The position numbers were made by a program, and so were the translations under genes. Shown here piece after piece: positions 1 to 46,115 of a stretch of 46,115 nucleotides of DNA; positions within the stretch are counted from its first letter, which is position 1; each line of letters begins with the position of its first letter. Origin of the DNA: a virus (lineage: Duplodnaviria > Caudoviricetes). A model generated the notes under the pieces. The model was not told where the DNA came from and did no database searches. It was given only the letters and a program-made list of their open reading frames with translations. The stretch spans positions 1 through 46,115 of the IMG/VR virus record IMGVR_UViG_3300031228_000011, one strand, 5' to 3'.

Positions 1-127
1 GAGACACAACGACGACGACTTCCTCGCGATCCCGCGCCTGGCGGAGTATTACCGCCCCGGAACACCTGTTGTGGGGTGGGGGACTATTCCAGAGGGGTGG
101 GGCAATCGACCGCAGCGCCATGCCCCT
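1..127. repeat. Terminal direct repeat, left copy (identical to 45989-46115); probable circular-assembly overlap
   Basis: Exact 127-nt match between contig start and end; 127 is a common assembler k-mer length. Confidence 0.93.
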
Positions 128-377
128 TCGCCCAGCGGCAAATGCGAGCCACAGTGAGCCAGCCTCGCTCACCCCAGCCCTCAACCGCTATATCGTATTC
201 CGCGGCGGCTTGAGCGCTGGTCAGAATATCAACCGGCGGGACCGGCTTCGATTCCACTGCAAGGTCCGCCCTCGGCGGTAAGAGCGGCGTCGAGACGACC
301 CGCTCGGCGCAGGCGCTCGCAGCCAAGGCGAACGCGCACAGCGTCAGGCTGCGTGTCAGGGACTTTGGCGATAGCAT
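84..377 (-). CDS. Rz1: o-spanin (Rz1-like lipoprotein)
   Basis: Signal peptide ending in lipobox-like LAASAC, Pro-rich mature part, overlaps the 3' end of the i-spanin, last gene of the lysis cassette. Confidence 0.75.
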   Translation of the reverse strand: MLSPKSLTRSLTLCAFALAASACAERVVSTPLLPPRADLAVESKPVPPVDILTSAQAAAEYDIAVEGWGERGWLTVARICRWAKGHGAAVDCPTPLE

Positions 378-639
378 CGATCAGATCCTCTTCGGCTTGT
401 TCAACAGCAGCAGTGTCGGCCTGGCGTTCCTCGGCGGCAGTCTCCACAAGGGCCGCCTGAGTGCCCAGGAGCGCGATCTCGGCCTCGGCTAGGGTGAGAG
501 CCGTCCGAGCCTCGTCTCGCGCGCCAGCGGCCCGCGTCCAGCCCCACCAGCATACAGCCAGCGCCAAGGCCATGCCGATAGCGACGAAGCCCTTGATACC
601 GATGGCGGCTGCGATCTTGCCGGCTGCGATCATCATCAT
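229..639 (-). CDS. Rz: i-spanin (Rz-like)
   Basis: N-terminal TM segment, Ala/Glu-rich coiled coil, C-terminal Cys; ATG at 639 overlaps the upstream TGA (ATGA). Confidence 0.72.
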   Translation of the reverse strand: MMMIAAGKIAAAIGIKGFVAIGMALALAVCWWGWTRAAGARDEARTALTLAEAEIALLGTQAALVETAAEERQADTAAVEQAEEDLIDAIAKVPDTQPDAVRVRLGCERLRRAGRLDAALTAEGGPCSGIEAGPAG

Positions 640-875
640 TCTCCAAGGGCAGCAAAGGCCGCGATCATCAATGCCATGCCCGAAATCAGCGCGGTCACGG
701 TCCACCTAACCTGCTCTTTGGTGACGAAGGTGGTTTGTTGGTGGCGCAGCTCGCTCAAAATATCGTTGTGCGACTTGGACTTCTCGTCGGCGGCTTTGAG
801 CGCGACGTTGACGGCCTCTTTGTCCGCCCTCCGCAGTTCCTCGAACTCGCGCAGACGGACGTGTTCTTCAGCCAC
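636..875 (-). CDS. Small coiled-coil protein with C-terminal TM helix (lysis accessory)
   Basis: VAEEHVRLREFEELRR...WTVTALISGMALMIAAFAALGE; GTG at 875 overlaps the end of the upstream gene. Confidence 0.6.
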   Translation of the reverse strand: MAEEHVRLREFEELRRADKEAVNVALKAADEKSKSHNDILSELRHQQTTFVTKEQVRWTVTALISGMALMIAAFAALGE

Positions 876-1266
876 CGGGCTTCGCTTTGATCTCTTCCGC
901 CTTGTCCACGGCAGCAGCGGCGGTTTCCTCGGCGGCATCGCCAGCGGCGTCGGGTGATGTGCCCGCGCCGGCGTGAGCGGCGGCTTCGTCGGTTCGTGTT
1001 TTCGCCTCGGTCGCCTTGGCCACCGCCACGTTGCGGTCCTTGATCCCAGCGCCGCCCGCGATAGCGACGAGGATCGCGGCGAGCCCGCCGGGGAACGCGA
1101 TGCAGTAGGCGGTGATGTCGAACTCGCGCCCCTCCGCCATGTTCCAGGCGACAAAGCCATTGGCCCCGACGATGAAGCTGAACGCACCGGCCGCACCGAC
1201 CAGGCGGGTCAGCTCGTACTCGCCGCCGATGCCGCGGAGCGCGTTGGTGAGGCCGGGGAAGATCAT
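868..1266 (-). CDS. Putative holin (2 TM helices)
   Basis: Two hydrophobic segments then a charged tail; in the lysis cassette; ATG at 1266 is coupled to the TGA at 1263-1265. Confidence 0.6.
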   Translation of the reverse strand: MIFPGLTNALRGIGGEYELTRLVGAAGAFSFIVGANGFVAWNMAEGREFDITAYCIAFPGGLAAILVAIAGGAGIKDRNVAVAKATEAKTRTDEAAAHAGAGTSPDAAGDAAEETAAAAVDKAEEIKAKPGG

Positions 1267-1331
1267 CCCATCACCCGCCACGCCGCCGCAATCCGCCCAT
1301 CGTAGCCCTTCTGCCCCTTGCCGTTAGACAT
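1263..1331 (-). CDS. 22-aa mini-ORF carrying a second copy of the endolysin C-terminus (MSNGKGQKGYDGRIAAAWRVMG)
   Basis: 17 residues identical to the endolysin end; GGAG 8 nt before the ATG; stop overlaps the holin ATG. Confidence 0.7.
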   Translation of the reverse strand: MSNGKGQKGYDGRIAAAWRVMG

Positions 1332-1353
1332 AACATTTGCTCCGTGATAACGG

Positions 1354-1851
1354 TTGCCGATGGACACGGAAGAATGGCGGCCGACGCGCGAGGTCGAGGG
1401 CTACGAGGTCAGCAACTTGGGCCGCGTTCGGCACGCCGAGAAGGGCACAATCAAAGGCGCACCCGTCGCCCGCAACGGGTATCGAGTTGTCAATCTGTGG
1501 CGGCACAACAAAGGGCGGGTCTGCTACGTCCACTCCTTGGTGGCCGAAGCTTTCATCGGCACTCGGCCGCCGCAAATGTCGGTCAACCACATCGACGGCG
1601 ATAGGTTGAACAACCTGCCGGCGAACCTCGAATATATGACGCTTGCCGATAACTCGCGCGATCAAGCCGCTAACGGCAGGGCCGCCAAGGGTGAGCGCAA
1701 TGGACACGCGAAGCTGACGGCAGATCAGGTTCGCGAGATAAAGCGACGCGCAGCCAACGGGGCGCGCACATGCGATCTGGCCATAGAGTTCGGTGTAGGT
1801 TCGCCTATCATCAGCCAAATCAAGAGCGGGACGCGCTGGGGACATATCTAG
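1354..1851 (+). CDS. NUMOD4-HNH homing endonuclease (antisense to the late operon)
   Basis: EEWRP...YEVSNLGRVR (NUMOD4), VHSLVAEAFIG...VNHIDGDRLNN..NLEY (HNH_3), C-terminal AKLT...HTH. Confidence 0.92.
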   Translation: MPMDTEEWRPTREVEGYEVSNLGRVRHAEKGTIKGAPVARNGYRVVNLWRHNKGRVCYVHSLVAEAFIGTRPPQMSVNHIDGDRLNNLPANLEYMTLADNSRDQAANGRAAKGERNGHAKLTADQVREIKRRAANGARTCDLAIEFGVGSPIISQIKSGTRWGHI

Positions 1852-2543
1852 CCGCCGGTCCGCCATGCGGCTGCAATTCTGCCATCATAGCCTTTCTGAC
1901 CTTTCCCATTAAAACCACGCGCGAAGGCGAGGCAGTTGGCCGGGTTGCCGTCGATCTGGCGCAGCGCGCCGATCAGGCCGTTGACGCGGATAAACCGGGC
2001 GAAGGCGTCATAGTGGGCGAATTCGCTCAGGCTGAGCTGCCACACGAACTCGCGCACGCTGGAGTAACCGAGCGCCTTCCAGTGCGCGCCCATGATCTGG
2101 AACTTGCCGAAGCTCGCGCATTCGGCGGCAACGTCTAAGCCGAACCGCCCGGCCGCATCGGCGAGCTTTTCCCAACTGTCGTTGATGCCGTCATTGTCGG
2201 CGTCCGTCGTGTAGCCGCCCGGCGAGGGATTCGACAGGAACGGCACGGCGATGCGAACGCGCCGCCACAGGTAATGCCGCTCCCACAGGGCCTTCAGCAG
2301 ACCGTCGTTATCCCAGCCCCCGCCGGCACTCTCAACCTTGGCGACGGCTCGCAGGTTGCGTGCCGGGGCGCCAAGGGTGTTGGCGATCAGCGTCACCTCG
2401 TCGGGCGTCACTGCGGGCGCGTTGCGGTTGCGGAACACCTCGATCACCGCGGCGCGGGTCATCGGTCCCCATGCGCCGTCCTCAACCAGGTGCGCGCCTT
2501 TCGAGTTGAACCAGCGTTGCAGTTCGCGTGTGCGCTCGCTCAT
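1848..2543 (-). CDS. Endolysin: peptidoglycan-binding N-terminus plus N-acetylmuramidase (DUF3380-type)
   Basis: DGAWGPMT PG-binding motif; AVAKVESAG, ALWERH, SFGKFQIMG.H, FARGFNG muramidase motifs. Confidence 0.88.
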   Translation of the reverse strand: MSERTRELQRWFNSKGAHLVEDGAWGPMTRAAVIEVFRNRNAPAVTPDEVTLIANTLGAPARNLRAVAKVESAGGGWDNDGLLKALWERHYLWRRVRIAVPFLSNPSPGGYTTDADNDGINDSWEKLADAAGRFGLDVAAECASFGKFQIMGAHWKALGYSSVREFVWQLSLSEFAHYDAFARFIRVNGLIGALRQIDGNPANCLAFARGFNGKGQKGYDGRIAAAWRTGG

Positions 2544-2911
2544 TCGCCTTCTCCCGTCTTTTTCCTGGCCTTGTCGGCGGCGACGTTCAGTTGCGCGAGC
2601 TGCTTCGCATCGCCGTAGCCCTGCATCAGCCCCCGCAGGCGGGCGACTTCTTCCTCGCTCTCGGCGTGCTTGCGTTCGCATTCGGCGAGACCCTCACGCA
2701 ACGAAACGCACTCGGCCTTCATGCGGTCTATTTCCTGCCGGAAGTCGTCCAGAAGGGATTGCAACCCGGTATCGAGCCGGTCTTCCTTCTTGTCGATCCG
2801 GCCGGCAACGAAGCCCGCCAACCAACGCACCACGAGAAAGGAGAAGCCGAAGCTCATCCCCCCGACGCTGGTGTAGAATGCCGTCGAGAGCGCGACCCCG
2901 GATTCGATCAT
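2540..2911 (-). CDS. TM plus coiled-coil protein upstream of the endolysin (holin/antiholin-like)
   Basis: MIESGVALS...FSFLVVRWLAGF TM then a long coiled coil; coupled to both neighbours. Confidence 0.6.
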   Translation of the reverse strand: MIESGVALSTAFYTSVGGMSFGFSFLVVRWLAGFVAGRIDKKEDRLDTGLQSLLDDFRQEIDRMKAECVSLREGLAECERKHAESEEEVARLRGLMQGYGDAKQLAQLNVAADKARKKTGEGE

Positions 2912-3378
2912 GCTGCATCCTCGTGCCTCGCTCTCGGGTTGAAATGTTCCCAAGGGTTGAACTGTCGGTTGAATGCTCGCACGCGCAGGGCCAGTTCGTT
3001 GACGTAGGGCAGGCCGAACAGCATCTGTCCCGCCACCAGCCACCAGCCCGCCCACCAGCTTTCCGTGGTGTGCCCGCCGTGGAGCCAGGCGTAGACCCCG
3101 AGCCCCGTGGTCAAGGGGATGCTCGCCGCGATCAGCTTCTCCGCGATGTCGAAGCGGCGCTTGCGGGTCAGGAACCAGACGATGATCGCCGCATCGCAGA
3201 CCACGAATAGCGCAAAGCTGTCGCCGCCTGTCGCCTGCCACCAGGTTTGCTGAATGCCCCACCCCAGGCAGATCAGCAGCCCGGCGGAACGGACGCTGCC
3301 CAACAGGCATAGCCGCACGGCGTTGAGCGCCAGGCTCAAGCCGCACAGCACGACCAGGACGAGCAGCGTCCAGTGCAT
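2908..3378 (-). CDS. Multi-pass (about 5 TM) membrane protein
   Basis: Successive hydrophobic, Trp-rich segments; TGATG coupling with the upstream peptide gene. Confidence 0.7.
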   Translation of the reverse strand: MHWTLLVLVVLCGLSLALNAVRLCLLGSVRSAGLLICLGWGIQQTWWQATGGDSFALFVVCDAAIIVWFLTRKRRFDIAEKLIAASIPLTTGLGVYAWLHGGHTTESWWAGWWLVAGQMLFGLPYVNELALRVRAFNRQFNPWEHFNPRARHEDAA

Positions 3379-3533
3379 CACGGCTCGCCGGGAGGTCCAT
3401 TGCCGGTGCCGCCGCTCTGTGTCGAAGCGCCGCCGAGCTGTTCCATCGCGGCGCGCAGGCGTTCGGCCTTTTCTTCGTCGCCGGCCGCTTCGGCTTCGGC
3501 AAGCTGTTCGGCGAGCTTTTCGTATGCGTTCAT
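3378..3533 (-). CDS. 51-aa acidic peptide ending STQSGGTGNGPPGEP
   Basis: Strong AAGGAG RBS; stop overlaps the next ATG; below the ORF-track cutoff, translated by hand. Confidence 0.65.
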   Translation of the reverse strand: MNAYEKLAEQLAEAEAAGDEEKAERLRAAMEQLGGASTQSGGTGNGPPGEP

Positions 3534-3554
3534 GTCAGTCTCCTTGGTTGAAAA

Positions 3555-3650
3555 TTACCGCCACCATCCGAGCCACTTGAACAGCGCCACGGCTAGAAGG
3601 AGGCTGATCGACACGGCCCCCATAATTGCGAAGAACTGGAGCATGGTCAT
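3555..3650 (-). CDS. 31-aa single-TM peptide (MTMLQFFAIMGAVSISLLLAVALFKWLGWWR)
   Basis: GAAAGGA RBS; one hydrophobic helix. Confidence 0.5.
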   Translation of the reverse strand: MTMLQFFAIMGAVSISLLLAVALFKWLGWWR

Positions 3651-3732
3651 TCGGCGGTCCTTTCGGGGCCGGATTTTAGCTTCGGAGAGGGTAAGGGGTT
3701 AGGTTCGCGGGGATTTGCGATCCTGCCAAAAC

Positions 3733-4257
3733 CTAGGGCTCGCACTCGTAAGTGAGAGTGACCATAAACTCGGCGGAGTCCTGAACGTCCGCCTCGGTCG
3801 CCAACGAGCCGTTGGTGACGTCGAGGCATTTTAGAACTGTCGTGTTTGGGTCAGCCCAGAATTGTAAGTTTTTCCCGGCGGGAGTGGCGAACGCGAACAC
3901 CGCCGCCGCGTGGTGCTGGTTGGCTGTGTTTTTCGTTGTGAACGGCAGTCCTGTTATCGTGAAACTGCCCGTCGAAGACCCGTTGCTCGTGAGCTGGACG
4001 TGGCACGTTGCCATTACGAGATTGCCAGTGCGGACGTAGCGGCCAACCTGAATGGCGTAGGTCACGCCCACCGAAGCCCCGCCGAACGCCACAACCGGCG
4101 TCCATGCGCCTGTTGTCTGTCCTAGCGTCGCGAACGAAAGCGCCGCGTTCTCTCCCGTCACCTTGCGGCTATTGCCGGCAGCGTTCTCGATCTCGATCAG
4201 ATCGCCATCGGCGATTACCGTCGCGGCGGTGAAATCGGAAATCTTCTTGTCGGCCAT
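3733..4257 (-). CDS. Short tail fibre / receptor-binding-type protein
   Basis: MADKKISDF N-terminus; GAWTP...GRYVRTGNLV...ITGLPF beta-sandwich typical of fibre tips; end of the tail module. Confidence 0.7.
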   Translation of the reverse strand: MADKKISDFTAATVIADGDLIEIENAAGNSRKVTGENAALSFATLGQTTGAWTPVVAFGGASVGVTYAIQVGRYVRTGNLVMATCHVQLTSNGSSTGSFTITGLPFTTKNTANQHHAAAVFAFATPAGKNLQFWADPNTTVLKCLDVTNGSLATEADVQDSAEFMVTLTYECEP

Positions 4258-4418
4258 TAGATGGTCTCCTGAGCCTGGCGAACGTCCCCGCCGCTGTCCA
4301 TGTCGCCAGCGGGAATGCGCCGATCAGAACCGCTCTGCATATCGCCCGCGGGCACGCGGGTATGGAGCACGATGGTCCCCGCCAAGTTTACCCTCCCAAG
4401 CATCGGATGAACGAACAT
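4257..4418 (-). CDS. Small tail-fibre-associated protein with an internal repeat (RVPAGDMQSG / RIPAGDMDSG)
   Basis: Coupled on both sides to fibre genes; duplicated decapeptide. Confidence 0.5.
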   Translation of the reverse strand: MFVHPMLGRVNLAGTIVLHTRVPAGDMQSGSDRRIPAGDMDSGGDVRQAQETI

Positions 4419-5173
4419 CACGACGCGTAATCCTTCGTCAGCGTGGCGAGTATGCGCCCGGTGGTCGGCGCCCAATAGACCAGCAGATCCACCGCGCCCG
4501 CAGCCGTCGATAGCACCGGCGCGCCGCCGGGGAACTTCCACTGGCCGCCATAAGTCAGCGTCCAGCCCCCGGTTCCGTCCTGCGTGATCTCAATCGCTCC
4601 GCTGTCGCCCGCCTGCAGGTTGGTCGGGTTGGCGAGCGTGGCGTCCTCTTCCAGCGTCAGCGTGAAGTTAGCACCGGCGTTGAAGTCTGGCGTGATCGTG
4701 GCGCCGCTGGTGAGCGCGGTCGGTGCGGAACCGGCCTGAGCAATCGCGGGCGACAGGTATTTCCCGGTCGCCGTTCCTGTCCAGAACTCGACAGCCGTCG
4801 CCTCGGTCGGATTGGCCCCGAGGGAAGCCCACGCCGAACCGCTCCACCTATAGTCGACATCCTCGTCCTGCACATAGGCAAGAGCGCCTTCATGTAGGGT
4901 GCCAAGGACAGTGTAGAGCCAGCCGGACGCGGCATCGACGCCGACCGCCGTGGCAATCTGGCCTTCCTTGCCAGCGAAGGCCCCTGTCGCGGTGGCGATG
5001 ATGATGTAGCTCGCGCCGTCCGCGCACGAACCGGGCGGAGCAGTCACCCGGTCGGCAACGGCATAGCGAGCTGCGCCAGCCTCAAGACGACGGAGGGCTT
5101 CGTTGTGCGCTGTCCAAGGGGAAGCTTGCGGGCCTGCCCAGTCTGTTGCGCCAAGGCGAGGAGTTGAGGTCAT
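4418..5173 (-). CDS. DUF2793-domain tail fibre protein
   Basis: TPRLG...QA...HNEALRRLE...TAPP...G..YII...ATGAFAG.EGQIA motif. Confidence 0.8.
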   Translation of the reverse strand: MTSTPRLGATDWAGPQASPWTAHNEALRRLEAGAARYAVADRVTAPPGSCADGASYIIIATATGAFAGKEGQIATAVGVDAASGWLYTVLGTLHEGALAYVQDEDVDYRWSGSAWASLGANPTEATAVEFWTGTATGKYLSPAIAQAGSAPTALTSGATITPDFNAGANFTLTLEEDATLANPTNLQAGDSGAIEITQDGTGGWTLTYGGQWKFPGGAPVLSTAAGAVDLLVYWAPTTGRILATLTKDYAS

Positions 5174-8151
5174 GAAACACCTTCAGGGTAATTGAGCGGG
5201 TAGCCGCGCAGGCTTAGGGTTGGGTTGACCTGGTAGAGATTGGCTTCTGGCTCGGCGCCGAGCGGGCCGGCCCAGTCTGTGATCTGGTCGGCTTCGAGAT
5301 ACGTCAGCGGGAGGCTCGTTCCGGTGATCGTTCGCACCACTGCGACGCCGTCCATGATGTCGAGAGACCAACTCTCGCTTGCTTCGCCGAGCGGCACATC
5401 CTGCCCGTCAAGCGTGGTTCCGCCGATGCGGGTGCGGCGAACCGCATCGAATACCCAGTCGGCCCCGTCGAGTTCGGCTGTCCCGAGAACTGGCGCATAG
5501 GGCTTGTGGCTCGCCCCTGTGTAGTCGAGGCTAAAGGCCGTATCCTGATCGACCGCCTGCCCGGTGGTGGTGACGATGTAGAAATCCTCGTCGCCGATCT
5601 CGCTTGCGCCCAGCGTCCGCAGCTTGGCGTTGTCGAGCACCACGAAGGCATCGCCCGGTGCGTGGCCCGCCATCGCCCACTCGGTGCCGCGCACCCCGCG
5701 TAGGAAGCCTGTAATTGTGTAGGTCAGCGTGCCGGTCAACGTCGGGGTCATGAACTGGACCAGTTCCCACCCGTCGCCCGATTGGATCGCGGCGAGATTG
5801 CGGGTTCCGTCGAGGATCAATTCATCAAGCGTGGCTGCGGTCAGCTCGCCGACGTTGATCGTTATCGAAATGCTCGATCCCAGGTCCGCCACCCAGGGAT
5901 AGGCAACATCGGGCAAAGTCCCTGCGACCGTGCCGATGATGGCCCCGCTGTCGGACGCGATGCCGTCCCAGCCTTCGGTATAGGAATCGAGATCGCCTGT
6001 GTCGCTTACGGCAAAGTCCGCGCCCGTCCACACGCCCGGCTCGTCCGGTCCCGCGACAAGGTAGGCCAGCGGTGCCGTCTGGTCGTGCGCGTCGATCAGT
6101 AGGGCGGTATCCAGAACGAAGCCTTCGGCCGCCACCGCATCGGGCATCGTGTCGGGAATGATGCCAGCGGCCGGCGCGCCTTCGCTGTTCGGCAGGACAG
6201 CAACTGCCGGATCATCGCGCTTCCATTCGCCCGGCATCCGACCATCGGCCCCGATGGTCAGCTTGGCGCAGCGCATGGTCATCGCGTCGCCGTCGAATGA
6301 CGGCGTGAACACATCGCCCGGTTCGATGGCGAGCCGTTGACGGGTCAGCCCGAACTCGGCCTCGATGCGGCCGAACCTTTCGCGGCGCTGGCGGCGCTCG
6401 GTCAGTTGCTGCGCGCGCGTCGAGGTGATCGCCAGCGTCTGCATGTCGATCGAAATTTCGCCGCCAGATGCTTCCCCGCCCTGCGGCATGGCGACGTTTG
6501 GATTTTGCTCGGCGGTCGTGTCGGCGTAGGTCAGGAACACTCGCGCAGGCAGGCTGGAATCGCTCTTGTCCGGTATCGTGAACGGGCCGTTATCGTTGAC
6601 AACAAACTCGGTCGTGGGGATAGCCCCCGCGCTGGCCGAACCGCGCGGCAATGCCTGGATGGCAAATTCGTGCGGGCGAAGGTCGGCGTCGAACAGATCG
6701 CAAAGCCCTTCGCCTACCTGTGCGCCAGTAGCCTGCGCCCAATTGTAGCCGTCGAACCCGTGATCATCTCCGGCGACCAGGCCGAAGTCGTATTCGCTTG
6801 CTTCAAGGCCCGCCCGCTGGGCAAGGAATGTCAGAACAGCGGCGAGGGTCGTGCCTTCGCCGATCATCACTTCGCTGCCATAGAGGAAGTGGGCCTTAGC
6901 CGAGCGCCCTCCTCCACCGCCACCCGCAACTTCGACTTGGTAAATCGCCAGCATGTTGCCGACGCCTTCGTCAGAAGTAGCAGTGCTTTCCCCGCCGACC
7001 ACAATCGGCAACGCCCGTCCGGTCGGGCCGACAATGGCCAGCGACTTGAATACATAGTGGCCAGTTGAAGCCGTGCCGCCGATGTCGCCGGGATCGAACA
7101 CGCCCCCGCCGATGACGATATCCGCAAGATCGTAGGACGCCGGGCCGATGCCGTTGATTGAGGTCACTTCCGAGGCGAACACAGAGGCATCCACACTACG
7201 AAGGACAATCACCTGGAAGGCGTTCCTGGCGCTTGTTGCGACGACTGTGTTAGGTGTGAAGCTTGTATCGGGCGAACCGCCCATGAACTTGTAATAAGCC
7301 CGCCAAGTGAAGTCAGATAGACCGCTTTCCGCAGTGTATCCATCGGTTAGGAATTGGTAGCCATCAATGTCCGCATGGTAGGAATCGCCGTTCAACGGAT
7401 TGCGAGACGAGCTGACCACGATAATCACGAAGTCACCGGCCTGCGGGGTCGAATCCGTTCCGCCCGACAGCGCGAAGCTGATCGCCCCTGCTGTCGTGCC
7501 AGAGCGCGTTGCCTGCTGCTGCCCGACGAAATCGATCTCGGCAGTATCAGGAACAGTGAGCGCGCTGTTCTGGTAAGCCAGCACTTTCACATCGGGATAG
7601 CGGTTGCCGAGCATCTCAAGAGGGATGCCCTCGAAATAGATGTAGCTCGTTCCCCGATAGGCCGGGCAGGTGTCCGCCTCTTCGTCGCGCGCCTCGATGT
7701 AGGCGAGCATGTCCGGGTCTGGGTCTTGCGTCTCGGTGCCGAGGTAGACGCGCATGTGCGCTTCCAGCTCGTAATCGTCGGCAAGCGGGTAAATCTTCTC
7801 GGTGCTGCCGGTGTTGTCATAGACCAGATGGTTGTCGAACCAGACTTGAAGCACGCCGCCGATGTCGTGGTCGGCAATGTGAATCGCGAAGCTGCCGAAC
7901 CCGGTATAGCTTACCTGCTTGCCGCCCTTGCCCTTGCGCTTCTTGCGGACTTCCTGGATCGGCTTGGCGAAGAAGCACGGGCAGTTGACCAGCCGCGTGC
8001 CTAGGAAGTAGTTCAGCGGCGTTCCGTAGTCGGCGACGGTCGCGGGTGCGCCCTTGACGCGCGGCCCCTCGAACGTCTGCATGGCGGTCATCGCCATGTT
8101 TGCCGCCGTCAGGGCAACGGTGATGGCAAGGGATACGGGGTCTACCGCCAC
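5170..8151 (-). CDS. Central tail tip / host-specificity protein (RcGTA g15 'megatron'-like)
   Basis: PAYRG..YI.FE..PL...GNR.P motif, WELVQF, LRGVRGTE, HAPGD.FVVL; follows NlpC/P60; probable GTG start at 8151. Confidence 0.85.
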   Translation of the reverse strand: MAVDPVSLAITVALTAANMAMTAMQTFEGPRVKGAPATVADYGTPLNYFLGTRLVNCPCFFAKPIQEVRKKRKGKGGKQVSYTGFGSFAIHIADHDIGGVLQVWFDNHLVYDNTGSTEKIYPLADDYELEAHMRVYLGTETQDPDPDMLAYIEARDEEADTCPAYRGTSYIYFEGIPLEMLGNRYPDVKVLAYQNSALTVPDTAEIDFVGQQQATRSGTTAGAISFALSGGTDSTPQAGDFVIIVVSSSRNPLNGDSYHADIDGYQFLTDGYTAESGLSDFTWRAYYKFMGGSPDTSFTPNTVVATSARNAFQVIVLRSVDASVFASEVTSINGIGPASYDLADIVIGGGVFDPGDIGGTASTGHYVFKSLAIVGPTGRALPIVVGGESTATSDEGVGNMLAIYQVEVAGGGGGGRSAKAHFLYGSEVMIGEGTTLAAVLTFLAQRAGLEASEYDFGLVAGDDHGFDGYNWAQATGAQVGEGLCDLFDADLRPHEFAIQALPRGSASAGAIPTTEFVVNDNGPFTIPDKSDSSLPARVFLTYADTTAEQNPNVAMPQGGEASGGEISIDMQTLAITSTRAQQLTERRQRRERFGRIEAEFGLTRQRLAIEPGDVFTPSFDGDAMTMRCAKLTIGADGRMPGEWKRDDPAVAVLPNSEGAPAAGIIPDTMPDAVAAEGFVLDTALLIDAHDQTAPLAYLVAGPDEPGVWTGADFAVSDTGDLDSYTEGWDGIASDSGAIIGTVAGTLPDVAYPWVADLGSSISITINVGELTAATLDELILDGTRNLAAIQSGDGWELVQFMTPTLTGTLTYTITGFLRGVRGTEWAMAGHAPGDAFVVLDNAKLRTLGASEIGDEDFYIVTTTGQAVDQDTAFSLDYTGASHKPYAPVLGTAELDGADWVFDAVRRTRIGGTTLDGQDVPLGEASESWSLDIMDGVAVVRTITGTSLPLTYLEADQITDWAGPLGAEPEANLYQVNPTLSLRGYPLNYPEGVS

Positions 8152-8546
8152 GCCCACACTCCCGCCAAGCGGTTCAGCCAAATCCCGGACAGCGGCGTTT
8201 CGATCACTTGCCGGGGCGGCAGCGAATAGGCGTGAACAAACCTGTCGCCGGTGCAGATGCCGAGATGCTGCACCTTGTCGCGGATAGTGAACGCTAGAAT
8301 ATCCCCCGGCTCAGGATCGTCCTTCCGGTCAAACAGTCGGTCCAATCCTAAGAGCAAGGCCGCCTCGTCAATCCGCCGCGAATAGCCGACTATGTTGGCC
8401 TCGATCGTCTCGGCTTCCGGCCGGCCGAGTTCGCGGGCAACGCCAGTCAGCAGGCCCCGGCAATCGCAGCCGATATGCTTGACCGCCGCCTCCCAATGAA
8501 ACGGCGTGGAAACCCATGTGCGGGCTGCGCTGGCAACATCATTCAT
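8142..8546 (-). CDS. NlpC/P60 tail peptidase
   Basis: ARTWVSTPFHW...GCDCRGL...HLGI...FVHAY (catalytic Cys/His). Confidence 0.88.
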   Translation of the reverse strand: MNDVASAARTWVSTPFHWEAAVKHIGCDCRGLLTGVARELGRPEAETIEANIVGYSRRIDEAALLLGLDRLFDRKDDPEPGDILAFTIRDKVQHLGICTGDRFVHAYSLPPRQVIETPLSGIWLNRLAGVWAWR

Positions 8547-9426
8547 ACGATGTCCCCGGCGCGTTGACCTTCATGTAGGACCGGCTGCCCGGCGCCTCCG
8601 GCCATCCCCGGAAATTCACCACATTGCTGTAACTCAGACAGGTCGGCAGGCTCGCGTCGTCCGACTTCAGCAGCTTGGAACAGCCGCGGTAGAGGTTCAG
8701 CGTGTCGCCGACTTCCGGCGCGGCAAACAGCGGCTCGTAAAGCTCGATGGCTCCCGTGGTCCCATTGTAGTCGAACACCTTGGCTTCCTCGATCCCAACC
8801 AGGTCGCCAGTCAGCCAATCAGTGGAGCCAAAGTTGAAGAAGTCGTCGGCGTGAGAACCGCCGAGGTCCACGGTGAACCGAAAGGCGTCCGTTACCGCCG
8901 TCACCTCACAAGGATAGGCAGTGCGAACGACAGTGCACTGGGCATCGCCGAACACCGCCGAGCAAAGAGGCGACAGCGCCCGCCCCTGGCTCTGGTTGAG
9001 CAGGTCCAGCGCGTTGCGGACTTCGAACACGAACCGCGAACCCTCGACGCGGGACACAGCCACCCGCCCCTGCATGATCTTGGCCGCGCCTTGTGTTAGG
9101 TCGTCATGGTTGACGATGAACAGCCGAGCCTGCGCCTTGCGGTATTTTCCGCCCTGCACAGCCGTGCGTGTAATCACATCGCCGATCGGGCCGGTCACTT
9201 CGAAGTTGCTAGCCTCGAACCCCGTTGTGAGAACAACGTCCGAAGGGTTGATGCCGGTCCACGGCTCATAAGTCGCTTCCCCGTCGCCCAGGTCGTATGC
9301 CAGCTCGTCGCTGTGGTCGGTGAACGCGAGGATTTCTCCGTTCACCAGATCCAGCCGCAGCATCGTTGCGAGAGTATGGGCATTGCTGGCAAAGTGAGCC
9401 GCAAGGTCGGCGCTGATCGCCCTCAT
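8539..9426 (-). CDS. Tail hub protein (DUF2163 / BR0599)
   Basis: AFTDH..L, C.A.FGD..C, GC.K...C...N..NFRG.P motifs. Confidence 0.88.
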   Translation of the reverse strand: MRAISADLAAHFASNAHTLATMLRLDLVNGEILAFTDHSDELAYDLGDGEATYEPWTGINPSDVVLTTGFEASNFEVTGPIGDVITRTAVQGGKYRKAQARLFIVNHDDLTQGAAKIMQGRVAVSRVEGSRFVFEVRNALDLLNQSQGRALSPLCSAVFGDAQCTVVRTAYPCEVTAVTDAFRFTVDLGGSHADDFFNFGSTDWLTGDLVGIEEAKVFDYNGTTGAIELYEPLFAAPEVGDTLNLYRGCSKLLKSDDASLPTCLSYSNVVNFRGWPEAPGSRSYMKVNAPGTSYE

Positions 9427-9791
9427 TACGCGGACTCCAGGCGGACCTCGACCAGAGACACCTCGATGGTTTCAAGGTGTTCGGCCTCTCCCGTGGTAGT
9501 AAGCGGCCCGTCGAAGCGAACTGCGATGGTGTCCCCGGTCGCCCAGTCGACAAAATCGAAGCTGTGCAGGTTCCCAAGGGCTTCCTCGAACAGGTCGGTC
9601 ACATCGATGTAGGTCTGATCCGTCCGACTGCGCACCGGGTAGCTGATGTCGTATGCCCTGAGCGGTGTAGACCAGCGGTTGTTACGGACTTCAGAGCCAC
9701 TATCCTGCCGGACGATTTCCGTGTTGTAATCGACCCGCCGCTGCGCGCCCGCTTCAACGTCGCTCGGCAAGGTCGTGGCGAGATGCGTCAT
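9426..9791 (-). CDS. Distal tail protein (DUF2460-like)
   Basis: T.IV...SG.E.RN.RW..P.R.YD and VRFD motifs; follows the tape measure gene. Confidence 0.8.
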   Translation of the reverse strand: MTHLATTLPSDVEAGAQRRVDYNTEIVRQDSGSEVRNNRWSTPLRAYDISYPVRSRTDQTYIDVTDLFEEALGNLHSFDFVDWATGDTIAVRFDGPLTTTGEAEHLETIEVSLVEVRLESA

Positions 9792-12001
9792 CCGGCCACT
9801 CCTTCACGGCGCGATTGGGCCATCTGGCGCTGCGCGGCCGATGCAATCTGCCGGCCGGTGCGGCGAGCTTCGCTATCCGACATCTTGCCCGAAGAGTTGA
9901 CCGTGACGTTGAACGTCATGGGCGAAGGATTGTCATTGTTCGGGACGATGTAGCCGGGAACGCGCGGAACGAACGTCTCCCGCCCACGCTCGCCCACCGT
10001 GTAAGCCGTGCCGGCGCTAACAGGGCCGCCAGTCGCCTGCCCACCACCATATGGGGTGCCGGCGAGCAGATTTACGGGGCCTCCAACAGAACCAGTGGCT
10101 AGACCCAGCGCATTAGCGAGCGTGCCCATAATCAACTGCTGAATGTGCAGCTTGATAAGGTCGGCCAGGATTTGCCTGAGAACGCTTTGCGCAACATCGC
10201 CTAGTGACCGGAAGTTGACGATCGCGTCGACCAGCCCATCGGTCAGCGAATCCAGTCCGCGCATTTTCACGTCATCGAACGCCGCCGCCATTTGCTCCTG
10301 CGTCTTGTTGATGTCGGCGAGAAAGTCGCGAACCCGGCCCCAACGTTCCTCCCATGCCGCGAGGTCGTCCTGCTGCGCCCAAAGCTGCTCATTGAGCGCG
10401 ACGAACTCGGCCCACTTGGCGTTGAGGTCGGTCATGCCCTTGGCCGCCCATTCGGCCATCATGCCTTCCTGCTGCAGCATCAGCGCGGCGCGTTCGCGTG
10501 CGGCCCCGGCAAGTCCGAACAGGGCAATCTCGTCGCGCAAGGGCTGCAGGATGTCGGTTTCGAACGACGTGTTCGCCCTGGCCCGATACCATGCTTCCCA
10601 AGCATCCACGTCTCGCTGGACAGCATCAGCTTCGGCGAGAAGCATCTGCCGCAGGTCTTCGGTCGGCGCGATGATCGCCAGCTTCTCAAGCTTGACGGCT
10701 TCGGTTGCGGCTTCGAGGCGGCGAAGCTGGATCTCGGTCAGCTCGGCCTGCACCATTTCCTCGAGCAGGCTGTCGCGGAACTGGCGCGATGCTTCGACGG
10801 CTTCCTTCACCGCGCGGGCGTATTCATCGATTTCCTTCTTGGCCCGCGCCGCACGATTGCCCCCGCGCCGCCCGGCCTGACCATCCCTATCCGCAATGAT
10901 CTCGGACGCCGCTGCCGACAGCCGGTCGCGCGTAGCCTGCAAGATGTTATCGCGGGCCGTCGCCATGAAGCCGTCGATGCCCGCGAGGCCCTCATTGAAC
11001 GCGGCGCCGAACACGCCCGAAAGGTCTGCGCCCATGCGCGAGGCGCTGCCGGCGAAGCTGTTTTCAATTCGCCCAAACGAAACTTCCGCCATCTGCGGCA
11101 GGCCGCCGAAGAACTCGCCGACGAACGTGTCGTTGATCCCACCGACCAACGCATTGAGGATGCCGACCGCCTTGTTCGCCATCTGCTCCAATGTGCGGAT
11201 GGCAAAGTTCGCGGCTTGAATTGTCGCGTCGGCTATCGCGCCGGGGAGTTGCTGCCAGACAATCCTCGCAGCATCCGCCGCACCCTTGAATCCTGCGTAA
11301 ATCCCCGCCGCCACGTTCTTGATGACAGTGAGAATCGCCGTGCCGGCGTCGGACGCGAAGCCCTTGAGTTTTTGCCAAAACGCCCCGATCTTCTCATCGA
11401 GAGTGGTAACATCAAGCAAGGTCTGCCATAGCCCCCGAAACACGTCCCCGGCGGTAACGGCCTGGTCCTCCAGCTTTTCCAGTTCGTCTTTCGTCAAACC
11501 AAGCCCGGCGACAAACTCATCGATCTTGCCGCTTTCGGTCATCTCGTTCGAGAGACTGCGGATGCCGATCGTCGCACCGCCGGCCGCCACGCCGATCGCT
11601 ACCATGATCGGATGCGCCTTGGCGAAGCGCAAAGTCATGCCTCCGACATTCTTCGCCAGGCCCCCGACGCCGACCCCCGCCTGCGTCATTATCTGCCCGA
11701 TTTGAGAACCCTGCTGCAGAAACACGGTCATCGGTTTTTGGCCGCCTTGCAGCCCGATAAAGATGTCCTGCAACTGGAACGACAGGTTCGCCATGTGGTG
11801 CGAGGCAAGCCGTGAGTTCTGGCCAGCCTTCAGTGCCCCGCGTCCCATCCCGGCAAGATTGTCGTTGGCGTGTCGGGCACTCTGCGCGATGTCCTTCGAC
11901 GCCGCATTGACCGCCCGCTTGGCCTTGTCCAAGTCCTGTTGCAGCCGAGCAATCTCAGCGACGATTTCGATGTTCAGCCGACCAGCTTGGACACCTGCCA
12001 T
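9788..12001 (-). CDS. Tail tape measure protein
   Basis: NLSFQLQDI...GQ.PMTVFLQQGSQI, long helical body, A.GG.V..G..Y.VGE.G.E.FVP C-terminus. Confidence 0.93.
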   Translation of the reverse strand: MAGVQAGRLNIEIVAEIARLQQDLDKAKRAVNAASKDIAQSARHANDNLAGMGRGALKAGQNSRLASHHMANLSFQLQDIFIGLQGGQKPMTVFLQQGSQIGQIMTQAGVGVGGLAKNVGGMTLRFAKAHPIMVAIGVAAGGATIGIRSLSNEMTESGKIDEFVAGLGLTKDELEKLEDQAVTAGDVFRGLWQTLLDVTTLDEKIGAFWQKLKGFASDAGTAILTVIKNVAAGIYAGFKGAADAARIVWQQLPGAIADATIQAANFAIRTLEQMANKAVGILNALVGGINDTFVGEFFGGLPQMAEVSFGRIENSFAGSASRMGADLSGVFGAAFNEGLAGIDGFMATARDNILQATRDRLSAAASEIIADRDGQAGRRGGNRAARAKKEIDEYARAVKEAVEASRQFRDSLLEEMVQAELTEIQLRRLEAATEAVKLEKLAIIAPTEDLRQMLLAEADAVQRDVDAWEAWYRARANTSFETDILQPLRDEIALFGLAGAARERAALMLQQEGMMAEWAAKGMTDLNAKWAEFVALNEQLWAQQDDLAAWEERWGRVRDFLADINKTQEQMAAAFDDVKMRGLDSLTDGLVDAIVNFRSLGDVAQSVLRQILADLIKLHIQQLIMGTLANALGLATGSVGGPVNLLAGTPYGGGQATGGPVSAGTAYTVGERGRETFVPRVPGYIVPNNDNPSPMTFNVTVNSSGKMSDSEARRTGRQIASAAQRQMAQSRREGVAG

Positions 12002-12034
12002 TCGCGCCTCCTCAGGGCGCGAGCGGCGCCCCGT

Positions 12035-12433
12035 CTAGAACTTGGTTTCCACGTCAGGGAAGCCGGTAAAGCCGGCGCGACCGCATTCCCCGCGCCAACT
12101 TGCCGAAACTGTTGCCGAACCAATGCCGTCGCTACGCCCAGCCATGTGTTCGCCGGTCACACGATCGAGGCGGATGTAATTCCTCGATAGTCCGCCCGTG
12201 TTAGCTTCAAGCGTGATGAACGCCGGTTGCGTCTCGTAGATGTCCCGAACGGCAAGGCACTCGCCCTCGCACCATTTCTGTTTCGCAAGGTTGATGCGGT
12301 AGGTCGTCCGATAGTCCGCTTCGTTGACGGTCAGCCGCGTTCGATGGGTCACAGTGCCGATGCATTCGAGGTTGAACACCTCGGCCTGAGCGAACAGAAG
12401 CGGGCTGGCGCAAAGGAGGAAAGCGGCTCTCAC
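12035..12433 (-). CDS. Secreted/periplasmic hypothetical protein (moron-like)
   Basis: Signal peptide ending AQA, four further Cys in the mature part; lies between chaperone and tape measure genes. Confidence 0.6.
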   Translation of the reverse strand: MRAAFLLCASPLLFAQAEVFNLECIGTVTHRTRLTVNEADYRTTYRINLAKQKWCEGECLAVRDIYETQPAFITLEANTGGLSRNYIRLDRVTGEHMAGRSDGIGSATVSASWRGECGRAGFTGFPDVETKF

Positions 12434-12466
12434 CCGTTTGATGATAACCCGCCGGCCAGCCCATGC

Positions 12467-12929
12467 CTAGCCTCGCTTTCCCTTGAGCTTACCGAACATC
12501 GCATCGACCTGCTTCGCCACTTGCTGTCGGTTGACGACCACATCATCCACTTCGCCGCTGTAGGGAGCTGGGAACGCCTGATCCTCGGCCTTGTGGCGGG
12601 TCACCGCGTATTCGATGGACAACCGCCGCAGGAGACTGGCTTCCCACGGCATCAGTTCGACGCCGCTGATCGACTGCCACGCGGCAAAATCCCGGTAGCC
12701 GAGCGGGCCTTCGCCCATCGAGCCCGCGCTGGTTGGACCTATCTCGAATAGCCAATCGGTCAGGTAGGGCGCGGAGTTGCGGGGCAGGAGCGGGGTCACA
12801 TCCTTGTCCCGCATTTTCTCCAGTCGGGACTTCTCCCCCGACTTGCCGTCACGGTCCTTCGGCGCGCCGTGGAGCCATGCCGTTTGCTTTACCCAAAGGA
12901 TCAGCTCGTCGCCGATCCCCGAGTAAAAA
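12467..12929 (-). CDS. Tail assembly chaperone, GT extension (probably reached by -1 frameshift)
   Basis: -1 frame overlap with the upstream chaperone across GTTTTTA; YL.DWLFEIGP...I.AW....G..L.PWE motif. Confidence 0.72.
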
Positions 12930-13317
12930 CGCTCCAATCCACGGCCTCCTTGTGGACGTGATCGCGGATGTAACCGATCGTGTCGTCAGCATAGGCGGCC
13001 CGGAACATATCACGCGGCGAAGCGAACTCGCCGGGATAGGACCACCCGTTGAAACTCGCCGTGACGGCGGTCAGGAAGTCGATCTCGTCCTCGCGAGCAT
13101 TTTCGAGCGCGGCCGAAATCTTTCCGCGGTTCTTCTCGATCCGCACGGTGCGGCGGCGGTTGCGTTCGGCGTCGGCCTGCTGCCACAGCTTCGAGCCGGG
13201 GCCGTGGACCGTGACCGAAAGCACGTTTCCTTCGTCGTCATACAAGGGCGAGCCGTCACCCTTGACGAGATCGATTTGCGCCGTCTCTAACGCGCGGACT
13301 TTGGTAATATCGAACAT
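12901..13317 (-). CDS. Tail assembly chaperone (gpG-like)
   Basis: Directly after the tail tube gene; V.GPGSK motif. Confidence 0.75.
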   Translation of the reverse strand: MFDITKVRALETAQIDLVKGDGSPLYDDEGNVLSVTVHGPGSKLWQQADAERNRRRTVRIEKNRGKISAALENAREDEIDFLTAVTASFNGWSYPGEFASPRDMFRAAYADDTIGYIRDHVHKEAVDWSVFTRGSATS

Positions 13318-13395
13318 GAATACCTCTCACGGAAGGTTGCCCGCCCGGCCTCCGTGACGGCCGGGCGGACGCGGTTAACCGGGTCACGGGCCGGC

Positions 13396-13857
13396 TTAGG
13401 AATCAGCCTCAACAAAGTCGTTGCCGCTGTCGTCGGCGGTGATTTCGACGGTCATGGTGCGAACGGTGATCGCATCGACGCCGCCGTAACCCTCGGGGAA
13501 GCTCATCACGAGCGCCCGGAAATACCGCACGGTAAGGTCCTGGCGGACCAGCTTGAACGAATAGTCGCTGTCCGAAGTCAGGGCCGCTTCGACCAGCACC
13601 TGGCCCGCGTCGTCCTTGTCGAGCGCAAGCGGGATGGTAACCGAGCCGCTGTTGTAGCTACCCTTCTTCTTGACCGTCGCGCGGGTCGCCAGCGGGTTAT
13701 GCGTGACGAGGTTGTAAACGCGTCCGATGTCTCCATCGAGCGAGGTGATTTCGCCGATAGTCGTGAAGGCCAGGGCTTCGAAGCCGGCTTCGTCAAAAGT
13801 GGCGGGGGTTCCTGCGGAGATCGCCAGTGTCGTCCCCGCCGAGGTCATCGCGGTCAT
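13396..13857 (-). CDS. Major tail tube protein
   Basis: TSAGT.L.IS...PATFD..GF, VTH.PL..R...K.KGS.N.G, D..DAGQ motifs. Confidence 0.85.
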   Translation of the reverse strand: MTAMTSAGTTLAISAGTPATFDEAGFEALAFTTIGEITSLDGDIGRVYNLVTHNPLATRATVKKKGSYNSGSVTIPLALDKDDAGQVLVEAALTSDSDYSFKLVRQDLTVRYFRALVMSFPEGYGGVDAITVRTMTVEITADDSGNDFVEADS

Positions 13858-13924
13858 TGCAGTTTCCTTGTGGTGGATGCCCGCTCACGGCCGGGCGGGG
13901 TTATTGCCAATCGGCAATCTTGTT

Positions 13925-14335
13925 TCAGCGAACTTCGCTGTAAGTTACTCTGAAATCCTGCGTCCCGAGGTGGATGGACGCTTCCTCGTTCGTGAAATCC
14001 GGCCCGCCTCCATCCGTGTGGATGGTGACGTTGACGAGCCCAGAAACCGCAAACCCAACCTGATCCGCCGCAGCGCCTCTCACAGCCTTTTCGATGGCTT
14101 TCTGGCTCGGATAATTGGCGGCGTGGATCATTACCTGCACCCGCTCGGTCACATGGCGGTAGGCGCCTGGGTTAGGAATGTTGCGGTCTACCTTGGAAAT
14201 GCTGGTCAGCGACAATGCGGGAAGCGTTATTCCTTGCGGCAAATCACCAGCCCCAATGCGTGCCGCCGGAACCAAACCCGTTAATGTGGCGTCGGCTATC
14301 AGAGCAGTCCTGACGGCATCGATGCCCGTGCTCAT
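13925..14335 (-). CDS. Tail terminator (DUF3168-like)
   Basis: Between the gp10-like gene and the tail tube gene; L.AD..L..LV..RI...LPQ...LPA motif. Confidence 0.75.
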   Translation of the reverse strand: MSTGIDAVRTALIADATLTGLVPAARIGAGDLPQGITLPALSLTSISKVDRNIPNPGAYRHVTERVQVMIHAANYPSQKAIEKAVRGAAADQVGFAVSGLVNVTIHTDGGGPDFTNEEASIHLGTQDFRVTYSEVR

Positions 14336-14889
14336 GCGGCTTCATCCAGCGGAGCGGAGAACCCAGTCTTGCCTTCGATGTAGTCCCTGATCCTATTGGC
14401 GAACGCCTGCACCGCATCGTCCGCCTTTATGTCCAGTGCGGGGCGCAGGAACGGACGGGCGGCGTGGCCGGGGTGCGAAATGATTCCAGACACGAAATCA
14501 TCGCCGATCTTCATCACCTTGCCGTCGATCTTGCCTTCACCCGCAGCGGCTTTGCGGACGGCTACGCGCCCTTCACCTTTCCCGGTTCTGGCAATGAGGT
14601 GCGGCTTTACCCCGTATTCGTAGAACAGCCCAAGGAACGAATGGCCGCCGCCTCGCGGGCCAACCGTAATCGAAAGCGTGCCATCGGCGTTCTGCCGTGC
14701 CGAGCCCGAGCGAATCGACTTCGCCAGTTTCCCCGATTGCCGCGGAACCCGCAACCTCGCCTCGTCGCGAATGACTGCCGCAGCCGCCGTCAATCCTGCC
14801 CGGTAAGCGCCCTTCTGAAGGTTCATCGGCAGATGCGAGAGGTAGGCATCCAGTTCCTTGAGGCCGGTTACGGGGAACTCACGGCTCAT
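14332..14889 (-). CDS. HK97 gp10-like neck/tail completion protein
   Basis: V.GL.EL...L, P..SG.L..SI, F.EYG, A.PFLRPA motifs. Confidence 0.85.
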   Translation of the reverse strand: MSREFPVTGLKELDAYLSHLPMNLQKGAYRAGLTAAAAVIRDEARLRVPRQSGKLAKSIRSGSARQNADGTLSITVGPRGGGHSFLGLFYEYGVKPHLIARTGKGEGRVAVRKAAAGEGKIDGKVMKIGDDFVSGIISHPGHAARPFLRPALDIKADDAVQAFANRIRDYIEGKTGFSAPLDEAA

Positions 14890-15131
14890 TGCGCATCCCC
14901 ACCAGCCATCGCCACGCGTCCCGAGCGTAGTAAACCACCCCACCCGCCACGGCAGCGCGCCCGATCGGAAGCGACAGAGCGTTTGTCCATTCTTGGAACG
15001 CGAAGGATCAACGAGACTGTTAGCCACACGAACGGCGCCAGAAGCAGCGCCAGCAAGACCGAGGCCACCGCAAGGATAGCGAGCCATTCCCATGCATGGA
15101 AAGCCTTCAGACGAGCCGGGAGATTGCTCAC
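14886..15131 (-). CDS. Small membrane protein
   Basis: Long hydrophobic segment; overlaps both neighbours by 4 nt. Confidence 0.5.
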   Translation of the reverse strand: MSNLPARLKAFHAWEWLAILAVASVLLALLLAPFVWLTVSLILRVPRMDKRSVASDRARCRGGWGGLLRSGRVAMAGGDAQ

Positions 15132-15538
15132 GGCGCCACCCCGGATTCGATGATCTGCACGTCGAGCACGGTGGTCGAAGTCGCGATGCCGATTATCGTG
15201 CGATAGTCGCCGCTGCCGAGATCAGCGATAGGGCAAATCCCCCCGGCGTTCTGCGACAGGTAATAGGTCGCGCCGGCCGTCATGGTGGCCCCAATCGTTA
15301 TGAGGCCCTTCGTGTGGACCTTCAACGGCTGCCCGTCCGATGCGCCATGCAGGGCAATCCCGACAGGTGACCGAACCGCCTCCGTGGCGCTGTCGCAGTC
15401 AGCTAACTTGTATTCGTTATCAGCGCTGTCGAGATAGACCGTCTGCCCCGCGGTAATCGTCGCGCCGGCCGTGCCGCTCACGCTCTTGGCGCCCGTCCCT
15501 GCGATGACGCTGGCAGCGGTGATAGTCAGATCGGCCAT
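15128..15538 (-). CDS. Capsid decoration/cement-like protein
   Basis: Ala/Gly/Thr-rich beta protein with AG.TITAGQ.VY and GIAL motifs. Confidence 0.6.
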   Translation of the reverse strand: MADLTITAASVIAGTGAKSVSGTAGATITAGQTVYLDSADNEYKLADCDSATEAVRSPVGIALHGASDGQPLKVHTKGLITIGATMTAGATYYLSQNAGGICPIADLGSGDYRTIIGIATSTTVLDVQIIESGVAP

Positions 15539-15547
15539 CTCAATTCC

Positions 15548-16339
15548 TCATGCGACAATCGGCTTGAACCGTTTGGACAGGTCCAGCTTCAGCATTTCCC
15601 CGAACTTCGGCTCGTCATCGGTCAGATAACATCCGGCCAGCGGCCAGAACGTCAATTCCCCGAACCACGCCTGCTTACGGCTCCAGTAGAGATCGACCCG
15701 GACATATCGCCACGGTTTCGCCAGCCTGCGAGCCAACTTCGTCAGGTGCGCCCATGCTTCGTCGCCCGGATAGGCACCGTTCGGAACGTGGCGCATGTTC
15801 TGGTCCATGTGCATCGGCAGGACTTGGCCGTCAGGCGAAAGGATCGTCTCCCTCGCACCGCCCTCGTGGCCCCGTTCACCGATGACCTGGCACCAGCGGA
15901 TTTTGCCGTGCGAGCAGTGGAACTTGTAATCGGTGATATTAGGCTCGAGCAGCATTTCGGTGGTGATCCGCGGCTTCACGAACTGGTAAGCCCATTCGCC
16001 TTTCTCGACACCGTAAGGCCGGGTCAGGCTTTCCTTCAACAAAATCGCCGCGTCGTGCAGTTCCGATGTTTTCTCGACCTTCTGCACCGAGCCGCAATCG
16101 TGCGTGCATTTCATCACGCAGGGAAACTTGCTCGGGACTATCCCCAGCTTAGCCGGAACCCGGTTGGCTTGCGGGACCATCTTCCTCACGGCCCACTTGT
16201 CGCAGGCGGCAATGTGTTCCTTGCGCTGGTCGTGGATCTTGAGCCACTGGATGAGGTCATTGAATCCGGCCGGATTAGCGAGGTTCGGCTCCCTGCCTAT
16301 GCGTTCGCGGCAAAGCTCGTTCACGGTGTCGAGCAGCAT
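15548..16339 (-). CDS. ATP-grasp amidoligase, TupA family
   Basis: NP..FND.IQWLK, DK.AVR, VMK.TH.CG, KPRI..E.LL, DYKF.C..G, YVRVDLY, FGELTF.P..G. Confidence 0.88.
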   Translation of the reverse strand: MLLDTVNELCRERIGREPNLANPAGFNDLIQWLKIHDQRKEHIAACDKWAVRKMVPQANRVPAKLGIVPSKFPCVMKCTHDCGSVQKVEKTSELHDAAILLKESLTRPYGVEKGEWAYQFVKPRITTEMLLEPNITDYKFHCSHGKIRWCQVIGERGHEGGARETILSPDGQVLPMHMDQNMRHVPNGAYPGDEAWAHLTKLARRLAKPWRYVRVDLYWSRKQAWFGELTFWPLAGCYLTDDEPKFGEMLKLDLSKRFKPIVA

Positions 16340-16548
16340 TACTTCTTCGTCCGGGCCATCCTCCGCTTGACCGGCGGAAGGCCCGACTTCGCGCGCGTGA
16401 TGTTCACGGCGCGGTTTCCCCGGACTTCCTCGGCCAAGCCGGAACGGACCAGTCGCGCAGCGGTGTTTTCAGGCAGGTCGGCAGTGGTGTCGCCAGCAGC
16501 GCAGCGGACTGCGCCGTTGTCGTAAGGCACCTTAAGGCGAATGAGCAT
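16339..16548 (-). CDS. Small basic hypothetical protein
   Basis: Coupled on both sides; A.RLV..GLAE motif common in small head-associated proteins. Confidence 0.55.
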   Translation of the reverse strand: MLIRLKVPYDNGAVRCAAGDTTADLPENTAARLVRSGLAEEVRGNRAVNITRAKSGLPPVKRRMARTKK

Positions 16549-16907
16549 CAGGGCTTCTCCCCTTGCGTCGAAAATTCCTCGCAGATCATTTCAAGCCCGT
16601 CCCTTCGTCCAAGTTCGACGGGACCGGAGACAATCTGCAAGGCGCGGTCATCGAACGTGATGCGCATTTGCGCAGTGATGTCATCGCGGTAGAGCGTGCG
16701 GACCCGGCAGGGGCGGCGGCTCATGTCGATATTGTCGGCAACATCCTCAGCCCGGCTTGGCAGGATGTCCTGCACTTCGGCCCATTCTGTCGGCTCGCCC
16801 GCGACATCTTCCCATTCGTAGGTCCAGGCGCCCGTGCCTGAATCTTGCGTCCCGGTTCGCTCCTGAAAGGTTATCAGCGTGTCTCGCCGAACGGTTGCGG
16901 GGCGCAT
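16548..16907 (-). CDS. Head closure protein (SPP1 gp16-like)
   Basis: ITFQ......D..G.....W......WAEV and R.R.DIT..MRI motifs. Confidence 0.85.
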   Translation of the reverse strand: MRPATVRRDTLITFQERTGTQDSGTGAWTYEWEDVAGEPTEWAEVQDILPSRAEDVADNIDMSRRPCRVRTLYRDDITAQMRITFDDRALQIVSGPVELGRRDGLEMICEEFSTQGEKP

Positions 16908-16910
16908 GGC

Positions 16911-17414
16911 TTACCTCAGGGTCGGTAGGCGGTAGGGCTCGCACAGGCTTTCAATGGCCTTCCATCCCTCATTGCTGACAAAGCCGTTGTCGAACAACTG
17001 GCGGACATACAACAGCACCGCCATGTCGAGGGCATCAGGAGTGGTTGAATAACCTGCCGTGTAGTCAACCGAGATGACGCTGTTCTCCTCGATGTCAGGC
17101 CATTCGCTGTCGAGCGAAGGATAGAGCTTGTCGCCGACTAGCCGCGCGGTCGTGATTGTCTGTTCGTCGCCGTTCTCGTCGGTGTAGGTCACTTCCGCAC
17201 TGGCGATAGAAGGCCCCCATGTAAGCGTGAAAGCGTAGGGAGCGCCCGGGAACGCAGCGAAGGTCTGCGTCACTCCCGAAGCAGCGGTCAGCTTCTTGCG
17301 TGTGTAGTTCTCAACCCACGCAATCGCTGCAGCCAGCAATTGTGTAACACGGGCGTCGTGGGCGCTGCTGGTGACGCGACACTCAATTTTCGCGTCAGCG
17401 AGGGTGACGGTCAT
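16911..17414 (-). CDS. Head-tail connector (HK97 gp6-like)
   Basis: VTL..AK...RV....D.....L..AA...VE.YT, V.Y.AGY...P..L..AVLL, L..PYR. Confidence 0.87.
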   Translation of the reverse strand: MTVTLADAKIECRVTSSAHDARVTQLLAAAIAWVENYTRKKLTAASGVTQTFAAFPGAPYAFTLTWGPSIASAEVTYTDENGDEQTITTARLVGDKLYPSLDSEWPDIEENSVISVDYTAGYSTTPDALDMAVLLYVRQLFDNGFVSNEGWKAIESLCEPYRLPTLR

Positions 17415-18130
17415 TTGGCGTCCTTGCCGTCGCGGCCACGCTTGGCGAGGATGCGCCAGCCGCCACTCGACATATCAGGCTTCGTTGCCTTGACCGGCTC
17501 GACCGCCTCCCAAGCGGTCCCGCCCCAAGTCACCACGTCGCCGCGCTCGTAATCCTGATTCGCGGTCCATACACCGCGCCCGATCAGAACGGGCAACGTC
17601 ACATTGACCTCGGCCTCTTGTTCGCCACGCTTGAACATGAAGGCGATCGTGCGCTCATTCACTTGCTCGACGGTCATGTGTTCAAAGCCGAGCCCGTCCG
17701 CCCCGTCCTTGCCGGGCTCGCCGTCCCTGCCGTTCACCGGGCCAAGGTTCTTCGTCCGGCCATCGGTCATCACCAGAACAAGGTTGCCGTCTTCGTCCTT
17801 CAGAGCGTCCGCCAGTCCAACGCCATCCTTGCCATCAGCCCCAGGAAGCCCGTCAGAGCCGCTCTCGCCCGAAAGGCCGTCATTCCCCGGCGCGCCCTTC
17901 TCCCCACGCTCAGGGGGCGGCAAATCGGCCACAGCGGCACTGACAAGCGCCTTGACTGCTTCCATGTCAACTTGGCCGGGTTCACCCTGCAGTCCACGCT
18001 CGCCGGGCTCGCCCTTTTCGGGCAGGACCAGCTGGCGCTTTTCCAAGGCGTCGATTCGGGCCAGCAACGGCCCGTTCGCTTCGCGCACCGCGCCCGCGAC
18101 GACATCGGCAATCGCGTCCAGATCAAGCAT
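17411..18130 (-). CDS. Collagen-like (Gly-X-Y) portal-adjacent protein
   Basis: Three Gly-X-Y tracts; C-terminal RGVW....Y..GD.VT.GG..W and KRGRDGKD. Confidence 0.8.
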   Translation of the reverse strand: MLDLDAIADVVAGAVREANGPLLARIDALEKRQLVLPEKGEPGERGLQGEPGQVDMEAVKALVSAAVADLPPPERGEKGAPGNDGLSGESGSDGLPGADGKDGVGLADALKDEDGNLVLVMTDGRTKNLGPVNGRDGEPGKDGADGLGFEHMTVEQVNERTIAFMFKRGEQEAEVNVTLPVLIGRGVWTANQDYERGDVVTWGGTAWEAVEPVKATKPDMSSGGWRILAKRGRDGKDAK

Positions 18131-19514
18131 TCAAGCGCTCCCGGATGCGCTTCTCGAGCAAGGCGACGGTTGCGGCGCGCTGCTGGGCTCGTTCGGCTTC
18201 TGTGGGCTCGTTGTCGTTCACGGGTTCGGCGGCGGGTTCTTCGATCGGCATAGCGTCCCGGCGGGACAGCCATTCGAGTGAGTGATCCTGTTCCTGCAAA
18301 TAGACGGTGTCCCCGCCATCGACCGGCCCGCGATCGAGTTTGGCGCGCTGTTCGTTAACCGTCAGTTTGCCCTTCGACTTTTCGAGCACGTCCATGAGCG
18401 TGATGCTGTCCATCCGCAGGAGGTTGTCGATCTCGAACTCGGTCCCGTAGGTCGTTCCGTTCGTGTTCACGCCCTGGCCGATGCCCAAGCCTTCATCCAG
18501 ACACAGTTCGATGCTTTCGATAAGCACCTGAAGACACTGCGAATAATACTCGACGTTCAGGCTCTGGATGTTGTTGTAGGTCGGCATCGTGCCGACACCG
18601 ATCTTGTACGGCGGAACGTGGAAGGTCGAACAGACCACTTCCGCCGTCCACTTGAGCTGCTCGATGAGCTGCGCGTCCGCCGCGTTCATTGCGATCGACT
18701 TGAACTCGAGGTCGCCGCTGAGAACGGCTATCTTGCCGGTGTTCGCGCCAGCATAGTTGTTATCCCAGTGCGTCTTGAGCTTGTCCGCATCCTCAGGGCT
18801 TATGCCCTTGGGCGCGATCAGCAGTCCACCAGGCTGTGAGCCATTACCAAACAGGTTCGCACTGTTTTCCTGAATGCGCAGCCCCTGCGTCGCCGCCAGC
18901 CCGCTCGCGTAGATCGGCGAGATGCCCACCAGCGGGTGGAACAGGCAATTGAACCGATCGTGGATGATCTCGTTCGCCGGGACCATGATCCGGGCTTCCT
19001 CGAGCCCAGCCATGTTGTCCGCGCGCAGCTCGTAATAAACTTGCCCGTCAGGCGTGACCTGCGGCGTGACCCGGTTCGGATCGAGAACATACAACGCGAC
19101 CACGACGCCGCGGTTGTCCCGCTCCTTCAGGACGTAGGTATTGCCGCGCTGCAGCTTCGACAGGACCCAATTCTCATAGAACTGGATGCGGGTCTGAAAG
19201 CGGTTGGGCTTGCGCAGGACGGGCGAGAAAGAGGCATTCGCCACCTCAGTCCAGATCTTGCTCTTTTCGTCCTGCGCGACCAGCTTGACGCGGTTCTTCG
19301 ATATGTCCCCGGCAATGAGGGTCAGGCAGGCGAACAGCGCATCATAGGCCAGAACGGCGTTGTTATCGACCACGATGTTGCGCTGCCAGTTCTGCGAGTT
19401 GGCCTCGAAGATCGGCCACCAACCCCGGCTGCTAACTGAGACCGGCTGCGGCTGCGCTTTCTGTGCTGGAGCCAGACCAGCGGCCAGCACGGCTAAGGCT
19501 TTGCTATCCGACAT
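18123..19514 (-). CDS. Portal protein (HK97 family)
   Basis: AC..LIA.DI, L.KPN..QT...F, GN.YV, EIIH.R, G.SPI, F.VP..KIG, NE.R...D..P..GGD. Confidence 0.95.
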   Translation of the reverse strand: MSDSKALAVLAAGLAPAQKAQPQPVSVSSRGWWPIFEANSQNWQRNIVVDNNAVLAYDALFACLTLIAGDISKNRVKLVAQDEKSKIWTEVANASFSPVLRKPNRFQTRIQFYENWVLSKLQRGNTYVLKERDNRGVVVALYVLDPNRVTPQVTPDGQVYYELRADNMAGLEEARIMVPANEIIHDRFNCLFHPLVGISPIYASGLAATQGLRIQENSANLFGNGSQPGGLLIAPKGISPEDADKLKTHWDNNYAGANTGKIAVLSGDLEFKSIAMNAADAQLIEQLKWTAEVVCSTFHVPPYKIGVGTMPTYNNIQSLNVEYYSQCLQVLIESIELCLDEGLGIGQGVNTNGTTYGTEFEIDNLLRMDSITLMDVLEKSKGKLTVNEQRAKLDRGPVDGGDTVYLQEQDHSLEWLSRRDAMPIEEPAAEPVNDNEPTEAERAQQRAATVALLEKRIRERLNA

Positions 19515-19710
19515 TGTAGACCCCGCGGCGAATGATGCCCGCGACTAGGGCCATACACAGCCCACTGGCGATGTAGGCCCAGCCCGCTCCCGCAAGGATA
19601 AACACGCCGTTCACGACCAGCGCAGCGCCTAAGACGGCTGGCATCAGAATGGCAAAAAGCGGAACCCAAGGCTTCAGAGCCGAAAGGAGGGCCTGCACTG
19701 CCTTTTTCAT
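19504..19710 (-). CDS. Small 2-TM protein preceding the portal gene
   Basis: Hydrophobic; similar small genes commonly precede HK97-type portal genes. Confidence 0.6.
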   Translation of the reverse strand: MKKAVQALLSALKPWVPLFAILMPAVLGAALVVNGVFILAGAGWAYIASGLCMALVAGIIRRGVYNVG

Positions 19711-20426
19711 GCGGCCTCCCTAACTTCTGGCACGTAATGCCTACGAACCCAGTGATCGAGCGAGCGGCTTCCCCCGACCGTCCACGGCTTGACCGCGCCC
19801 GGAAAGAACATCACCCGGCAATCTGGCGGCTGCATTGAATAGCGCGGGGAGAACCACACCGCTCCGTCGCGTTCGTCCCATGTGTCCTCGCCCCAGCCGA
19901 GACTGAAGGCAATCCAAGCTTGGTCCGACCCGAGGAAATGCTTGCCGGCCAACGTGGCGCGCTCAGGGGTGAACTCGGTATAGACCTGCGGCCTGGCGCC
20001 GGCCGTCATCAGCAACATGCTGCCGTTGTAAGGGCGCTTCTTCGGCGCCGTTCCGATCATCATTTTGAAGTCGGACGAGACACCAAACAGAGGATCGAGC
20101 GGACCTGCGATTACGCAATCGAGGTCCATGCACACGAACCGCTTCCCGAATACCCCGCCAGCGTTCGGGCCGAACATCGAAATCCGCCGCAAGCACTGGG
20201 GCTTCTTGTCGCCCCATGTCGGAATGCGGACGCTCTCGAAATCGCGGGGCGGCGTGATGATCTCGACCGAACTGTCTATTCCTTCCGGGTGATCGGTGAC
20301 GCAGGCCACCCGGTGCGGCATGGACAGGTTTCTGCGAACGGCTGCCGCCCATAGGTTAACGTGCTCAGGAAGGTATTCGGCCCTGCCGCCGCTCTGGCGC
20401 CAGAACCATGTGAGGACGGTAATCAA
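19707..20426 (-). CDS. GT-A fold glycosyltransferase-like protein
   Basis: Y..EHV..W...V.RNL..PH...C.TD, DxD motif (MDLDCVI), YNGS..L, SDQAWI; probable TTG start coupled to the upstream TGA. Confidence 0.78.
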   Translation of the reverse strand: MITVLTWFWRQSGGRAEYLPEHVNLWAAAVRRNLSMPHRVACVTDHPEGIDSSVEIITPPRDFESVRIPTWGDKKPQCLRRISMFGPNAGGVFGKRFVCMDLDCVIAGPLDPLFGVSSDFKMMIGTAPKKRPYNGSMLLMTAGARPQVYTEFTPERATLAGKHFLGSDQAWIAFSLGWGEDTWDERDGAVWFSPRYSMQPPDCRVMFFPGAVKPWTVGGSRSLDHWVRRHYVPEVREAA

Positions 20427-21340
20427 GCCGCACGCCTCTCGAACTCGGCCACTTGGTCGAACAGCAGGCGATAGCGCACCAGAAAATCCGGCCTTGCGCC
20501 GCGCAGGTAAGCCCACTTCGCCATGACCGCCTGATCCCCTTCCTCAAGAACCCGGCGAAGCGCGCTCACGGCCTCGGACTTATAGCCGGCATCCGACAGG
20601 AACATCGCCTGGCCGCAGCGGAAGGAAGCCGCCTTTTCCTCCGGCACGTAATTGAGCCAGTAGGTCCACGCCAATTCGATCTCGCCAGCCGTCCAGTCCC
20701 CGAACGCCTCGCGCGTGACTTCTTCGTCCTTCCAAGGGTTGGTGACGCGGAACACCAACGTCGTTCCCGGCACGACGGATTCGATGCACTGGAAATGATG
20801 GCGGAGCCGAAACAGGCAGGCGGGGATTTCGTAGCTCGGGAAGTGGCAGAAGTCCTGCCACGCCATCACCGTCCCGTCGCGAAAGCCCTTGCGGAAATTG
20901 GTCAGCACTGCCGAGATTTCCGGCACCCGCTTGGGCGCGTCGGAGATAATCAGGGCAATGGGTTCCTCGCCCCACTTGGCCGCGGCGATTTGCCCCTGGT
21001 GCGGCTCGATGTATTCCATCAGCGGCCCAAGGTTCGATTGGAACCGAGGGAAGGCGTCCCCGAGCGGCATGTCGTCCTCGTTGATGCCGCGCTTGGCGTA
21101 GAATGTGCGGACCTTCTTGACGTGGCCCTTCTTCGACTGGAACTTGTCGTAGACGTGGACCTTGCCGCCGCCGCTATCCCGAACGGCTGCCGCGATGTAG
21201 GCAGTCGAAGCTCCAAGCCATGCGCCGAACTCGATGATCGCGCCTTTGCCCACGGCTTCGCGGGTCAGGCGGTAATAACACTCCCGCTCGGCATCGCTGG
21301 TCATGGCCGGGATGGCGGGGAGGCCAGTTCGTGCCTGCAA
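20423..21340 (-). CDS. Class I SAM-dependent methyltransferase (sugar O-methyltransferase-like, Methyltransf_24 type)
   Basis: IIEFGAWLGAST motif I, HVYDKF, IALIISDAPK, WQDF. Confidence 0.8.
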   Translation of the reverse strand: MQARTGLPAIPAMTSDAERECYYRLTREAVGKGAIIEFGAWLGASTAYIAAAVRDSGGGKVHVYDKFQSKKGHVKKVRTFYAKRGINEDDMPLGDAFPRFQSNLGPLMEYIEPHQGQIAAAKWGEEPIALIISDAPKRVPEISAVLTNFRKGFRDGTVMAWQDFCHFPSYEIPACLFRLRHHFQCIESVVPGTTLVFRVTNPWKDEEVTREAFGDWTAGEIELAWTYWLNYVPEEKAASFRCGQAMFLSDAGYKSEAVSALRRVLEEGDQAVMAKWAYLRGARPDFLVRYRLLFDQVAEFERRAA

Positions 21341-21804
21341 GCGATCCTCCCTGCGATTCTGTCAAGGCCCAGGACTTGCGCGAGCGCTAGCCGATGGTTG
21401 CCCTGGTTGCCGATGAACACTTCACCATCCCGTCCGATGAGGAAGGCGGGAAGTGAGAGTTTCTTGCCGTTGCCGTTCTCAGTCCTGAACCCGTCGCGCG
21501 TCAGCACCGCGTGGAGCTTGTCGAAGCGGCGGGTATAGTCTTCGGCCAACGCTTCAAGCGTGGTCGCGCGGCCTATCCTGCCGTCGCGTTCCAGCCGTCT
21601 CCTGTAGGCGTCGGCGAACAGGTCGGTTTCCAGCCAATCCTTGCCGGCGACGTAGCGATCCCGAACGGCCCGGTATTTGAGACAATCCTGAAAGACGTGG
21701 CGGCGGTCTAGATCCCAGTTGCCGCCCTTGCTGCCGCGTAGGTCGCGGACTGGGGTGATCTTGTAGAGGATCGCAGCGGGATTGACCCAATGCGGGTCAG
21801 GCAC
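21301..21804 (-). CDS. ParB/Sulfiredoxin-like fold protein
   Basis: IGRDGEVFI...GNHRLALAQVLGL resembles the ParB/Srx G.HR signature; no HTH evident; start uncertain (21804 or 21825). Confidence 0.6.
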   Translation of the reverse strand: MPDPHWVNPAAILYKITPVRDLRGSKGGNWDLDRRHVFQDCLKYRAVRDRYVAGKDWLETDLFADAYRRRLERDGRIGRATTLEALAEDYTRRFDKLHAVLTRDGFRTENGNGKKLSLPAFLIGRDGEVFIGNQGNHRLALAQVLGLDRIAGRIACRHELASPPSRP

Positions 21805-22363
21805 GTTGCCCGACGACGATCGCATCGCCCTCGGTCACTTCCTCGGCTATCCGGTAGCCGTGACGCATCAGAACGTCGCGCATCCCCTCAAGCGAGGCGT
21901 AATAGTTGAACTCGCCCAGCGGTTCATGCGGCCTGCCGGCGTGATAGGCTTTGGCGCGTCCCTTGTTGCCGCACAGGACCACTTGAGGCACCCGCTTGGC
22001 GATCTCGGCAAACACCGTGTCGACCTGGCCCCGCAGGTAGTAAATCGACCGCACACCGATGAACGTGTCCTGCCCGTCCAGCCGCGCGAGGTTGTCCTGC
22101 AGCTTGCCGTTCACGAACGTAACCCCCGAAACACCCCATTGGTTCGCCAGCTTCTTCGCATTCGCGTGGCGCTCGGCGTTCGCCTCTATCGCGGTCACCC
22201 GCTTGCCTTCTTTCGCCAGCAAGCAGGCCAGCACACCTTCGGCCGACCCCAGCTCGACCACGCGGGAACCGGTTATGAACGGCAGCAGCCGGGTGTATTT
22301 CGCGGGAGGTCGCCCAGCGAGAATTTCCGCCGTGTGCGTCCGGTAGGCGAGCGATCCTGTCAA
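21797..22363 (-). CDS. Class I SAM-dependent methyltransferase
   Basis: RVVELGSAEG motif I, VTAIE motif II. Confidence 0.82.
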   Translation of the reverse strand: MTGSLAYRTHTAEILAGRPPAKYTRLLPFITGSRVVELGSAEGVLACLLAKEGKRVTAIEANAERHANAKKLANQWGVSGVTFVNGKLQDNLARLDGQDTFIGVRSIYYLRGQVDTVFAEIAKRVPQVVLCGNKGRAKAYHAGRPHEPLGEFNYYASLEGMRDVLMRHGYRIAEEVTEGDAIVVGQRA

Positions 22364-22563
22364 GGCAACATGTCCCGAAACATGCCAAAGGGGCTACCCT
22401 CAATTAACATCGACACCCCGACCAAAAGAAAGGCCGCTAGGCCAAAGATCATGCCAAACTGCAAGATAGCCGCGCCAAATCCATCCTTAATGACCAAGGC
22501 CACAAAGAGACCAATGGGCACGGATGCGAGCATCCCAGCGCCTATGATCTGCCCCCGGCTCAT
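22360..22563 (-). CDS. Small 2-TM membrane protein (lower GC)
   Basis: Hydrophobic; 4-nt overlaps on both sides. Confidence 0.55.
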   Translation of the reverse strand: MSRGQIIGAGMLASVPIGLFVALVIKDGFGAAILQFGMIFGLAAFLLVGVSMLIEGSPFGMFRDMLP

Positions 22564-22871
22564 GCTTCGGTGATCTTTTCCTTAAGCTGGTCGACTGACC
22601 AACCGTTGAATGGGCGCTTGCCGAAGGTCTCGACATACTTGTCGCGCCAGACCTTGATGTCGTCCGAGTCCTTGCTGATCGGGGCCATGCCGACCTTCGC
22701 CCGCGCATCGTCAAGCGCGACTTTGGTGTTGGGGTTGTCGTTGCGCTCAGCCTTCTTCAGGTGAACGAGGACGCGAGCGTGCTGCTCGTTCTTCACCCGG
22801 AAATTCTCGCCCGGCAGCAGCCGGCGCGTCCGATACCGGAGCGGCTTTACCGCGGTCATCTCGATCGACAT
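22560..22871 (-). CDS. Capsid-adjacent small protein
   Basis: GAGG RBS; Y...FGK.P..GW....L.EKI helical motif; first gene after the capsid gene. Confidence 0.65.
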   Translation of the reverse strand: MSIEMTAVKPLRYRTRRLLPGENFRVKNEQHARVLVHLKKAERNDNPNTKVALDDARAKVGMAPISKDSDDIKVWRDKYVETFGKRPFNGWSVDQLKEKITEA

Positions 22872-22888
22872 AGCTACCTCGCATCAGG

Positions 22889-22922
22889 GAAAAGAGGCGG
22901 GGAAGCCCGAGGACTTCCCCGC
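22889..22922 (-). terminator. Probable intrinsic terminator/attenuator after the capsid gene
   Basis: 9-bp stem GCGGGGAAG/CTTCCCCGC followed by CTCTTTT on the minus strand. Confidence 0.6.
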
Positions 22923-22935
22923 TGTAGTTCGCCGG

Positions 22936-24324
22936 TTAGGACGAATTGACCGCGCCGCCCCAGGCAACGCTGCTCAGGTAGGTCACCGCGGATTCGCGGC
23001 GGCGCGCCCAGTTAATGGTGCGTTCGGCACGGAGGCCAACTAGATTATTTTGCCACAGGGAGACAAGACTTGCCCCGGTAGGCTGGTCCTGGGTAAACCC
23101 GGTATCCAGCATTTCCAGCGAAGCCTCAGTGCTCATGTCGACCGAGATGCCACCTTCGTCGCCGACGAAGATGTCCGACGCATTCACCAGCGCGACATAG
23201 CTGCCGATATACTCGCTGGTGATGACCGGCAGGCCCGCGAAGATGCCGCCGTTCATGCCGATGCCCGGAAACTCAGCCTGGCCGAGCCCGTTCACCAGCA
23301 GCGACAGCGCAAGCGCGTTGCCGCTCGACATGATCCACACGCCCTGCGACGGCGGATTGTTGGCGTCGATGAAGTACTGCATCACCGAGCGAATATCGAG
23401 ACGGACATCGTCCGCATCGGTATAGCTCGTAGCGGCAATCGCCTGCGCGCCGTTGGTGATCGCCGCCGGCTTGACGTTCGCCGAGCCCGAGTTCGTCGGG
23501 TCGATGAAGTCGGTATCCAGCCGATCGGTCAGGGCCGCGACGAGCTGGTCGCGAACGATCACGTCCGAAGCAGGCGAACTGTCGCGGACACTTTCCATCG
23601 ACAGCACCGCGATCGTCGCAGCCTTCAGCGGCTCGAGCGTGGTGCTCGAGAAGTTGAAGCTGGTGAGACCCTTCGGCTTCGCCTCGCCGGTCCAGTAGGC
23701 AGCGCCCGCACCCGACTGGGTGATGAGGCGCTGACGAAACGGAACCGTGCGCAGCGACGGGATATTGCCCGTGCCGAACTTGCCGAGGATGGTCATCGGA
23801 CGCAGGTATTCGGCGAAGTCGGCAACAGGGCCGCTTTCATCGCTCACCAACGCCGAGGCCCAGTTGCCCGAAGCGGTCGTGCCGGCCGCAACCGTCGCCT
23901 TGATGTGGCCGAAGACATTGCTGTTCTCGCCATACATGCGCTCGGCCACGTCCACCGGACGCTCGGAATCGAGCTTCGACACGGCCCGCACCTTGGCCAT
24001 GCGAGCGAACTCGACGCCGGGCTTCAGCTTGGGCTGGGTCTTGATCTCGATGCGCTGACCGCCGCGGGACCGGTCAGCCTCGCCGGGATCGCCGCCGGAC
24101 GCGGGAACGGCCTTGGTCTTGAGCGTCTTTTCGGTGACGCGCAGGCGGCCGAGGTGCTTGTCGATCGCCTCGATGTCGGCCTGGTTGCCGTCGAACTGCT
24201 CTTCCTGCTCGGCGTCGAGGGTGGCCCCTTCGGTCGCCGCCTTCTCCATGATCGTCTCGTTCGCGGCGACAAGCGCAGCACGCTTGGTCTCGAACGCGCC
24301 GATCTGTTCAGCAATGGTTGCCAT
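22936..24324 (-). CDS. Major capsid protein (HK97 fold)
   Basis: N-terminal coiled-coil delta domain; A.W.GE...K, GLPVI.S, SLWQ.N.V..RAE..I.W...R. Confidence 0.95.
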   Translation of the reverse strand: MATIAEQIGAFETKRAALVAANETIMEKAATEGATLDAEQEEQFDGNQADIEAIDKHLGRLRVTEKTLKTKAVPASGGDPGEADRSRGGQRIEIKTQPKLKPGVEFARMAKVRAVSKLDSERPVDVAERMYGENSNVFGHIKATVAAGTTASGNWASALVSDESGPVADFAEYLRPMTILGKFGTGNIPSLRTVPFRQRLITQSGAGAAYWTGEAKPKGLTSFNFSSTTLEPLKAATIAVLSMESVRDSSPASDVIVRDQLVAALTDRLDTDFIDPTNSGSANVKPAAITNGAQAIAATSYTDADDVRLDIRSVMQYFIDANNPPSQGVWIMSSGNALALSLLVNGLGQAEFPGIGMNGGIFAGLPVITSEYIGSYVALVNASDIFVGDEGGISVDMSTEASLEMLDTGFTQDQPTGASLVSLWQNNLVGLRAERTINWARRRESAVTYLSSVAWGGAVNSS

Positions 24325-24400
24325 GTTGAAAATTCCGTCTTGCCCCTTGCGGGGACTGGGAAAGCCGACGCTTCACAGCGTGGGCGAACCTTTGGTGGGG

Positions 24401-25027
24401 TCAGGCCGTGCGCTTGATCTCGCGCACGACAAACGGTGCCGCCCTGTCGCGGGCTGGCGTATCCAAACGGACCACGCGAGCCGTCTTGCCGGTCGCGGCA
24501 GGCTCGTCGGGTTGCGGGATTTCTGGGTCATCTACGATGCCTTCAGCTTCACGATAGGCAGCATCGATTGACTTGATCTGCGAGATTATGGCCTCTGCCT
24601 GCATCGGAATCGTGACTGCAGAAAGCTCGAACACCTCAGTTTCCTCGAAGTCGTATCCGCCGCCCTCGTTGCGCAAAACCTTTCCATCGATTGGCAGGAA
24701 GCCAATCGATGTAGCGCGCACGAGACCGTATTCGATCTCGCCCCAAGCGGTATCTGTCCGGTCCTTGAGTGGGCCAGGTTCCTTGACGATAGGAATCTCG
24801 GCCTCGAAATCGATCCCCTTCGCAGTCGGCTTCTCAAATCGCACGAGGCCAATCGGCTGATCGTGCTTGTGCTGCCAGAGCAGCGGCAAAGGGTTCTTGA
24901 ACTTTACCCCGAGTGGATTGATTACGTCGCCAATGCGATCAGGCGTTGGCGTCGTTGCGGTTCCGCGAAAGATGCGGCGGTCGCGGTCGATCGATTTGAC
25001 CTCAAGGACCGAATACGCTCGGTTCAT
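24401..25027 (-). CDS. Prohead protease (HK97 family)
   Basis: G.AT....DR.GD, LLWQH....PIG, SIGF, ELS.VT.P. Confidence 0.93.
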   Translation of the reverse strand: MNRAYSVLEVKSIDRDRRIFRGTATTPTPDRIGDVINPLGVKFKNPLPLLWQHKHDQPIGLVRFEKPTAKGIDFEAEIPIVKEPGPLKDRTDTAWGEIEYGLVRATSIGFLPIDGKVLRNEGGGYDFEETEVFELSAVTIPMQAEAIISQIKSIDAAYREAEGIVDDPEIPQPDEPAATGKTARVVRLDTPARDRAAPFVVREIKRTA

Positions 25028-25036
25028 GCGAACCTC

Positions 25037-26902
25037 CTAAATCACGAGAATGGAATAGGCAGGGGCGTGATCGCCGATTGCCTTCGTTGCTCCGATGGCC
25101 ATGCAAAGCGCCACGGCAGCATCAATCTTGTTCGTGGACCGCTCTTTGGCGAGCCAGCGATTATCCCAGCGATCCTCATCGGTAACCGCCGACATCATCG
25201 CGGAAATAAGCACCGGATTGCGCCGGAGGCGGATTCGCCCTTCTAGAATCGCCTCCTCCAGCATCCGCAAGGAGCCCGGCATCCAGAGACCTTCCGCCTC
25301 CTGGTTATCCTGCTTCGCGGCGTCCTTCATTGCTTCGGTTGGCTTGCCCTTTTTGGTCCCCCCCTGGGGATGCTCTATGAAGGGGAGAGAAAGACCAAGT
25401 TCCTGACATTCCTCTTCGAAACGGCGGAAGGCATATCGGTCATAGCCGATCGCGCCGATCTCGAAGTCCCGAGTATCCTCTGCCAGCGCCTGCGCGACAT
25501 GGTCGAACCGGATGCTTTGCCCTTTTGGCGCCTGCAGGAAGCCGGCCTTTACCCATGCCGAATAGGGCAGCTTGTCGTTTATTTCCCGGGCAGCGAGCGT
25601 GTCGCCGGGCGACCATGCCTCAATCCACGCATCGTAAGTCGGCTTGTCTACGACCTTCTTCACTCCATCGACCATCACTTCGACCGGAACCGTGCCGGTC
25701 ACAACAGTCGTGGCCTTGGCCGTGATGTCGCGGTTCTGCGACAAGTCGATCCCGATAGAGACCTTCTTGCCGAAATGAACCGCCGGGTCGAAGTCTGCTA
25801 GACAGGGCTCCAGCGTCTCCCGCGTCATCCACGCAGTGTCGGCTTCGGTCCACTGGCAGAAATGCAGCCGCAATATGCCGTTCAGCTTGCCCGGCATCGC
25901 CTTTGCCTGGGCTACATTATCCCGGAGATAGCTTTCCTCAATCGTGATCCCAAGCAGCGGGTTGGCTTTCGGCCAGCACCGCGGATCGTTGAGCGGGTCA
26001 TCCCCCGGGTCTAGCGCGCAAACATAGGAAAACTGCGTATCGGCGTTGTCGTCTATAACCTCGCCCAGATAGGTCGCATCTTCGTCCTTCGCATCATGAT
26101 TGCCCGCGGCAACCTTGACCGCTCGCTCATGCTCTTCCCAGCAAATCGAATTGCGATCCGAACCCGAGTTCGTAATCATCAGCAGCAGCGGCTGCCGGCG
26201 AAACTTGAACCCGCGCTCGAGCATCTCCATTACGCCGCGGTCGGGATGCTCATGCACCTCGTCGCACAGGGCGAAATGCGGCCGCGGGCCTGAGCCGGTC
26301 TTGCGCGCTTCGCGACTGATCGGCCGGAAAAATGACTTCTTCGCCAGGTATGCCAGATTGAACTCGCGGCCCTTGCCGCCGCTGGTCTTCGTGCGCGATT
26401 CAATGTCGGGCGACTGATCGCGCATCTTGATGGCGTCCCGGAACAAGATCGCTGCTTGGTCCTTGGTCGCGCCGGCCGAATAGATTTCCGCGCCAGGCTC
26501 CCGGTCTGACATCAGCCCGAAAAGGCCAATGCCCCCGGCGATGGGCGACTTGCCGTTGCCCTTACCCTGTTCGACATAGGCCCGGCGGAAGCGCCGAACC
26601 CAGCCATGCTTCGGATGTTCCTTCTGCCACCCAAACAGCGAGCCGATGATGAATGCCTGACTCTCATGCAGGACAAGAGGTTCGCCCTCGAACTGCCCCT
26701 CGCTGAGCTTCAACTTCTCCTCGAAGAACCGAATAACGCGGGCCGATTCTTCCTCATTGTATCGCAGTCCCCGCACGGTGCCCTTGTCCAAGTCGTCAAG
26801 GTGCCGACGGCAGGCGTTGCGAACGTGCGGGCCGGCGATCACCAGCCCATCAACGACACGACGGGCATAGGTAGTAGTCCGGTCAGTCGTCAAAGAACTC
26901 AT
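25037..26902 (-). CDS. terL: Terminase large subunit
   Basis: GKGNGKS Walker A, LCDEVHE Walker B, W.KANP, GIDLS nuclease motif, KIDAAVA. Confidence 0.96.
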   Translation of the reverse strand: MSSLTTDRTTTYARRVVDGLVIAGPHVRNACRRHLDDLDKGTVRGLRYNEEESARVIRFFEEKLKLSEGQFEGEPLVLHESQAFIIGSLFGWQKEHPKHGWVRRFRRAYVEQGKGNGKSPIAGGIGLFGLMSDREPGAEIYSAGATKDQAAILFRDAIKMRDQSPDIESRTKTSGGKGREFNLAYLAKKSFFRPISREARKTGSGPRPHFALCDEVHEHPDRGVMEMLERGFKFRRQPLLLMITNSGSDRNSICWEEHERAVKVAAGNHDAKDEDATYLGEVIDDNADTQFSYVCALDPGDDPLNDPRCWPKANPLLGITIEESYLRDNVAQAKAMPGKLNGILRLHFCQWTEADTAWMTRETLEPCLADFDPAVHFGKKVSIGIDLSQNRDITAKATTVVTGTVPVEVMVDGVKKVVDKPTYDAWIEAWSPGDTLAAREINDKLPYSAWVKAGFLQAPKGQSIRFDHVAQALAEDTRDFEIGAIGYDRYAFRRFEEECQELGLSLPFIEHPQGGTKKGKPTEAMKDAAKQDNQEAEGLWMPGSLRMLEEAILEGRIRLRRNPVLISAMMSAVTDEDRWDNRWLAKERSTNKIDAAVALCMAIGATKAIGDHAPAYSILVI

Positions 26903-27272
26903 CGCGCTCTGCGTCATCGGCAGCAACCCGGTTGCGTTCGTCAGTCAGCCCGAGTTCGCTCATGTAAGCGCGCATCTGTCCATGCTTAGAAGCCGGGAAC
27001 CCGGTTGGGCAAAAACGGAACTCCTGCCACAGTTCGCAGAATGCGATTGCCGCGGCTTCGCGGCCTGCGTCGAGCCAAAAGGCCGGGGCGATGTAGCGCT
27101 TCCACGCTTTCGCCGCCTCCCCCTTCATGCCCTGCGGCATGACTGGCTTGCCGAACTTGTCCGCCTCTATCGCCGCCTTGGCCCTGGCTTCGTCTCCGTG
27201 CCGCGTGGTCCGATGCGTGCCGTCAATCAACCGCAGATGAGCGGGTTTCGGCTTCGCTCCTCTTGCAGCCAT
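26883..27272 (-). CDS. terS: Terminase small subunit
   Basis: RG.KPKP..L....G N-terminus, ELGLT...R; upstream of terL. Confidence 0.85.
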   Translation of the reverse strand: MAARGAKPKPAHLRLIDGTHRTTRHGDEARAKAAIEADKFGKPVMPQGMKGEAAKAWKRYIAPAFWLDAGREAAAIAFCELWQEFRFCPTGFPASKHGQMRAYMSELGLTDERNRVAADDAERDEFFDD

Positions 27273-27371
27273 ATTCGCGAACTCCAGACTTCAATGTGGT
27301 TTTGCGAAAATTGTGGTTCGGACGCGGTACTGTGCCGGACGGTCAATATGTTCGGACTGCCCCCCGCCGGT

Positions 27372-27662
27372 TCATTCGGCGGGCCACCCGTCCTCTGCAA
27401 TGCGAACCTTGGGCCGTCCGCCGTTCTCGATGGTGGTCTTGCGGTCATGGCAGGGCTTACAGATTGCCTGTAGGTTGTCCTCGTCATCCGTTCCGCCCTT
27501 GGCTTTCGAGATGATGTGGTCGACTTGGGTGGCGGCGGATAGGGCGCTGGCTTTCAGGCAGGGCTTGCACAGGTGCTTGTCGCGCTGGAGGATGCGCAGC
27601 CTTAGCTTGTTCCACTCTGTACCATAGCCTCGTGCGTGGCGACTTTCACGCGACCATGCCAC
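27372..27662 (-). CDS. HNH endonuclease (HK97 gp74-like packaging cofactor)
   Basis: RGYG..W..LR..IL.RD..LC..C, VDHI..K..GG.D...NLQ..C..CH..KT; adjacent to terS. Confidence 0.9.
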   Translation of the reverse strand: MAWSRESRHARGYGTEWNKLRLRILQRDKHLCKPCLKASALSAATQVDHIISKAKGGTDDEDNLQAICKPCHDRKTTIENGGRPKVRIAEDGWPAE

Positions 27663-27733
27663 TGCGCTTCCTTATCTCTACGCCCTTGCGTCCGCGTATG
27701 CGCTTGTCGGGGGCGGATAGCGTTCGCATCCGG

Positions 27734-27901
27734 TTAAACCTGATGCCGCTGCTTCACTCGCCATACGCCCGCAACTCCCACCTCCTTAGCTAACTCGCGC
27801 GCGTGCAGAAGGTTCTTCATGGGCCAGCAGACGCCCTGATAGTCAATCACCGCGACCATGTCGGGATCATCAACAGTCAGAGCGAAGCCGTAATCCGCCA
27901 T
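27734..27901 (-). CDS. Hypothetical 55-aa protein
   Basis: ATG after AAGGTG; translated by hand (MADYGFALTVDDPD...). Confidence 0.45.
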   Translation of the reverse strand: MADYGFALTVDDPDMVAVIDYQGVCWPMKNLLHARELAKEVGVAGVWRVKQRHQV

Positions 27902-27904
27902 TGC

Positions 27905-28051
27905 TCACACCTTCCGCAACCGTATCGTGCGCGGTGCGTCCAGCCTGTTCAGGGCTACAGCGCATTCCTGCTGATCGAGCTGGGTTACTTGCTCGGCCCA
28001 TGCGCCCATTTGCTTGATGGTCTGGGGGTAGGGTCCGTAGCAGGTCTGCAT
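27905..28051 (-). CDS. Hypothetical 48-aa protein
   Basis: GGGAG RBS before MQTCYGPYPQ. Confidence 0.4.
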   Translation of the reverse strand: MQTCYGPYPQTIKQMGAWAEQVTQLDQQECAVALNRLDAPRTIRLRKV

Positions 28052-28310
28052 GGGATGGACTCCCGTGAACTTTGCCCGAGCGCGCAACACCTGTCTTTGG
28101 GAGGGTGTGAGGTGGCGGCTCGGGCTTGGCGAGGCGCGTCGGGGGTGGACGTGCTGCCAATGGGGTTGCTGCGACGACCATTCAGGTCGACATGCTGATC
28201 CGCCCTTACTGAGCCGCCGCAGCAATTCTTGAAATGCAGTAGCAGGCCTCCGAGGAGCGAGGTCCTTGGGGGTCGGCGCGGCGCTCACATGGGAGGTCAC
28301 CGCTGGATGC

Positions 28311-28895
28311 CTATGCCGCGATCCCGTGCGGCAAGCCCTCGTGTGCCACATTATTAAGCAGCAAGCAAGATGCCACTTTGATTTCCACAGGCTTGCCGAA
28401 GATCGTGAATGCAACGAGGGTGAATTGGCCCTGCGCATCCTCCACGATGCCAGGAATGCCCTGCATCGGGCCATCGGCCATCCTGACCGGCGTTCCTCGT
28501 TCAAGCTTCGGCCCCTTGCTCCCGCGGCGCCGCCACTTCTCGAATACCCGCACCTTGCGCGCTTCTTCGCTGCGCAGGGCGTCGAGCTGATCATCGGCGA
28601 CCAAGGGAACACCGCCGCGGTGGCGGAACACCGTGAACTTGGGGTGTGCCCGGCGGTGCGAGTGCTCCAAGCTCAACAGCTCATCGACGTGCCCGACCGG
28701 AGCGAACACGTAGGACGGCATCAGGGCGCTTTCCTTGTCGAACGGAGCGCCAGTCCGCGGCATCTTGGCAACCCGCTTCTCGATAGGCGCCCATACCTCG
28801 ATGCCTGAGGCGCACAGAGACCTGACCAGGCGCAACGTGTCTCCGCCGGCCATGCGCAGGATGCACCAGGAACCGAGGTCAAGCGTGGCGTTCAT
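28311..28895 (-). CDS. NusG-family transcription antiterminator (late gene activator)
   Basis: NGN domain (W.IL, G.E.W.P, LMPSYVF) plus KOW motif (G..VR..DGP..G..G.V); at the lambda Q position. Confidence 0.87.
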   Translation of the reverse strand: MNATLDLGSWCILRMAGGDTLRLVRSLCASGIEVWAPIEKRVAKMPRTGAPFDKESALMPSYVFAPVGHVDELLSLEHSHRRAHPKFTVFRHRGGVPLVADDQLDALRSEEARKVRVFEKWRRRGSKGPKLERGTPVRMADGPMQGIPGIVEDAQGQFTLVAFTIFGKPVEIKVASCLLLNNVAHEGLPHGIAA

Positions 28896-29164
28896 TCCCC
28901 GCTCCCTGTGGGATTAGTGGTTTGGTTGGTGAGGAGGCGGTCGATCATCGCTTGCCACGCGGCCGGAATGGTGCGGTCGTCTATCGGATCGACAACATTG
29001 CTGTCGCACAGGCTCAGAAAGCCCGCTTCGATCATCTCATCATCGGGCTCGTAGATCGCCTTCAGCACTGCGACGACCGCGAAGGTGGGCAAGTCGCCAT
29101 TGCCCTGCCAATCGGCGAGGCTTTCGCTTAGTGCTTGAGCGGCTTTGGTGAGAGTGGGGTTCAT
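28892..29164 (-). CDS. Hypothetical protein
   Basis: EP..EMIEAG...W.AMID motif common in alphaproteobacterial phages. Confidence 0.65.
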   Translation of the reverse strand: MNPTLTKAAQALSESLADWQGNGDLPTFAVVAVLKAIYEPDDEMIEAGFLSLCDSNVVDPIDDRTIPAAWQAMIDRLLTNQTTNPTGSGE

Positions 29165-29307
29165 GCGGGGCTCCAATATTCGGTCCACCAAGTATCTCTG
29201 CCGTCCGCGATCTCTTCGTCGGGCTGCTTGCCGTATTCCCAGCATTTGAGCTTGTGGCACTCATCGAACGGGACAGCTTCTGGTTGAATTTGTTCAGTGT
29301 TTTTCAT
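29161..29307 (-). CDS. Hypothetical 48-aa protein
   Basis: GAAGGA RBS; ATGA coupling with the next gene. Confidence 0.45.
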   Translation of the reverse strand: MKNTEQIQPEAVPFDECHKLKCWEYGKQPDEEIADGRDTWWTEYWSPA

Positions 29308-29319
29308 CGTCTGTGTCCT

Positions 29320-29815
29320 TCAGGCATAGCGCCGCTTTCCGCTTATACGGGGAGCGACAGGTGACCTGTGCGCTTCACGGACTGCCCCGGATCGCTTCCT
29401 GCCTTGCTCAATTACCTCACCTGCCATTCTCCTTTCGGAAGGCTGGCCAAACCTGGGGAGGGCATTGAGATGCCAGCTCCACTTCATAGGGTGAGATGTC
29501 CGAACCGAACGCGTCGCCGGCTTTGGCCCCCGGAAAGTCCCGGCCGTATGAGGCACCGGGCAAAAGAGGGGTGAGCACCTTCGGGCTTTGCTTTCTCCGG
29601 TTAGCCCAACCGGCTGAGGGTCTCCACATTGGCCGGAAGGCAAAGATGCCAACTCGGCGGCGAGTGCTTCGTCCCAAGGCAGCTTTTTCGTCTTGCCCCA
29701 GGAAAAAGCGCCAATTCGCCTAACCCAGTTGACTTGACCGTGATATAACCATATTGGTTTTTCACGGGCGGTGATCGGGCAAGCGGTCACCGTCTTTTTC
29801 TTTGCCTTCCGTTCT
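29320..29815. other. Hairpin-dense region; candidate structured RNA or replication origin
   Basis: 13-bp perfect inverted repeat 29634-29646/29799-29811 plus at least six local hairpins. Confidence 0.5.
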
Positions 29816-29850
29816 ACCATTGTTCGCGGTGAACGGAAAGGAAACATCGC

Positions 29851-30465
29851 CTATTTTCCTCCGTTTGCGACCGCTTTTTGCCCAGCGGGGTTGAAGGGTA
29901 TCACGTTGGCGTTCACGGCCAACGCGGTGCGAATTTCTTGTGCCTCTGTGGTCCGCCCAAGGCGGTCGTAGAGCGCGGCAGTGCGTTGCATGTATTCGCG
30001 GTTGTCATAAACCCCGCCTATCGGGCGGTAGTCCCCGTCCGGCCGGCGCGAGCTGCGGACCCAGTTCTGCCAGGTCTTGCGCCAGTCGAGTTTGCAGGCG
30101 TCTTTCCCGCCCTTCGCCTGCCAGTAATTGGCAAAAATTTCGGCTTCCGCCTCGGCATCGCTCGGGTGCCACTGGCGCAGATCAACCGCCCACTCGATCC
30201 AGTCCGGCGGACAGGCCCAGTCGTTCGGAAGTCGAGCGGCCCGCGGTGAAACGTTTCCTGACCGTTGCGGCAATGTTTCGTTCTTCTCGAGCGCGAGCAT
30301 GATGGCCAGGACGTGATCTTGGGTCAGCCCGGCGAACTGCGCGAAGGCGGCGACGTGGAAACCCTTCCCCATCTCGCGCATCGCGTGCCAGCAGTGATAG
30401 ACGTGGCACGTCTTCACGCGAGCATCCGATGCGATGATCGGGAGGCGGGGATCGAAGGGCGTCAT
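29851..30465 (-). CDS. Replication protein with a DnaT-like C-terminal region
   Basis: RLP.DW......W, F..YW......K.DW..TW.NW.R motif of phage replication organisers. Confidence 0.72.
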   Translation of the reverse strand: MTPFDPRLPIIASDARVKTCHVYHCWHAMREMGKGFHVAAFAQFAGLTQDHVLAIMLALEKNETLPQRSGNVSPRAARLPNDWACPPDWIEWAVDLRQWHPSDAEAEAEIFANYWQAKGGKDACKLDWRKTWQNWVRSSRRPDGDYRPIGGVYDNREYMQRTAALYDRLGRTTEAQEIRTALAVNANVIPFNPAGQKAVANGGK

Positions 30466-30875
30466 GCGGCTAAGCTCGCCGGGCGCATCTTGGCCCCATC
30501 AGGCGCGCGGAGCGGAGTAATCCAGCCCCAATCCGCCAGCGCGTCCTCTACGTCCTCGATTGAGCGGCAAACAGCGTAGTGGTGCTCCCATTCGAGCAAG
30601 CGGCGCTGGCATTCCTTTTGCGCGGGCTGTTGGTAGGCTCCCTCCGCCTTGACCTCGATAAAGCCGATGCGCCCCTTCGGGCCAAGGATGACCAGATCGG
30701 GGAAGCCTGGATGCAACCCGGCGGACTTCATGAAAGCGACCCGCATGGCCCGCTGCTTCGCTGTCCCAGCAATCTGCGCGCCGTTGGGAACAGCCACTGG
30801 CCAGAGCCCCCGCAACCGCAGGTATTCGACTATCGCGCACTGCAAGCGGTGCTCAGGTTGGGCGCGGGCGCTCAT
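30462..30875 (-). CDS. VRR-NUC nuclease
   Basis: EH.LQ..I, VPNG, G...G.PDL, FIEVK..G......Q (PD-(D/E)xK). Confidence 0.9.
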   Translation of the reverse strand: MSARAQPEHRLQCAIVEYLRLRGLWPVAVPNGAQIAGTAKQRAMRVAFMKSAGLHPGFPDLVILGPKGRIGFIEVKAEGAYQQPAQKECQRRLLEWEHHYAVCRSIEDVEDALADWGWITPLRAPDGAKMRPASLAA

Positions 30876-31369
30876 TGCCCACCCCGCAGCTTGGCGTAGG
30901 CATCAGCTACCTGGGGATGATGCCGGCAGTAATCCGCGAAGTGGTTGATTGCGTAGCAGACAGTTGAATGGTCGCGTCCGAAGTAGCCAGCGATCCGCGG
31001 GAATGAGGTGATCGCCTCGCCGTTCGTATGCAGCCTGTCGCGCAAAAGGCGGTAAGCAACGGAACGGGCGCGGACCAGGTAGGGCGAACGACCGGCACCG
31101 CAGAGCTCGTCCGTCGAGACGCCGAACTCTGCCGCCACCTGTTCCACGATCCTCTGAACAGCGCTCGGCATGGATTTGTGCGTGCGGGCCGATACGGGCG
31201 TGTAGCGGCGACGCTTGGGCTCCGGGCGCTTTGGGATGCGCGCGAATGTCTCGACGGGCTCAGGCTCCCCTCTGAGGGCGCGCAGAAGCTTTCTTGAGCC
31301 GTGTGCCACCATCATGCGGTTGGCGAGTTCGTCCGGGATGTCGTGGAGCTGTGAGAGGGTCAACATCAC
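30872..31369 (-). CDS. Protein with a DnaA C-terminal-like HTH domain
   Basis: I...VA..FGV....L....R....VRAR..A, S.P.I...FGRDHSTV. Confidence 0.85.
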   Translation of the reverse strand: MMLTLSQLHDIPDELANRMMVAHGSRKLLRALRGEPEPVETFARIPKRPEPKRRRYTPVSARTHKSMPSAVQRIVEQVAAEFGVSTDELCGAGRSPYLVRARSVAYRLLRDRLHTNGEAITSFPRIAGYFGRDHSTVCYAINHFADYCRHHPQVADAYAKLRGGQ

Positions 31370-31602
31370 CGTGCCCTCCGAACATGGCCGGAGACATAGG
31401 TTTGGCCTGATTCACGAGCGGCACGGCGAGCAGCAAAGCTGGCTTCACGATCAGACCACCAGGTTTCCAGTTCAGTAGGGGGCTTGGTGAATAGGCGGTG
31501 CCAGAAGCTCACGGGCGAACCCCTTTCGGGGCCGGGCTCTCGCCTACGGCTACGCACTGCGACACACAGCGCCAGATCGCCGGGCTTCCAATCGTCGCTC
31601 AT
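31366..31602 (-). CDS. Hypothetical protein
   Basis: DW.PGDLALCV N-terminus; coupled to neighbours. Confidence 0.55.
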   Translation of the reverse strand: MSDDWKPGDLALCVAVRSRRREPGPERGSPVSFWHRLFTKPPTELETWWSDREASFAARRAARESGQTYVSGHVRRAR

Positions 31603-32015
31603 GCCGCCTTCACCTTCGCGAACTTGCCGCGCAGCACATTGTCCTCACATGGAGCAATGTCGCGGCCGGCGGGTGATTCAGGGTGATGCGCCTGGTTCTT
31701 CGTCGCCAGCCAGTCCGTCATCGCCGTGGCGAGTTCGTCGTGGTCGATGTCCTCGGGCACCTGGACAATCGCGCGGCCATCCGGCAGCAACAGGCTCAGC
31801 AGCTCGTCGGGAACCACGCCGGTCAGCTTGCAAAGCGCGGAGACAGGCATTTCCGCCGTCTCGCCGTTGTTCCCCGCGTAGGAGCGCAAGGTGCTGTAAG
31901 GGATGCCGCTGTCGAGGCTGATCGCCTTGAGGGTCAATCCGTTACGCTGGGCAATGCGGAAGATGCGTTCCTGCGTTGCCTTTGTGCAGTGCGGAATCTC
32001 GCTATCGGTCGCCAT
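31599..32015 (-). CDS. HTH regulator (possibly CII-like)
   Basis: LTLKAISLDSGIPYSTLRSY HTH; GAGGAG RBS; in the cro operon. Confidence 0.65.
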   Translation of the reverse strand: MATDSEIPHCTKATQERIFRIAQRNGLTLKAISLDSGIPYSTLRSYAGNNGETAEMPVSALCKLTGVVPDELLSLLLPDGRAIVQVPEDIDHDELATAMTDWLATKNQAHHPESPAGRDIAPCEDNVLRGKFAKVKAA

Positions 32016-32017
32016 GA

Positions 32018-33763
32018 TTACGCTCGCTCCTCGCGGCTATTCGGTTGGGCATGGAAAACAGGGGAAACACCGCGAGGGCTCTCGGGCTTATTGTGAGAGA
32101 GATCGTGGGAGGGATTGAGGTGGTCGACTTGGTCGATGCGCCGGCCGATCCAAGCCATGACGGGGACGGCCATGCTGTTGCCGAGCGCCTTGTAGCGCGG
32201 GCCGTCGGGGCACTGCGCTTTCCCGCGCCAGGGGATGTTGGTGTAGTCGTCGGGGAAGCCTTGGAGACGTTCGCACTCGACGGGCGTAAGCCTTCTTACC
32301 GCGCTCGCTTGGCTCGCATGTAATGGAGGCCGCACAGCCCCTTCGCGTGAGCCGTCTCCCCGCACTCCCGGCATTGCGTCTTGGGCGGTGTCCCCACTTT
32401 CAGGGGATCGCCCCAGCGCTTGAAGCGCAGCAGATGCTTGTTGCAGAAGCCGCGCCCCTTCTGCGGTTCCCCGCAGATGGTGCAGGGCGTCCTCGGGCGA
32501 TGCTCCTTCATGTGACAGCTTCGACAGAGCCGCATCAAGTTCTCGAGCCGGTTGTCCTGCCAGTCGTCGTTCTTGTGGTGAACCTCGGCTCGCGAGTTCC
32601 CGCAATGCTCGCACGGCCCCGGCGGGCATATCTTCCGCGCGTGGTAGTGCGCTGTCATCCAGGAAACCATCGTGACCTCCAGTAACATAAGCCACCGCTG
32701 GCATCACCCCCGCATTGGCATGGCTCTTGCTGTGACCGCCTGCCCGCAGAGTGGGGCTGCAATCCTCCATCGCATCGGCGCCATGGTCCTTGGCGGAGAA
32801 GGCGATGGGCTGCGCCAGTATCGCGCCGGGGCCACCGCCGTTGTTGCCACCCATTGCGGACAGGCACGGCCAAACCATTTCGGGCGTGACCAGTGCATCG
32901 CCTTGAAAGCCAGTTTTGACGGGCACGGGTGCAGGCTTGCCATCGTTGTCGATCCGCAGGGCCACCGGCACCAGCGGCGTCCCGCGTCCGGTTCCATCCT
33001 CGCTGGCGTCGAAGCCTTCACCGCGAAGGGAATGGGCGACGCAATATTCGTCCATCCCATCCCGGCCCGTGCCCGTGCCCGTGCGGGTGGTCATGGCGGG
33101 AACTACGTCAAGGCAGATGATGTGTCCGGCCTGGCCCTGGTTGTCATCTGCGCCGCAAGTTCCAACGCCTGTTGCAGTGAGTGCGGCAACTGCCGGTCCC
33201 GCTTGGCGGCTCGGCGCAATATTCCACGACAGGCTGTGGCGCTCAAAAAGAACCGCCGCAGCACGTCGCCAGTCTCCAGAATGTCCAACAACGAACACGC
33301 GGCGGCGCCGTTGGGGAATTCCAAAGTGCTGAGCGTCCAAGATTCGGTAGGCGAACCCATACCCGAGTTCGACCAGCCCTCCGAGGATGGAACCAAAGTC
33401 CCGTCCGCCTCCCGACGACAGGACGCCGGGGACGTTCTCCCACACCAGCCATCGGGGCCGTGTGCGATCAGCAAGGCGGAGAAACTCAAGCGCGAGGTTG
33501 CCACGGTCGTCAGCCAGTCCGCCTCTAAGGCCGGCGATGCTGAACGATTGACAGGGGGTGCCTCCGACAAGAAGGTCAATTGGCCCATATTCGTCGGCTC
33601 CGATCGTGGTGAAGTCGCCGTGAAGCGGAACATGCGGGTAATGGTGCGCCAGCACGGCGCGCGGGAATGCCTCTATCTCGGAGAAGAACGCAGGCTCCCA
33701 TCCCAGCGGGTGCCAGGCAGCGGTTGCGGCTTCTATTCCGCTGCAAACACTTCCGTATCTCAC
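32018..33763 (-). CDS. dcm: DNA (cytosine-5) methyltransferase with an enlarged variable region
   Basis: Motif I SVCSGIEA, IV GGTPCQSFS, VI ENVPG, VIII QRRRRVF, IX RRLTPVECERLQGFP, X YKALGNSM. Confidence 0.95.
   Translation of the reverse strand: MRYGSVCSGIEAATAAWHPLGWEPAFFSEIEAFPRAVLAHHYPHVPLHGDFTTIGADEYGPIDLLVGGTPCQSFSIAGLRGGLADDRGNLALEFLRLADRTRPRWLVWENVPGVLSSGGGRDFGSILGGLVELGYGFAYRILDAQHFGIPQRRRRVFVVGHSGDWRRAAAVLFERHSLSWNIAPSRQAGPAVAALTATGVGTCGADDNQGQAGHIICLDVVPAMTTRTGTGTGRDGMDEYCVAHSLRGEGFDASEDGTGRGTPLVPVALRIDNDGKPAPVPVKTGFQGDALVTPEMVWPCLSAMGGNNGGGPGAILAQPIAFSAKDHGADAMEDCSPTLRAGGHSKSHANAGVMPAVAYVTGGHDGFLDDSALPRAEDMPAGAVRALRELASRGSPQERRLAGQPARELDAALSKLSHEGASPEDALHHLRGTAEGARLLQQASAALQALGRSPESGDTAQDAMPGVRGDGSREGAVRPPLHASQASAVRRLTPVECERLQGFPDDYTNIPWRGKAQCPDGPRYKALGNSMAVPVMAWIGRRIDQVDHLNPSHDLSHNKPESPRGVSPVFHAQPNSREERA
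32296..32670 (-). CDS. HNH endonuclease with Zn-finger repeats, nested in the +1 frame of dcm
   Basis: CEHCG...VHHKNDDWQDNRLENL..LC.SCH..EH plus two C..C......G.C..H repeats; GGAGG RBS before the ATG at 32670. Confidence 0.85.
   Translation of the reverse strand: MVSWMTAHYHARKICPPGPCEHCGNSRAEVHHKNDDWQDNRLENLMRLCRSCHMKEHRPRTPCTICGEPQKGRGFCNKHLLRFKRWGDPLKVGTPPKTQCRECGETAHAKGLCGLHYMRAKRAR
33103..33588 (-). CDS. Overprinted polypeptide in the +1 frame of dcm, resembling the M.EcoHK31I beta subunit N-terminal region
   Basis: WSNSGM...W.....E.P......SL.DILE......FFLS..AC.GILRRA.KR...LP..L..AL. Confidence 0.7.
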   Translation of the reverse strand: MGQLTFLSEAPPVNRSASPALEADWLTTVATSRLSFSALLIAHGPDGWCGRTSPASCRREADGTLVPSSEGWSNSGMGSPTESWTLSTLEFPNGAAACSLLDILETGDVLRRFFLSATACRGILRRAAKRDRQLPHSLQQALELAAQMTTRARPDTSSALT

Positions 33764-34290
33764 TGCGCGCCCTCCACATATTTGAGGACGGCAAGGAGTT
33801 CGGCAGCGGTCGCGTCCGACTTGATGCGGTTAGCCCGGAACGAAATTACCCTTACGTTGGAGGGCGTGTAGCCATGCTCGGGAATGATGCGGTCCAAGGA
33901 TGCGCGATGATCGCGCGGCCCATCGGACGACAATGTGATGCCCAACACGGGGCACACGGCCGGGATCGTGATGTCGTCCGGCGCAATGGTGAACGGAAGA
34001 CCGCGAGCTCGCGCACGTTTGCGAGCGTCGTAGAACATGCAGTATTCGGTGGTCTGAGACTTTCCGTGCGAACGGAACATCGCTCCCATGCGGTCCCGGC
34101 GAAAACAGCCGCAGCTTCGATTTTTGCCGAAGCGAAGGTTGGAGCCCGGCAGCACAAGGACGCCGCCGCAATCGCAGGTGCAGCGCCAACGCCATTGGTC
34201 ACGGCGCCGACCTTCAACGCGCGCCGCGACAGTCAACCGACCAAAGCGTTGGCCCAATTCGATGCCGGAACAGACGGAGCCGTAGCGCAC
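33760..34290 (-). CDS. HNH-type homing endonuclease whose first 11 residues duplicate the dcm N-terminus
   Basis: GQRFGRLTV...W.C.CDCG...SCGC domain; CPVLG...SLDRI....GY...NV..IS..AN..K nuclease motif; GTG at 34290 coupled to the upstream TAG. Confidence 0.85.
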   Translation of the reverse strand: MRYGSVCSGIELGQRFGRLTVAARVEGRRRDQWRWRCTCDCGGVLVLPGSNLRFGKNRSCGCFRRDRMGAMFRSHGKSQTTEYCMFYDARKRARARGLPFTIAPDDITIPAVCPVLGITLSSDGPRDHRASLDRIIPEHGYTPSNVRVISFRANRIKSDATAAELLAVLKYVEGAQ

Positions 34291-34451
34291 TATGCCGCGC
34301 TCCACGGATCGACCGTATCATTCGCCGGTCCATCAACGTGAGCCAGCACCCTCATTGCGGGCGCGATCCGGGCAGACACGATCCATGCCGTTCGGCCGTG
34401 GAGGCTGTTGATGAGGCGTGTTCGCCAATGTGGGAGGAAGGGGCGGATCAC
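34290..34451 (-). CDS. Hypothetical protein
   Basis: GGGAG RBS before GTG; TAGTG coupling with the endonuclease gene; start uncertain. Confidence 0.45.
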   Translation of the reverse strand: MIRPFLPHWRTRLINSLHGRTAWIVSARIAPAMRVLAHVDGPANDTVDPWSAA

Positions 34452-34489
34452 CGGATTGACTCCCGGCTCGCGGGTGTCAGGATTGACCG

Positions 34490-34786
34490 ATGGAAACTCT
34501 CTCGATCCTGGGGCTGGTCGTGGCCGTCGTCGTTCCAACGGTTGCCGGTCTGGGGGCCCTGGCCTTTCGCGAGAGACGCGCATGGTCTCGGGCCAAAGAC
34601 GTCATCGTGCGCTACGGCGCGCTCTTGTTTCTTGTCGTTTCCATATTGCTGGCCGGTGTCACTCTCGCCGATTACCTTGGCCCCGATGCAATCGGTTACG
34701 CGCAGGTCATCTATGGCATCATTGCCGCAGCCTCTGCTGCGCTCGTTCTGGTCGCGCTGGCCTTCGACCACCTCACGCGGGATTAG
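34490..34786 (+). CDS. 3-TM membrane protein, antisense to the cro operon
   Basis: Three hydrophobic segments; fills the gap between minus-strand genes. Confidence 0.65.
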   Translation: METLSILGLVVAVVVPTVAGLGALAFRERRAWSRAKDVIVRYGALLFLVVSILLAGVTLADYLGPDAIGYAQVIYGIIAAASAALVLVALAFDHLTRD

Positions 34787-34788
34787 CG

Positions 34789-35022
34789 TCACAGCGCCAC
34801 CTCAATTCCGAGGTGAACAAGGTGGATGAACCCGAGCGTCAGCAGCCCACACTTGAGGGCAAACCATGCTGCGTGGCGGTAAGCCTGCGCGTCAGTGGTC
34901 GCCTTGGCCGGGTATTCGCCAACAAGGGCGATGAACCGCTTGGCAGAGGCGCGCAGATCGTGACGCTCGTTAAGGCGCCAGAGCGTCATGTAGAGTGCGC
35001 GGTAGAAGGCTGCGGGCGGCAT
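34789..35022 (-). CDS. Hypothetical protein
   Basis: TGATG coupling with cro. Confidence 0.5.
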   Translation of the reverse strand: MPPAAFYRALYMTLWRLNERHDLRASAKRFIALVGEYPAKATTDAQAYRHAAWFALKCGLLTLGFIHLVHLGIEVAL

Positions 35023-35249
35023 CAGGCAGCGGCCTGCGTCGGCGTCTCCGAAATGTCGGGAAGCGCGGACAAATCGGGCGGGAGCGGCTTGCCCTGTTTC
35101 TCCGCTATCAGCCTTAGATGGGCCAGTCGCGAGGCGGGGATGCCGATGGACCGCCAGCTATGGACGGTTGATACGGGGGCCTCGATCAACTTGGCCACGG
35201 CACTAGTGCCTCCAAGGTGATGCAGGACTTTCTCAGCGTCGGTGCTCAT
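35022..35249 (-). CDS. cro: Cro-like repressor
   Basis: LGG.SAVA........V.SWR..GIP..R HTH; divergent from cI. Confidence 0.85.
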   Translation of the reverse strand: MSTDAEKVLHHLGGTSAVAKLIEAPVSTVHSWRSIGIPASRLAHLRLIAEKQGKPLPPDLSALPDISETPTQAAA

Positions 35250-35259
35250 GCGAGGTATA

Positions 35260-35323
35260 TTGCGACAATCGCAACTCTGACGCAAGCGGAATGTTGCGAT
35301 AATCGCTTTTGCGATTTTCGTAT
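35260..35323. promoter_or_regulatory. Operator array between cro and cI (TTGCGA-N3-TCGCAA)
   Basis: 35260-35274 perfect; 35294-35308 and 35309-35323 degenerate; overlaps a TTGCGT-N17-CAATAT promoter candidate for cro. Confidence 0.8.
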
Positions 35324-35342
35324 AGAACCGCTTGATGATCCG

Positions 35343-35912
35343 ATGGATCAGATGGCTATCGTGGCGGCGCTCCGGGAGCGGAAATGCAAGCAGGTGCACA
35401 TCGCGCGAATGCTGGGCATATCGACCGACAAGGTCTCGAAGTCGTTCAAGGGGCCGGATGTCAGGCGCTTCACCGCGGAAGAAGCGCAAACCCTGCTCAC
35501 CTTCCTGGGCATGGCGCCACCGACACCAACAGGCGTTGCAAAGCTGCCGATCATTGGTCTGGTTCCGGCCGGCAACTGGCGCGAAGCGGTGGAGCATCCG
35601 ATGGGCTGGATGCCCTCCCCTGACCCGTCACTCCCCAAGGAGGCCTTCGTCGTAAGGGTCGAAGGCGATAGCATGGATGAGCGCGCGCCGGAGGGGACGC
35701 ATATCATCGTCAACCCTCTCGACAAGCAGCTCGTCACCCGCAAACTTTACGTGATCCGCAATGCGGAAGGCGACGTTACGTTCAAGCAGTTCATGCCCGA
35801 CCCTGCTCGGTTCGTGCCGGTCTCATCCAACAAGGATCACAAGCCGATCATGGTCGGCGAGGATATGTTCGAGATCGTAGGCCGCGCCGTGATGAAAGCT
35901 GAGTGGCTTTGA
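35343..35912 (+). CDS. cI: CI-like repressor (HTH plus S24 autopeptidase)
   Basis: N-terminal HTH, G.VPAG cleavage site, V.GDSM catalytic Ser, TFK catalytic Lys. Confidence 0.93.
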   Translation: MDQMAIVAALRERKCKQVHIARMLGISTDKVSKSFKGPDVRRFTAEEAQTLLTFLGMAPPTPTGVAKLPIIGLVPAGNWREAVEHPMGWMPSPDPSLPKEAFVVRVEGDSMDERAPEGTHIIVNPLDKQLVTRKLYVIRNAEGDVTFKQFMPDPARFVPVSSNKDHKPIMVGEDMFEIVGRAVMKAEWL

Positions 35913-35939
35913 CGCCAGATTCGCGCGCCCCTCAAAAAG

Positions 35940-35992
35940 TTGCGACTGTCGCAATAAAATCGCTTGACCTAATGTTGCGATAGTCGCAATAT
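35940..35992 (+). promoter_or_regulatory. Early promoter with two operators
   Basis: Perfect TTGCGA-N3-TCGCAA at 35940-35954 and 35975-35989; TTGACC (35964)-N17-CAATAT. Confidence 0.8.
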
Positions 35993-36038
35993 CTCCCCAC
36001 AGCAGCCAGACACCTCTGGCGCAGATGGGGAAGAGAGC

Positions 36039-36269
36039 GTGGCACAGGCCTACCATGTGATCTGCAACAGGACGGAGGGCGTTTACGCTACCTCCGACGA
36101 TCTGGAGTTCGCCTCGCACATCGTGGCGGCTCTCATGCAGACCCGCTCGCCCACGTCTGGCGACTGGTATGAATACTGGGTCCGCGATGATGCGGGCAAC
36201 GAGTATTCCTACGACGCGGCTTGGAACACCTGCTTCATCGATCGCCTGCCGATGCAGGTGTCGGCATGA
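36039..36269 (+). CDS. Hypothetical early protein
   Basis: First ORF after the early promoter; purine-rich RBS. Confidence 0.6.
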   Translation: MAQAYHVICNRTEGVYATSDDLEFASHIVAALMQTRSPTSGDWYEYWVRDDAGNEYSYDAAWNTCFIDRLPMQVSA

Positions 36270-36349
36270 CCCTCCGCCTTCTCCCCCACGCTCTAGTCTT
36301 GGCGTTCATCGTTATTGGTGGCGTGATGCTGGTGGTAGGTGCGGTATGA
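36266..36349 (+). CDS. 27-aa hydrophobic peptide
   Basis: ATGA coupling at both ends. Confidence 0.45.
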   Translation: MTLRLLPHALVLAFIVIGGVMLVVGAV

Positions 36350-36927
36350 AGGGGGCGATACCTCCTTCGGAGGTCCGGGCTGCTGGCCTACGGCCTCAGC
36401 CGCCTACGGCGTCTTCGCAGAGCAGCATCCCTATCGCGGTCGAATGCCACGGCCTCGATACGCCCGAACGCGTCTGCTTCTACGAGCAGGACTTCTACGT
36501 CCTGTCGAACTTCAGCAGCTTCAACGTCGCCTATAAGGGCCTCCGTTTCCAGACTTCGGAACACCTGTATCACTGGCTGAAGTTTGCCACGTCCGACGAC
36601 GGCGTCAGCGCCAAACCTGACATCGCGGAGGCAGTGAAGGACGCGCCGTCTGCACACGAGGCGTTCAAAATCGCCGAGCGCAACCGTGACCTGCGCCGTC
36701 CCGACTGGGATCGCGTGAAGGTCAATTTCATGCGGGATATTCTCACCCGCAAGGCCGAGCAGCACGAATACGTCCGCCGCAAACTCCTCGCCACTGGCGA
36801 CCGCGAGCTAGTCGAGAACAGCTGGCGCGACGACTTCTGGGGTTGGGGTCCGAACCGCGACGGCCAGAACATGCTCGGCAAGCTGTGGATGGAAGTCCGC
36901 GACGAGATGCGGGAGCACGGACAATGA
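36346..36927 (+). CDS. NADAR family ADP-ribosyl hydrolase
   Basis: LSNF, F.TSEH.Y...KF, R.DW..VK...M......K..QH......LL.TG.R.LVE.S..D.FWG....G.N.LG...M..R. Confidence 0.92.
   Translation: MKGAIPPSEVRAAGLRPQPPTASSQSSIPIAVECHGLDTPERVCFYEQDFYVLSNFSSFNVAYKGLRFQTSEHLYHWLKFATSDDGVSAKPDIAEAVKDAPSAHEAFKIAERNRDLRRPDWDRVKVNFMRDILTRKAEQHEYVRRKLLATGDRELVENSWRDDFWGWGPNRDGQNMLGKLWMEVRDEMREHGQ
36351..36438 (-). repeat. Dispersed multi-hairpin element, copy A (reverse orientation, most diverged)
   Basis: Reverse complement reads CGCGATAGGGAT...GAAGAC..GGCT...AGCCCGGA-hairpin-TCGCCC. Confidence 0.6.
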
Positions 36928-37229
36928 ACGCGTCCCTTCCCGTTCGGATCATCGCAGACGCGCAAGCCGACCGCATGGCGGATGGGTGCGACCTGTGTTG
37001 CGCCATCCCTGCGGTCACCGAACTCGACGGCGATCAGATGTGCCAGTCCTGCGCTGACAAGTGGGTTCGCGCCCAGGCTCCCGACGACGATCTTATGCCG
37101 CTCGACCATCCCGTAATGCGGGAGGCGATTGCTCGCTGGAAGGCGCTCTCTGACGACCAGTTGAAGGCGCACTCCAAGCAGCACCGCAAGTTCAATCGCG
37201 AAGAGCGTCGGGCGGGAGGGCGGTCGTGA
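36924..37229 (+). CDS. Hypothetical protein with C..C/C..C Zn ribbon
   Basis: ATGA coupling; CDLC...CQSC. Confidence 0.6.
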   Translation: MNASLPVRIIADAQADRMADGCDLCCAIPAVTELDGDQMCQSCADKWVRAQAPDDDLMPLDHPVMREAIARWKALSDDQLKAHSKQHRKFNREERRAGGRS

Positions 37230-37573
37230 GCGCAGGGCACACGCCAGGGCCGTGGCCCTTCGAGCGCACCGGAGACGGCAAGCGCTACGTCGTGGGCGAG
37301 GGGCTTGTTGAAGGGCCGCATGGCTACGAAGTCGCAGAGGTCTATTCTGACGATTGTGACCCTGATGAAGCGCTGGCCAATGCCCGCCTGATAGCGGCGG
37401 CTCCCGACATGCTCGCGGCTCTGAAGTCTGCCGACCACGCGCTTACGCAGTTCGTCGCCTTTGAGTTGGATGCCCGCGAGATCATGGGGAACACCAACTT
37501 TGAGATCGTGAAATGCGAGCGTGAACGTGCGCGCGCCGCAATCGCCAAAGCCACGGGAGGCCAGCATGACTGA
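37226..37573 (+). CDS. Conserved phage hypothetical protein
   Basis: HTPGPW...ANARLIAAAPDML motif. Confidence 0.75.
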   Translation: MSAGHTPGPWPFERTGDGKRYVVGEGLVEGPHGYEVAEVYSDDCDPDEALANARLIAAAPDMLAALKSADHALTQFVAFELDAREIMGNTNFEIVKCERERARAAIAKATGGQHD

Positions 37574-37871
37574 CCTTCTCTTGCTTGCAGAACGGGTGGA
37601 AGATGCCGAGGGTTTCGACCCCGATCTGGACCACGCGATCCATGATCTGCTGGGCGATAACGACGGAGCGCCCGCTTACACACTATCCCTCGACGCAGCC
37701 CTGACGCTCGTGCCGGAGGGGTGTGGTTGGACCGGGGGGTCGGGTCGCGCTTTCCACATTTGGAAATACACTCACACCGCCGTTTCTGAATACGGCAACG
37801 CTGCCACCCCCGCGCTCGCTCTGACCGCCGCATGTTTGCGCGCCCGTTCTACGATGGAAGGGCTCTCTTGA
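37566..37871 (+). CDS. Conserved phage hypothetical protein
   Basis: P.YT.SLDAA.TLVP.G and ATPALAL.AA.LRAR motifs; GGGAGG RBS. Confidence 0.72.
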   Translation: MTDLLLLAERVEDAEGFDPDLDHAIHDLLGDNDGAPAYTLSLDAALTLVPEGCGWTGGSGRAFHIWKYTHTAVSEYGNAATPALALTAACLRARSTMEGLS

Positions 37872-38317
37872 TGTGTGGGGATGATAAGGACTTAGGTGGA
37901 GTAGGGGCGCTTCCTGCTTCGCAGGACCGGGCTACCGCTGTCGAGCCCGTTCCGGTCTCGCCCCTGCGGGACGGTATCCCTAGCGCTATCACGCTGAACT
38001 ATGAGCAGTTGCGCGAGATTTTCCGGGCCGGGGAAAAGTTCGGCTCGGACTGCGCAACCGCGTTCGAGTGGGGCTCTGGCTTCTATCTCAAGCTGGATGA
38101 TGAACTCGGAGATGCGCTCTGTGAAATCCTGAACGAGGGTAAGGATTGGGGCGGCCCGGAATACATCGAATACGATGTCGCTCGGCAATGGGCGCGAGAG
38201 CAAGCGCAAGCGATCGAAGCCCGTAGGGCCGAGACGCAAAGCGGCTCGGTTCACGAGAGCGCGGTCCGCAACGCGGATGCGCCCACCCCTCTTGGTCAGG
38301 ACAGCAATCATGATTGA
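37871..38317 (+). CDS. Hypothetical protein whose ends are encoded by inverted copies of the dispersed element
   Basis: TGATG coupling; element copies at 37904-37986 and 38204-38285. Confidence 0.6.
   Translation: MCGDDKDLGGVGALPASQDRATAVEPVPVSPLRDGIPSAITLNYEQLREIFRAGEKFGSDCATAFEWGSGFYLKLDDELGDALCEILNEGKDWGGPEYIEYDVARQWAREQAQAIEARRAETQSGSVHESAVRNADAPTPLGQDSNHD
37904..37986 (-). repeat. Dispersed multi-hairpin element, copy B (reverse orientation)
   Basis: Reverse complement reads GCGCTAGGGAT...CGAGAC..GGCTCG...AGCCCGGT-hairpin-GCGCCC. Confidence 0.72.
38204..38285 (+). repeat. Dispersed multi-hairpin element, copy C
   Basis: GCGCAAGCGAT...CGAGAC..GGCTCGGTT...AGCGCGGT-hairpin-GCGCCCA. Confidence 0.72.
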
Positions 38318-38657
38318 GATGAAACCCTGCGCCCACTGCGGCAGCGACAACATCCTCGCGATGGGGCCGCCCGAGCCGGTTTATTGCCGCATGTGCCACG
38401 TCAGAGCCCCAGATCATGCAACCTGGAACACCCGTCACGATATCTCCGATGTCTTGATTGAGGCGCTGATCACGAAGGCCCTTTGCCAATCGGGCAAGTT
38501 CGAAACGGGGCAAGGGACGTGTGCCGCCATCTGCATGGAAGTGCTCGGCAGCGCACGGAGCGGTCCACACGGCTGCCCTAATGCGGCCCGCGTGCACGGC
38601 AAGCTCGCGTCCTCAATCGCGGACGCTCTCCGCCAAGCAAAAGGGGGAGAGGGCTGA
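38310..38657 (+). CDS. Lar-like Zn-finger protein
   Basis: MKPCAHCGS...V.C..C.......WN.R pattern of Lar (restriction alleviation) family N-termini. Confidence 0.55.
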   Translation: MIEMKPCAHCGSDNILAMGPPEPVYCRMCHVRAPDHATWNTRHDISDVLIEALITKALCQSGKFETGQGTCAAICMEVLGSARSGPHGCPNAARVHGKLASSIADALRQAKGGEG

Positions 38658-38821
38658 TGCGCTACGTTCCGCACTCAGACCGCGGCGATCCGCTCGACGC
38701 CTTCGAGCGCGCCCTGGCCCTGATGGCCGAGCGCCATGAACAGCACAAGGCCGACATTCAGAGGACGAGCGACAGGCTTGATCGCGTTGCCCGGCTTCTC
38801 GGGAAAGTGGGAGCGGTTTGA
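38657..38821 (+). CDS. Hypothetical 54-aa protein
   Basis: GGAGAGG RBS; TGATG coupling on both sides. Confidence 0.5.
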   Translation: MRYVPHSDRGDPLDAFERALALMAERHEQHKADIQRTSDRLDRVARLLGKVGAV

Positions 38822-38916
38822 TGACATTAGCTGAAAAGCTATCCTTGGGAGTGCTGGCGTGGGCGGTATCGCTGGCGATCAGTTCGTTCTGGGCGATTGT
38901 GCAGGTGGCGGGATGA
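38821..38916 (+). CDS. 31-aa hydrophobic peptide
   Basis: Coupled on both sides. Confidence 0.4.
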   Translation: MTLAEKLSLGVLAWAVSLAISSFWAIVQVAG

Positions 38917-39506
38917 GCGGCACCTTCACAGCCGACCTGTCCGCAATGGGGCGCTGGGCCGAAGGGCTTATGGCCTCGCGTCCGCCGGACTTCGTGATCG
39001 GCGACGACTACCTGCGCCGCTGGTGGGTTATGCCCCGCAACAATTATTGCAACGTCTATCTGCACGACATTCGGCAGAGCGACGACGACCGCGCGCTCCA
39101 CGATCACCCGTGGGGCAACACCAGCGTAATCCTACTCGGCGGCTACATCGAACACACTCCCGAAGGCACGTTCACACGCCAAGCTGGCGATGTCGTGACG
39201 CGCTCAGCCAACACGCTGCATCGCCTTGAAGTGATTCCCGGTCAGCGCGCGATCAGCCTGTTCATGACCGGCCCCGTCGAGCGCGAGTGGGGCTTCGCTT
39301 GCGGCCATGGCTGGGTCCACTGGCGCGACTTCGTTGACGCTCGCGACAGCGGCCAAGTCGGGCGCGGGTGCGGCGAGCATGACAGCCTCTCGCCCGTGAC
39401 CGAGCCCGGCCAGGAACGCGGCACGATCGCGCTTCCGCTCGATGCGCCCAATCCCCCCATCCCAACAACCAAGACAGCAGAAGACCAATCGGAGGATCAG
39501 TCGTGA
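38913..39506 (+). CDS. Cupin-fold metalloprotein
   Basis: YL.RWW, VYLH....D.DR.LHDHPW...S..L.GGY.E, HRL, SLF.TGP..R.WGF. Confidence 0.75.
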   Translation: MSGTFTADLSAMGRWAEGLMASRPPDFVIGDDYLRRWWVMPRNNYCNVYLHDIRQSDDDRALHDHPWGNTSVILLGGYIEHTPEGTFTRQAGDVVTRSANTLHRLEVIPGQRAISLFMTGPVEREWGFACGHGWVHWRDFVDARDSGQVGRGCGEHDSLSPVTEPGQERGTIALPLDAPNPPIPTTKTAEDQSEDQS

Positions 39507-39706
39507 ACCCCGCAAAGATCGAAGCCTGGATGACCGCCAACGGCATCCGAGAGGTCCGTTGGGTGCCTACTCCCGCACTCGGCAAGGGCACGTTCCATTG
39601 GGATGTGCTGCTGCGCGGCGGGGGAGTGTCGGGCATCGGCGACAGCATTGCCGAGGCGCTTGAACGGGCGCGGGATGCCAATGCCGACTGGCTGGACGCG
39701 GCATGA
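39503..39706 (+). CDS. Hypothetical protein
   Basis: GGAGG RBS; coupled. Confidence 0.6.
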   Translation: MNPAKIEAWMTANGIREVRWVPTPALGKGTFHWDVLLRGGGVSGIGDSIAEALERARDANADWLDAA

Positions 39707-40389
39707 CAGAAACAGTCGCCCCCGGCCCCGGTCATAACCGGCCCCCACCCGTTGTCACGATGTCGCTGCACATCGATGACCTGTTCTCGCTCGTCTCGGG
39801 CAGCACGGCGAGCCCCGTCACCACGGATGAACAAGAGGACGCACTGGCGGCGCTCCTGGATGATGTGCGCAAAACGGCCAACGATGCCGAAGCTCTGCGC
39901 AAGGCGGAGAAGAAGCCGCACGATGATGCCGCCAAGGCCGTGCAGGCCGCGTGGAAGCCTTTGCTCGACAAGTGCGACAAGGCGGCCGAGGCGCTCAAAG
40001 CGGCGCTCACACCCTACCGCACGGCCAAGCAGAGGGCAAAGGACGAAGCCGCCCGCAAGGCTCGCGAGGAAGCCGAAGCGCGCCAGAAGGCAGCACAAGA
40101 GGCCCTGCGGCAGTCCGACGATCTGGAAATCCGGTTTGAGGCCGAACAGCAGTTCGCGGCTGCGACGAAGCTAACCGCCGTGGCGAACAAGATCGATCGC
40201 TCGGCGACAGGCCTGCGGACGCATTGGGAAGCGGAAATCACCGATCAGAGCGCGGCCTTGCGTCACTATTACGCGACACAGCCAAGCGCCTTCATCGAAC
40301 TTTTGCAGAACCTAGCAGCGGTGGACGCGCGCAGCACTCGTGCCCCCGTCCCTGGCGTGGTGTTCCACGAGCGCAAACACGCCGCCTGA
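39703..40389 (+). CDS. Coiled-coil protein of the recombination module
   Basis: GHN.PP N-terminus, R.AEK.P......VQA.WKP, PGV...E C-terminus. Confidence 0.7.
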   Translation: MTETVAPGPGHNRPPPVVTMSLHIDDLFSLVSGSTASPVTTDEQEDALAALLDDVRKTANDAEALRKAEKKPHDDAAKAVQAAWKPLLDKCDKAAEALKAALTPYRTAKQRAKDEAARKAREEAEARQKAAQEALRQSDDLEIRFEAEQQFAAATKLTAVANKIDRSATGLRTHWEAEITDQSAALRHYYATQPSAFIELLQNLAAVDARSTRAPVPGVVFHERKHAA

Positions 40390-40436
40390 GATTTACCCAA
40401 GCCCCGCTGAGCGGGCACCATGAAAGGAAGAAGACG

Positions 40437-41072
40437 ATGAGCACCTACGCAAGCGATACCGGAGGGGGCGGCGATTTCACCCCCGTTCCCGAAGGCCCGC
40501 ACCCTGCGGTCTGCGATATGTTCGTGGATCTTGGGTTGCAGGAAGGGTCTGCCAAGTTCGGCGGCAAAATCCAGCACAAGGTCTATTTCCGCTGGCAGAT
40601 ACCGAGCCTGCGCCTGTCCTATGAAAAGGACGGGCAGACATTCGAGGGTCCGATGACCATCGGCGCGAAATACACCCTTTCGCTCCATGAGAAGTCGGCG
40701 CTTCGCAAGTTGCTGCAAACGTGGCGCGGCCGGGCGTTCACTCCCGAAGAGCTCAAGAAGTTCGACGTGACCACCGTTGTCGGCGCACCGTGCATGTTGT
40801 CGGTGTCTCACGCGCCCAAGGACGGCGGCGGGGTTTACGCCAACATCGACAGCGCCGTGCGGCTTCACGCCGACACGAAGGTGCCGGTGATGGAAGGCGA
40901 GCCGCTCATCTACGACGCCGACAACCCGGACACCTTCGACAAGCTGCGGCCCTGGCTTCAGGAGCTTATCAAGAACGCCAAGTCGCCGAAGGATGCCGAC
41001 AAGGCGAATGATCCCGAGGCATGGCGCGAAGATGTCCGCGACAACGACCTCGATGACGACATTCCGTTCTGA
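40437..41072 (+). CDS. Putative single-stranded DNA-binding protein
   Basis: F.P.PEG.H.A.C...VDLG.Q, YTLSL.EKS.LR..L..WRG, acidic DDDIPF tail; AAGGAAG RBS. Confidence 0.72.
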   Translation: MSTYASDTGGGGDFTPVPEGPHPAVCDMFVDLGLQEGSAKFGGKIQHKVYFRWQIPSLRLSYEKDGQTFEGPMTIGAKYTLSLHEKSALRKLLQTWRGRAFTPEELKKFDVTTVVGAPCMLSVSHAPKDGGGVYANIDSAVRLHADTKVPVMEGEPLIYDADNPDTFDKLRPWLQELIKNAKSPKDADKANDPEAWREDVRDNDLDDDIPF

Positions 41073-41383
41073 TGAAAGCAGCGTCCGCCTTGGAGAAGCG
41101 GCACATGAGCCGGGTGGCCGGATTGCCTTGCCTCGTATCGGGCAAGCGTCCGGTCACCCTGCACCATGTCACCGGCTATGCCGATCGGATGGGACGCTTC
41201 ACGCGCTCGCATCGTCTGGTCGTGCCCTTGGCGGCGGAATATCACCTGATCCAGCATGGCCCGAAGATCAGCGTCGAAGCGCTCGGCCACCGTGGATTCT
41301 ACCAGGAATGGGGCATCGATCTTTTCGCCGAGGCAGAACGTCTGTGGGCCGAAAGTGAAGCGCTCGAAAGGAAAGCAGCATGA
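41072..41383 (+). CDS. Ref/DUF968-like HNH-fold protein
   Basis: H...VA.LPC.V.G......HH, VVPL...H; several Cys ligands replaced. Confidence 0.6.
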   Translation: MKAASALEKRHMSRVAGLPCLVSGKRPVTLHHVTGYADRMGRFTRSHRLVVPLAAEYHLIQHGPKISVEALGHRGFYQEWGIDLFAEAERLWAESEALERKAA

Positions 41384-41724
41384 ACGCCATCGCCATTCCC
41401 GACAAGATGGAAGCCGCGATCCATGACGCGGAGAGCCTGTTCGAGCAGGCATCGATCGCCCGCGCCGAAGCCGAGAACGCCGAAGCCTACGCCAAGCAGA
41501 TCAAGGCCATCGAATTCCTGCGCTTCAAGGATGACAAGGTATCCGCCACGGAAGCCGAGCAACGCGCTCTGGCGTCCCCTGAATACCGACAGGCGTCGAA
41601 GGACTGGATGGCGAAGAACATCACCTGGCGCACGCTGGAGGGCCGTGCACGGGGCAAGGAGCTGCGCTTCGAGGCGTGGCGAACCGCCAACGCGACCGAA
41701 CGCGCAAAGATGCAACTCCGATGA
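41380..41724 (+). CDS. Helical hypothetical protein
   Basis: S...AE..A.AS..Y and WRT..A..R motifs; coupled. Confidence 0.65.
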   Translation: MNAIAIPDKMEAAIHDAESLFEQASIARAEAENAEAYAKQIKAIEFLRFKDDKVSATEAEQRALASPEYRQASKDWMAKNITWRTLEGRARGKELRFEAWRTANATERAKMQLR

Positions 41725-41858
41725 CCATCCTGACCTGCGAACGCTGCAACAAGCGCCTGTCCCGCAAGACGGCCCGCCAGATCGACGGCGTGATCCTGTG
41801 CGCGCCCTGCATGTTCGGACAGCCGCCCCGTAAGCCCTCACCGGAGCCCACCCCATGA
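41721..41858 (+). CDS. Small Zn-ribbon protein
   Basis: CERC...CAPC; ATGA coupling. Confidence 0.5.
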   Translation: MTILTCERCNKRLSRKTARQIDGVILCAPCMFGQPPRKPSPEPTP

Positions 41859-41998
41859 CCCGCGCGATAGCCAAGCGCAACGGCGAGCCGGCGCACCTGA
41901 ACCCGCCGCCTCGCTTGCGCCAGTCACACATTGCGGCGCCGTTCGTTCCTCAACCCATGTCCCCGCCCTCGTGGTGGGAGAGGTTGTTCGGCAGATGA
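41855..41998 (+). CDS. Hypothetical 47-aa protein
   Basis: GGAG RBS; ATGA coupling on both sides; ends WWERLFGR. Confidence 0.5.
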   Translation: MTRAIAKRNGEPAHLNPPPRLRQSHIAAPFVPQPMSPPSWWERLFGR

Positions 41999-42285
41999 GC
42001 GAGCGGGTCCGCACCGCCGAGGCTCAGCGCCTCACAGGAATCCCGGCGCGGACCTTGCAAGAAAAGGCCGCTGCTGGCCTAATACCCGGTGCGCGGAAGG
42101 TTTTCGGGCGCTGGACCTTCGACGCTTCACAACTCGCCAGATTAGGACACACGCCATGCGGGAGAAACTACCGAAAGGCCTCTACCGGCGCGGGGAGATT
42201 ATCTGGGCGCGGTTCAAGGTTCGCGGAGTCGAGTATCGAGAAAGCCTACGAACTCGCTCTGTCAAAGCGGCTGAGCGCGCGCTGA
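41995..42285 (+). CDS. xis: Excisionase-like HTH protein
   Basis: EA..LTG...RTL...A..G.IPGA.K.F.RW.F (MerR/HTH_17 type); overlaps the integrase start. Confidence 0.75.
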   Translation: MSERVRTAEAQRLTGIPARTLQEKAAAGLIPGARKVFGRWTFDASQLARLGHTPCGRNYRKASTGAGRLSGRGSRFAESSIEKAYELALSKRLSAR

Positions 42286-43256
42286 ATGTCCGCCGGCAGG
42301 AAATCATCGACCAAGCCTATTTCGGGGCTGTCGCGCCAACCTCATGGAAAGCCGCTGTTGTTTCGTGGTCGACGCTCGGCGCAAAGGCCTACGGGATCAG
42401 ACCGGCCACGTTCGACCGCTATCTCGTCAGCCTCGGGCAGCTTCGCCCGTGGCTTGACGACAGGGACGTTCACGAAATCGACGGCAAGCTGCTCAAGCAA
42501 ATCGTCGGCGACCGGCAGAGGGCTGGCGTCACAAACGCCACGATCCGCCGCGACATGACCGCCGTTTCATCCGTGCTGGCCCACTGCATCGACAAGGAGT
42601 GGATCGAGGAGAACGCGGCCCGCACCCTGGATCGCAGCCGCTTCAAGGAACGACGCGAGCCGATCATTCTGCCCCGCCAGGACAGCGTTGACGCGGTGTT
42701 TGCGCTCGGCAGCCGGTTCATTGACATGGCCGCGTTCGCGCTTGAGACTGGGATGCGCGAGGAAGAGATTGCCTCACTCCAGCATGACCAGATCGACCGG
42801 CGGCGCATGGCCGTGGTCAGCGAAGAGAACAAGGGCGGCGAGGTCAAGCACATCACCCTGACCCCGAAGGCGCTGGCGATCATTGACCGGCAACCGCGCT
42901 ATCTGCGCAAGCCGTTCGTGTTCTGGCGGGGGGAGGGTGAGCGGTTCTTCAACGTCGGCTCGCAGTTCTACGCCACGGTCGCGAGGGTGGCACGAAATGC
43001 GGCACGGCAAGGATCGGAGTTCAAGCGCTTCCGCTTCCACGATCTACGCCACCTGTTTGCCGTGCGCTACCTCCAGGAACGGCGCGGGACGCTCTACGAT
43101 TTGCAGCTCACCTTGGGCCACAAAAGCATCAAGACAACCGAAGGCTACCTGAAGCATCTGACCCCGGACGAGCGCCGCGATGCAATTCATAGGGTGGCAC
43201 AAGACGCGGCACAGAACCAACAGTCTGAAGGCGAAAAGGCTGGCGAAAATGGCTGA
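42156..43256 (+). CDS. int: Tyrosine integrase
   Basis: TGMR..E, K, HDLRH, LGH.....T..Y catalytic residues; AGGA RBS before the ATG at 42156. Confidence 0.95.
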   Translation: MREKLPKGLYRRGEIIWARFKVRGVEYRESLRTRSVKAAERALNVRRQEIIDQAYFGAVAPTSWKAAVVSWSTLGAKAYGIRPATFDRYLVSLGQLRPWLDDRDVHEIDGKLLKQIVGDRQRAGVTNATIRRDMTAVSSVLAHCIDKEWIEENAARTLDRSRFKERREPIILPRQDSVDAVFALGSRFIDMAAFALETGMREEEIASLQHDQIDRRRMAVVSEENKGGEVKHITLTPKALAIIDRQPRYLRKPFVFWRGEGERFFNVGSQFYATVARVARNAARQGSEFKRFRFHDLRHLFAVRYLQERRGTLYDLQLTLGHKSIKTTEGYLKHLTPDERRDAIHRVAQDAAQNQQSEGEKAGENG

Positions 43257-43299
43257 TTTCTGCCACATTCAGGGGATGCTCAACGGCGCGCAAAACGTC

Positions 43300-43338
43300 T
43301 TAGCAAACCGTTGGTTTCAGCCACTCACCCACGTCTCC
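43300..43338 (-). other. attP core: 5' half of tRNA-Ser(GCT), not a complete tRNA
   Basis: Minus strand GGAGACGTGGGTGAGTGGCTGAAACCAACGGTTTGCTAA gives acceptor 5' strand, D-arm and anticodon loop with GCT; 44 nt after the integrase stop. Confidence 0.85.
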
Positions 43339-43348
43339 AGCGGCGGGT

Positions 43349-43377
43349 TCCCTAGGGTTTCAGCCATTTCCTGTCAA
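43349..43377 (-). promoter_or_regulatory. Candidate promoter for the tRNA reconstituted on integration
   Basis: TTGACA-N17-TAGGGA, then 10 nt GC-rich sequence before the tRNA 5' end. Confidence 0.55.
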
Positions 43378-43457
43378 CGCGGGATGCGCGGAAAGCGCGA
43401 GGAACATCGGTTCGCCGTGACACAACGAGTGGCACAGTCTGTTCGCGGAGCGTTCTG

Positions 43458-43799
43458 GTGAAGGTGCACGATTGGATTAAGAGCGAGCGTGGTCCCCAGC
43501 GGAGGCGGGGCGCGGGCAACCGCCTGCTTCACTGCTGCTGCATTTGCGGCACAGTAAGTCTCTGGGGCAAGGGCTGGAGCGTCTACTGTAGCATCCGGGA
43601 ACTTGATGATGGCGTGCCGGTGCCAAAGTTCTGCTCTCGGAAGTGCGCGGCCAAGGGAGGCCCGAACGCTAGCAATGTGACCGCCGAAATGCGCCAGGCT
43701 GCTTACGACGCAGAGTGGCGCGAGCCCCGAGCGGTCTATCGCGATGCAACCGACATTGAGAAATACCGCGCGGCTGCGGCCAAACAGAGGCGTCCATGA
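43458..43799 (+). CDS. Hypothetical Cys-rich protein
   Basis: H.C.ICG...FCS..C; GGAG RBS. Confidence 0.6.
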   Translation: MKVHDWIKSERGPQRRRGAGNRLLHCCCICGTVSLWGKGWSVYCSIRELDDGVPVPKFCSRKCAAKGGPNASNVTAEMRQAAYDAEWREPRAVYRDATDIEKYRAAAAKQRRP

Positions 43800-43801
43800 C
43801 C

Positions 43802-43896
43802 CGCGAAAGGGATCGTGGCCGCGAAGCGGACGAGACCCGTAGGGGCTCGGTTGAGCGAAGCGAAATAGAGCCCGGTGCGCGTAGCGCATTCGCCCA
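43802..43896 (+). repeat. Dispersed multi-hairpin element, copy D (intergenic)
   Basis: CGCGAAAGGGAT...CGAGAC..GGCTCGGTT...AGCCCGGT-hairpin-TCGCCCA. Confidence 0.72.
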
Positions 43897-43929
43897 CCCT
43901 TTCCCACCCCATTCAAAGGACTCCTCCCC

Positions 43930-44238
43930 ATGCCCACAGCCATGACCACCCCGAGCAAGGTTGAACAGGTGGACATTGACTTAGCCAAGCGGATCATTGC
44001 CGACGCACAGCTCAAGCTGGTGTGCATGAAGCCAGAATACGATGCCGTGGACAATGCAGCCGCTTGGATCGCATCCCACCGCATCGCCGCCGAAGCCAAG
44101 ACGCGCGAGGAAGATGCGCGGATCGCGGATGATCGTCGGAAAGCCGAACGCGCCAAAGGCAACTTTGCCCAAGCGCACGTCTGCGATGACATCGCCACCG
44201 CCATCCGCTCCCGCATGGAGACAGACAATGAACGTTGA
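43930..44238 (+). CDS. Hypothetical protein
   Basis: AAGGA RBS; E.DA.IAD...IA.AIR motif. Confidence 0.65.
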   Translation: MPTAMTTPSKVEQVDIDLAKRIIADAQLKLVCMKPEYDAVDNAAAWIASHRIAAEAKTREEDARIADDRRKAERAKGNFAQAHVCDDIATAIRSRMETDNER

Positions 44239-44551
44239 GAAGCTGATCGAACGAGCAAAGCGGAAGCAGGTCATCACAGTGGACTTCGACATGATCGAGC
44301 GGCGCGCCACGACAGAAGATCGCCTCGTCAACCCTGACGGTCCCGCACTCGCCGAAGCCCTATCCCGTCAGAAGGCTGCGGGGGACGCGATAGCGGAGGC
44401 GACTAACGCTCTGTTGGCGCAATTCGACGCCTACCAGAACAGCGACCTCAACTACGAATGTGCCCACCGATTTCTGGTCCGCTACGAACTTTGGGAACGG
44501 CTCGGCGCCGCCCTCACCGCTTGGAACAGCATCGAACAAGGAGATGAATGA
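44228..44551 (+). CDS. Hypothetical protein
   Basis: GGAG RBS; LVNPDGP motif. Confidence 0.65.
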   Translation: MNVEKLIERAKRKQVITVDFDMIERRATTEDRLVNPDGPALAEALSRQKAAGDAIAEATNALLAQFDAYQNSDLNYECAHRFLVRYELWERLGAALTAWNSIEQGDE

Positions 44552-44736
44552 TGCCGATCACACACATTGGAGGCCGCTGCGTCAATACGACCAGTTTCGG
44601 AAGCGGGCGCTCGCAGGTCAACGCCAAGGGCTTCGACATTCGCCAGCCCATGCACGTCAAACTGGTCAATGAAGCGCTCCGAAACGCGAACGGCGGCACA
44701 ATCAACTTGAAGCTCGGTCGGTTCGCAGATGACTAG
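44548..44736 (+). CDS. Hypothetical protein
   Basis: AAGGAG RBS; coupled. Confidence 0.45.
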   Translation: MMPITHIGGRCVNTTSFGSGRSQVNAKGFDIRQPMHVKLVNEALRNANGGTINLKLGRFADD

Positions 44737-44765
44737 CGCCACCCTCAACAGCATTGGAGCCGACC

Positions 44766-44993
44766 GTGAAAACTGACGCACAGAAGGTGGCCGAGGGGTT
44801 GGCCGAAGCGGAGTTCTGCGCGCGCTTCAAGGCGCGGATGCTCGCGGTCGCTGGGCCGACCTTCGATGACGGTGATAGCATCGCCGAATACGCGGATGAA
44901 ACGGCGCCGACCTATTGGGAAACCGACTGGCAGCGCGCCCTTGGGCCAGAGGAATGCGCGGATGCAGACATGAGCTATTGGGGGGAAGAGTGA
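44766..44993 (+). CDS. Hypothetical acidic protein
   Basis: GGAG RBS; PEECADADMSYW C-terminus. Confidence 0.6.
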   Translation: MKTDAQKVAEGLAEAEFCARFKARMLAVAGPTFDDGDSIAEYADETAPTYWETDWQRALGPEECADADMSYWGEE

Positions 44994-45229
44994 TGGACTG
45001 CGCCTGCTACCGCTGCACCAAGGCCGCCGTCGAGGCTGAACCTCGCGAGGACGGGTTCGGCGGGCAAGACCTCCGCATGATGGGGATGTTTCTGTGCGAG
45101 ACGTGCGGCAACAAGCGCTGCCCCCACGCGGCCGATCACCGTCTCGCCTGCACCAACAGCAACGCGCCGGGGCAGCATGGCAGCCTTTACGCCGACGTTT
45201 CACCGCCCAAGGATTTGGGCCATGAATAG
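44993..45229 (+). CDS. Small Zn-binding protein
   Basis: C.C..C...M.LC..CGNKRCP.A..H...CT.SN..GQ.GS.Y. Confidence 0.7.
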   Translation: MDCACYRCTKAAVEAEPREDGFGGQDLRMMGMFLCETCGNKRCPHAADHRLACTNSNAPGQHGSLYADVSPPKDLGHE

Positions 45230-45773
45230 CACCCCCGATAGGGATGAACTGCTGGCGGATGAGGCGGTCGAATATGAGGACCAAGCCTACGTTGAGGGCG
45301 TTCGCGATCTGGCTCGGATGATAACCGCTGACAAGGCAGCAAACTGGAAGGCCGTAGCGGGTGTCCTATGCGATTGCGCTGACATCATGGAGCGACAAGG
45401 CCGCGCCGCTCTCCGCACCCCCACACCGGTAGCCGATGAGGCGCTTGTTGAGCGCGCCACCGGTTACAGCGACGCGTTCTACCAGATCGGCAAGATGCTC
45501 GGCATCCCGGCGCAGGATAGGACGCCCGCCGAGGTGTGGCACAAACAGATGCGTCCGATGCTTGAGGCAGCCCTGCAACAGGTGCAGCCGTTGGATGGGG
45601 CGCTGCGGGCGATCGAAGGCCGCGTTAAGACAGCGTCGAATCTCTTCCACAACTCGCAGCAATGGCACGAGGAAGACGGGTTAGACGGCGAAGCTACCCT
45701 GTGGGATTGGGTATTCGCGCCAGTCCGCTCCGCCATCCGCCAGCTTGATGTTCGCCCGGAGACGGAGGGGTGA
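45222..45773 (+). CDS. Hypothetical protein
   Basis: AAGGA RBS; overlaps the upstream gene. Confidence 0.6.
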   Translation: MNSTPDRDELLADEAVEYEDQAYVEGVRDLARMITADKAANWKAVAGVLCDCADIMERQGRAALRTPTPVADEALVERATGYSDAFYQIGKMLGIPAQDRTPAEVWHKQMRPMLEAALQQVQPLDGALRAIEGRVKTASNLFHNSQQWHEEDGLDGEATLWDWVFAPVRSAIRQLDVRPETEG

Positions 45774-45907
45774 CCAGCAGCATTGAATCCCGGCTGCGCT
45801 CTTGGGAAGAGGTGATCGAGAAGGGCGGACCCCGATGGTTGGTGGAGTGTGCGCCTCGTATTGTCGAGGAGCTTCGCGCCGAGTTGAAGCGAGCCGCCAA
45901 GCGGTGA
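45770..45907 (+). CDS. Hypothetical 45-aa protein
   Basis: GGAG RBS; GTGA coupling. Confidence 0.45.
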   Translation: MTSSIESRLRSWEEVIEKGGPRWLVECAPRIVEELRAELKRAAKR

Positions 45908-45988
45908 CCGACCCCCACGCCTACCTCCGCGCTTGCCGAACATCCACGAAACACAACGCTCGTTGTGTAACGCGAAAGGCCATTCGGT

Positions 45989-46115
45989 GAGACACAACGA
46001 CGACGACTTCCTCGCGATCCCGCGCCTGGCGGAGTATTACCGCCCCGGAACACCTGTTGTGGGGTGGGGGACTATTCCAGAGGGGTGGGGCAATCGACCG
46101 CAGCGCCATGCCCCT
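45989..46115. repeat. Terminal direct repeat, right copy (identical to 1-127)
   Basis: Exact 127-nt match. Confidence 0.93.

Follow-up and report, generated by a model that had tools for sequence, protein, structure and literature searches.

How does a phage lysin gene that has taken up an endonuclease gene at its 3′ end stay whole, and how could ribosomes reach the next lysis gene across the insert? The question is raised by a locus in which the closing peptide of an endolysin is encoded twice, on either side of an antisense NUMOD4-HNH endonuclease gene. The window, by which we mean the whole stretch of 46,115 nt that was analysed, represents a whole virus record with a 127-bp terminal direct repeat (1-127 and 45989-46115), which fits a circular assembly. 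Relatives of the lysin lie in genomes whose record titles name Croceibacterium, Sphingobium, Blastomonas and Allosphingosinicella, and hence a sphingomonad host is likely.

The endolysin (1848-2543, minus strand) is an intact N-acetylmuramidase of 231 residues (PF11860, E = 3.7e-29; endolysin in PHROGs). The gene after it (868-1266, minus strand, ATG at 1266; 868-1278 with its Shine-Dalgarno (SD) sequence) encodes a small holin-like membrane protein of 132 residues with two hydrophobic segments, and lies between the lysin and a weak Rz-like match (E around 1e-3). No holin family in Pfam or PHROGs matched its product, and the Atlas placed it in unnamed viral clusters. The product is probably a membrane-piercing lysis protein, called a holin here on account of its position. 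Its homologs at 27 loci (L283-L309) make up a candidate unnamed holin family. The stop of the upstream ORF is overlapped by 4 nt at most of these loci, and at three of the 27 a NUMOD4-HNH gene lies upstream of the family member. The upstream ORFs are very diverse and include one muramidase, several GH19-like lysins and others.

The 17-codon lysin end occurs at 1860-1910 within the lysin gene and again at 1275-1325, flanking the HNH gene. Both copies of the peptide, which had been described from the sequence alone, were found at these coordinates with the codons reported; 11 of the 17 codons (12 nt) differ, every one silently, 6 nt being the longest stretch over which the two are identical. A six-frame self-search with 8-mers, the terminal repeat aside, showed just two peptides in the window to be duplicated over several 8-mers, this lysin end and the head of a methylase described below. 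The locus scored 104 in our survey of duplicated termini, while the best of 400 mismatched flank pairs reached 44. Furthermore, a Logan contig from the probable source sample, which is not independent biology, covers 600-3200 with no differences, and therefore the duplicate is not confined to a single assembly. Contigs of that sample, which show presence only, contained no joint that skips the HNH gene.

The gene between the copies (1360-1851, plus strand) encodes an I-HmuI-like NUMOD4-HNH_3 endonuclease of 163 residues, antisense to the lysis genes. Pfam gives 41.4 bits for NUMOD4 (cutoff 23.4) and 46.9 bits for HNH_3 (cutoff 24.8). The ORF is intact, and His77, Asn85 and Asn98 match I-HmuI (PDB 1u3e, E = 8.7e-12); the I-HmuI Asp position is Asn76 here, which is nearly invariant in a 28-protein alignment. 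The N-terminal half of the protein, with NUMOD4 and HNH, aligns with I-HmuI, whereas the C-terminal part does not. The proposal that the element entered the lysin 3′ end without splicing is supported. The lysin is complete as it stands, a search of 1100-2100 for an intron or ribozyme core gave no Rfam match up to E = 1, and the HNH gene with a 34-nt spacer fills the insert, so that a ribozyme core would not fit. The stops of the lysin (TAG) and of the HNH gene overlap as CTAG. At the other end, a predicted sigma-70-type promoter (1325-1353, plus strand) reads TAGACA (1325-1330), 17 nt, TAACGG (1348-1353), 6 nt, ATG, and would give a leaderless HNH transcript. Its geometry scores 8, a value attained at 0.2% of random positions in the window and at six of 19 other antisense-type loci; a stricter sigma-70 scan returned no promoters. 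There is a terminator-like hairpin at 1471-1455 (minus strand) inside the bridged region, the one found equalling the shuffle mean of 1.0.

Codon usage, relatives and coupling all bear on which copy is the original. Against a reference of 4637 codons from 12 genes, the upstream copy has a codon score of z = -5.0, as low as none of 50000 simulations and three of 4433 overlapping windows, and the downstream copy has a host-typical score of z = +0.46. The relatives with at least six comparable tail codons (47 of 51) were nearer the downstream copy in 32 cases and nearer the upstream copy in seven, with eight ties. Synonymous difference to the relatives is 49% for the lysin body, 48% for the downstream copy and 68% for the upstream copy; the closest relative (77% amino acid identity) shows synonymous differences at 6 of 16 positions against the downstream copy and at 13 of 16 against the upstream copy. 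An [A/G]TGA-coupled ORF follows the lysin in 33 of 43 distinct relatives with enough flank, a count that includes the occupied L050. The empty state is seen in L069, where the lysin (67% identical) is coupled through GTGA to a homolog (54% identical) of the downstream gene. Since codons, relatives, coupling and L069 agree, the downstream copy is best taken as the displaced original end. The sequence-only reading had reached the same view and had named alignment with relatives as the check; lysin ends there indeed lie nearer the 1263-1325 version, commonly with the next ORF coupled.

The replacement tail (1848-1919, minus strand), which contains the duplicate peptide, has A/T-ending codons from R209. 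It had been described as silently recoded, and this is correct for the 17-codon peptide but not for the whole tail: the A/T-rich stretch opens three codons earlier, at 1919 in codon 209 (CGT GGT TTT), and takes in Phe211, where 47 of 51 distinct relatives have Tyr. Hence the tail is not purely silent. We rejected the 11 differing codons of 17 as proof of directed recoding, as this count is within saturation (P about 0.10). The non-random feature is the choice of codons in the upstream copy and not the count of differences. Taken as a whole, the HNH gene comes close to host codon usage (GC3 0.74, z = -1.8; last 17-codon window z = -2.6), and a uniformly A/T-rich donor therefore explains the tail poorly; such a low-GC source for the whole cassette is disfavoured. 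The upstream tail ends in WRTGG, like WRTAA in L001, and the remnant ends in WRVMG, like WKVVG in L002, L031 and L033, and on these endings the tail may come from a donor allele. We infer that selection favoured a tail unlike the target. Lysin scans of viral, metagenome and genome collections and HNH scans of viral collections yielded no further occupied allele of the cassette. The 19 close HNH homologs (57-79% identity) are known as proteins without genomic context, and among lysin loci the closest empty relative is only the 77%-identical one.

The region opposite the HNH gene is itself an open frame. This bridging ORF (1324-1845, minus strand) runs for 173 stop-free codons in register antisense to the HNH gene and in the frame of the downstream gene, to which it would be fused without its TAA. 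It begins 2 nt past the lysin stop, at the complement of the HNH terminal His codon, as bridges do at other loci, and its TAA overlaps the ATG of a mini-ORF (ATGTCTAA). It has no PHROG match, and the chance of its being stop-free is 0.15-0.40. The mini-ORF is as had been claimed, with GGAG (1343-1340), 8 nt and ATG 1331 opening 22 codons (1331-1263; 1263-1343 with the GGAG, minus strand) and its TGA (1263) overlapping the downstream ATG 1266 as ATGA. It holds the displaced lysin end (1325-1263). The hand-overs from lysin to bridge, mini-ORF and downstream gene are thus a 2-nt gap, an 8-nt overlap and the 4-nt ATGA overlap. The mini-ORF SD (-5.8 kcal/mol) is similar to those of several ordinary genes of this phage and is equalled by 20% of random sites. 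Within the remnant lies a separate SD for the downstream gene (1278-1270), which at -11.2 kcal/mol ranks with the strongest 0.7% of random sites. The complement of ATG 1331 (CA+T) also falls at the end of the predicted HNH -35 box.

Between the end of the bridge, which falls directly on ATG 1331, and the downstream ATG there are 57 nt. In the available part of one study, coupling was lost at about 20 nt (PMC10666635); that the bridge nonetheless stops on ATG 1331 supports the mini-ORF as a frame adapter. The idea that re-initiation on the remnant preserves coupling stands in part: locus L105 shares the design, but the mini-ORF is one link of a longer chain, as the antisense bridge had been overlooked. 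From the layout a coupling function is likely, though the data do not require it, because the downstream SD is strong and ATG 1331 complements the -35 box. Coupling may be dispensable, since the downstream gene owns a strong ribosome-binding site. In the accessible portion of another report, 13 of 14 overlapping pairs were strictly coupled with variable SD dependence (PMC6728339), so that an SD does not exclude coupling.

In order to see whether the layout recurs, we surveyed NUMOD4-HNH loci obtained with a scan of the 28-protein alignment over 7 of the 64 parts of a viral collection, taking the best 80 of 597 confirmed loci and adding five others; 78 distinct loci, the window being one, had enough flank. 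By a strict score a peptide is duplicated around the HNH gene in nine of the 77 other loci from this set (best 80 of 597 plus five), which suggests that terminus replacement is common. The nine score 53-107, above every one of the 400 mismatched flank pairs. The C-terminal cases are L153, L111, L145, L116 and L099 and the N-terminal ones L118, L132, L172 and L149, with L101 and L156 borderline. Among alphaproteobacterial genome loci, 11 of 13 were scorable and one was positive (L271). Judged by eye, the replacement copies are A/T-richer in other G/C-rich cases (L101, L132, L149, L271 and L298). In L101 (1153-1746) the displaced gene end forms the C-terminus of the HNH protein itself as an in-frame fusion (AYFRGQRVL). 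In L018 (1450-2200) an HNH gene of 49% identity occupies the beginning of a tail tube gene in antisense orientation; the ribosome-binding site and start (MPVS) occur twice around it, and a 236-codon bridge extends from the old start and stops just short of the new one.

The antisense frame was open in six of 11 antisense loci and in none of 23 co-oriented HNH loci (GC3 about 0.42 or more; Fisher P = 3e-4), where antisense means neighbours on the opposite strand by PHROG match and five of the 23 co-oriented loci were judged by eye. PHROG matches replaced noisy heuristic strand calls where possible, and low-GC3 and unorientable loci were excluded. With eight heuristic or by-eye loci added, 11 of 19 antisense loci are open (P = 2e-5). 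There are relationships among the loci, L127 and L137 having one site in common, and the P values therefore overstate independence. In-register frames are stop-free in 10 of 16 antisense loci against 0.83 expected from a GC3-fitted model, a set that omits three heuristic loci without a bridge and discounts the single stop of L136, which precedes the bridge start. The bridge ends at most 15 nt from the next start in eight loci and runs in frame into the remnant in three; L131 and L151 fit neither type clearly. Counter-examples without a full bridge are the antisense loci L116, L114, L155 and L273 and the heuristically called L148, L270 and L280; in L116 the remnant is present and the bridge absent. 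In L080 (87-659), with an antisense HNH gene, a 190-codon bridge overlaps the stop upstream of it as ATGA and the start downstream of it as TAATG; the promoter geometry is that of the window (TTGACG-17-TAAAGC-6-GTG). The bridging ORF upstream of the HNH 3′ end in L151 seems to have its own ribosome-binding site (AAGGAG, 7 nt, ATG) and not a stop-start overlap.

Other HNH insertions at lysin 3′ ends were found in L271, L298, L050, L105 and L291, in muramidase, GH19-like and phrog_465 lysins, and all five have an ORF chain. L105 is the closest to the window: its bridge has one internal stop followed by a GTG restart, and 3 nt past the bridge stop a new ATG opens a remnant ORF of 15 residues, with GTGA coupling to the next gene. 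L271 combines a GH19-like lysin, an antisense HNH gene and a downstream gene of the same family as in the window. Its off-register bridge of 204 codons opens at a GTGA overlap and continues into the remnant in the same frame, with no stops against 2.9 expected (P = 0.019). L050 has a similar chain with a muramidase lysin and an AP2-type HNH gene, and so does L298, but with a co-oriented HNH gene and a shifted sense frame. In L291 the HNH gene itself overlaps both neighbours.

Two further elements of HNH type lie elsewhere in the window. The first (33731-34290, minus strand) is a 5′-end mirror of the lysin case. The original head of a C5 methylase (VRYGSVCSGIE) is fused to an endonuclease of Endo VII/HNH-like type (33760-34290), and at 33763 a GTGA overlap, a new GGAGG and a re-spelled head mark the restart of the methylase. 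The re-spelling includes serine switches from TCC to AGT or AGC, and the head in use is a codon outlier (none of 50000 simulations). Of 73 relatives, 35 are nearer the nuclease-fused head, 29 nearer the used head and nine tied, which makes this a weak test. A different Endo VII gene occupies the same methylase-head site in L238. The second element is an HNH frame (32296-32688, minus strand; HNH_3 at 23 bits, under the 24.8 cutoff) that lies out of frame inside the methylase ORF (32018-33763). The methylase frame stays open across it (P = 0.085, synonymous permutation), in the manner of ShiLan.

The anatomy of the lysin locus, the codon asymmetry between the copies and the recurrence of the layout in other phages are direct observations. 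Beyond them, we consider it fairly probable overall that the locus represents a terminus-replacing, likely non-splicing homing cassette combined with a ribosome relay from the lysin to the next lysis gene. The parts differ in strength. On the sequence comparisons, terminus replacement is very likely. Where a co-infecting phage or prophage has an uninterrupted lysin allele, the I-HmuI-like enzyme would nick it close to the Tyr-Asn junction, and the cassette would be copied in during repair of the nicked allele. The diverged tail would keep the lysin whole, remove the target site and suppress deletion between the copies. We lean towards cleavage at the lysin site with immunity from the tail, although free-standing phage endonucleases reportedly cut at distances of hundreds of base pairs, or thousands, from the insertion site (PMC2988022), which counts against local cleavage. 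The HNH gene would be expressed from a leaderless promoter of its own, within the 34-nt spacer. Ribosomes leaving the lysin would re-initiate on the bridge, and its TAA would halt them and prevent fusion to the downstream gene; they would then re-initiate at ATG 1331 and end on the ancestral ATGA overlap. The relay would keep coupling and spare 500 nt of untranslated mRNA. It is, judging from the comparison across loci, probably translated; that the output of the downstream gene materially depends on it is a tentative and somewhat doubtful proposal.

An unlikely alternative accepts the terminus replacement and dispenses with the relay. The downstream gene would be initiated at the SD that it has in the remnant, the bridge would be the open antisense frame that a G/C-rich gene usually has, and the GGAG-ATG would be a by-product of the HNH promoter. 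The strength of that SD, the complementarity of ATG 1331 to the -35 box and the remnant without a bridge in L116 all speak for it, as does the fact that 50 of 170 stretches of 165 codons in the genes of this phage are stop-free in the in-register antisense frame. It leaves aside, however, that the open frame follows HNH orientation across loci, that bridges stop close to the next start or enter the remnant in frame, and that the window bridge ends exactly on the mini-ORF ATG, a design repeated in L105.

Quite improbable, in our judgement, is that the tail is just flanking sequence from the lysin of a diverged donor phage, brought in by a one-off recombination, its spelling not selected and the nuclease cutting elsewhere or no longer homing. 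The endings shared with L001 on the tail side and L002 on the remnant side, the saturation of the codon differences and the atypical last HNH window would fit such an event, and the fungal mitochondrial tails discussed below are read as horizontally acquired in the available part of that work (PMC3630166). Against it stand the contrast between a near host-like HNH gene and a tail at z = -5.0, the greater distance of the tail than of the remnant from most relatives, and the A/T-richer replacement copies at the five other loci. A donor origin and selected immunity are mutually compatible. Hardly credible is a self-splicing intron or a duplicate created by assembly. Intron-borne HNH genes do occur in lysins, for example in staphylococcal lysK, and I-HmuI is itself intron-encoded, unlike the HNH of the window. 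The unspliced lysin is nonetheless complete, without an Rfam match or room for a core, and the Logan contig reproduces the duplicate.

The terminus-replacing cassette that we favour has several partial counterparts. Integrating elements such as phage 21 and e14 in icd and SXT in prfC restore the gene ends that they enter. In these, as in engineered recoded-rescue drives (Cleave-and-Rescue), the invader supplies a differently spelled terminus and the target gene survives; they use integrases or engineered nucleases, whereas the window has a natural 0.6-kb cassette with a nuclease only. The closest natural likeness is in fungal mitochondria, and terminus replacement as such is already known from there, as far as the accessible parts of the reports on mORF gene hybrids go (Allomyces macrogynus atp6; Glomus atp6, atp9, cox2 and nad3; PMC3630166, PMC6279837, PMC7487136). 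As described in the part available, an endonuclease ORF near the gene 3′ end brings a replacement C-terminus and the native end is left downstream, nearer to relatives than the inserted end (PMC3630166). Compared with those accounts, ours is a phage locus, its nuclease is NUMOD4-HNH and not LAGLIDADG or GIY-YIG and lies antisense, and its remnant stands in an operon, where it carries the SD of the next gene and the ATGA overlap and is likely still translated.

Of known phage systems, the free-standing HNH genes and the hidden HNH genes of ShiLan type come nearest. Free-standing phage endonucleases (T4 seg and mob genes, antisense segD, Aeh1 mobE; 'intronless homing') resemble the element in lacking an intron or intein, in the HNH family, in overlapping neighbours and in having to fit the host operon; in the accessible sections they sit between or split genes, with no replacement terminus, remnant or bridging frame described there (PMC2988022). 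The hidden HNH of ShiLan in actinophage methylases is likewise a non-splicing insertion with a second frame kept open, but, in the text available, it lies on the same strand and is read through as part of the host protein, unlike the antisense, terminal lysin element with its bridge as a separate ORF (PMC11855218). Full-text literature searches of freely accessible texts gave no report of re-spelled replacement termini or antisense bridging frames in phages, and neither feature is reported for phages in the accessible portions of PMC2248197, PMC2988022, PMC10448857 and PMC12724721.

We tentatively suggest, with more reserve than for the locus itself, that such phage HNH genes form a widespread non-splicing class that could be called 'cut, rescue and relay', with re-spelled nuclease-proof termini, a junk frame kept open, a mini-ORF adapter where needed and operon coupling kept. 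Lysin-holin junctions would be a recurrent target, as lysis timing would depend on that coupling. For annotators the locus is a warning of stranded termini, spurious antisense ORFs and chimeric gene ends. As the remnant would mark the target, the site would be predictable from sequence alone, and many uncharacterised nucleases would thereby become directly testable. If the proposal is true, it would add a third route, besides introns and inteins, by which homing nucleases live inside conserved phage coding sequence, and it would imply codon selection that keeps a useless antisense frame open. It would also bear on the dependence of phage late operons on translational coupling and on their protection from polarity.

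Follow-up and report, generated by a model that had tools for sequence, protein, structure and literature searches.

When considered alongside known mobile genes, the phage locus described here has its closest described counterparts in the mORFs of fungal mitochondria, which form gene hybrids in atp6 of Allomyces macrogynus and in atp6, atp9, cox2 and nad3 of Glomus (main-text passages of PMC3630166, PMC4019555 and PMC7487136). As in those passages, a free-standing endonuclease lies in a conserved gene, a divergent copy of the gene end is the functional one, the native end is stranded, and no splicing is involved. The fungal elements mostly affect 3' ends, over 51–279 nt (PMC3630166, Table 2), and encode LAGLIDADG or GIY-YIG enzymes; an N-terminal duplication in atp9 is also mentioned (passages of PMC7487136). 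In contrast, the present element resides in a phage, concerns a 5' end of 27–33 nt, carries a putative ribosome site of its own, encodes an apparently PacI-like enzyme and shows a focused synonymous change. An earlier note on this DNA had proposed a general recode-and-replace strategy; the layout does recur across the nuclease family, but the precedent had already been set out for fungal mitochondria in passages of PMC3630166.

Other systems share single aspects with this locus. As the main-text passages of PMC2988022 present them, the Seg and Mob genes of T4 are likewise intron-less nuclease genes adjoining conserved genes, and form promoter-less cassettes, which rely on signals of the host and contain those for the gene downstream; however, they cleave hundreds to thousands of bp from their insertion, whereas insertion at the target itself is predicted here, and the same passages describe no duplicated gene end. 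In fractured genes and the Aeh1 genes-in-pieces, a free-standing endonuclease is also found within a conserved phage enzyme gene, but those host proteins are produced as two separate parts that split inteins or assembly bring together, whereas here a duplicated start restores the gene (passages of PMC2677866). The hidden out-of-frame HNH of ShiLan represents another splicing-free invasion of a phage methyltransferase and fits a further element of our sequence (32296..32688); the host frame continues through that element, while the present nuclease replaces the start instead (PMC11855218). No description of a duplicated recoded start in phages was found in the main-text passages searched, including those of an ICP1 survey (10.1101/2023.03.23.533998) and a Skunavirus paper (PMC12724721).

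The window, meaning the whole stretch of 46,115 nucleotides analysed, contains the following features at this locus:

34290..34451, minus strand: upstream ORF of 53 codons read from the sequence, its TAG overlapping the GTG of the stub
34300..34303, minus strand: GGAG, putative ribosome-binding-like site 5' of the stub (consensus match only)
34258..34290, minus strand: stub, motif I codons 1–11 of the methyltransferase by sequence comparison, in frame with the nuclease
33760..34290, minus strand: endonuclease of 176 aa (PHROG 3322), with an N-terminal beta/Cys-rich domain and a predicted PacI-like His-Me finger
33771..33775, minus strand: GGAGG, putative ribosome-binding-like site for the replacement start (consensus match)
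33731..33763, minus strand: methyltransferase replacement start, spelled in rare codons, with a GTG that overlaps the nuclease TGA
33734..33739, minus strand: codons 9–10 of the replacement, GGA ATA, the family-diagnostic respelling of GGC ATC and predicted core of the destroyed target site
32018..33763, minus strand: C5-cytosine methyltransferase of 581 aa, the host gene (PF00145, E=2e-49; TIGR00675)

The methyltransferase gene is complete without splicing, and the insert is coding from the stub to the replacement start, where a stop closes it. A search of 31500–35500 against Rfam (E<=1) returned no match, hence no group I intron, and Pfam revealed no protein-splicing domain of the kind an intein would carry; the nuclease ORF thus lies outside any intron or intein, as in free-standing homing endonucleases, and is flanked by a duplicated gene end of which one copy completes the gene, as in mORFs. 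RNA folds near both starts are unremarkable (z of -0.45 and -1.33). The assembly was checked against one Logan contig that covers 31800–35400 with 0 differences, which is not independent support because its run may be the source of the window DNA. As the earlier note had it, the stub is coupled through TAG/GTG to the 53-codon ORF, for which Pfam and PHROG searches gave no family, and the methyltransferase through GTG/TGA to the nuclease stop. The GGAGG of the replacement start is encoded within the last nuclease codons (Y-V-E-G), and C-termini resembling Y[VM]E[GA] are common among nuclease homologs.

Positions 34290–34258 and 33763–33731 (minus strand) both translate to (V/M)RYGSVCSGIE. The silent divergence reported earlier was reproduced: 8 of 11 codons and 12 of 33 nt differ, all synonymously, with a longest identical run of 5 nt. 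Against a reference of 6044 codons from 17 window genes, the codon usage of the nuclease copy is typical (P=0.59), that of the methyltransferase copy is extreme and rich in rare codons (P=3.5e-5), and the methyltransferase blocks after it are typical again. When the window was scanned for same-strand peptide duplications of at least 7 aa with copies within 1.5 kb, six were retrieved, four of exactly 7 aa, the methyltransferase start of 11 aa and an endolysin end of 17 aa, compared with 0–3 such matches in each of 20 triplet shuffles. The polarity proposed in the earlier note agrees with these data, in that the nuclease copy resembles a native start that was displaced, and the methyltransferase copy a replacement brought by the element, in a layout found family-wide; comparison of the copies makes it likely that the stub is the displaced native methyltransferase start, and its codons 10–11 may be derived from the element.

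The nuclease itself matches no Pfam family at E<=0.01, and a classical HNH assignment (PF01844, PF13392) was rejected, Arg or Lys standing at the His position. Its putative active-site residues are D133 R134 ... G140 Y141 ... N145 ... N154, and the motif D[RK]x5GYx3Nx8N is kept in 116 of 119 homologs, a conserved active site as expected of a homing nuclease. Searches by sequence profile, Foldseek and VIA-align all rank PacI first, with D, R, G, Y and N aligned at weak scores (E=0.0039, E=0.021, and Z=6.5 with an rmsd of 4.2 over 94 residues). By alignment and predicted fold the enzyme looks PacI-like, with tyrosine replacing histidine. In PacI (His-Me finger group 20; PDB 3ldy, 3m7k) the pattern D-R-x5-G-Y-x3-N-x8-N aligns likewise, with Tyr in the loop and the His general base absent (passages of PMC5714182 and PMC4081073); the two proteins differ in that identity is about 20% and the phage nuclease has the extra N-terminal beta/Cys-rich domain. 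The same passages treat PacI as an orphan restriction enzyme that recognises an 8-bp palindrome and do not describe it as a homing enzyme. These nucleases open with a methyltransferase motif and go unrecognised by Pfam, so automated annotation can misname or shorten them; P0031, a database entry for this nuclease gene, is a 109-aa fragment.

The homolog search gave at least 375 matches, and 53 of the 119 listed homologs carry a motif-I stub at the N-terminus, with varying host-like heads and junctions. Of the 16 close loci whose downstream sequence is available, window included, 14 have a methyltransferase start directly after the nuclease; L125 and L142 have no methyltransferase there. The motif could also have turned up at unrelated loci, which would have spoken against the earlier reading; neither motif I nor a duplication was seen at the 34 loci of distant homologs (cross-locus null 0/300), and both were likewise absent from the three loci in cultured phages. 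Distant homologs adjoin psbA, DNA polymerase and RNA polymerase in cultured phages, and a probable thyX-like gene follows them elsewhere, neighbours that fit free-standing homing genes. Among cultured phages no close nuclease was found, all 214 records falling below 60% identity. A gapped DNA pattern with two motif copies about 465–495 nt apart matched once, by chance, in L147, in a scan that reached spacings up to about 515 nt.

Some details of the earlier reading need adjusting. Insertion was placed after codon 11, but the shared junction may fall after codon 9 or 10, because stubs end in SG, SGI or SGIE and IE[VI]G opens stub-less homologs too. The nuclease was also said to inherit the host start, which applies to the window and is optional in the family, with 4 of 12 stubs lying outside the nuclease reading frame and no stub at 5 of 17 close loci. 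Over codons 3–9, stub and replacement differ across 12 loci by 57 synonymous and 2 non-synonymous changes, an excess that is inflated since stubs were identified by their peptide motif and decayed ones are missed.

Comparison of occupied with nuclease-free alleles narrows down where the respelling matters. At codons 9–10, GGC ATC is present in 26 of 37 GC-rich free alleles and in none of the 14 occupied ones, whereas GG[AG]AT[AT] is present in 3 of 37 and 11 of 14, respectively (Fisher p=2e-6, the alleles not being independent). The latter spelling is thus missing from three occupied alleles, and it occurs in 9 of all 79 free alleles, including L014 (82% identical to the window) and L042. Codons 2–11 have a GC3 of 0.42 in occupied and 0.76 in free alleles, against 0.71 and 0.74 in codons 12–21 (n=10 and 32 throughout); since the A/T shift is limited to codons 2–11, it does not reflect a general 5' bias. 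Among 15 replacements, codon 9 is GGA or GGG and codon 10 is ATA, ATT, ATC or GTR, and GGC ATC is never regained. AGA TAC GGA AGT, which the earlier note took as diagnostic, does not serve as such, given that nuclease-free Bcep22 starts ATG AGA TAC GGA AGC; in free alleles, codon 2 is most often AGA/AGG (32 of 74). By allele comparison, the diagnostic change is narrow, from GGC ATC to GG[AG] AT[AT]. The replacement is silent in the window, though not always in relatives, since 6 of 14 occupied alleles have Ser at codon 12.

In only 9 of 11 loci (p=0.07) does the stub resemble the nearest free alleles, none of them close, more than the replacement does; the better fit of the stranded copy to empty relatives that mORFs would show is clear at codons 9–10 alone. 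For the window, whose nearest free alleles are 81–83% identical, seven of the ten nearest favour the stub and three the replacement, and among all 79 the counts are 38 and 33 with 8 ties. An empty allele of the window phage was not found, blastn against INPHARED giving methyltransferase-body matches only, and a joint skipping the nuclease was absent in four sequencing runs.

We consider it likely that the nuclease between synonymous start copies is a selfish, intron-less homing element, which would cut free alleles near codons 9–12 and bring along its own ribosome-binding site together with a replacement start that is recoded to resist the cut. Thanks to the second copy the methyltransferase gene stays intact with no need for splicing, and this copy probably also shields it from cleavage by the nuclease. 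The enzyme would nick or cut a site across the SG|IEAA codons (about TGY TCN/AGY GGC ATC GAR GCN GCN), and in repair on an occupied genome the recipient's first 9–11 codons would supply a short left arm and the body of the methyltransferase the right one, the recipient's start staying behind as stub and often serving as the nuclease's own start. After insertion each copy would contain half a site, the stub without the right half and the replacement with a respelled left half, and with only half a site per copy the carrier would be immune. Divergence between the copies likely also slows deletion between them.

An improbable variant accepts the mobile nuclease and its replacement start but denies that the odd codons were selected for immunity, deriving them instead from an inherited foreign allele, from limits that the stop and ribosome site overlapping them set on their spelling, or from retention only against direct-repeat deletion. 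The nuclease stop does lie within replacement codons 1–5 at most loci and constrains those codons, in fungal mORFs the replacements are put down to foreign alleles (passages of PMC3630166), identical runs reach only 4–6 nt in 8 of 12 loci, and the 14 occupied alleles share a common ancestor element. However, codons 9–10 lie beyond the stop overlap and vary among replacements, yet never back to GGC ATC; nuclease and genome have the same GC (0.62 and 0.62); L118 and L120 retain identical runs of 16 and 12 nt and still differ at codons 9–10; and a replacement made by an unrelated EndoVII element (L049) has GGG ATT there.

Far less probable still is that nuclease and methyltransferase form a restriction-modification pair with the stub as a tandem-duplication scar, even though the closest solved relative is the restriction enzyme PacI and the nuclease gene adjoins a C5 methyltransferase. 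A duplicated start is found in just 1 of 80 methyltransferase loci in one locus set, with a nuclease of another family, distant nuclease homologs have no motif I nearby, and PacI reportedly lacks a methyltransferase (passages of PMC5714182). Joint inheritance, as expected of a type II pair, is not seen: most methyltransferase alleles are nuclease-free, and the occupied ones are scattered on the methyltransferase tree, as patchily as homing endonucleases would be, and vary widely in length and variable region. The rejection of a single occupied clade (p-AU 0.0003 with 11 alleles, 0.0004 with 8) also speaks against one old illegitimate insertion that duplicated its target site and then passed down vertically, or travelled along with the entire methyltransferase module, while the copies drifted, a reading we regard as very unlikely; the nuclease tree, poorly resolved (12 of 102 branches starred), was left out of event ordering. 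That reading gains from the matching YL/FL class of stub and replacement in all 16 proteins with both readable, from rare variants common to both in three loci (SIC in L090, VFSG in L118, SGV in L121), and from modules already diverse in upstream neighbours. Against it, the four out-of-frame stubs differ from their replacements by 17 synonymous and 0 non-synonymous changes over codons 3–9, drift would have been one-sided, toward rare codons on the functional copy, and EndoVII elements have their own junctions. Against the homing reading stand the failure to find an empty allele, the stub's narrow lead over the replacement in likeness to free alleles, the free alleles that already have GG[AG]AT[AT] and the occupied ones that lack it, the weak PacI scores, and L125 and L142; in addition, frequent capture of unrelated recipients' starts should yield some mixed YL/YG stub-replacement pairs, and none was seen at PacI-like loci; the single mixed-class case, L221, has an EndoVII nuclease and retains GGC ATC.

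If the homing reading is true, a PacI-type tyrosine nuclease joins the homing families and an origin is suggested for an orphan restriction enzyme. The locus offers a testable case, at family level, of a homing gene in a conserved coding motif without intron or intein, whose predicted target (GGC ATC at codons 9–10) is readable from comparative data, and short synonymous duplications become a usable signature for targets of free-standing nucleases. There are about even odds that splicing-free elements which home by replacing gene termini form a broad class in phages, that at least two unrelated nuclease families among them converged on C5 methyltransferase motif I, that the stub is renewed per recipient as a 27–33 nt homology arm, that tyrosine nucleases of the PacI type are homing enzymes by origin, orphan PacI possibly deriving from them, and that this 46-kb genome carries one 5' and one 3' replacement as well as an overprinted element in the same methyltransferase.

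The second family, EndoVII (PF02945), is found at the same methyltransferase start in L049 and L221, and in 9 of 120 listed proteins. Further features of the window are:

32296..32688, minus strand: HNH ORF, a second, separate element written over the methyltransferase in a different frame, with the methyltransferase's own frame remaining open
33103..33633, minus strand: alternative-frame ORF inside the methyltransferase, read from the sequence
1275..1910: endolysin mirror case, recoded and stranded 3' ends flanking a nuclease
1860–1910, minus strand: recoded endolysin 3' end
1275–1325, minus strand: stranded endolysin copy
1354–1851, plus strand: NUMOD4-HNH gene between the endolysin copies

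The ORF at 33103..33633 had no match in an NCBIfam search and presumably resembles, by motifs, the beta chain of M.EcoHK31I-type two-chain enzymes. That arrangement is described in PMC2836561. The parallel drawn earlier with the endolysin stands, its 17-aa duplication flanking the NUMOD4-HNH gene.

The methyltransferase gene and the nuclease gene at its start open with the same motif-I peptide, arranged as follows:

33760-34290, minus strand: nuclease of 176 aa, predicted to be PacI-like.
34258-34290, minus strand: motif-I codons 1-11 at the nuclease start (the stub).
32018-33763, minus strand: C5-cytosine methyltransferase.
33731-33763, minus strand: the methyltransferase's own first codons (the replacement).

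Both copies translate as (V/M)RYGSVCSGIE and differ in 8 codons and 12 nt with no amino-acid change, exactly as an earlier note had described, and the genome-typical codon usage ascribed there to the nuclease copy is borne out (P=0.59); the methyltransferase copy is atypical (P=3.5e-5) and the gene normal from codon 12 onward, the reference being 6044 codons from 17 genes. The window, the whole of a 46-kb assembly, looks like a temperate tailed phage, repressor and integrase included. Just two of its peptide duplications within 1.5 kb exceed 7 aa, this one and that of the endolysin; the four of 7 aa are comparable with what 20 shuffles gave. At the endolysin 3' end (1275-1910), a 17-codon duplication lies on both sides of a NUMOD4-HNH gene on the opposite strand. 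A recognisable NGKGQKGY end is found in 4/31 related lysins, and all four begin it AAC GGC AAG, like the stranded copy, the copy attached to the gene having AAT GGG AAA; one relative, L162, shows 6 differences from the stranded and 13 from the attached copy (hand count). The parallel once drawn between the two genes is thus supported.

Which copy is native can be judged from methyltransferase alleles with (occupied) and without (free) a nuclease at the start. At codons 9-10, GGC ATC occurs in 26/37 free alleles (de-duplicated, nuclease-free, GC3 at least 0.6) and in 0/14 occupied ones, whereas GG[AG]AT[AT] occurs in 3/37 of these GC-rich free alleles (9/79 of all free) and in 11/14 occupied ones (Fisher p=2e-6, the occupied alleles sharing an ancestor element); stub codon 9 is GGC in 11/13. 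GC3 of occupied versus free alleles is 0.42 versus 0.76 over codons 2-11 (p=1e-4) and 0.71 versus 0.74 over codons 12-21 (p=0.24; n=10 versus 32 in both), where the A/T shift is absent, and Ser stands at codon 12 in 6/14 occupied and 0/79 free alleles, the free set having been selected for its similarity to the gene in the window. At 12 loci, comparing stub with replacement over codons 3-9 shows 57 synonymous against 2 non-synonymous changes (17 against 0 for the four out-of-frame stubs), an excess that fits stubs being recently displaced working starts, decayed stubs being such as would escape detection.

The expectation that nuclease-free relatives would have the stub spelling and lack the AGA TAC GGA AGT version has clear backing at codons 9-10 only; the five closest free alleles are nearer to the stub in only 9/11 loci (p=0.07), and for the window, where 7 of the 10 nearest free alleles (81-83% identical) favour the stub, all 79 divide 38 to 33 in its favour with 8 ties, both results weakening the case for the stub as native. 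Nuclease-free Bcep22 begins ATG AGA TAC GGA AGC yet retains GGC ATC, and the recoded copy therefore has no diagnostic value in its first half. Two alleles, L014 and L042, are nuclease-free and yet have GGA ATA at codons 9-10, which may reflect chance, co-conversion without the nuclease, or element loss by deletion; the sister free alleles L042/L032 (near 2995) and L014/L013 (near 3001) differ, GGC ATC/ATT versus GGA ATA.

A protein search with the nuclease gave 375 matches, the best 120 of which were listed, including one fragment of the window's own gene. With that fragment left out, a motif-I stub opens 53/119 of these best-listed homologs, with varying heads (e.g. RYL, IYG, RFG, KYL, TYG) and junctions after SG, SGI or SGIE. 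Some stub-less homologs also open with IE[VI]G (P0054, P0117), and therefore codons 10-11 of the stub may come from the element itself, with the shared junction falling after codon 9 or 10 and not necessarily, as proposed earlier, after codon 11. Among the matches listed, 26 proteins end in C-[DAGV]-[IFTS], 16 of them with a stub (16/16 of the L class), an ending that probably arises where an overlapping MR[YF]L start is read in a shifted frame.

Three scans for DNA context yielded, after one identical copy was dropped, 17 close loci including the window. The methyltransferase start follows immediately in 14/16 with downstream sequence, the exceptions being L125 and L142, and a stub is present in 12/17. 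Eight stubs are in frame, the nuclease there presumably taking over the host start, as the earlier note proposed; the other four are out of frame and precede nucleases with their own ATG. Neither duplication nor motif I (each 0/34) was seen at 34 other nuclease loci, a set made up of 32 distant ones together with L125 and L142 and free of near-duplicates and contig-edge matches, the cross-locus control for duplications giving 0/300. In cultured phages, where distant homologs come after psbA, DNA polymerase or RNA polymerase, no 6-mer is common to both sides of the nuclease. Homologs beginning RYGSVCSGIE at unrelated loci, which would have spoken against the earlier reading, were therefore not encountered there.

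Occupied alleles lie dispersed across a tree built from methyltransferase codons 12-185, and a single clade of them is rejected both when 11 rows are used (p-AU 0.0003) and when 8 are (p-AU 0.0004), the latter leaving out three long-branch rows, two with intein-like inserts; two short rows are in neither tree. The unrelated EndoVII family (PF02945) places a nuclease at the same methyltransferase start in the same layout:

L049, 2522-3004: EndoVII nuclease, junction after codon 12, replacement GGG ATT.
L221, 544-987: EndoVII nuclease, junction after codon 16, stub MRYLSVCSG, replacement MRFGSMFSG, GGC ATC kept.
L207, ~2000-2393: EndoVII nuclease, no stub seen.

A stub opens 9/120 listed EndoVII-family proteins (one nearly identical to the query), and 1/68 further EndoVII loci has a duplication. 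L221 gives the best example of a replacement of foreign origin. Within the PacI-like family nothing mixed in this way was seen, an absence that suggests homing chiefly between alleles resembling each other, or else a stub that is co-converted. Methyltransferases of L087 (3501 onward), L123 (906 onward) and L152 have an insert at the P-C motif that we take to be intein-like; L087 and L123 additionally carry a 5' nuclease, and L152 an overprinted HNH.

Only the layout of the two copies, their codon bias, the distribution of the element and its conserved motif are documented directly; behind them, homing by a cut near codons 9-12 with a resistant replacement start is probable. The nuclease would likely nick or cut the empty allele near codons 9-12, and repair off the carrier would rely on pairing of the first 9-11 codons to one side, the left, and of the gene body to the other; the start of the recipient would stay behind as the stub. 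The element's last codons would provide a GGAGG site, its stop overlapping the new start, whose codons 2-11 would be respelled; the full site would then be in neither copy. That the recoding arose for reasons other than immunity is unlikely, and we give very little credence to one old insertion whose copies then drifted, just as little to nuclease and methyltransferase forming a restriction-modification pair.

Homing with a replacement start has its nearest counterpart in fungal mitochondrial mORFs, which likewise carry a replacement gene end (PMC3630166, PMC4019555, PMC7487136). Free-standing phage homing genes (PMC2988022) are distributed like the nuclease here; unlike in our proposal, their own cut sites lie far from the insertion. 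Replacement of gene ends of the mORF type is already known (PMC3630166); what is new here is that the 5' end is replaced, in phages, by an element with a PacI-like enzyme, that a core of six bases is predicted, and that two families converge on a single site. No phage precedent for a duplicated recoded start was found in the openly available main texts searched.

The nuclease matches no Pfam or NCBIfam family; its match to PHROG 3322 'endonuclease' has E=2e-31, residues 13-84 also match PHROG 374, and its structure model from 64 sequences has a mean pLDDT of 90. PacI is its top match, weak each time, in profile search (E=0.021), Foldseek (E=0.0039) and VIA-align (Z=6.5, rmsd 4.2, 94 residues), where it is the only chain with Z of at least 5 among 48,161. 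The aligned segment D-R-x5-G-Y-x3-N-x8-N is present in 116/119 homologs among the matches listed, and its tyrosine is presumably PacI's catalytic tyrosine. PacI does without the histidine general base and uses a tyrosine in a loop instead (PMC5714182, PMC4081073), so the lack of histidine is no sign that the enzyme is dead. The PacI-like homolog immediately after psbA in the cultured cyanophage Synechococcus phage S-SKS1 (L274, 1177-1716) offers a test case for enzymes of this kind; F-CphI reportedly targets psbA. At L119 (~2880-3516), an in-frame EndoVII-like Cys-rich segment precedes the PacI-like nuclease in place of the stub, possibly by domain shuffling between the families, and L140 (3001-3162), where only the catalytic tail is left, still ahead of a replacement-type start, is a decaying element.

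Further layers lie inside the methyltransferase gene:

32296-32688, minus strand: HNH ORF in another frame of the methyltransferase, whose frame reads through.
33103-33633, minus strand: alternative-frame ORF.
L086, 4008-4454: alternative-frame ORF.

The HNH ORF is of the ShiLan kind (PMC11855218). M.EcoHK31I-type enzymes consist of two chains, one a beta chain (PMC2836561). The host frame is also open across the HNH in 10/12 related loci examined (14 found, two being copies), plus L053 and L036. The window's HNH lacks an N-terminal domain present in relatives, and its TAA overlaps the rare codons GTA AGA AGG CTT (V-R-R-L), a possible recoded target. Both alternative-frame ORFs presumably resemble the M.EcoHK31I beta chain, with motif IX, and 'dcm' is therefore only a loose label for this methyltransferase.

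Follow-up and report, generated by a model that had tools for sequence, protein, structure and literature searches.

The window analysed here is a whole virus record of 46,115 nucleotides (46 kb) with direct terminal repeats. It encodes a terminase, a portal, a capsid protein, a tape measure protein, a repressor and an integrase and is, by gene content, a temperate tailed phage. The dcm/HNH locus, which contains a DNA methyltransferase gene with other reading frames nested in it, lies in the operon adjoining the repressor. A promoter scan returned no sigma-70-like site, and the terminator scan gave four weak sites against 1.8 expected. The features of the locus are the following:

32018..33763, minus strand: host C5-cytosine DNA methyltransferase (Dcm), 581 aa in a single open frame (PF00145, E 2e-49; TIGR00675, E 5e-52)
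32296..32670, minus strand: overprinted HNH endonuclease, 124 aa in the +1 frame of dcm, with an HNH core and two C-terminal C..C...C..H fingers
32676..32680, minus strand: GGAGG Shine-Dalgarno-like (SD-like) site, 5 nt ahead of the HNH ATG (32670) and presumably used by it
32300..32689, minus strand: inserted segment read in the dcm frame, about Y359-A488 (about 130 codons, ends approximate), a low-confidence and partly helical linker in the model
32267..32302, minus strand: start of motif IX, A-V-R-R-L-T-P-V-E-C-E-R, with the atypical codons GTA AGA AGG CTT; predicted target region
33103..33633, minus strand: second nested +1-frame ORF, 176 aa, with an alternative ATG at 33588 after GGAG (phrog_16143, DNA methyltransferase, E 4e-6)
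33760..34290, minus strand: separate upstream endonuclease gene with a GGAG site (phrog_3322, E 2e-31)

Dcm belongs to the C5-cytosine methyltransferases (PF00145), as motifs I, IV (PC), VI (ENV), VIII, IX and X and an HhaI-like fold are present. Motifs I-VIII are contained within residues 1-170, and motifs IX-X at about 489-550. In the AlphaFold model the pLDDT of ten-residue blocks is mostly above 85 over residues 1-170 and 90-96 over 491-550, and it stays below 50 across most of 176-483, almost all of the variable region with the insert. The top Foldseek match of the model is M.HhaI (E 2e-14, rmsd 1.6 over 164 columns). The model contains no folded target-recognition domain, and the methylase activity of the window Dcm is therefore considered putative. 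Across 40 aligned hosts occupied by the HNH, no variation occurs in the catalytic residues PCQ, ENV, R-x-R and GN. About 10 of 12 inspected host loci are broken outside the insert. Frame breaks lie upstream of the insert in L103, L118, L129, L130, L184 and L190, and lone in-frame stops in otherwise intact hosts occur at L140:1567-1569, L261:1185-1187 and L128:2377-2379, two of them within motif IV.

The HNH had been proposed from the sequence alone as a complete 124-aa protein with its own GGAGG ribosome-binding site in the +1 frame of dcm, and this is confirmed by the ORF at 32296-32670 and by its family matches. It matches PF13392 with an E value of 6e-5, under the curated cut-off, and several PHROG HNH families, the best at 7e-9. 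An alternative upstream ATG at 32688 would extend the protein to 130 aa. Foldseek comparison of the HNH model with the PDB gave no match at E <=0.001, with weak HNH-containing rows only, and a profile search of the PDB sequences reached a best E of 0.04. The model of a full-length relative (L002) has a mean pLDDT of 91. Most family members are about 163 aa long and carry a Cys domain at the N-terminus, which the window HNH lacks; positions 1-58 of the family profile were not found anywhere in the whole genome record. The loss of this domain may have altered or abolished the specificity of the nuclease. The window HNH also carries a second C-terminal finger, and two fingers are found in 16 of 110 family loci. 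L001 and L148 share the N-truncation and have an SD-like site, and L154, L158 and P0003 start similarly. This shared start indicates that the window HNH is a subtype and probably not a product of simple decay, and the N-truncated subtype appears to be new here.

The alignment with dcm homologues lacking the insert, suggested earlier as a check, places the 5' boundary after AVA, which is common to the empty alleles L042 and L081, and the 3' boundary at VRRLTP. The stop codon TAA of the HNH (32298-32296) falls within the dcm codons GTA AGA, the Val-Arg of motif IX. The sequence-only reading described this stop as built into unusual VRRL codons. The codons are indeed odd, AGA being used once among the 278 Arg codons of 10 window genes, but VRRL itself is the ordinary motif IX of the Dcm family of the window. 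A +1-frame stop is also cheap at this site, being already present within the VRRLT codons of 40 of 68 insert-free alleles. The insert peptide read in the dcm frame has no PHROG match, and a search with that peptide found no relatives because that frame is too divergent. Over the insert, the HNH frame has a GC content of 0.84 at the third codon position, compared with 0.49 for the dcm frame, and the HNH is therefore taken as the primary reading of this segment.

The absence of intein and intron hallmarks noted in the first reading is borne out by the Rfam and Pfam searches. Rfam scans gave no significant intron match in the window between 31500 and 34500, with chance matches only, and none in 10 relatives. 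A group I or group II intron was rejected on these scans, which revealed no matching ribozyme core. An intein was likewise rejected, as there is no Hint splicing domain and the insert ends read Y-V-T and A-S-A instead of a Cys/Ser start and a His-Asn end; in each of the 40 hosts compared, Pfam gave PF00145 alone, without an intein family.

The dcm frame is free of stops across the HNH, as had been noted, though barely beyond chance when the window is taken alone: 5% of 300 synonymous shuffles keep it open (p about 0.05), and 17 of 413 windows of 125 codons in 19 other long ORFs of the window are open in the same frame. The family was gathered by HNH similarity alone, from 15 loci plus the best 80 of 132 viral loci, nine genome loci, the best 80 of 205 metagenome loci and two annotated phage regions. 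A total of 190 loci was examined, of which 164 reached at least 100 bits and 26, mostly distant HNHs with many stops, were dropped. Dereplication at 90% left 110 loci, ranging from a Staphylococcus phage to proteobacterial genomes. The host frame contains no stop in 107 of these 110, where synonymous shuffles predict 0.3 open loci, over a GC range of 26-70%. The 32 stops observed, against 820 expected, all lie in the three exceptions, and at GC below 0.45 all 13 loci are open with about 11 stops expected in each. The exceptions (L141, L210 and L220) lie outside any dcm frame; with 7-16 stops in the -1 frame, they act as natural controls. They are placed, respectively, directly after dcm, overlapping a C-terminal dcm remnant and before a reductase-like gene. 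The open host frame, which is weak evidence from the window alone, is decisive across the family; frequent host-frame stops in homologous inserts, raised earlier as evidence that would count against dual coding, occur in just three of the 110 loci and in none inside a dcm frame.

Among the 107 open loci, both dcm ends match the same ORF in 72 (including a few of the Leu-stop-Leu alleles described below), the C end only in 28, the N end only in 6 and neither in 1. The insertion site is just before motif IX in 94 loci, between motifs IX and X in 8 and unplaced in 5. The window HNH family occupies this second site, with the host frame open, in L015, L139, L145, L147, L149-L151 and L153. One dcm locus, L273, carries a tandem pair of family copies (540-974 and 1310-1744). 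An SD-like motif precedes 59 of 104 family ATG starts, compared with 44 of 393 control positions.

The comparison of selection in the two frames, also suggested from the sequence, gave a dN/dS of 0.20 for the HNH frame (31 independent pairs). The dcm-frame value across the insert is 1.07, which is confounded by the constraint on the HNH and was therefore set aside as evidence. The Cys, His and Arg positions checked in the HNH are invariant in 107 of 107 loci. A relative has a 93%-identical insert in which 10 of the 11 codon changes in the HNH frame are synonymous and 8 of the 10 in the dcm frame are non-synonymous, without any stop, in a comparison that rests on 12 of the 16 differences. Relative to a stop-free null, the host-frame peptide contains 0.77x Pro, 0.74x Val and 1.15x Leu, and these biases are present in 86, 97 and 92 of 107 loci, respectively, the loci being related and non-independent. 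This composition suggests mild selection on a retained peptide.

The distribution of the HNH is patchy. It is present in 3 of the 80 closest Dcm relatives, and the nearest relatives of the window Dcm are empty alleles. The occupied alleles are scattered on the Dcm tree, with 18 changes for 25 rows, and a test on a quick LG+G4 tree, after removal of two rows with unseen C-termini, rejects monophyly for the 25 occupied alleles relative to the 81 others (p-AU 1.4e-11). With 6 starred of 100 inner branches, the tree is poorly supported. The scatter could also be explained by losses or by general recombination in the modular dcm gene. The identity of the HNH correlates with that of the host N-terminus (Spearman 0.42, n=45), and at HNH identities of at least 65% the hosts fall to 45% or less in just 3 of 201 pairs; much of the inheritance is therefore vertical.

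The occupied and empty alleles differ in motif IX. When matched for N-terminal identity, 63 of 69 empty and 3 of 20 occupied alleles have ECERL, a contrast biased by the retrieval of the empty alleles with the Dcm of the window, itself ECERL. AGR codons encode Arg at the RR position in 43 of 105 occupied versus 6 of 94 empty alleles, and no such difference is observed downstream. The nucleotide divergence between the two groups is strongest at codons -2 to 10 and is also high at codon 16. The window itself has the ECERL of the empty alleles, and its differences lie for the most part in codons -1 to 6. The motif-IX DNA is the putative target of the HNH, and its recoding would confer immunity. 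The earlier claim of a mobile nuclease is supported by the non-monophyly and by the recoded motif IX but tempered by the host-HNH identity correlation (rho 0.42).

The preferred reading, to which a probability of about 0.72 is assigned, is that the HNH is overprinted in an open C5-methyltransferase frame as a probably selfish homing element that is translated through and not spliced out. Nearly all relatives keep the methylase frame stop-free across the HNH, which makes read-through the likely route and strongly supports the earlier suggestion of dual coding instead of splicing. The two frames, the family-wide stop avoidance, the purifying selection on the HNH, the patchy distribution and the recoding are direct observations. 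From a single mRNA, the full Dcm would be translated with the insert as a tolerated linker of roughly 130 aa that ends the variable region and keeps motifs IX-X joined to the catalytic domain of a presumably active methylase, and the HNH would be translated from its own ribosome-binding site on the same mRNA. Then, during co-infection or in the presence of a resident prophage, the HNH would nick or cut an empty dcm at the conserved motif-IX coding DNA beside the insertion point. Repair templated by the occupied allele would copy the insert together with the recoded motif-IX codons, and these would render the product immune to further cleavage, so that homing could proceed.

Other explanations have to be weighed against this one. 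It is unlikely that the HNH is a domesticated and mostly vertically inherited partner of the methylase (such as a competition or restriction-like nuclease, with its own DNA protected by Dcm) and not a homing enzyme. The identity correlation of 0.42, the strong purifying selection and the persistence of the HNH across GC 26-70% agree with such a partnership, as does the fact that free-standing family members adjoin dcm in L141 and L210. On the other hand, a partner would hardly be restricted to 3 of the 80 closest relatives, occur in non-monophyletic alleles and coincide with recoding concentrated beside the insert, and the same gene has been invaded independently by other endonucleases. A slightly lower likelihood is given to the possibility that the family is a homing element while the N-truncated copy in the window is an immobile or decaying remnant, kept since clean removal is rare. 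The missing profile positions 1-58 and the empty-type ECERL point in this direction, but the copy has its own SD and ATG, intact HNH residues and the extra finger found in 16 of 110 loci. Furthermore, the same truncation with an SD-like site recurs in L001 and L148, with similar starts in L154, L158 and P0003, and a close relative drifts synonymously only.

The removal or skipping of the insert by unrecognised RNA splicing, a long ribosomal bypass or protein splicing, giving a mature Dcm without it, is improbable. Removal at the RNA level would put no selection on the host frame, and the open frames therefore argue against it. No Rfam or Pfam splicing model matches, there is little non-coding room for a ribozyme core, and the host frame is Pro/Val-poor and Leu-rich beyond stop avoidance, as expected of a retained peptide. 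The observations in favour of removal are that the folding of the insert RNA is slightly more stable than that of shuffled sequences (z -1.9), that some relatives have a probable stop-hop nearby and that one wastewater contig skips 32291-32695 (405 nt, in frame). This contig is weak evidence, with 80% likeness in a run flagged as probably DNA, and its joint would at most be an empty DNA allele; the two wastewater sequencing runs compared contain only relatives and are uninformative about splicing. The least probable explanation, with very little left in its favour, is that the dcm frame stays open as a side effect of high GC, with the methylase a dead passenger. The p of about 0.05 in the window alone and the hosts broken upstream would be compatible with it, but it is already largely refuted at the family level by the 13 of 13 open loci at GC below 0.45, each with about 11 expected stops, and by the invariant catalytic motifs of the occupied hosts.

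A hidden out-of-frame HNH has been described in the phage methylases ShiLan gp65 and Pacc40 gp60, in work based on about ten mycobacteriophage sequences (Arsenault, Gosselin, Gogarten 2025, PMC11855218), and a patchy spread of the ShiLan domain is reported (Gosselin 2023, PMC9957025). As described there, the ShiLan element shares with that of the window a zinc-finger HNH in an alternative frame of a phage DNA methylase with a stop-free host frame, the lack of intron and intein features, the patchy distribution and a host-frame product unstructured in models (PMC11855218). However, ShiLan gp65 is an amino-methylase (DPPY motif) without blastp match to the window Dcm, whereas the host in the window is a C5 enzyme. 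The ShiLan HNH is reported in the +2 frame with a GTG start and no ribosome-binding site (PMC11855218), compared with the +1 frame, ATG and GGAGG of the window HNH, and the two match over the HNH motif only (residues 30-71, E 2e-4). The window family differs further in its motif-IX site and in the SD that precedes 59 of 104 starts. Descent from the ShiLan element was rejected on host class, frame and HNH; the window element seems to work like it as a separate element and not as a member by descent. The novelty assigned in the sequence-only reading was too high, since the hidden-HNH design had already been published (PMC11855218). No paper on an overprinted HNH in a cytosine methyltransferase was found in mostly non-subscription literature, and the supplements or GitHub survey of PMC11855218 may list C5 cases. 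The window element is judged real and well supported at the family level, its design itself having been published in 2025. What the family adds is quantitative evidence (107 of 110 open, GC 26-70%) and a predicted target region.

MobA and MobE of T4-like phages are described as free-standing, intronless homing endonucleases (PMC2988022; bioRxiv 2022.08.31.505936). They share with the window element an unspliced HNH insertion in a conserved host gene and a divergent, element-borne copy of the target, and a translational-bypass insert is reported to block self-cleavage by MobA (bioRxiv 2022.08.31.505936). MobA and MobE are reported to split the host into two polypeptides, whereas dual coding leaves the host of the window element in one continuous frame. 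Some inteins are likewise reported to contain a homing endonuclease in another frame inside the open host frame (bioRxiv 2025.01.02.630785), but these have a splicing domain that removes the insert and none was found in the window element. The window family indicates that a probable homing endonuclease can persist in a protein-coding gene without intron or intein, through the evolution of codons that keep the host frame open. Annotation pipelines miss such nucleases and report over-long methylases. The HNH is also unannotated in gp45 of the Staphylococcus epidermidis phage CUB-EPI_14, which is cultured and offers a test system for the hidden HNH.

Other elements are placed in the same gene. 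The nested ORF at 33103-33633, with the HNH and dcm, thus makes three overlapping ORFs; it has a tblastn match in 80 of 80 dcm relatives, with an internal stop in two. We take it to resemble the beta-chain arrangement of EcoHK31I, the phrog_16143 match (E 4e-6) being its sole sequence support. A tblastn search of plasmids with this ORF gave no named EcoHK31I match among the 25 of 524 matches listed. M.EcoHK31I is described as an overlapping alpha/beta C5-methyltransferase, the second chain nested in another frame (PMC2836561), and the window dcm likewise has a nested alternative-frame ORF. The alpha chain of M.EcoHK31I is reported without motif IX (PMC2836561), which is present in the alpha counterpart of the window, VRRLTPVECERLQGFPD.

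The first 11 codons of the upstream endonuclease encode the same peptide as the start of dcm, VRYGSVCSGIE (33731-33763), with 11/11 residues and 21/33 nucleotides identical; 12 of 33 bases are changed and no residue. This endonuclease is probably another mobile nuclease that entered dcm behind codon 11 and restored the dcm start in recoded form, an arrangement that seems to be new here. The duplicated start would lend independent support to recoding in the same gene. No such duplication was found in the available flanks of 80 dcm relatives, and five distant relatives of the upstream nuclease do not adjoin dcm. In the close Dcm relatives L018:2652-3209 and L068:2658-3215, a different HNH family lies between motifs IX and X, in the +2 frame and with the host frame open. 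It has five IMG/VR loci, of two distinct sequence types by identity. Overprinting has arisen more than once in the dcm gene.

In nine distinct relative loci (L117/L119, L122, L214, L223/L230, L231, L268-L274 and L276-L283), motif IX reads T-P-Leu-stop-Leu-E-C with the downstream motifs intact; the window lacks this insert, which appears to be new here. In an IMG/VR search with the flanking codons left free, seven of eight matches were CTY-stop-CTT with TAG, TGA or TAA, the eighth being unrelated DNA, and the HNH lies upstream in six of the seven. The Leu-stop-Leu is present in 5 of 94 occupied and 0 of 68 empty alleles (p 0.07). The empty-type Arg is kept in 8 of 8 HNH-bearing Leu-stop-Leu alleles, compared with 43 of 89 others (p 0.006). 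The matched codons around three different stops suggest stop-hopping, and Leu-stop-Leu is therefore a candidate programmed in-frame stop-hop. Readthrough, pseudogenes or re-initiation are possible explanations, and several of these alleles have an SD-like site and an ATG just upstream. A broader and tentative proposal, more doubtful than the homing of the HNH itself, is that phage C5-methylase genes are a hotspot of splicing-free homing in which the HNH protects its own allele either by motif-IX recoding, as in the window, or by a 6-nt stop-Leu stop-hop (CUY-stop-CUN). A 2016 review reports no known natural occurrence of a stop-hop (PMC5009743). If the proposal is true, the relatives, and not the window, would hold a natural stop-hop that parallels the T4 gene 60/MobA bypass cassette in minimal form and could serve translation biology as a natural example. 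This stop-hop link is the part that merits pursuit.

Two further observations concern related HNH genes. The locus L166:1306-4038 is an intein of the terminase large subunit, the endonuclease slot of which has an out-of-frame (+1) HNH, and HNH genes may become adapted to dual coding by way of inteins of this type. Among the HNHs with a stop in the Leu-Thr codons, 54 of 66 loci end in Asp, where the commonest empty-allele codons would give Ala-Ala-stop; the Asp ends may, as we presume, reflect the avoidance of an ssrA-like C-terminal degron.
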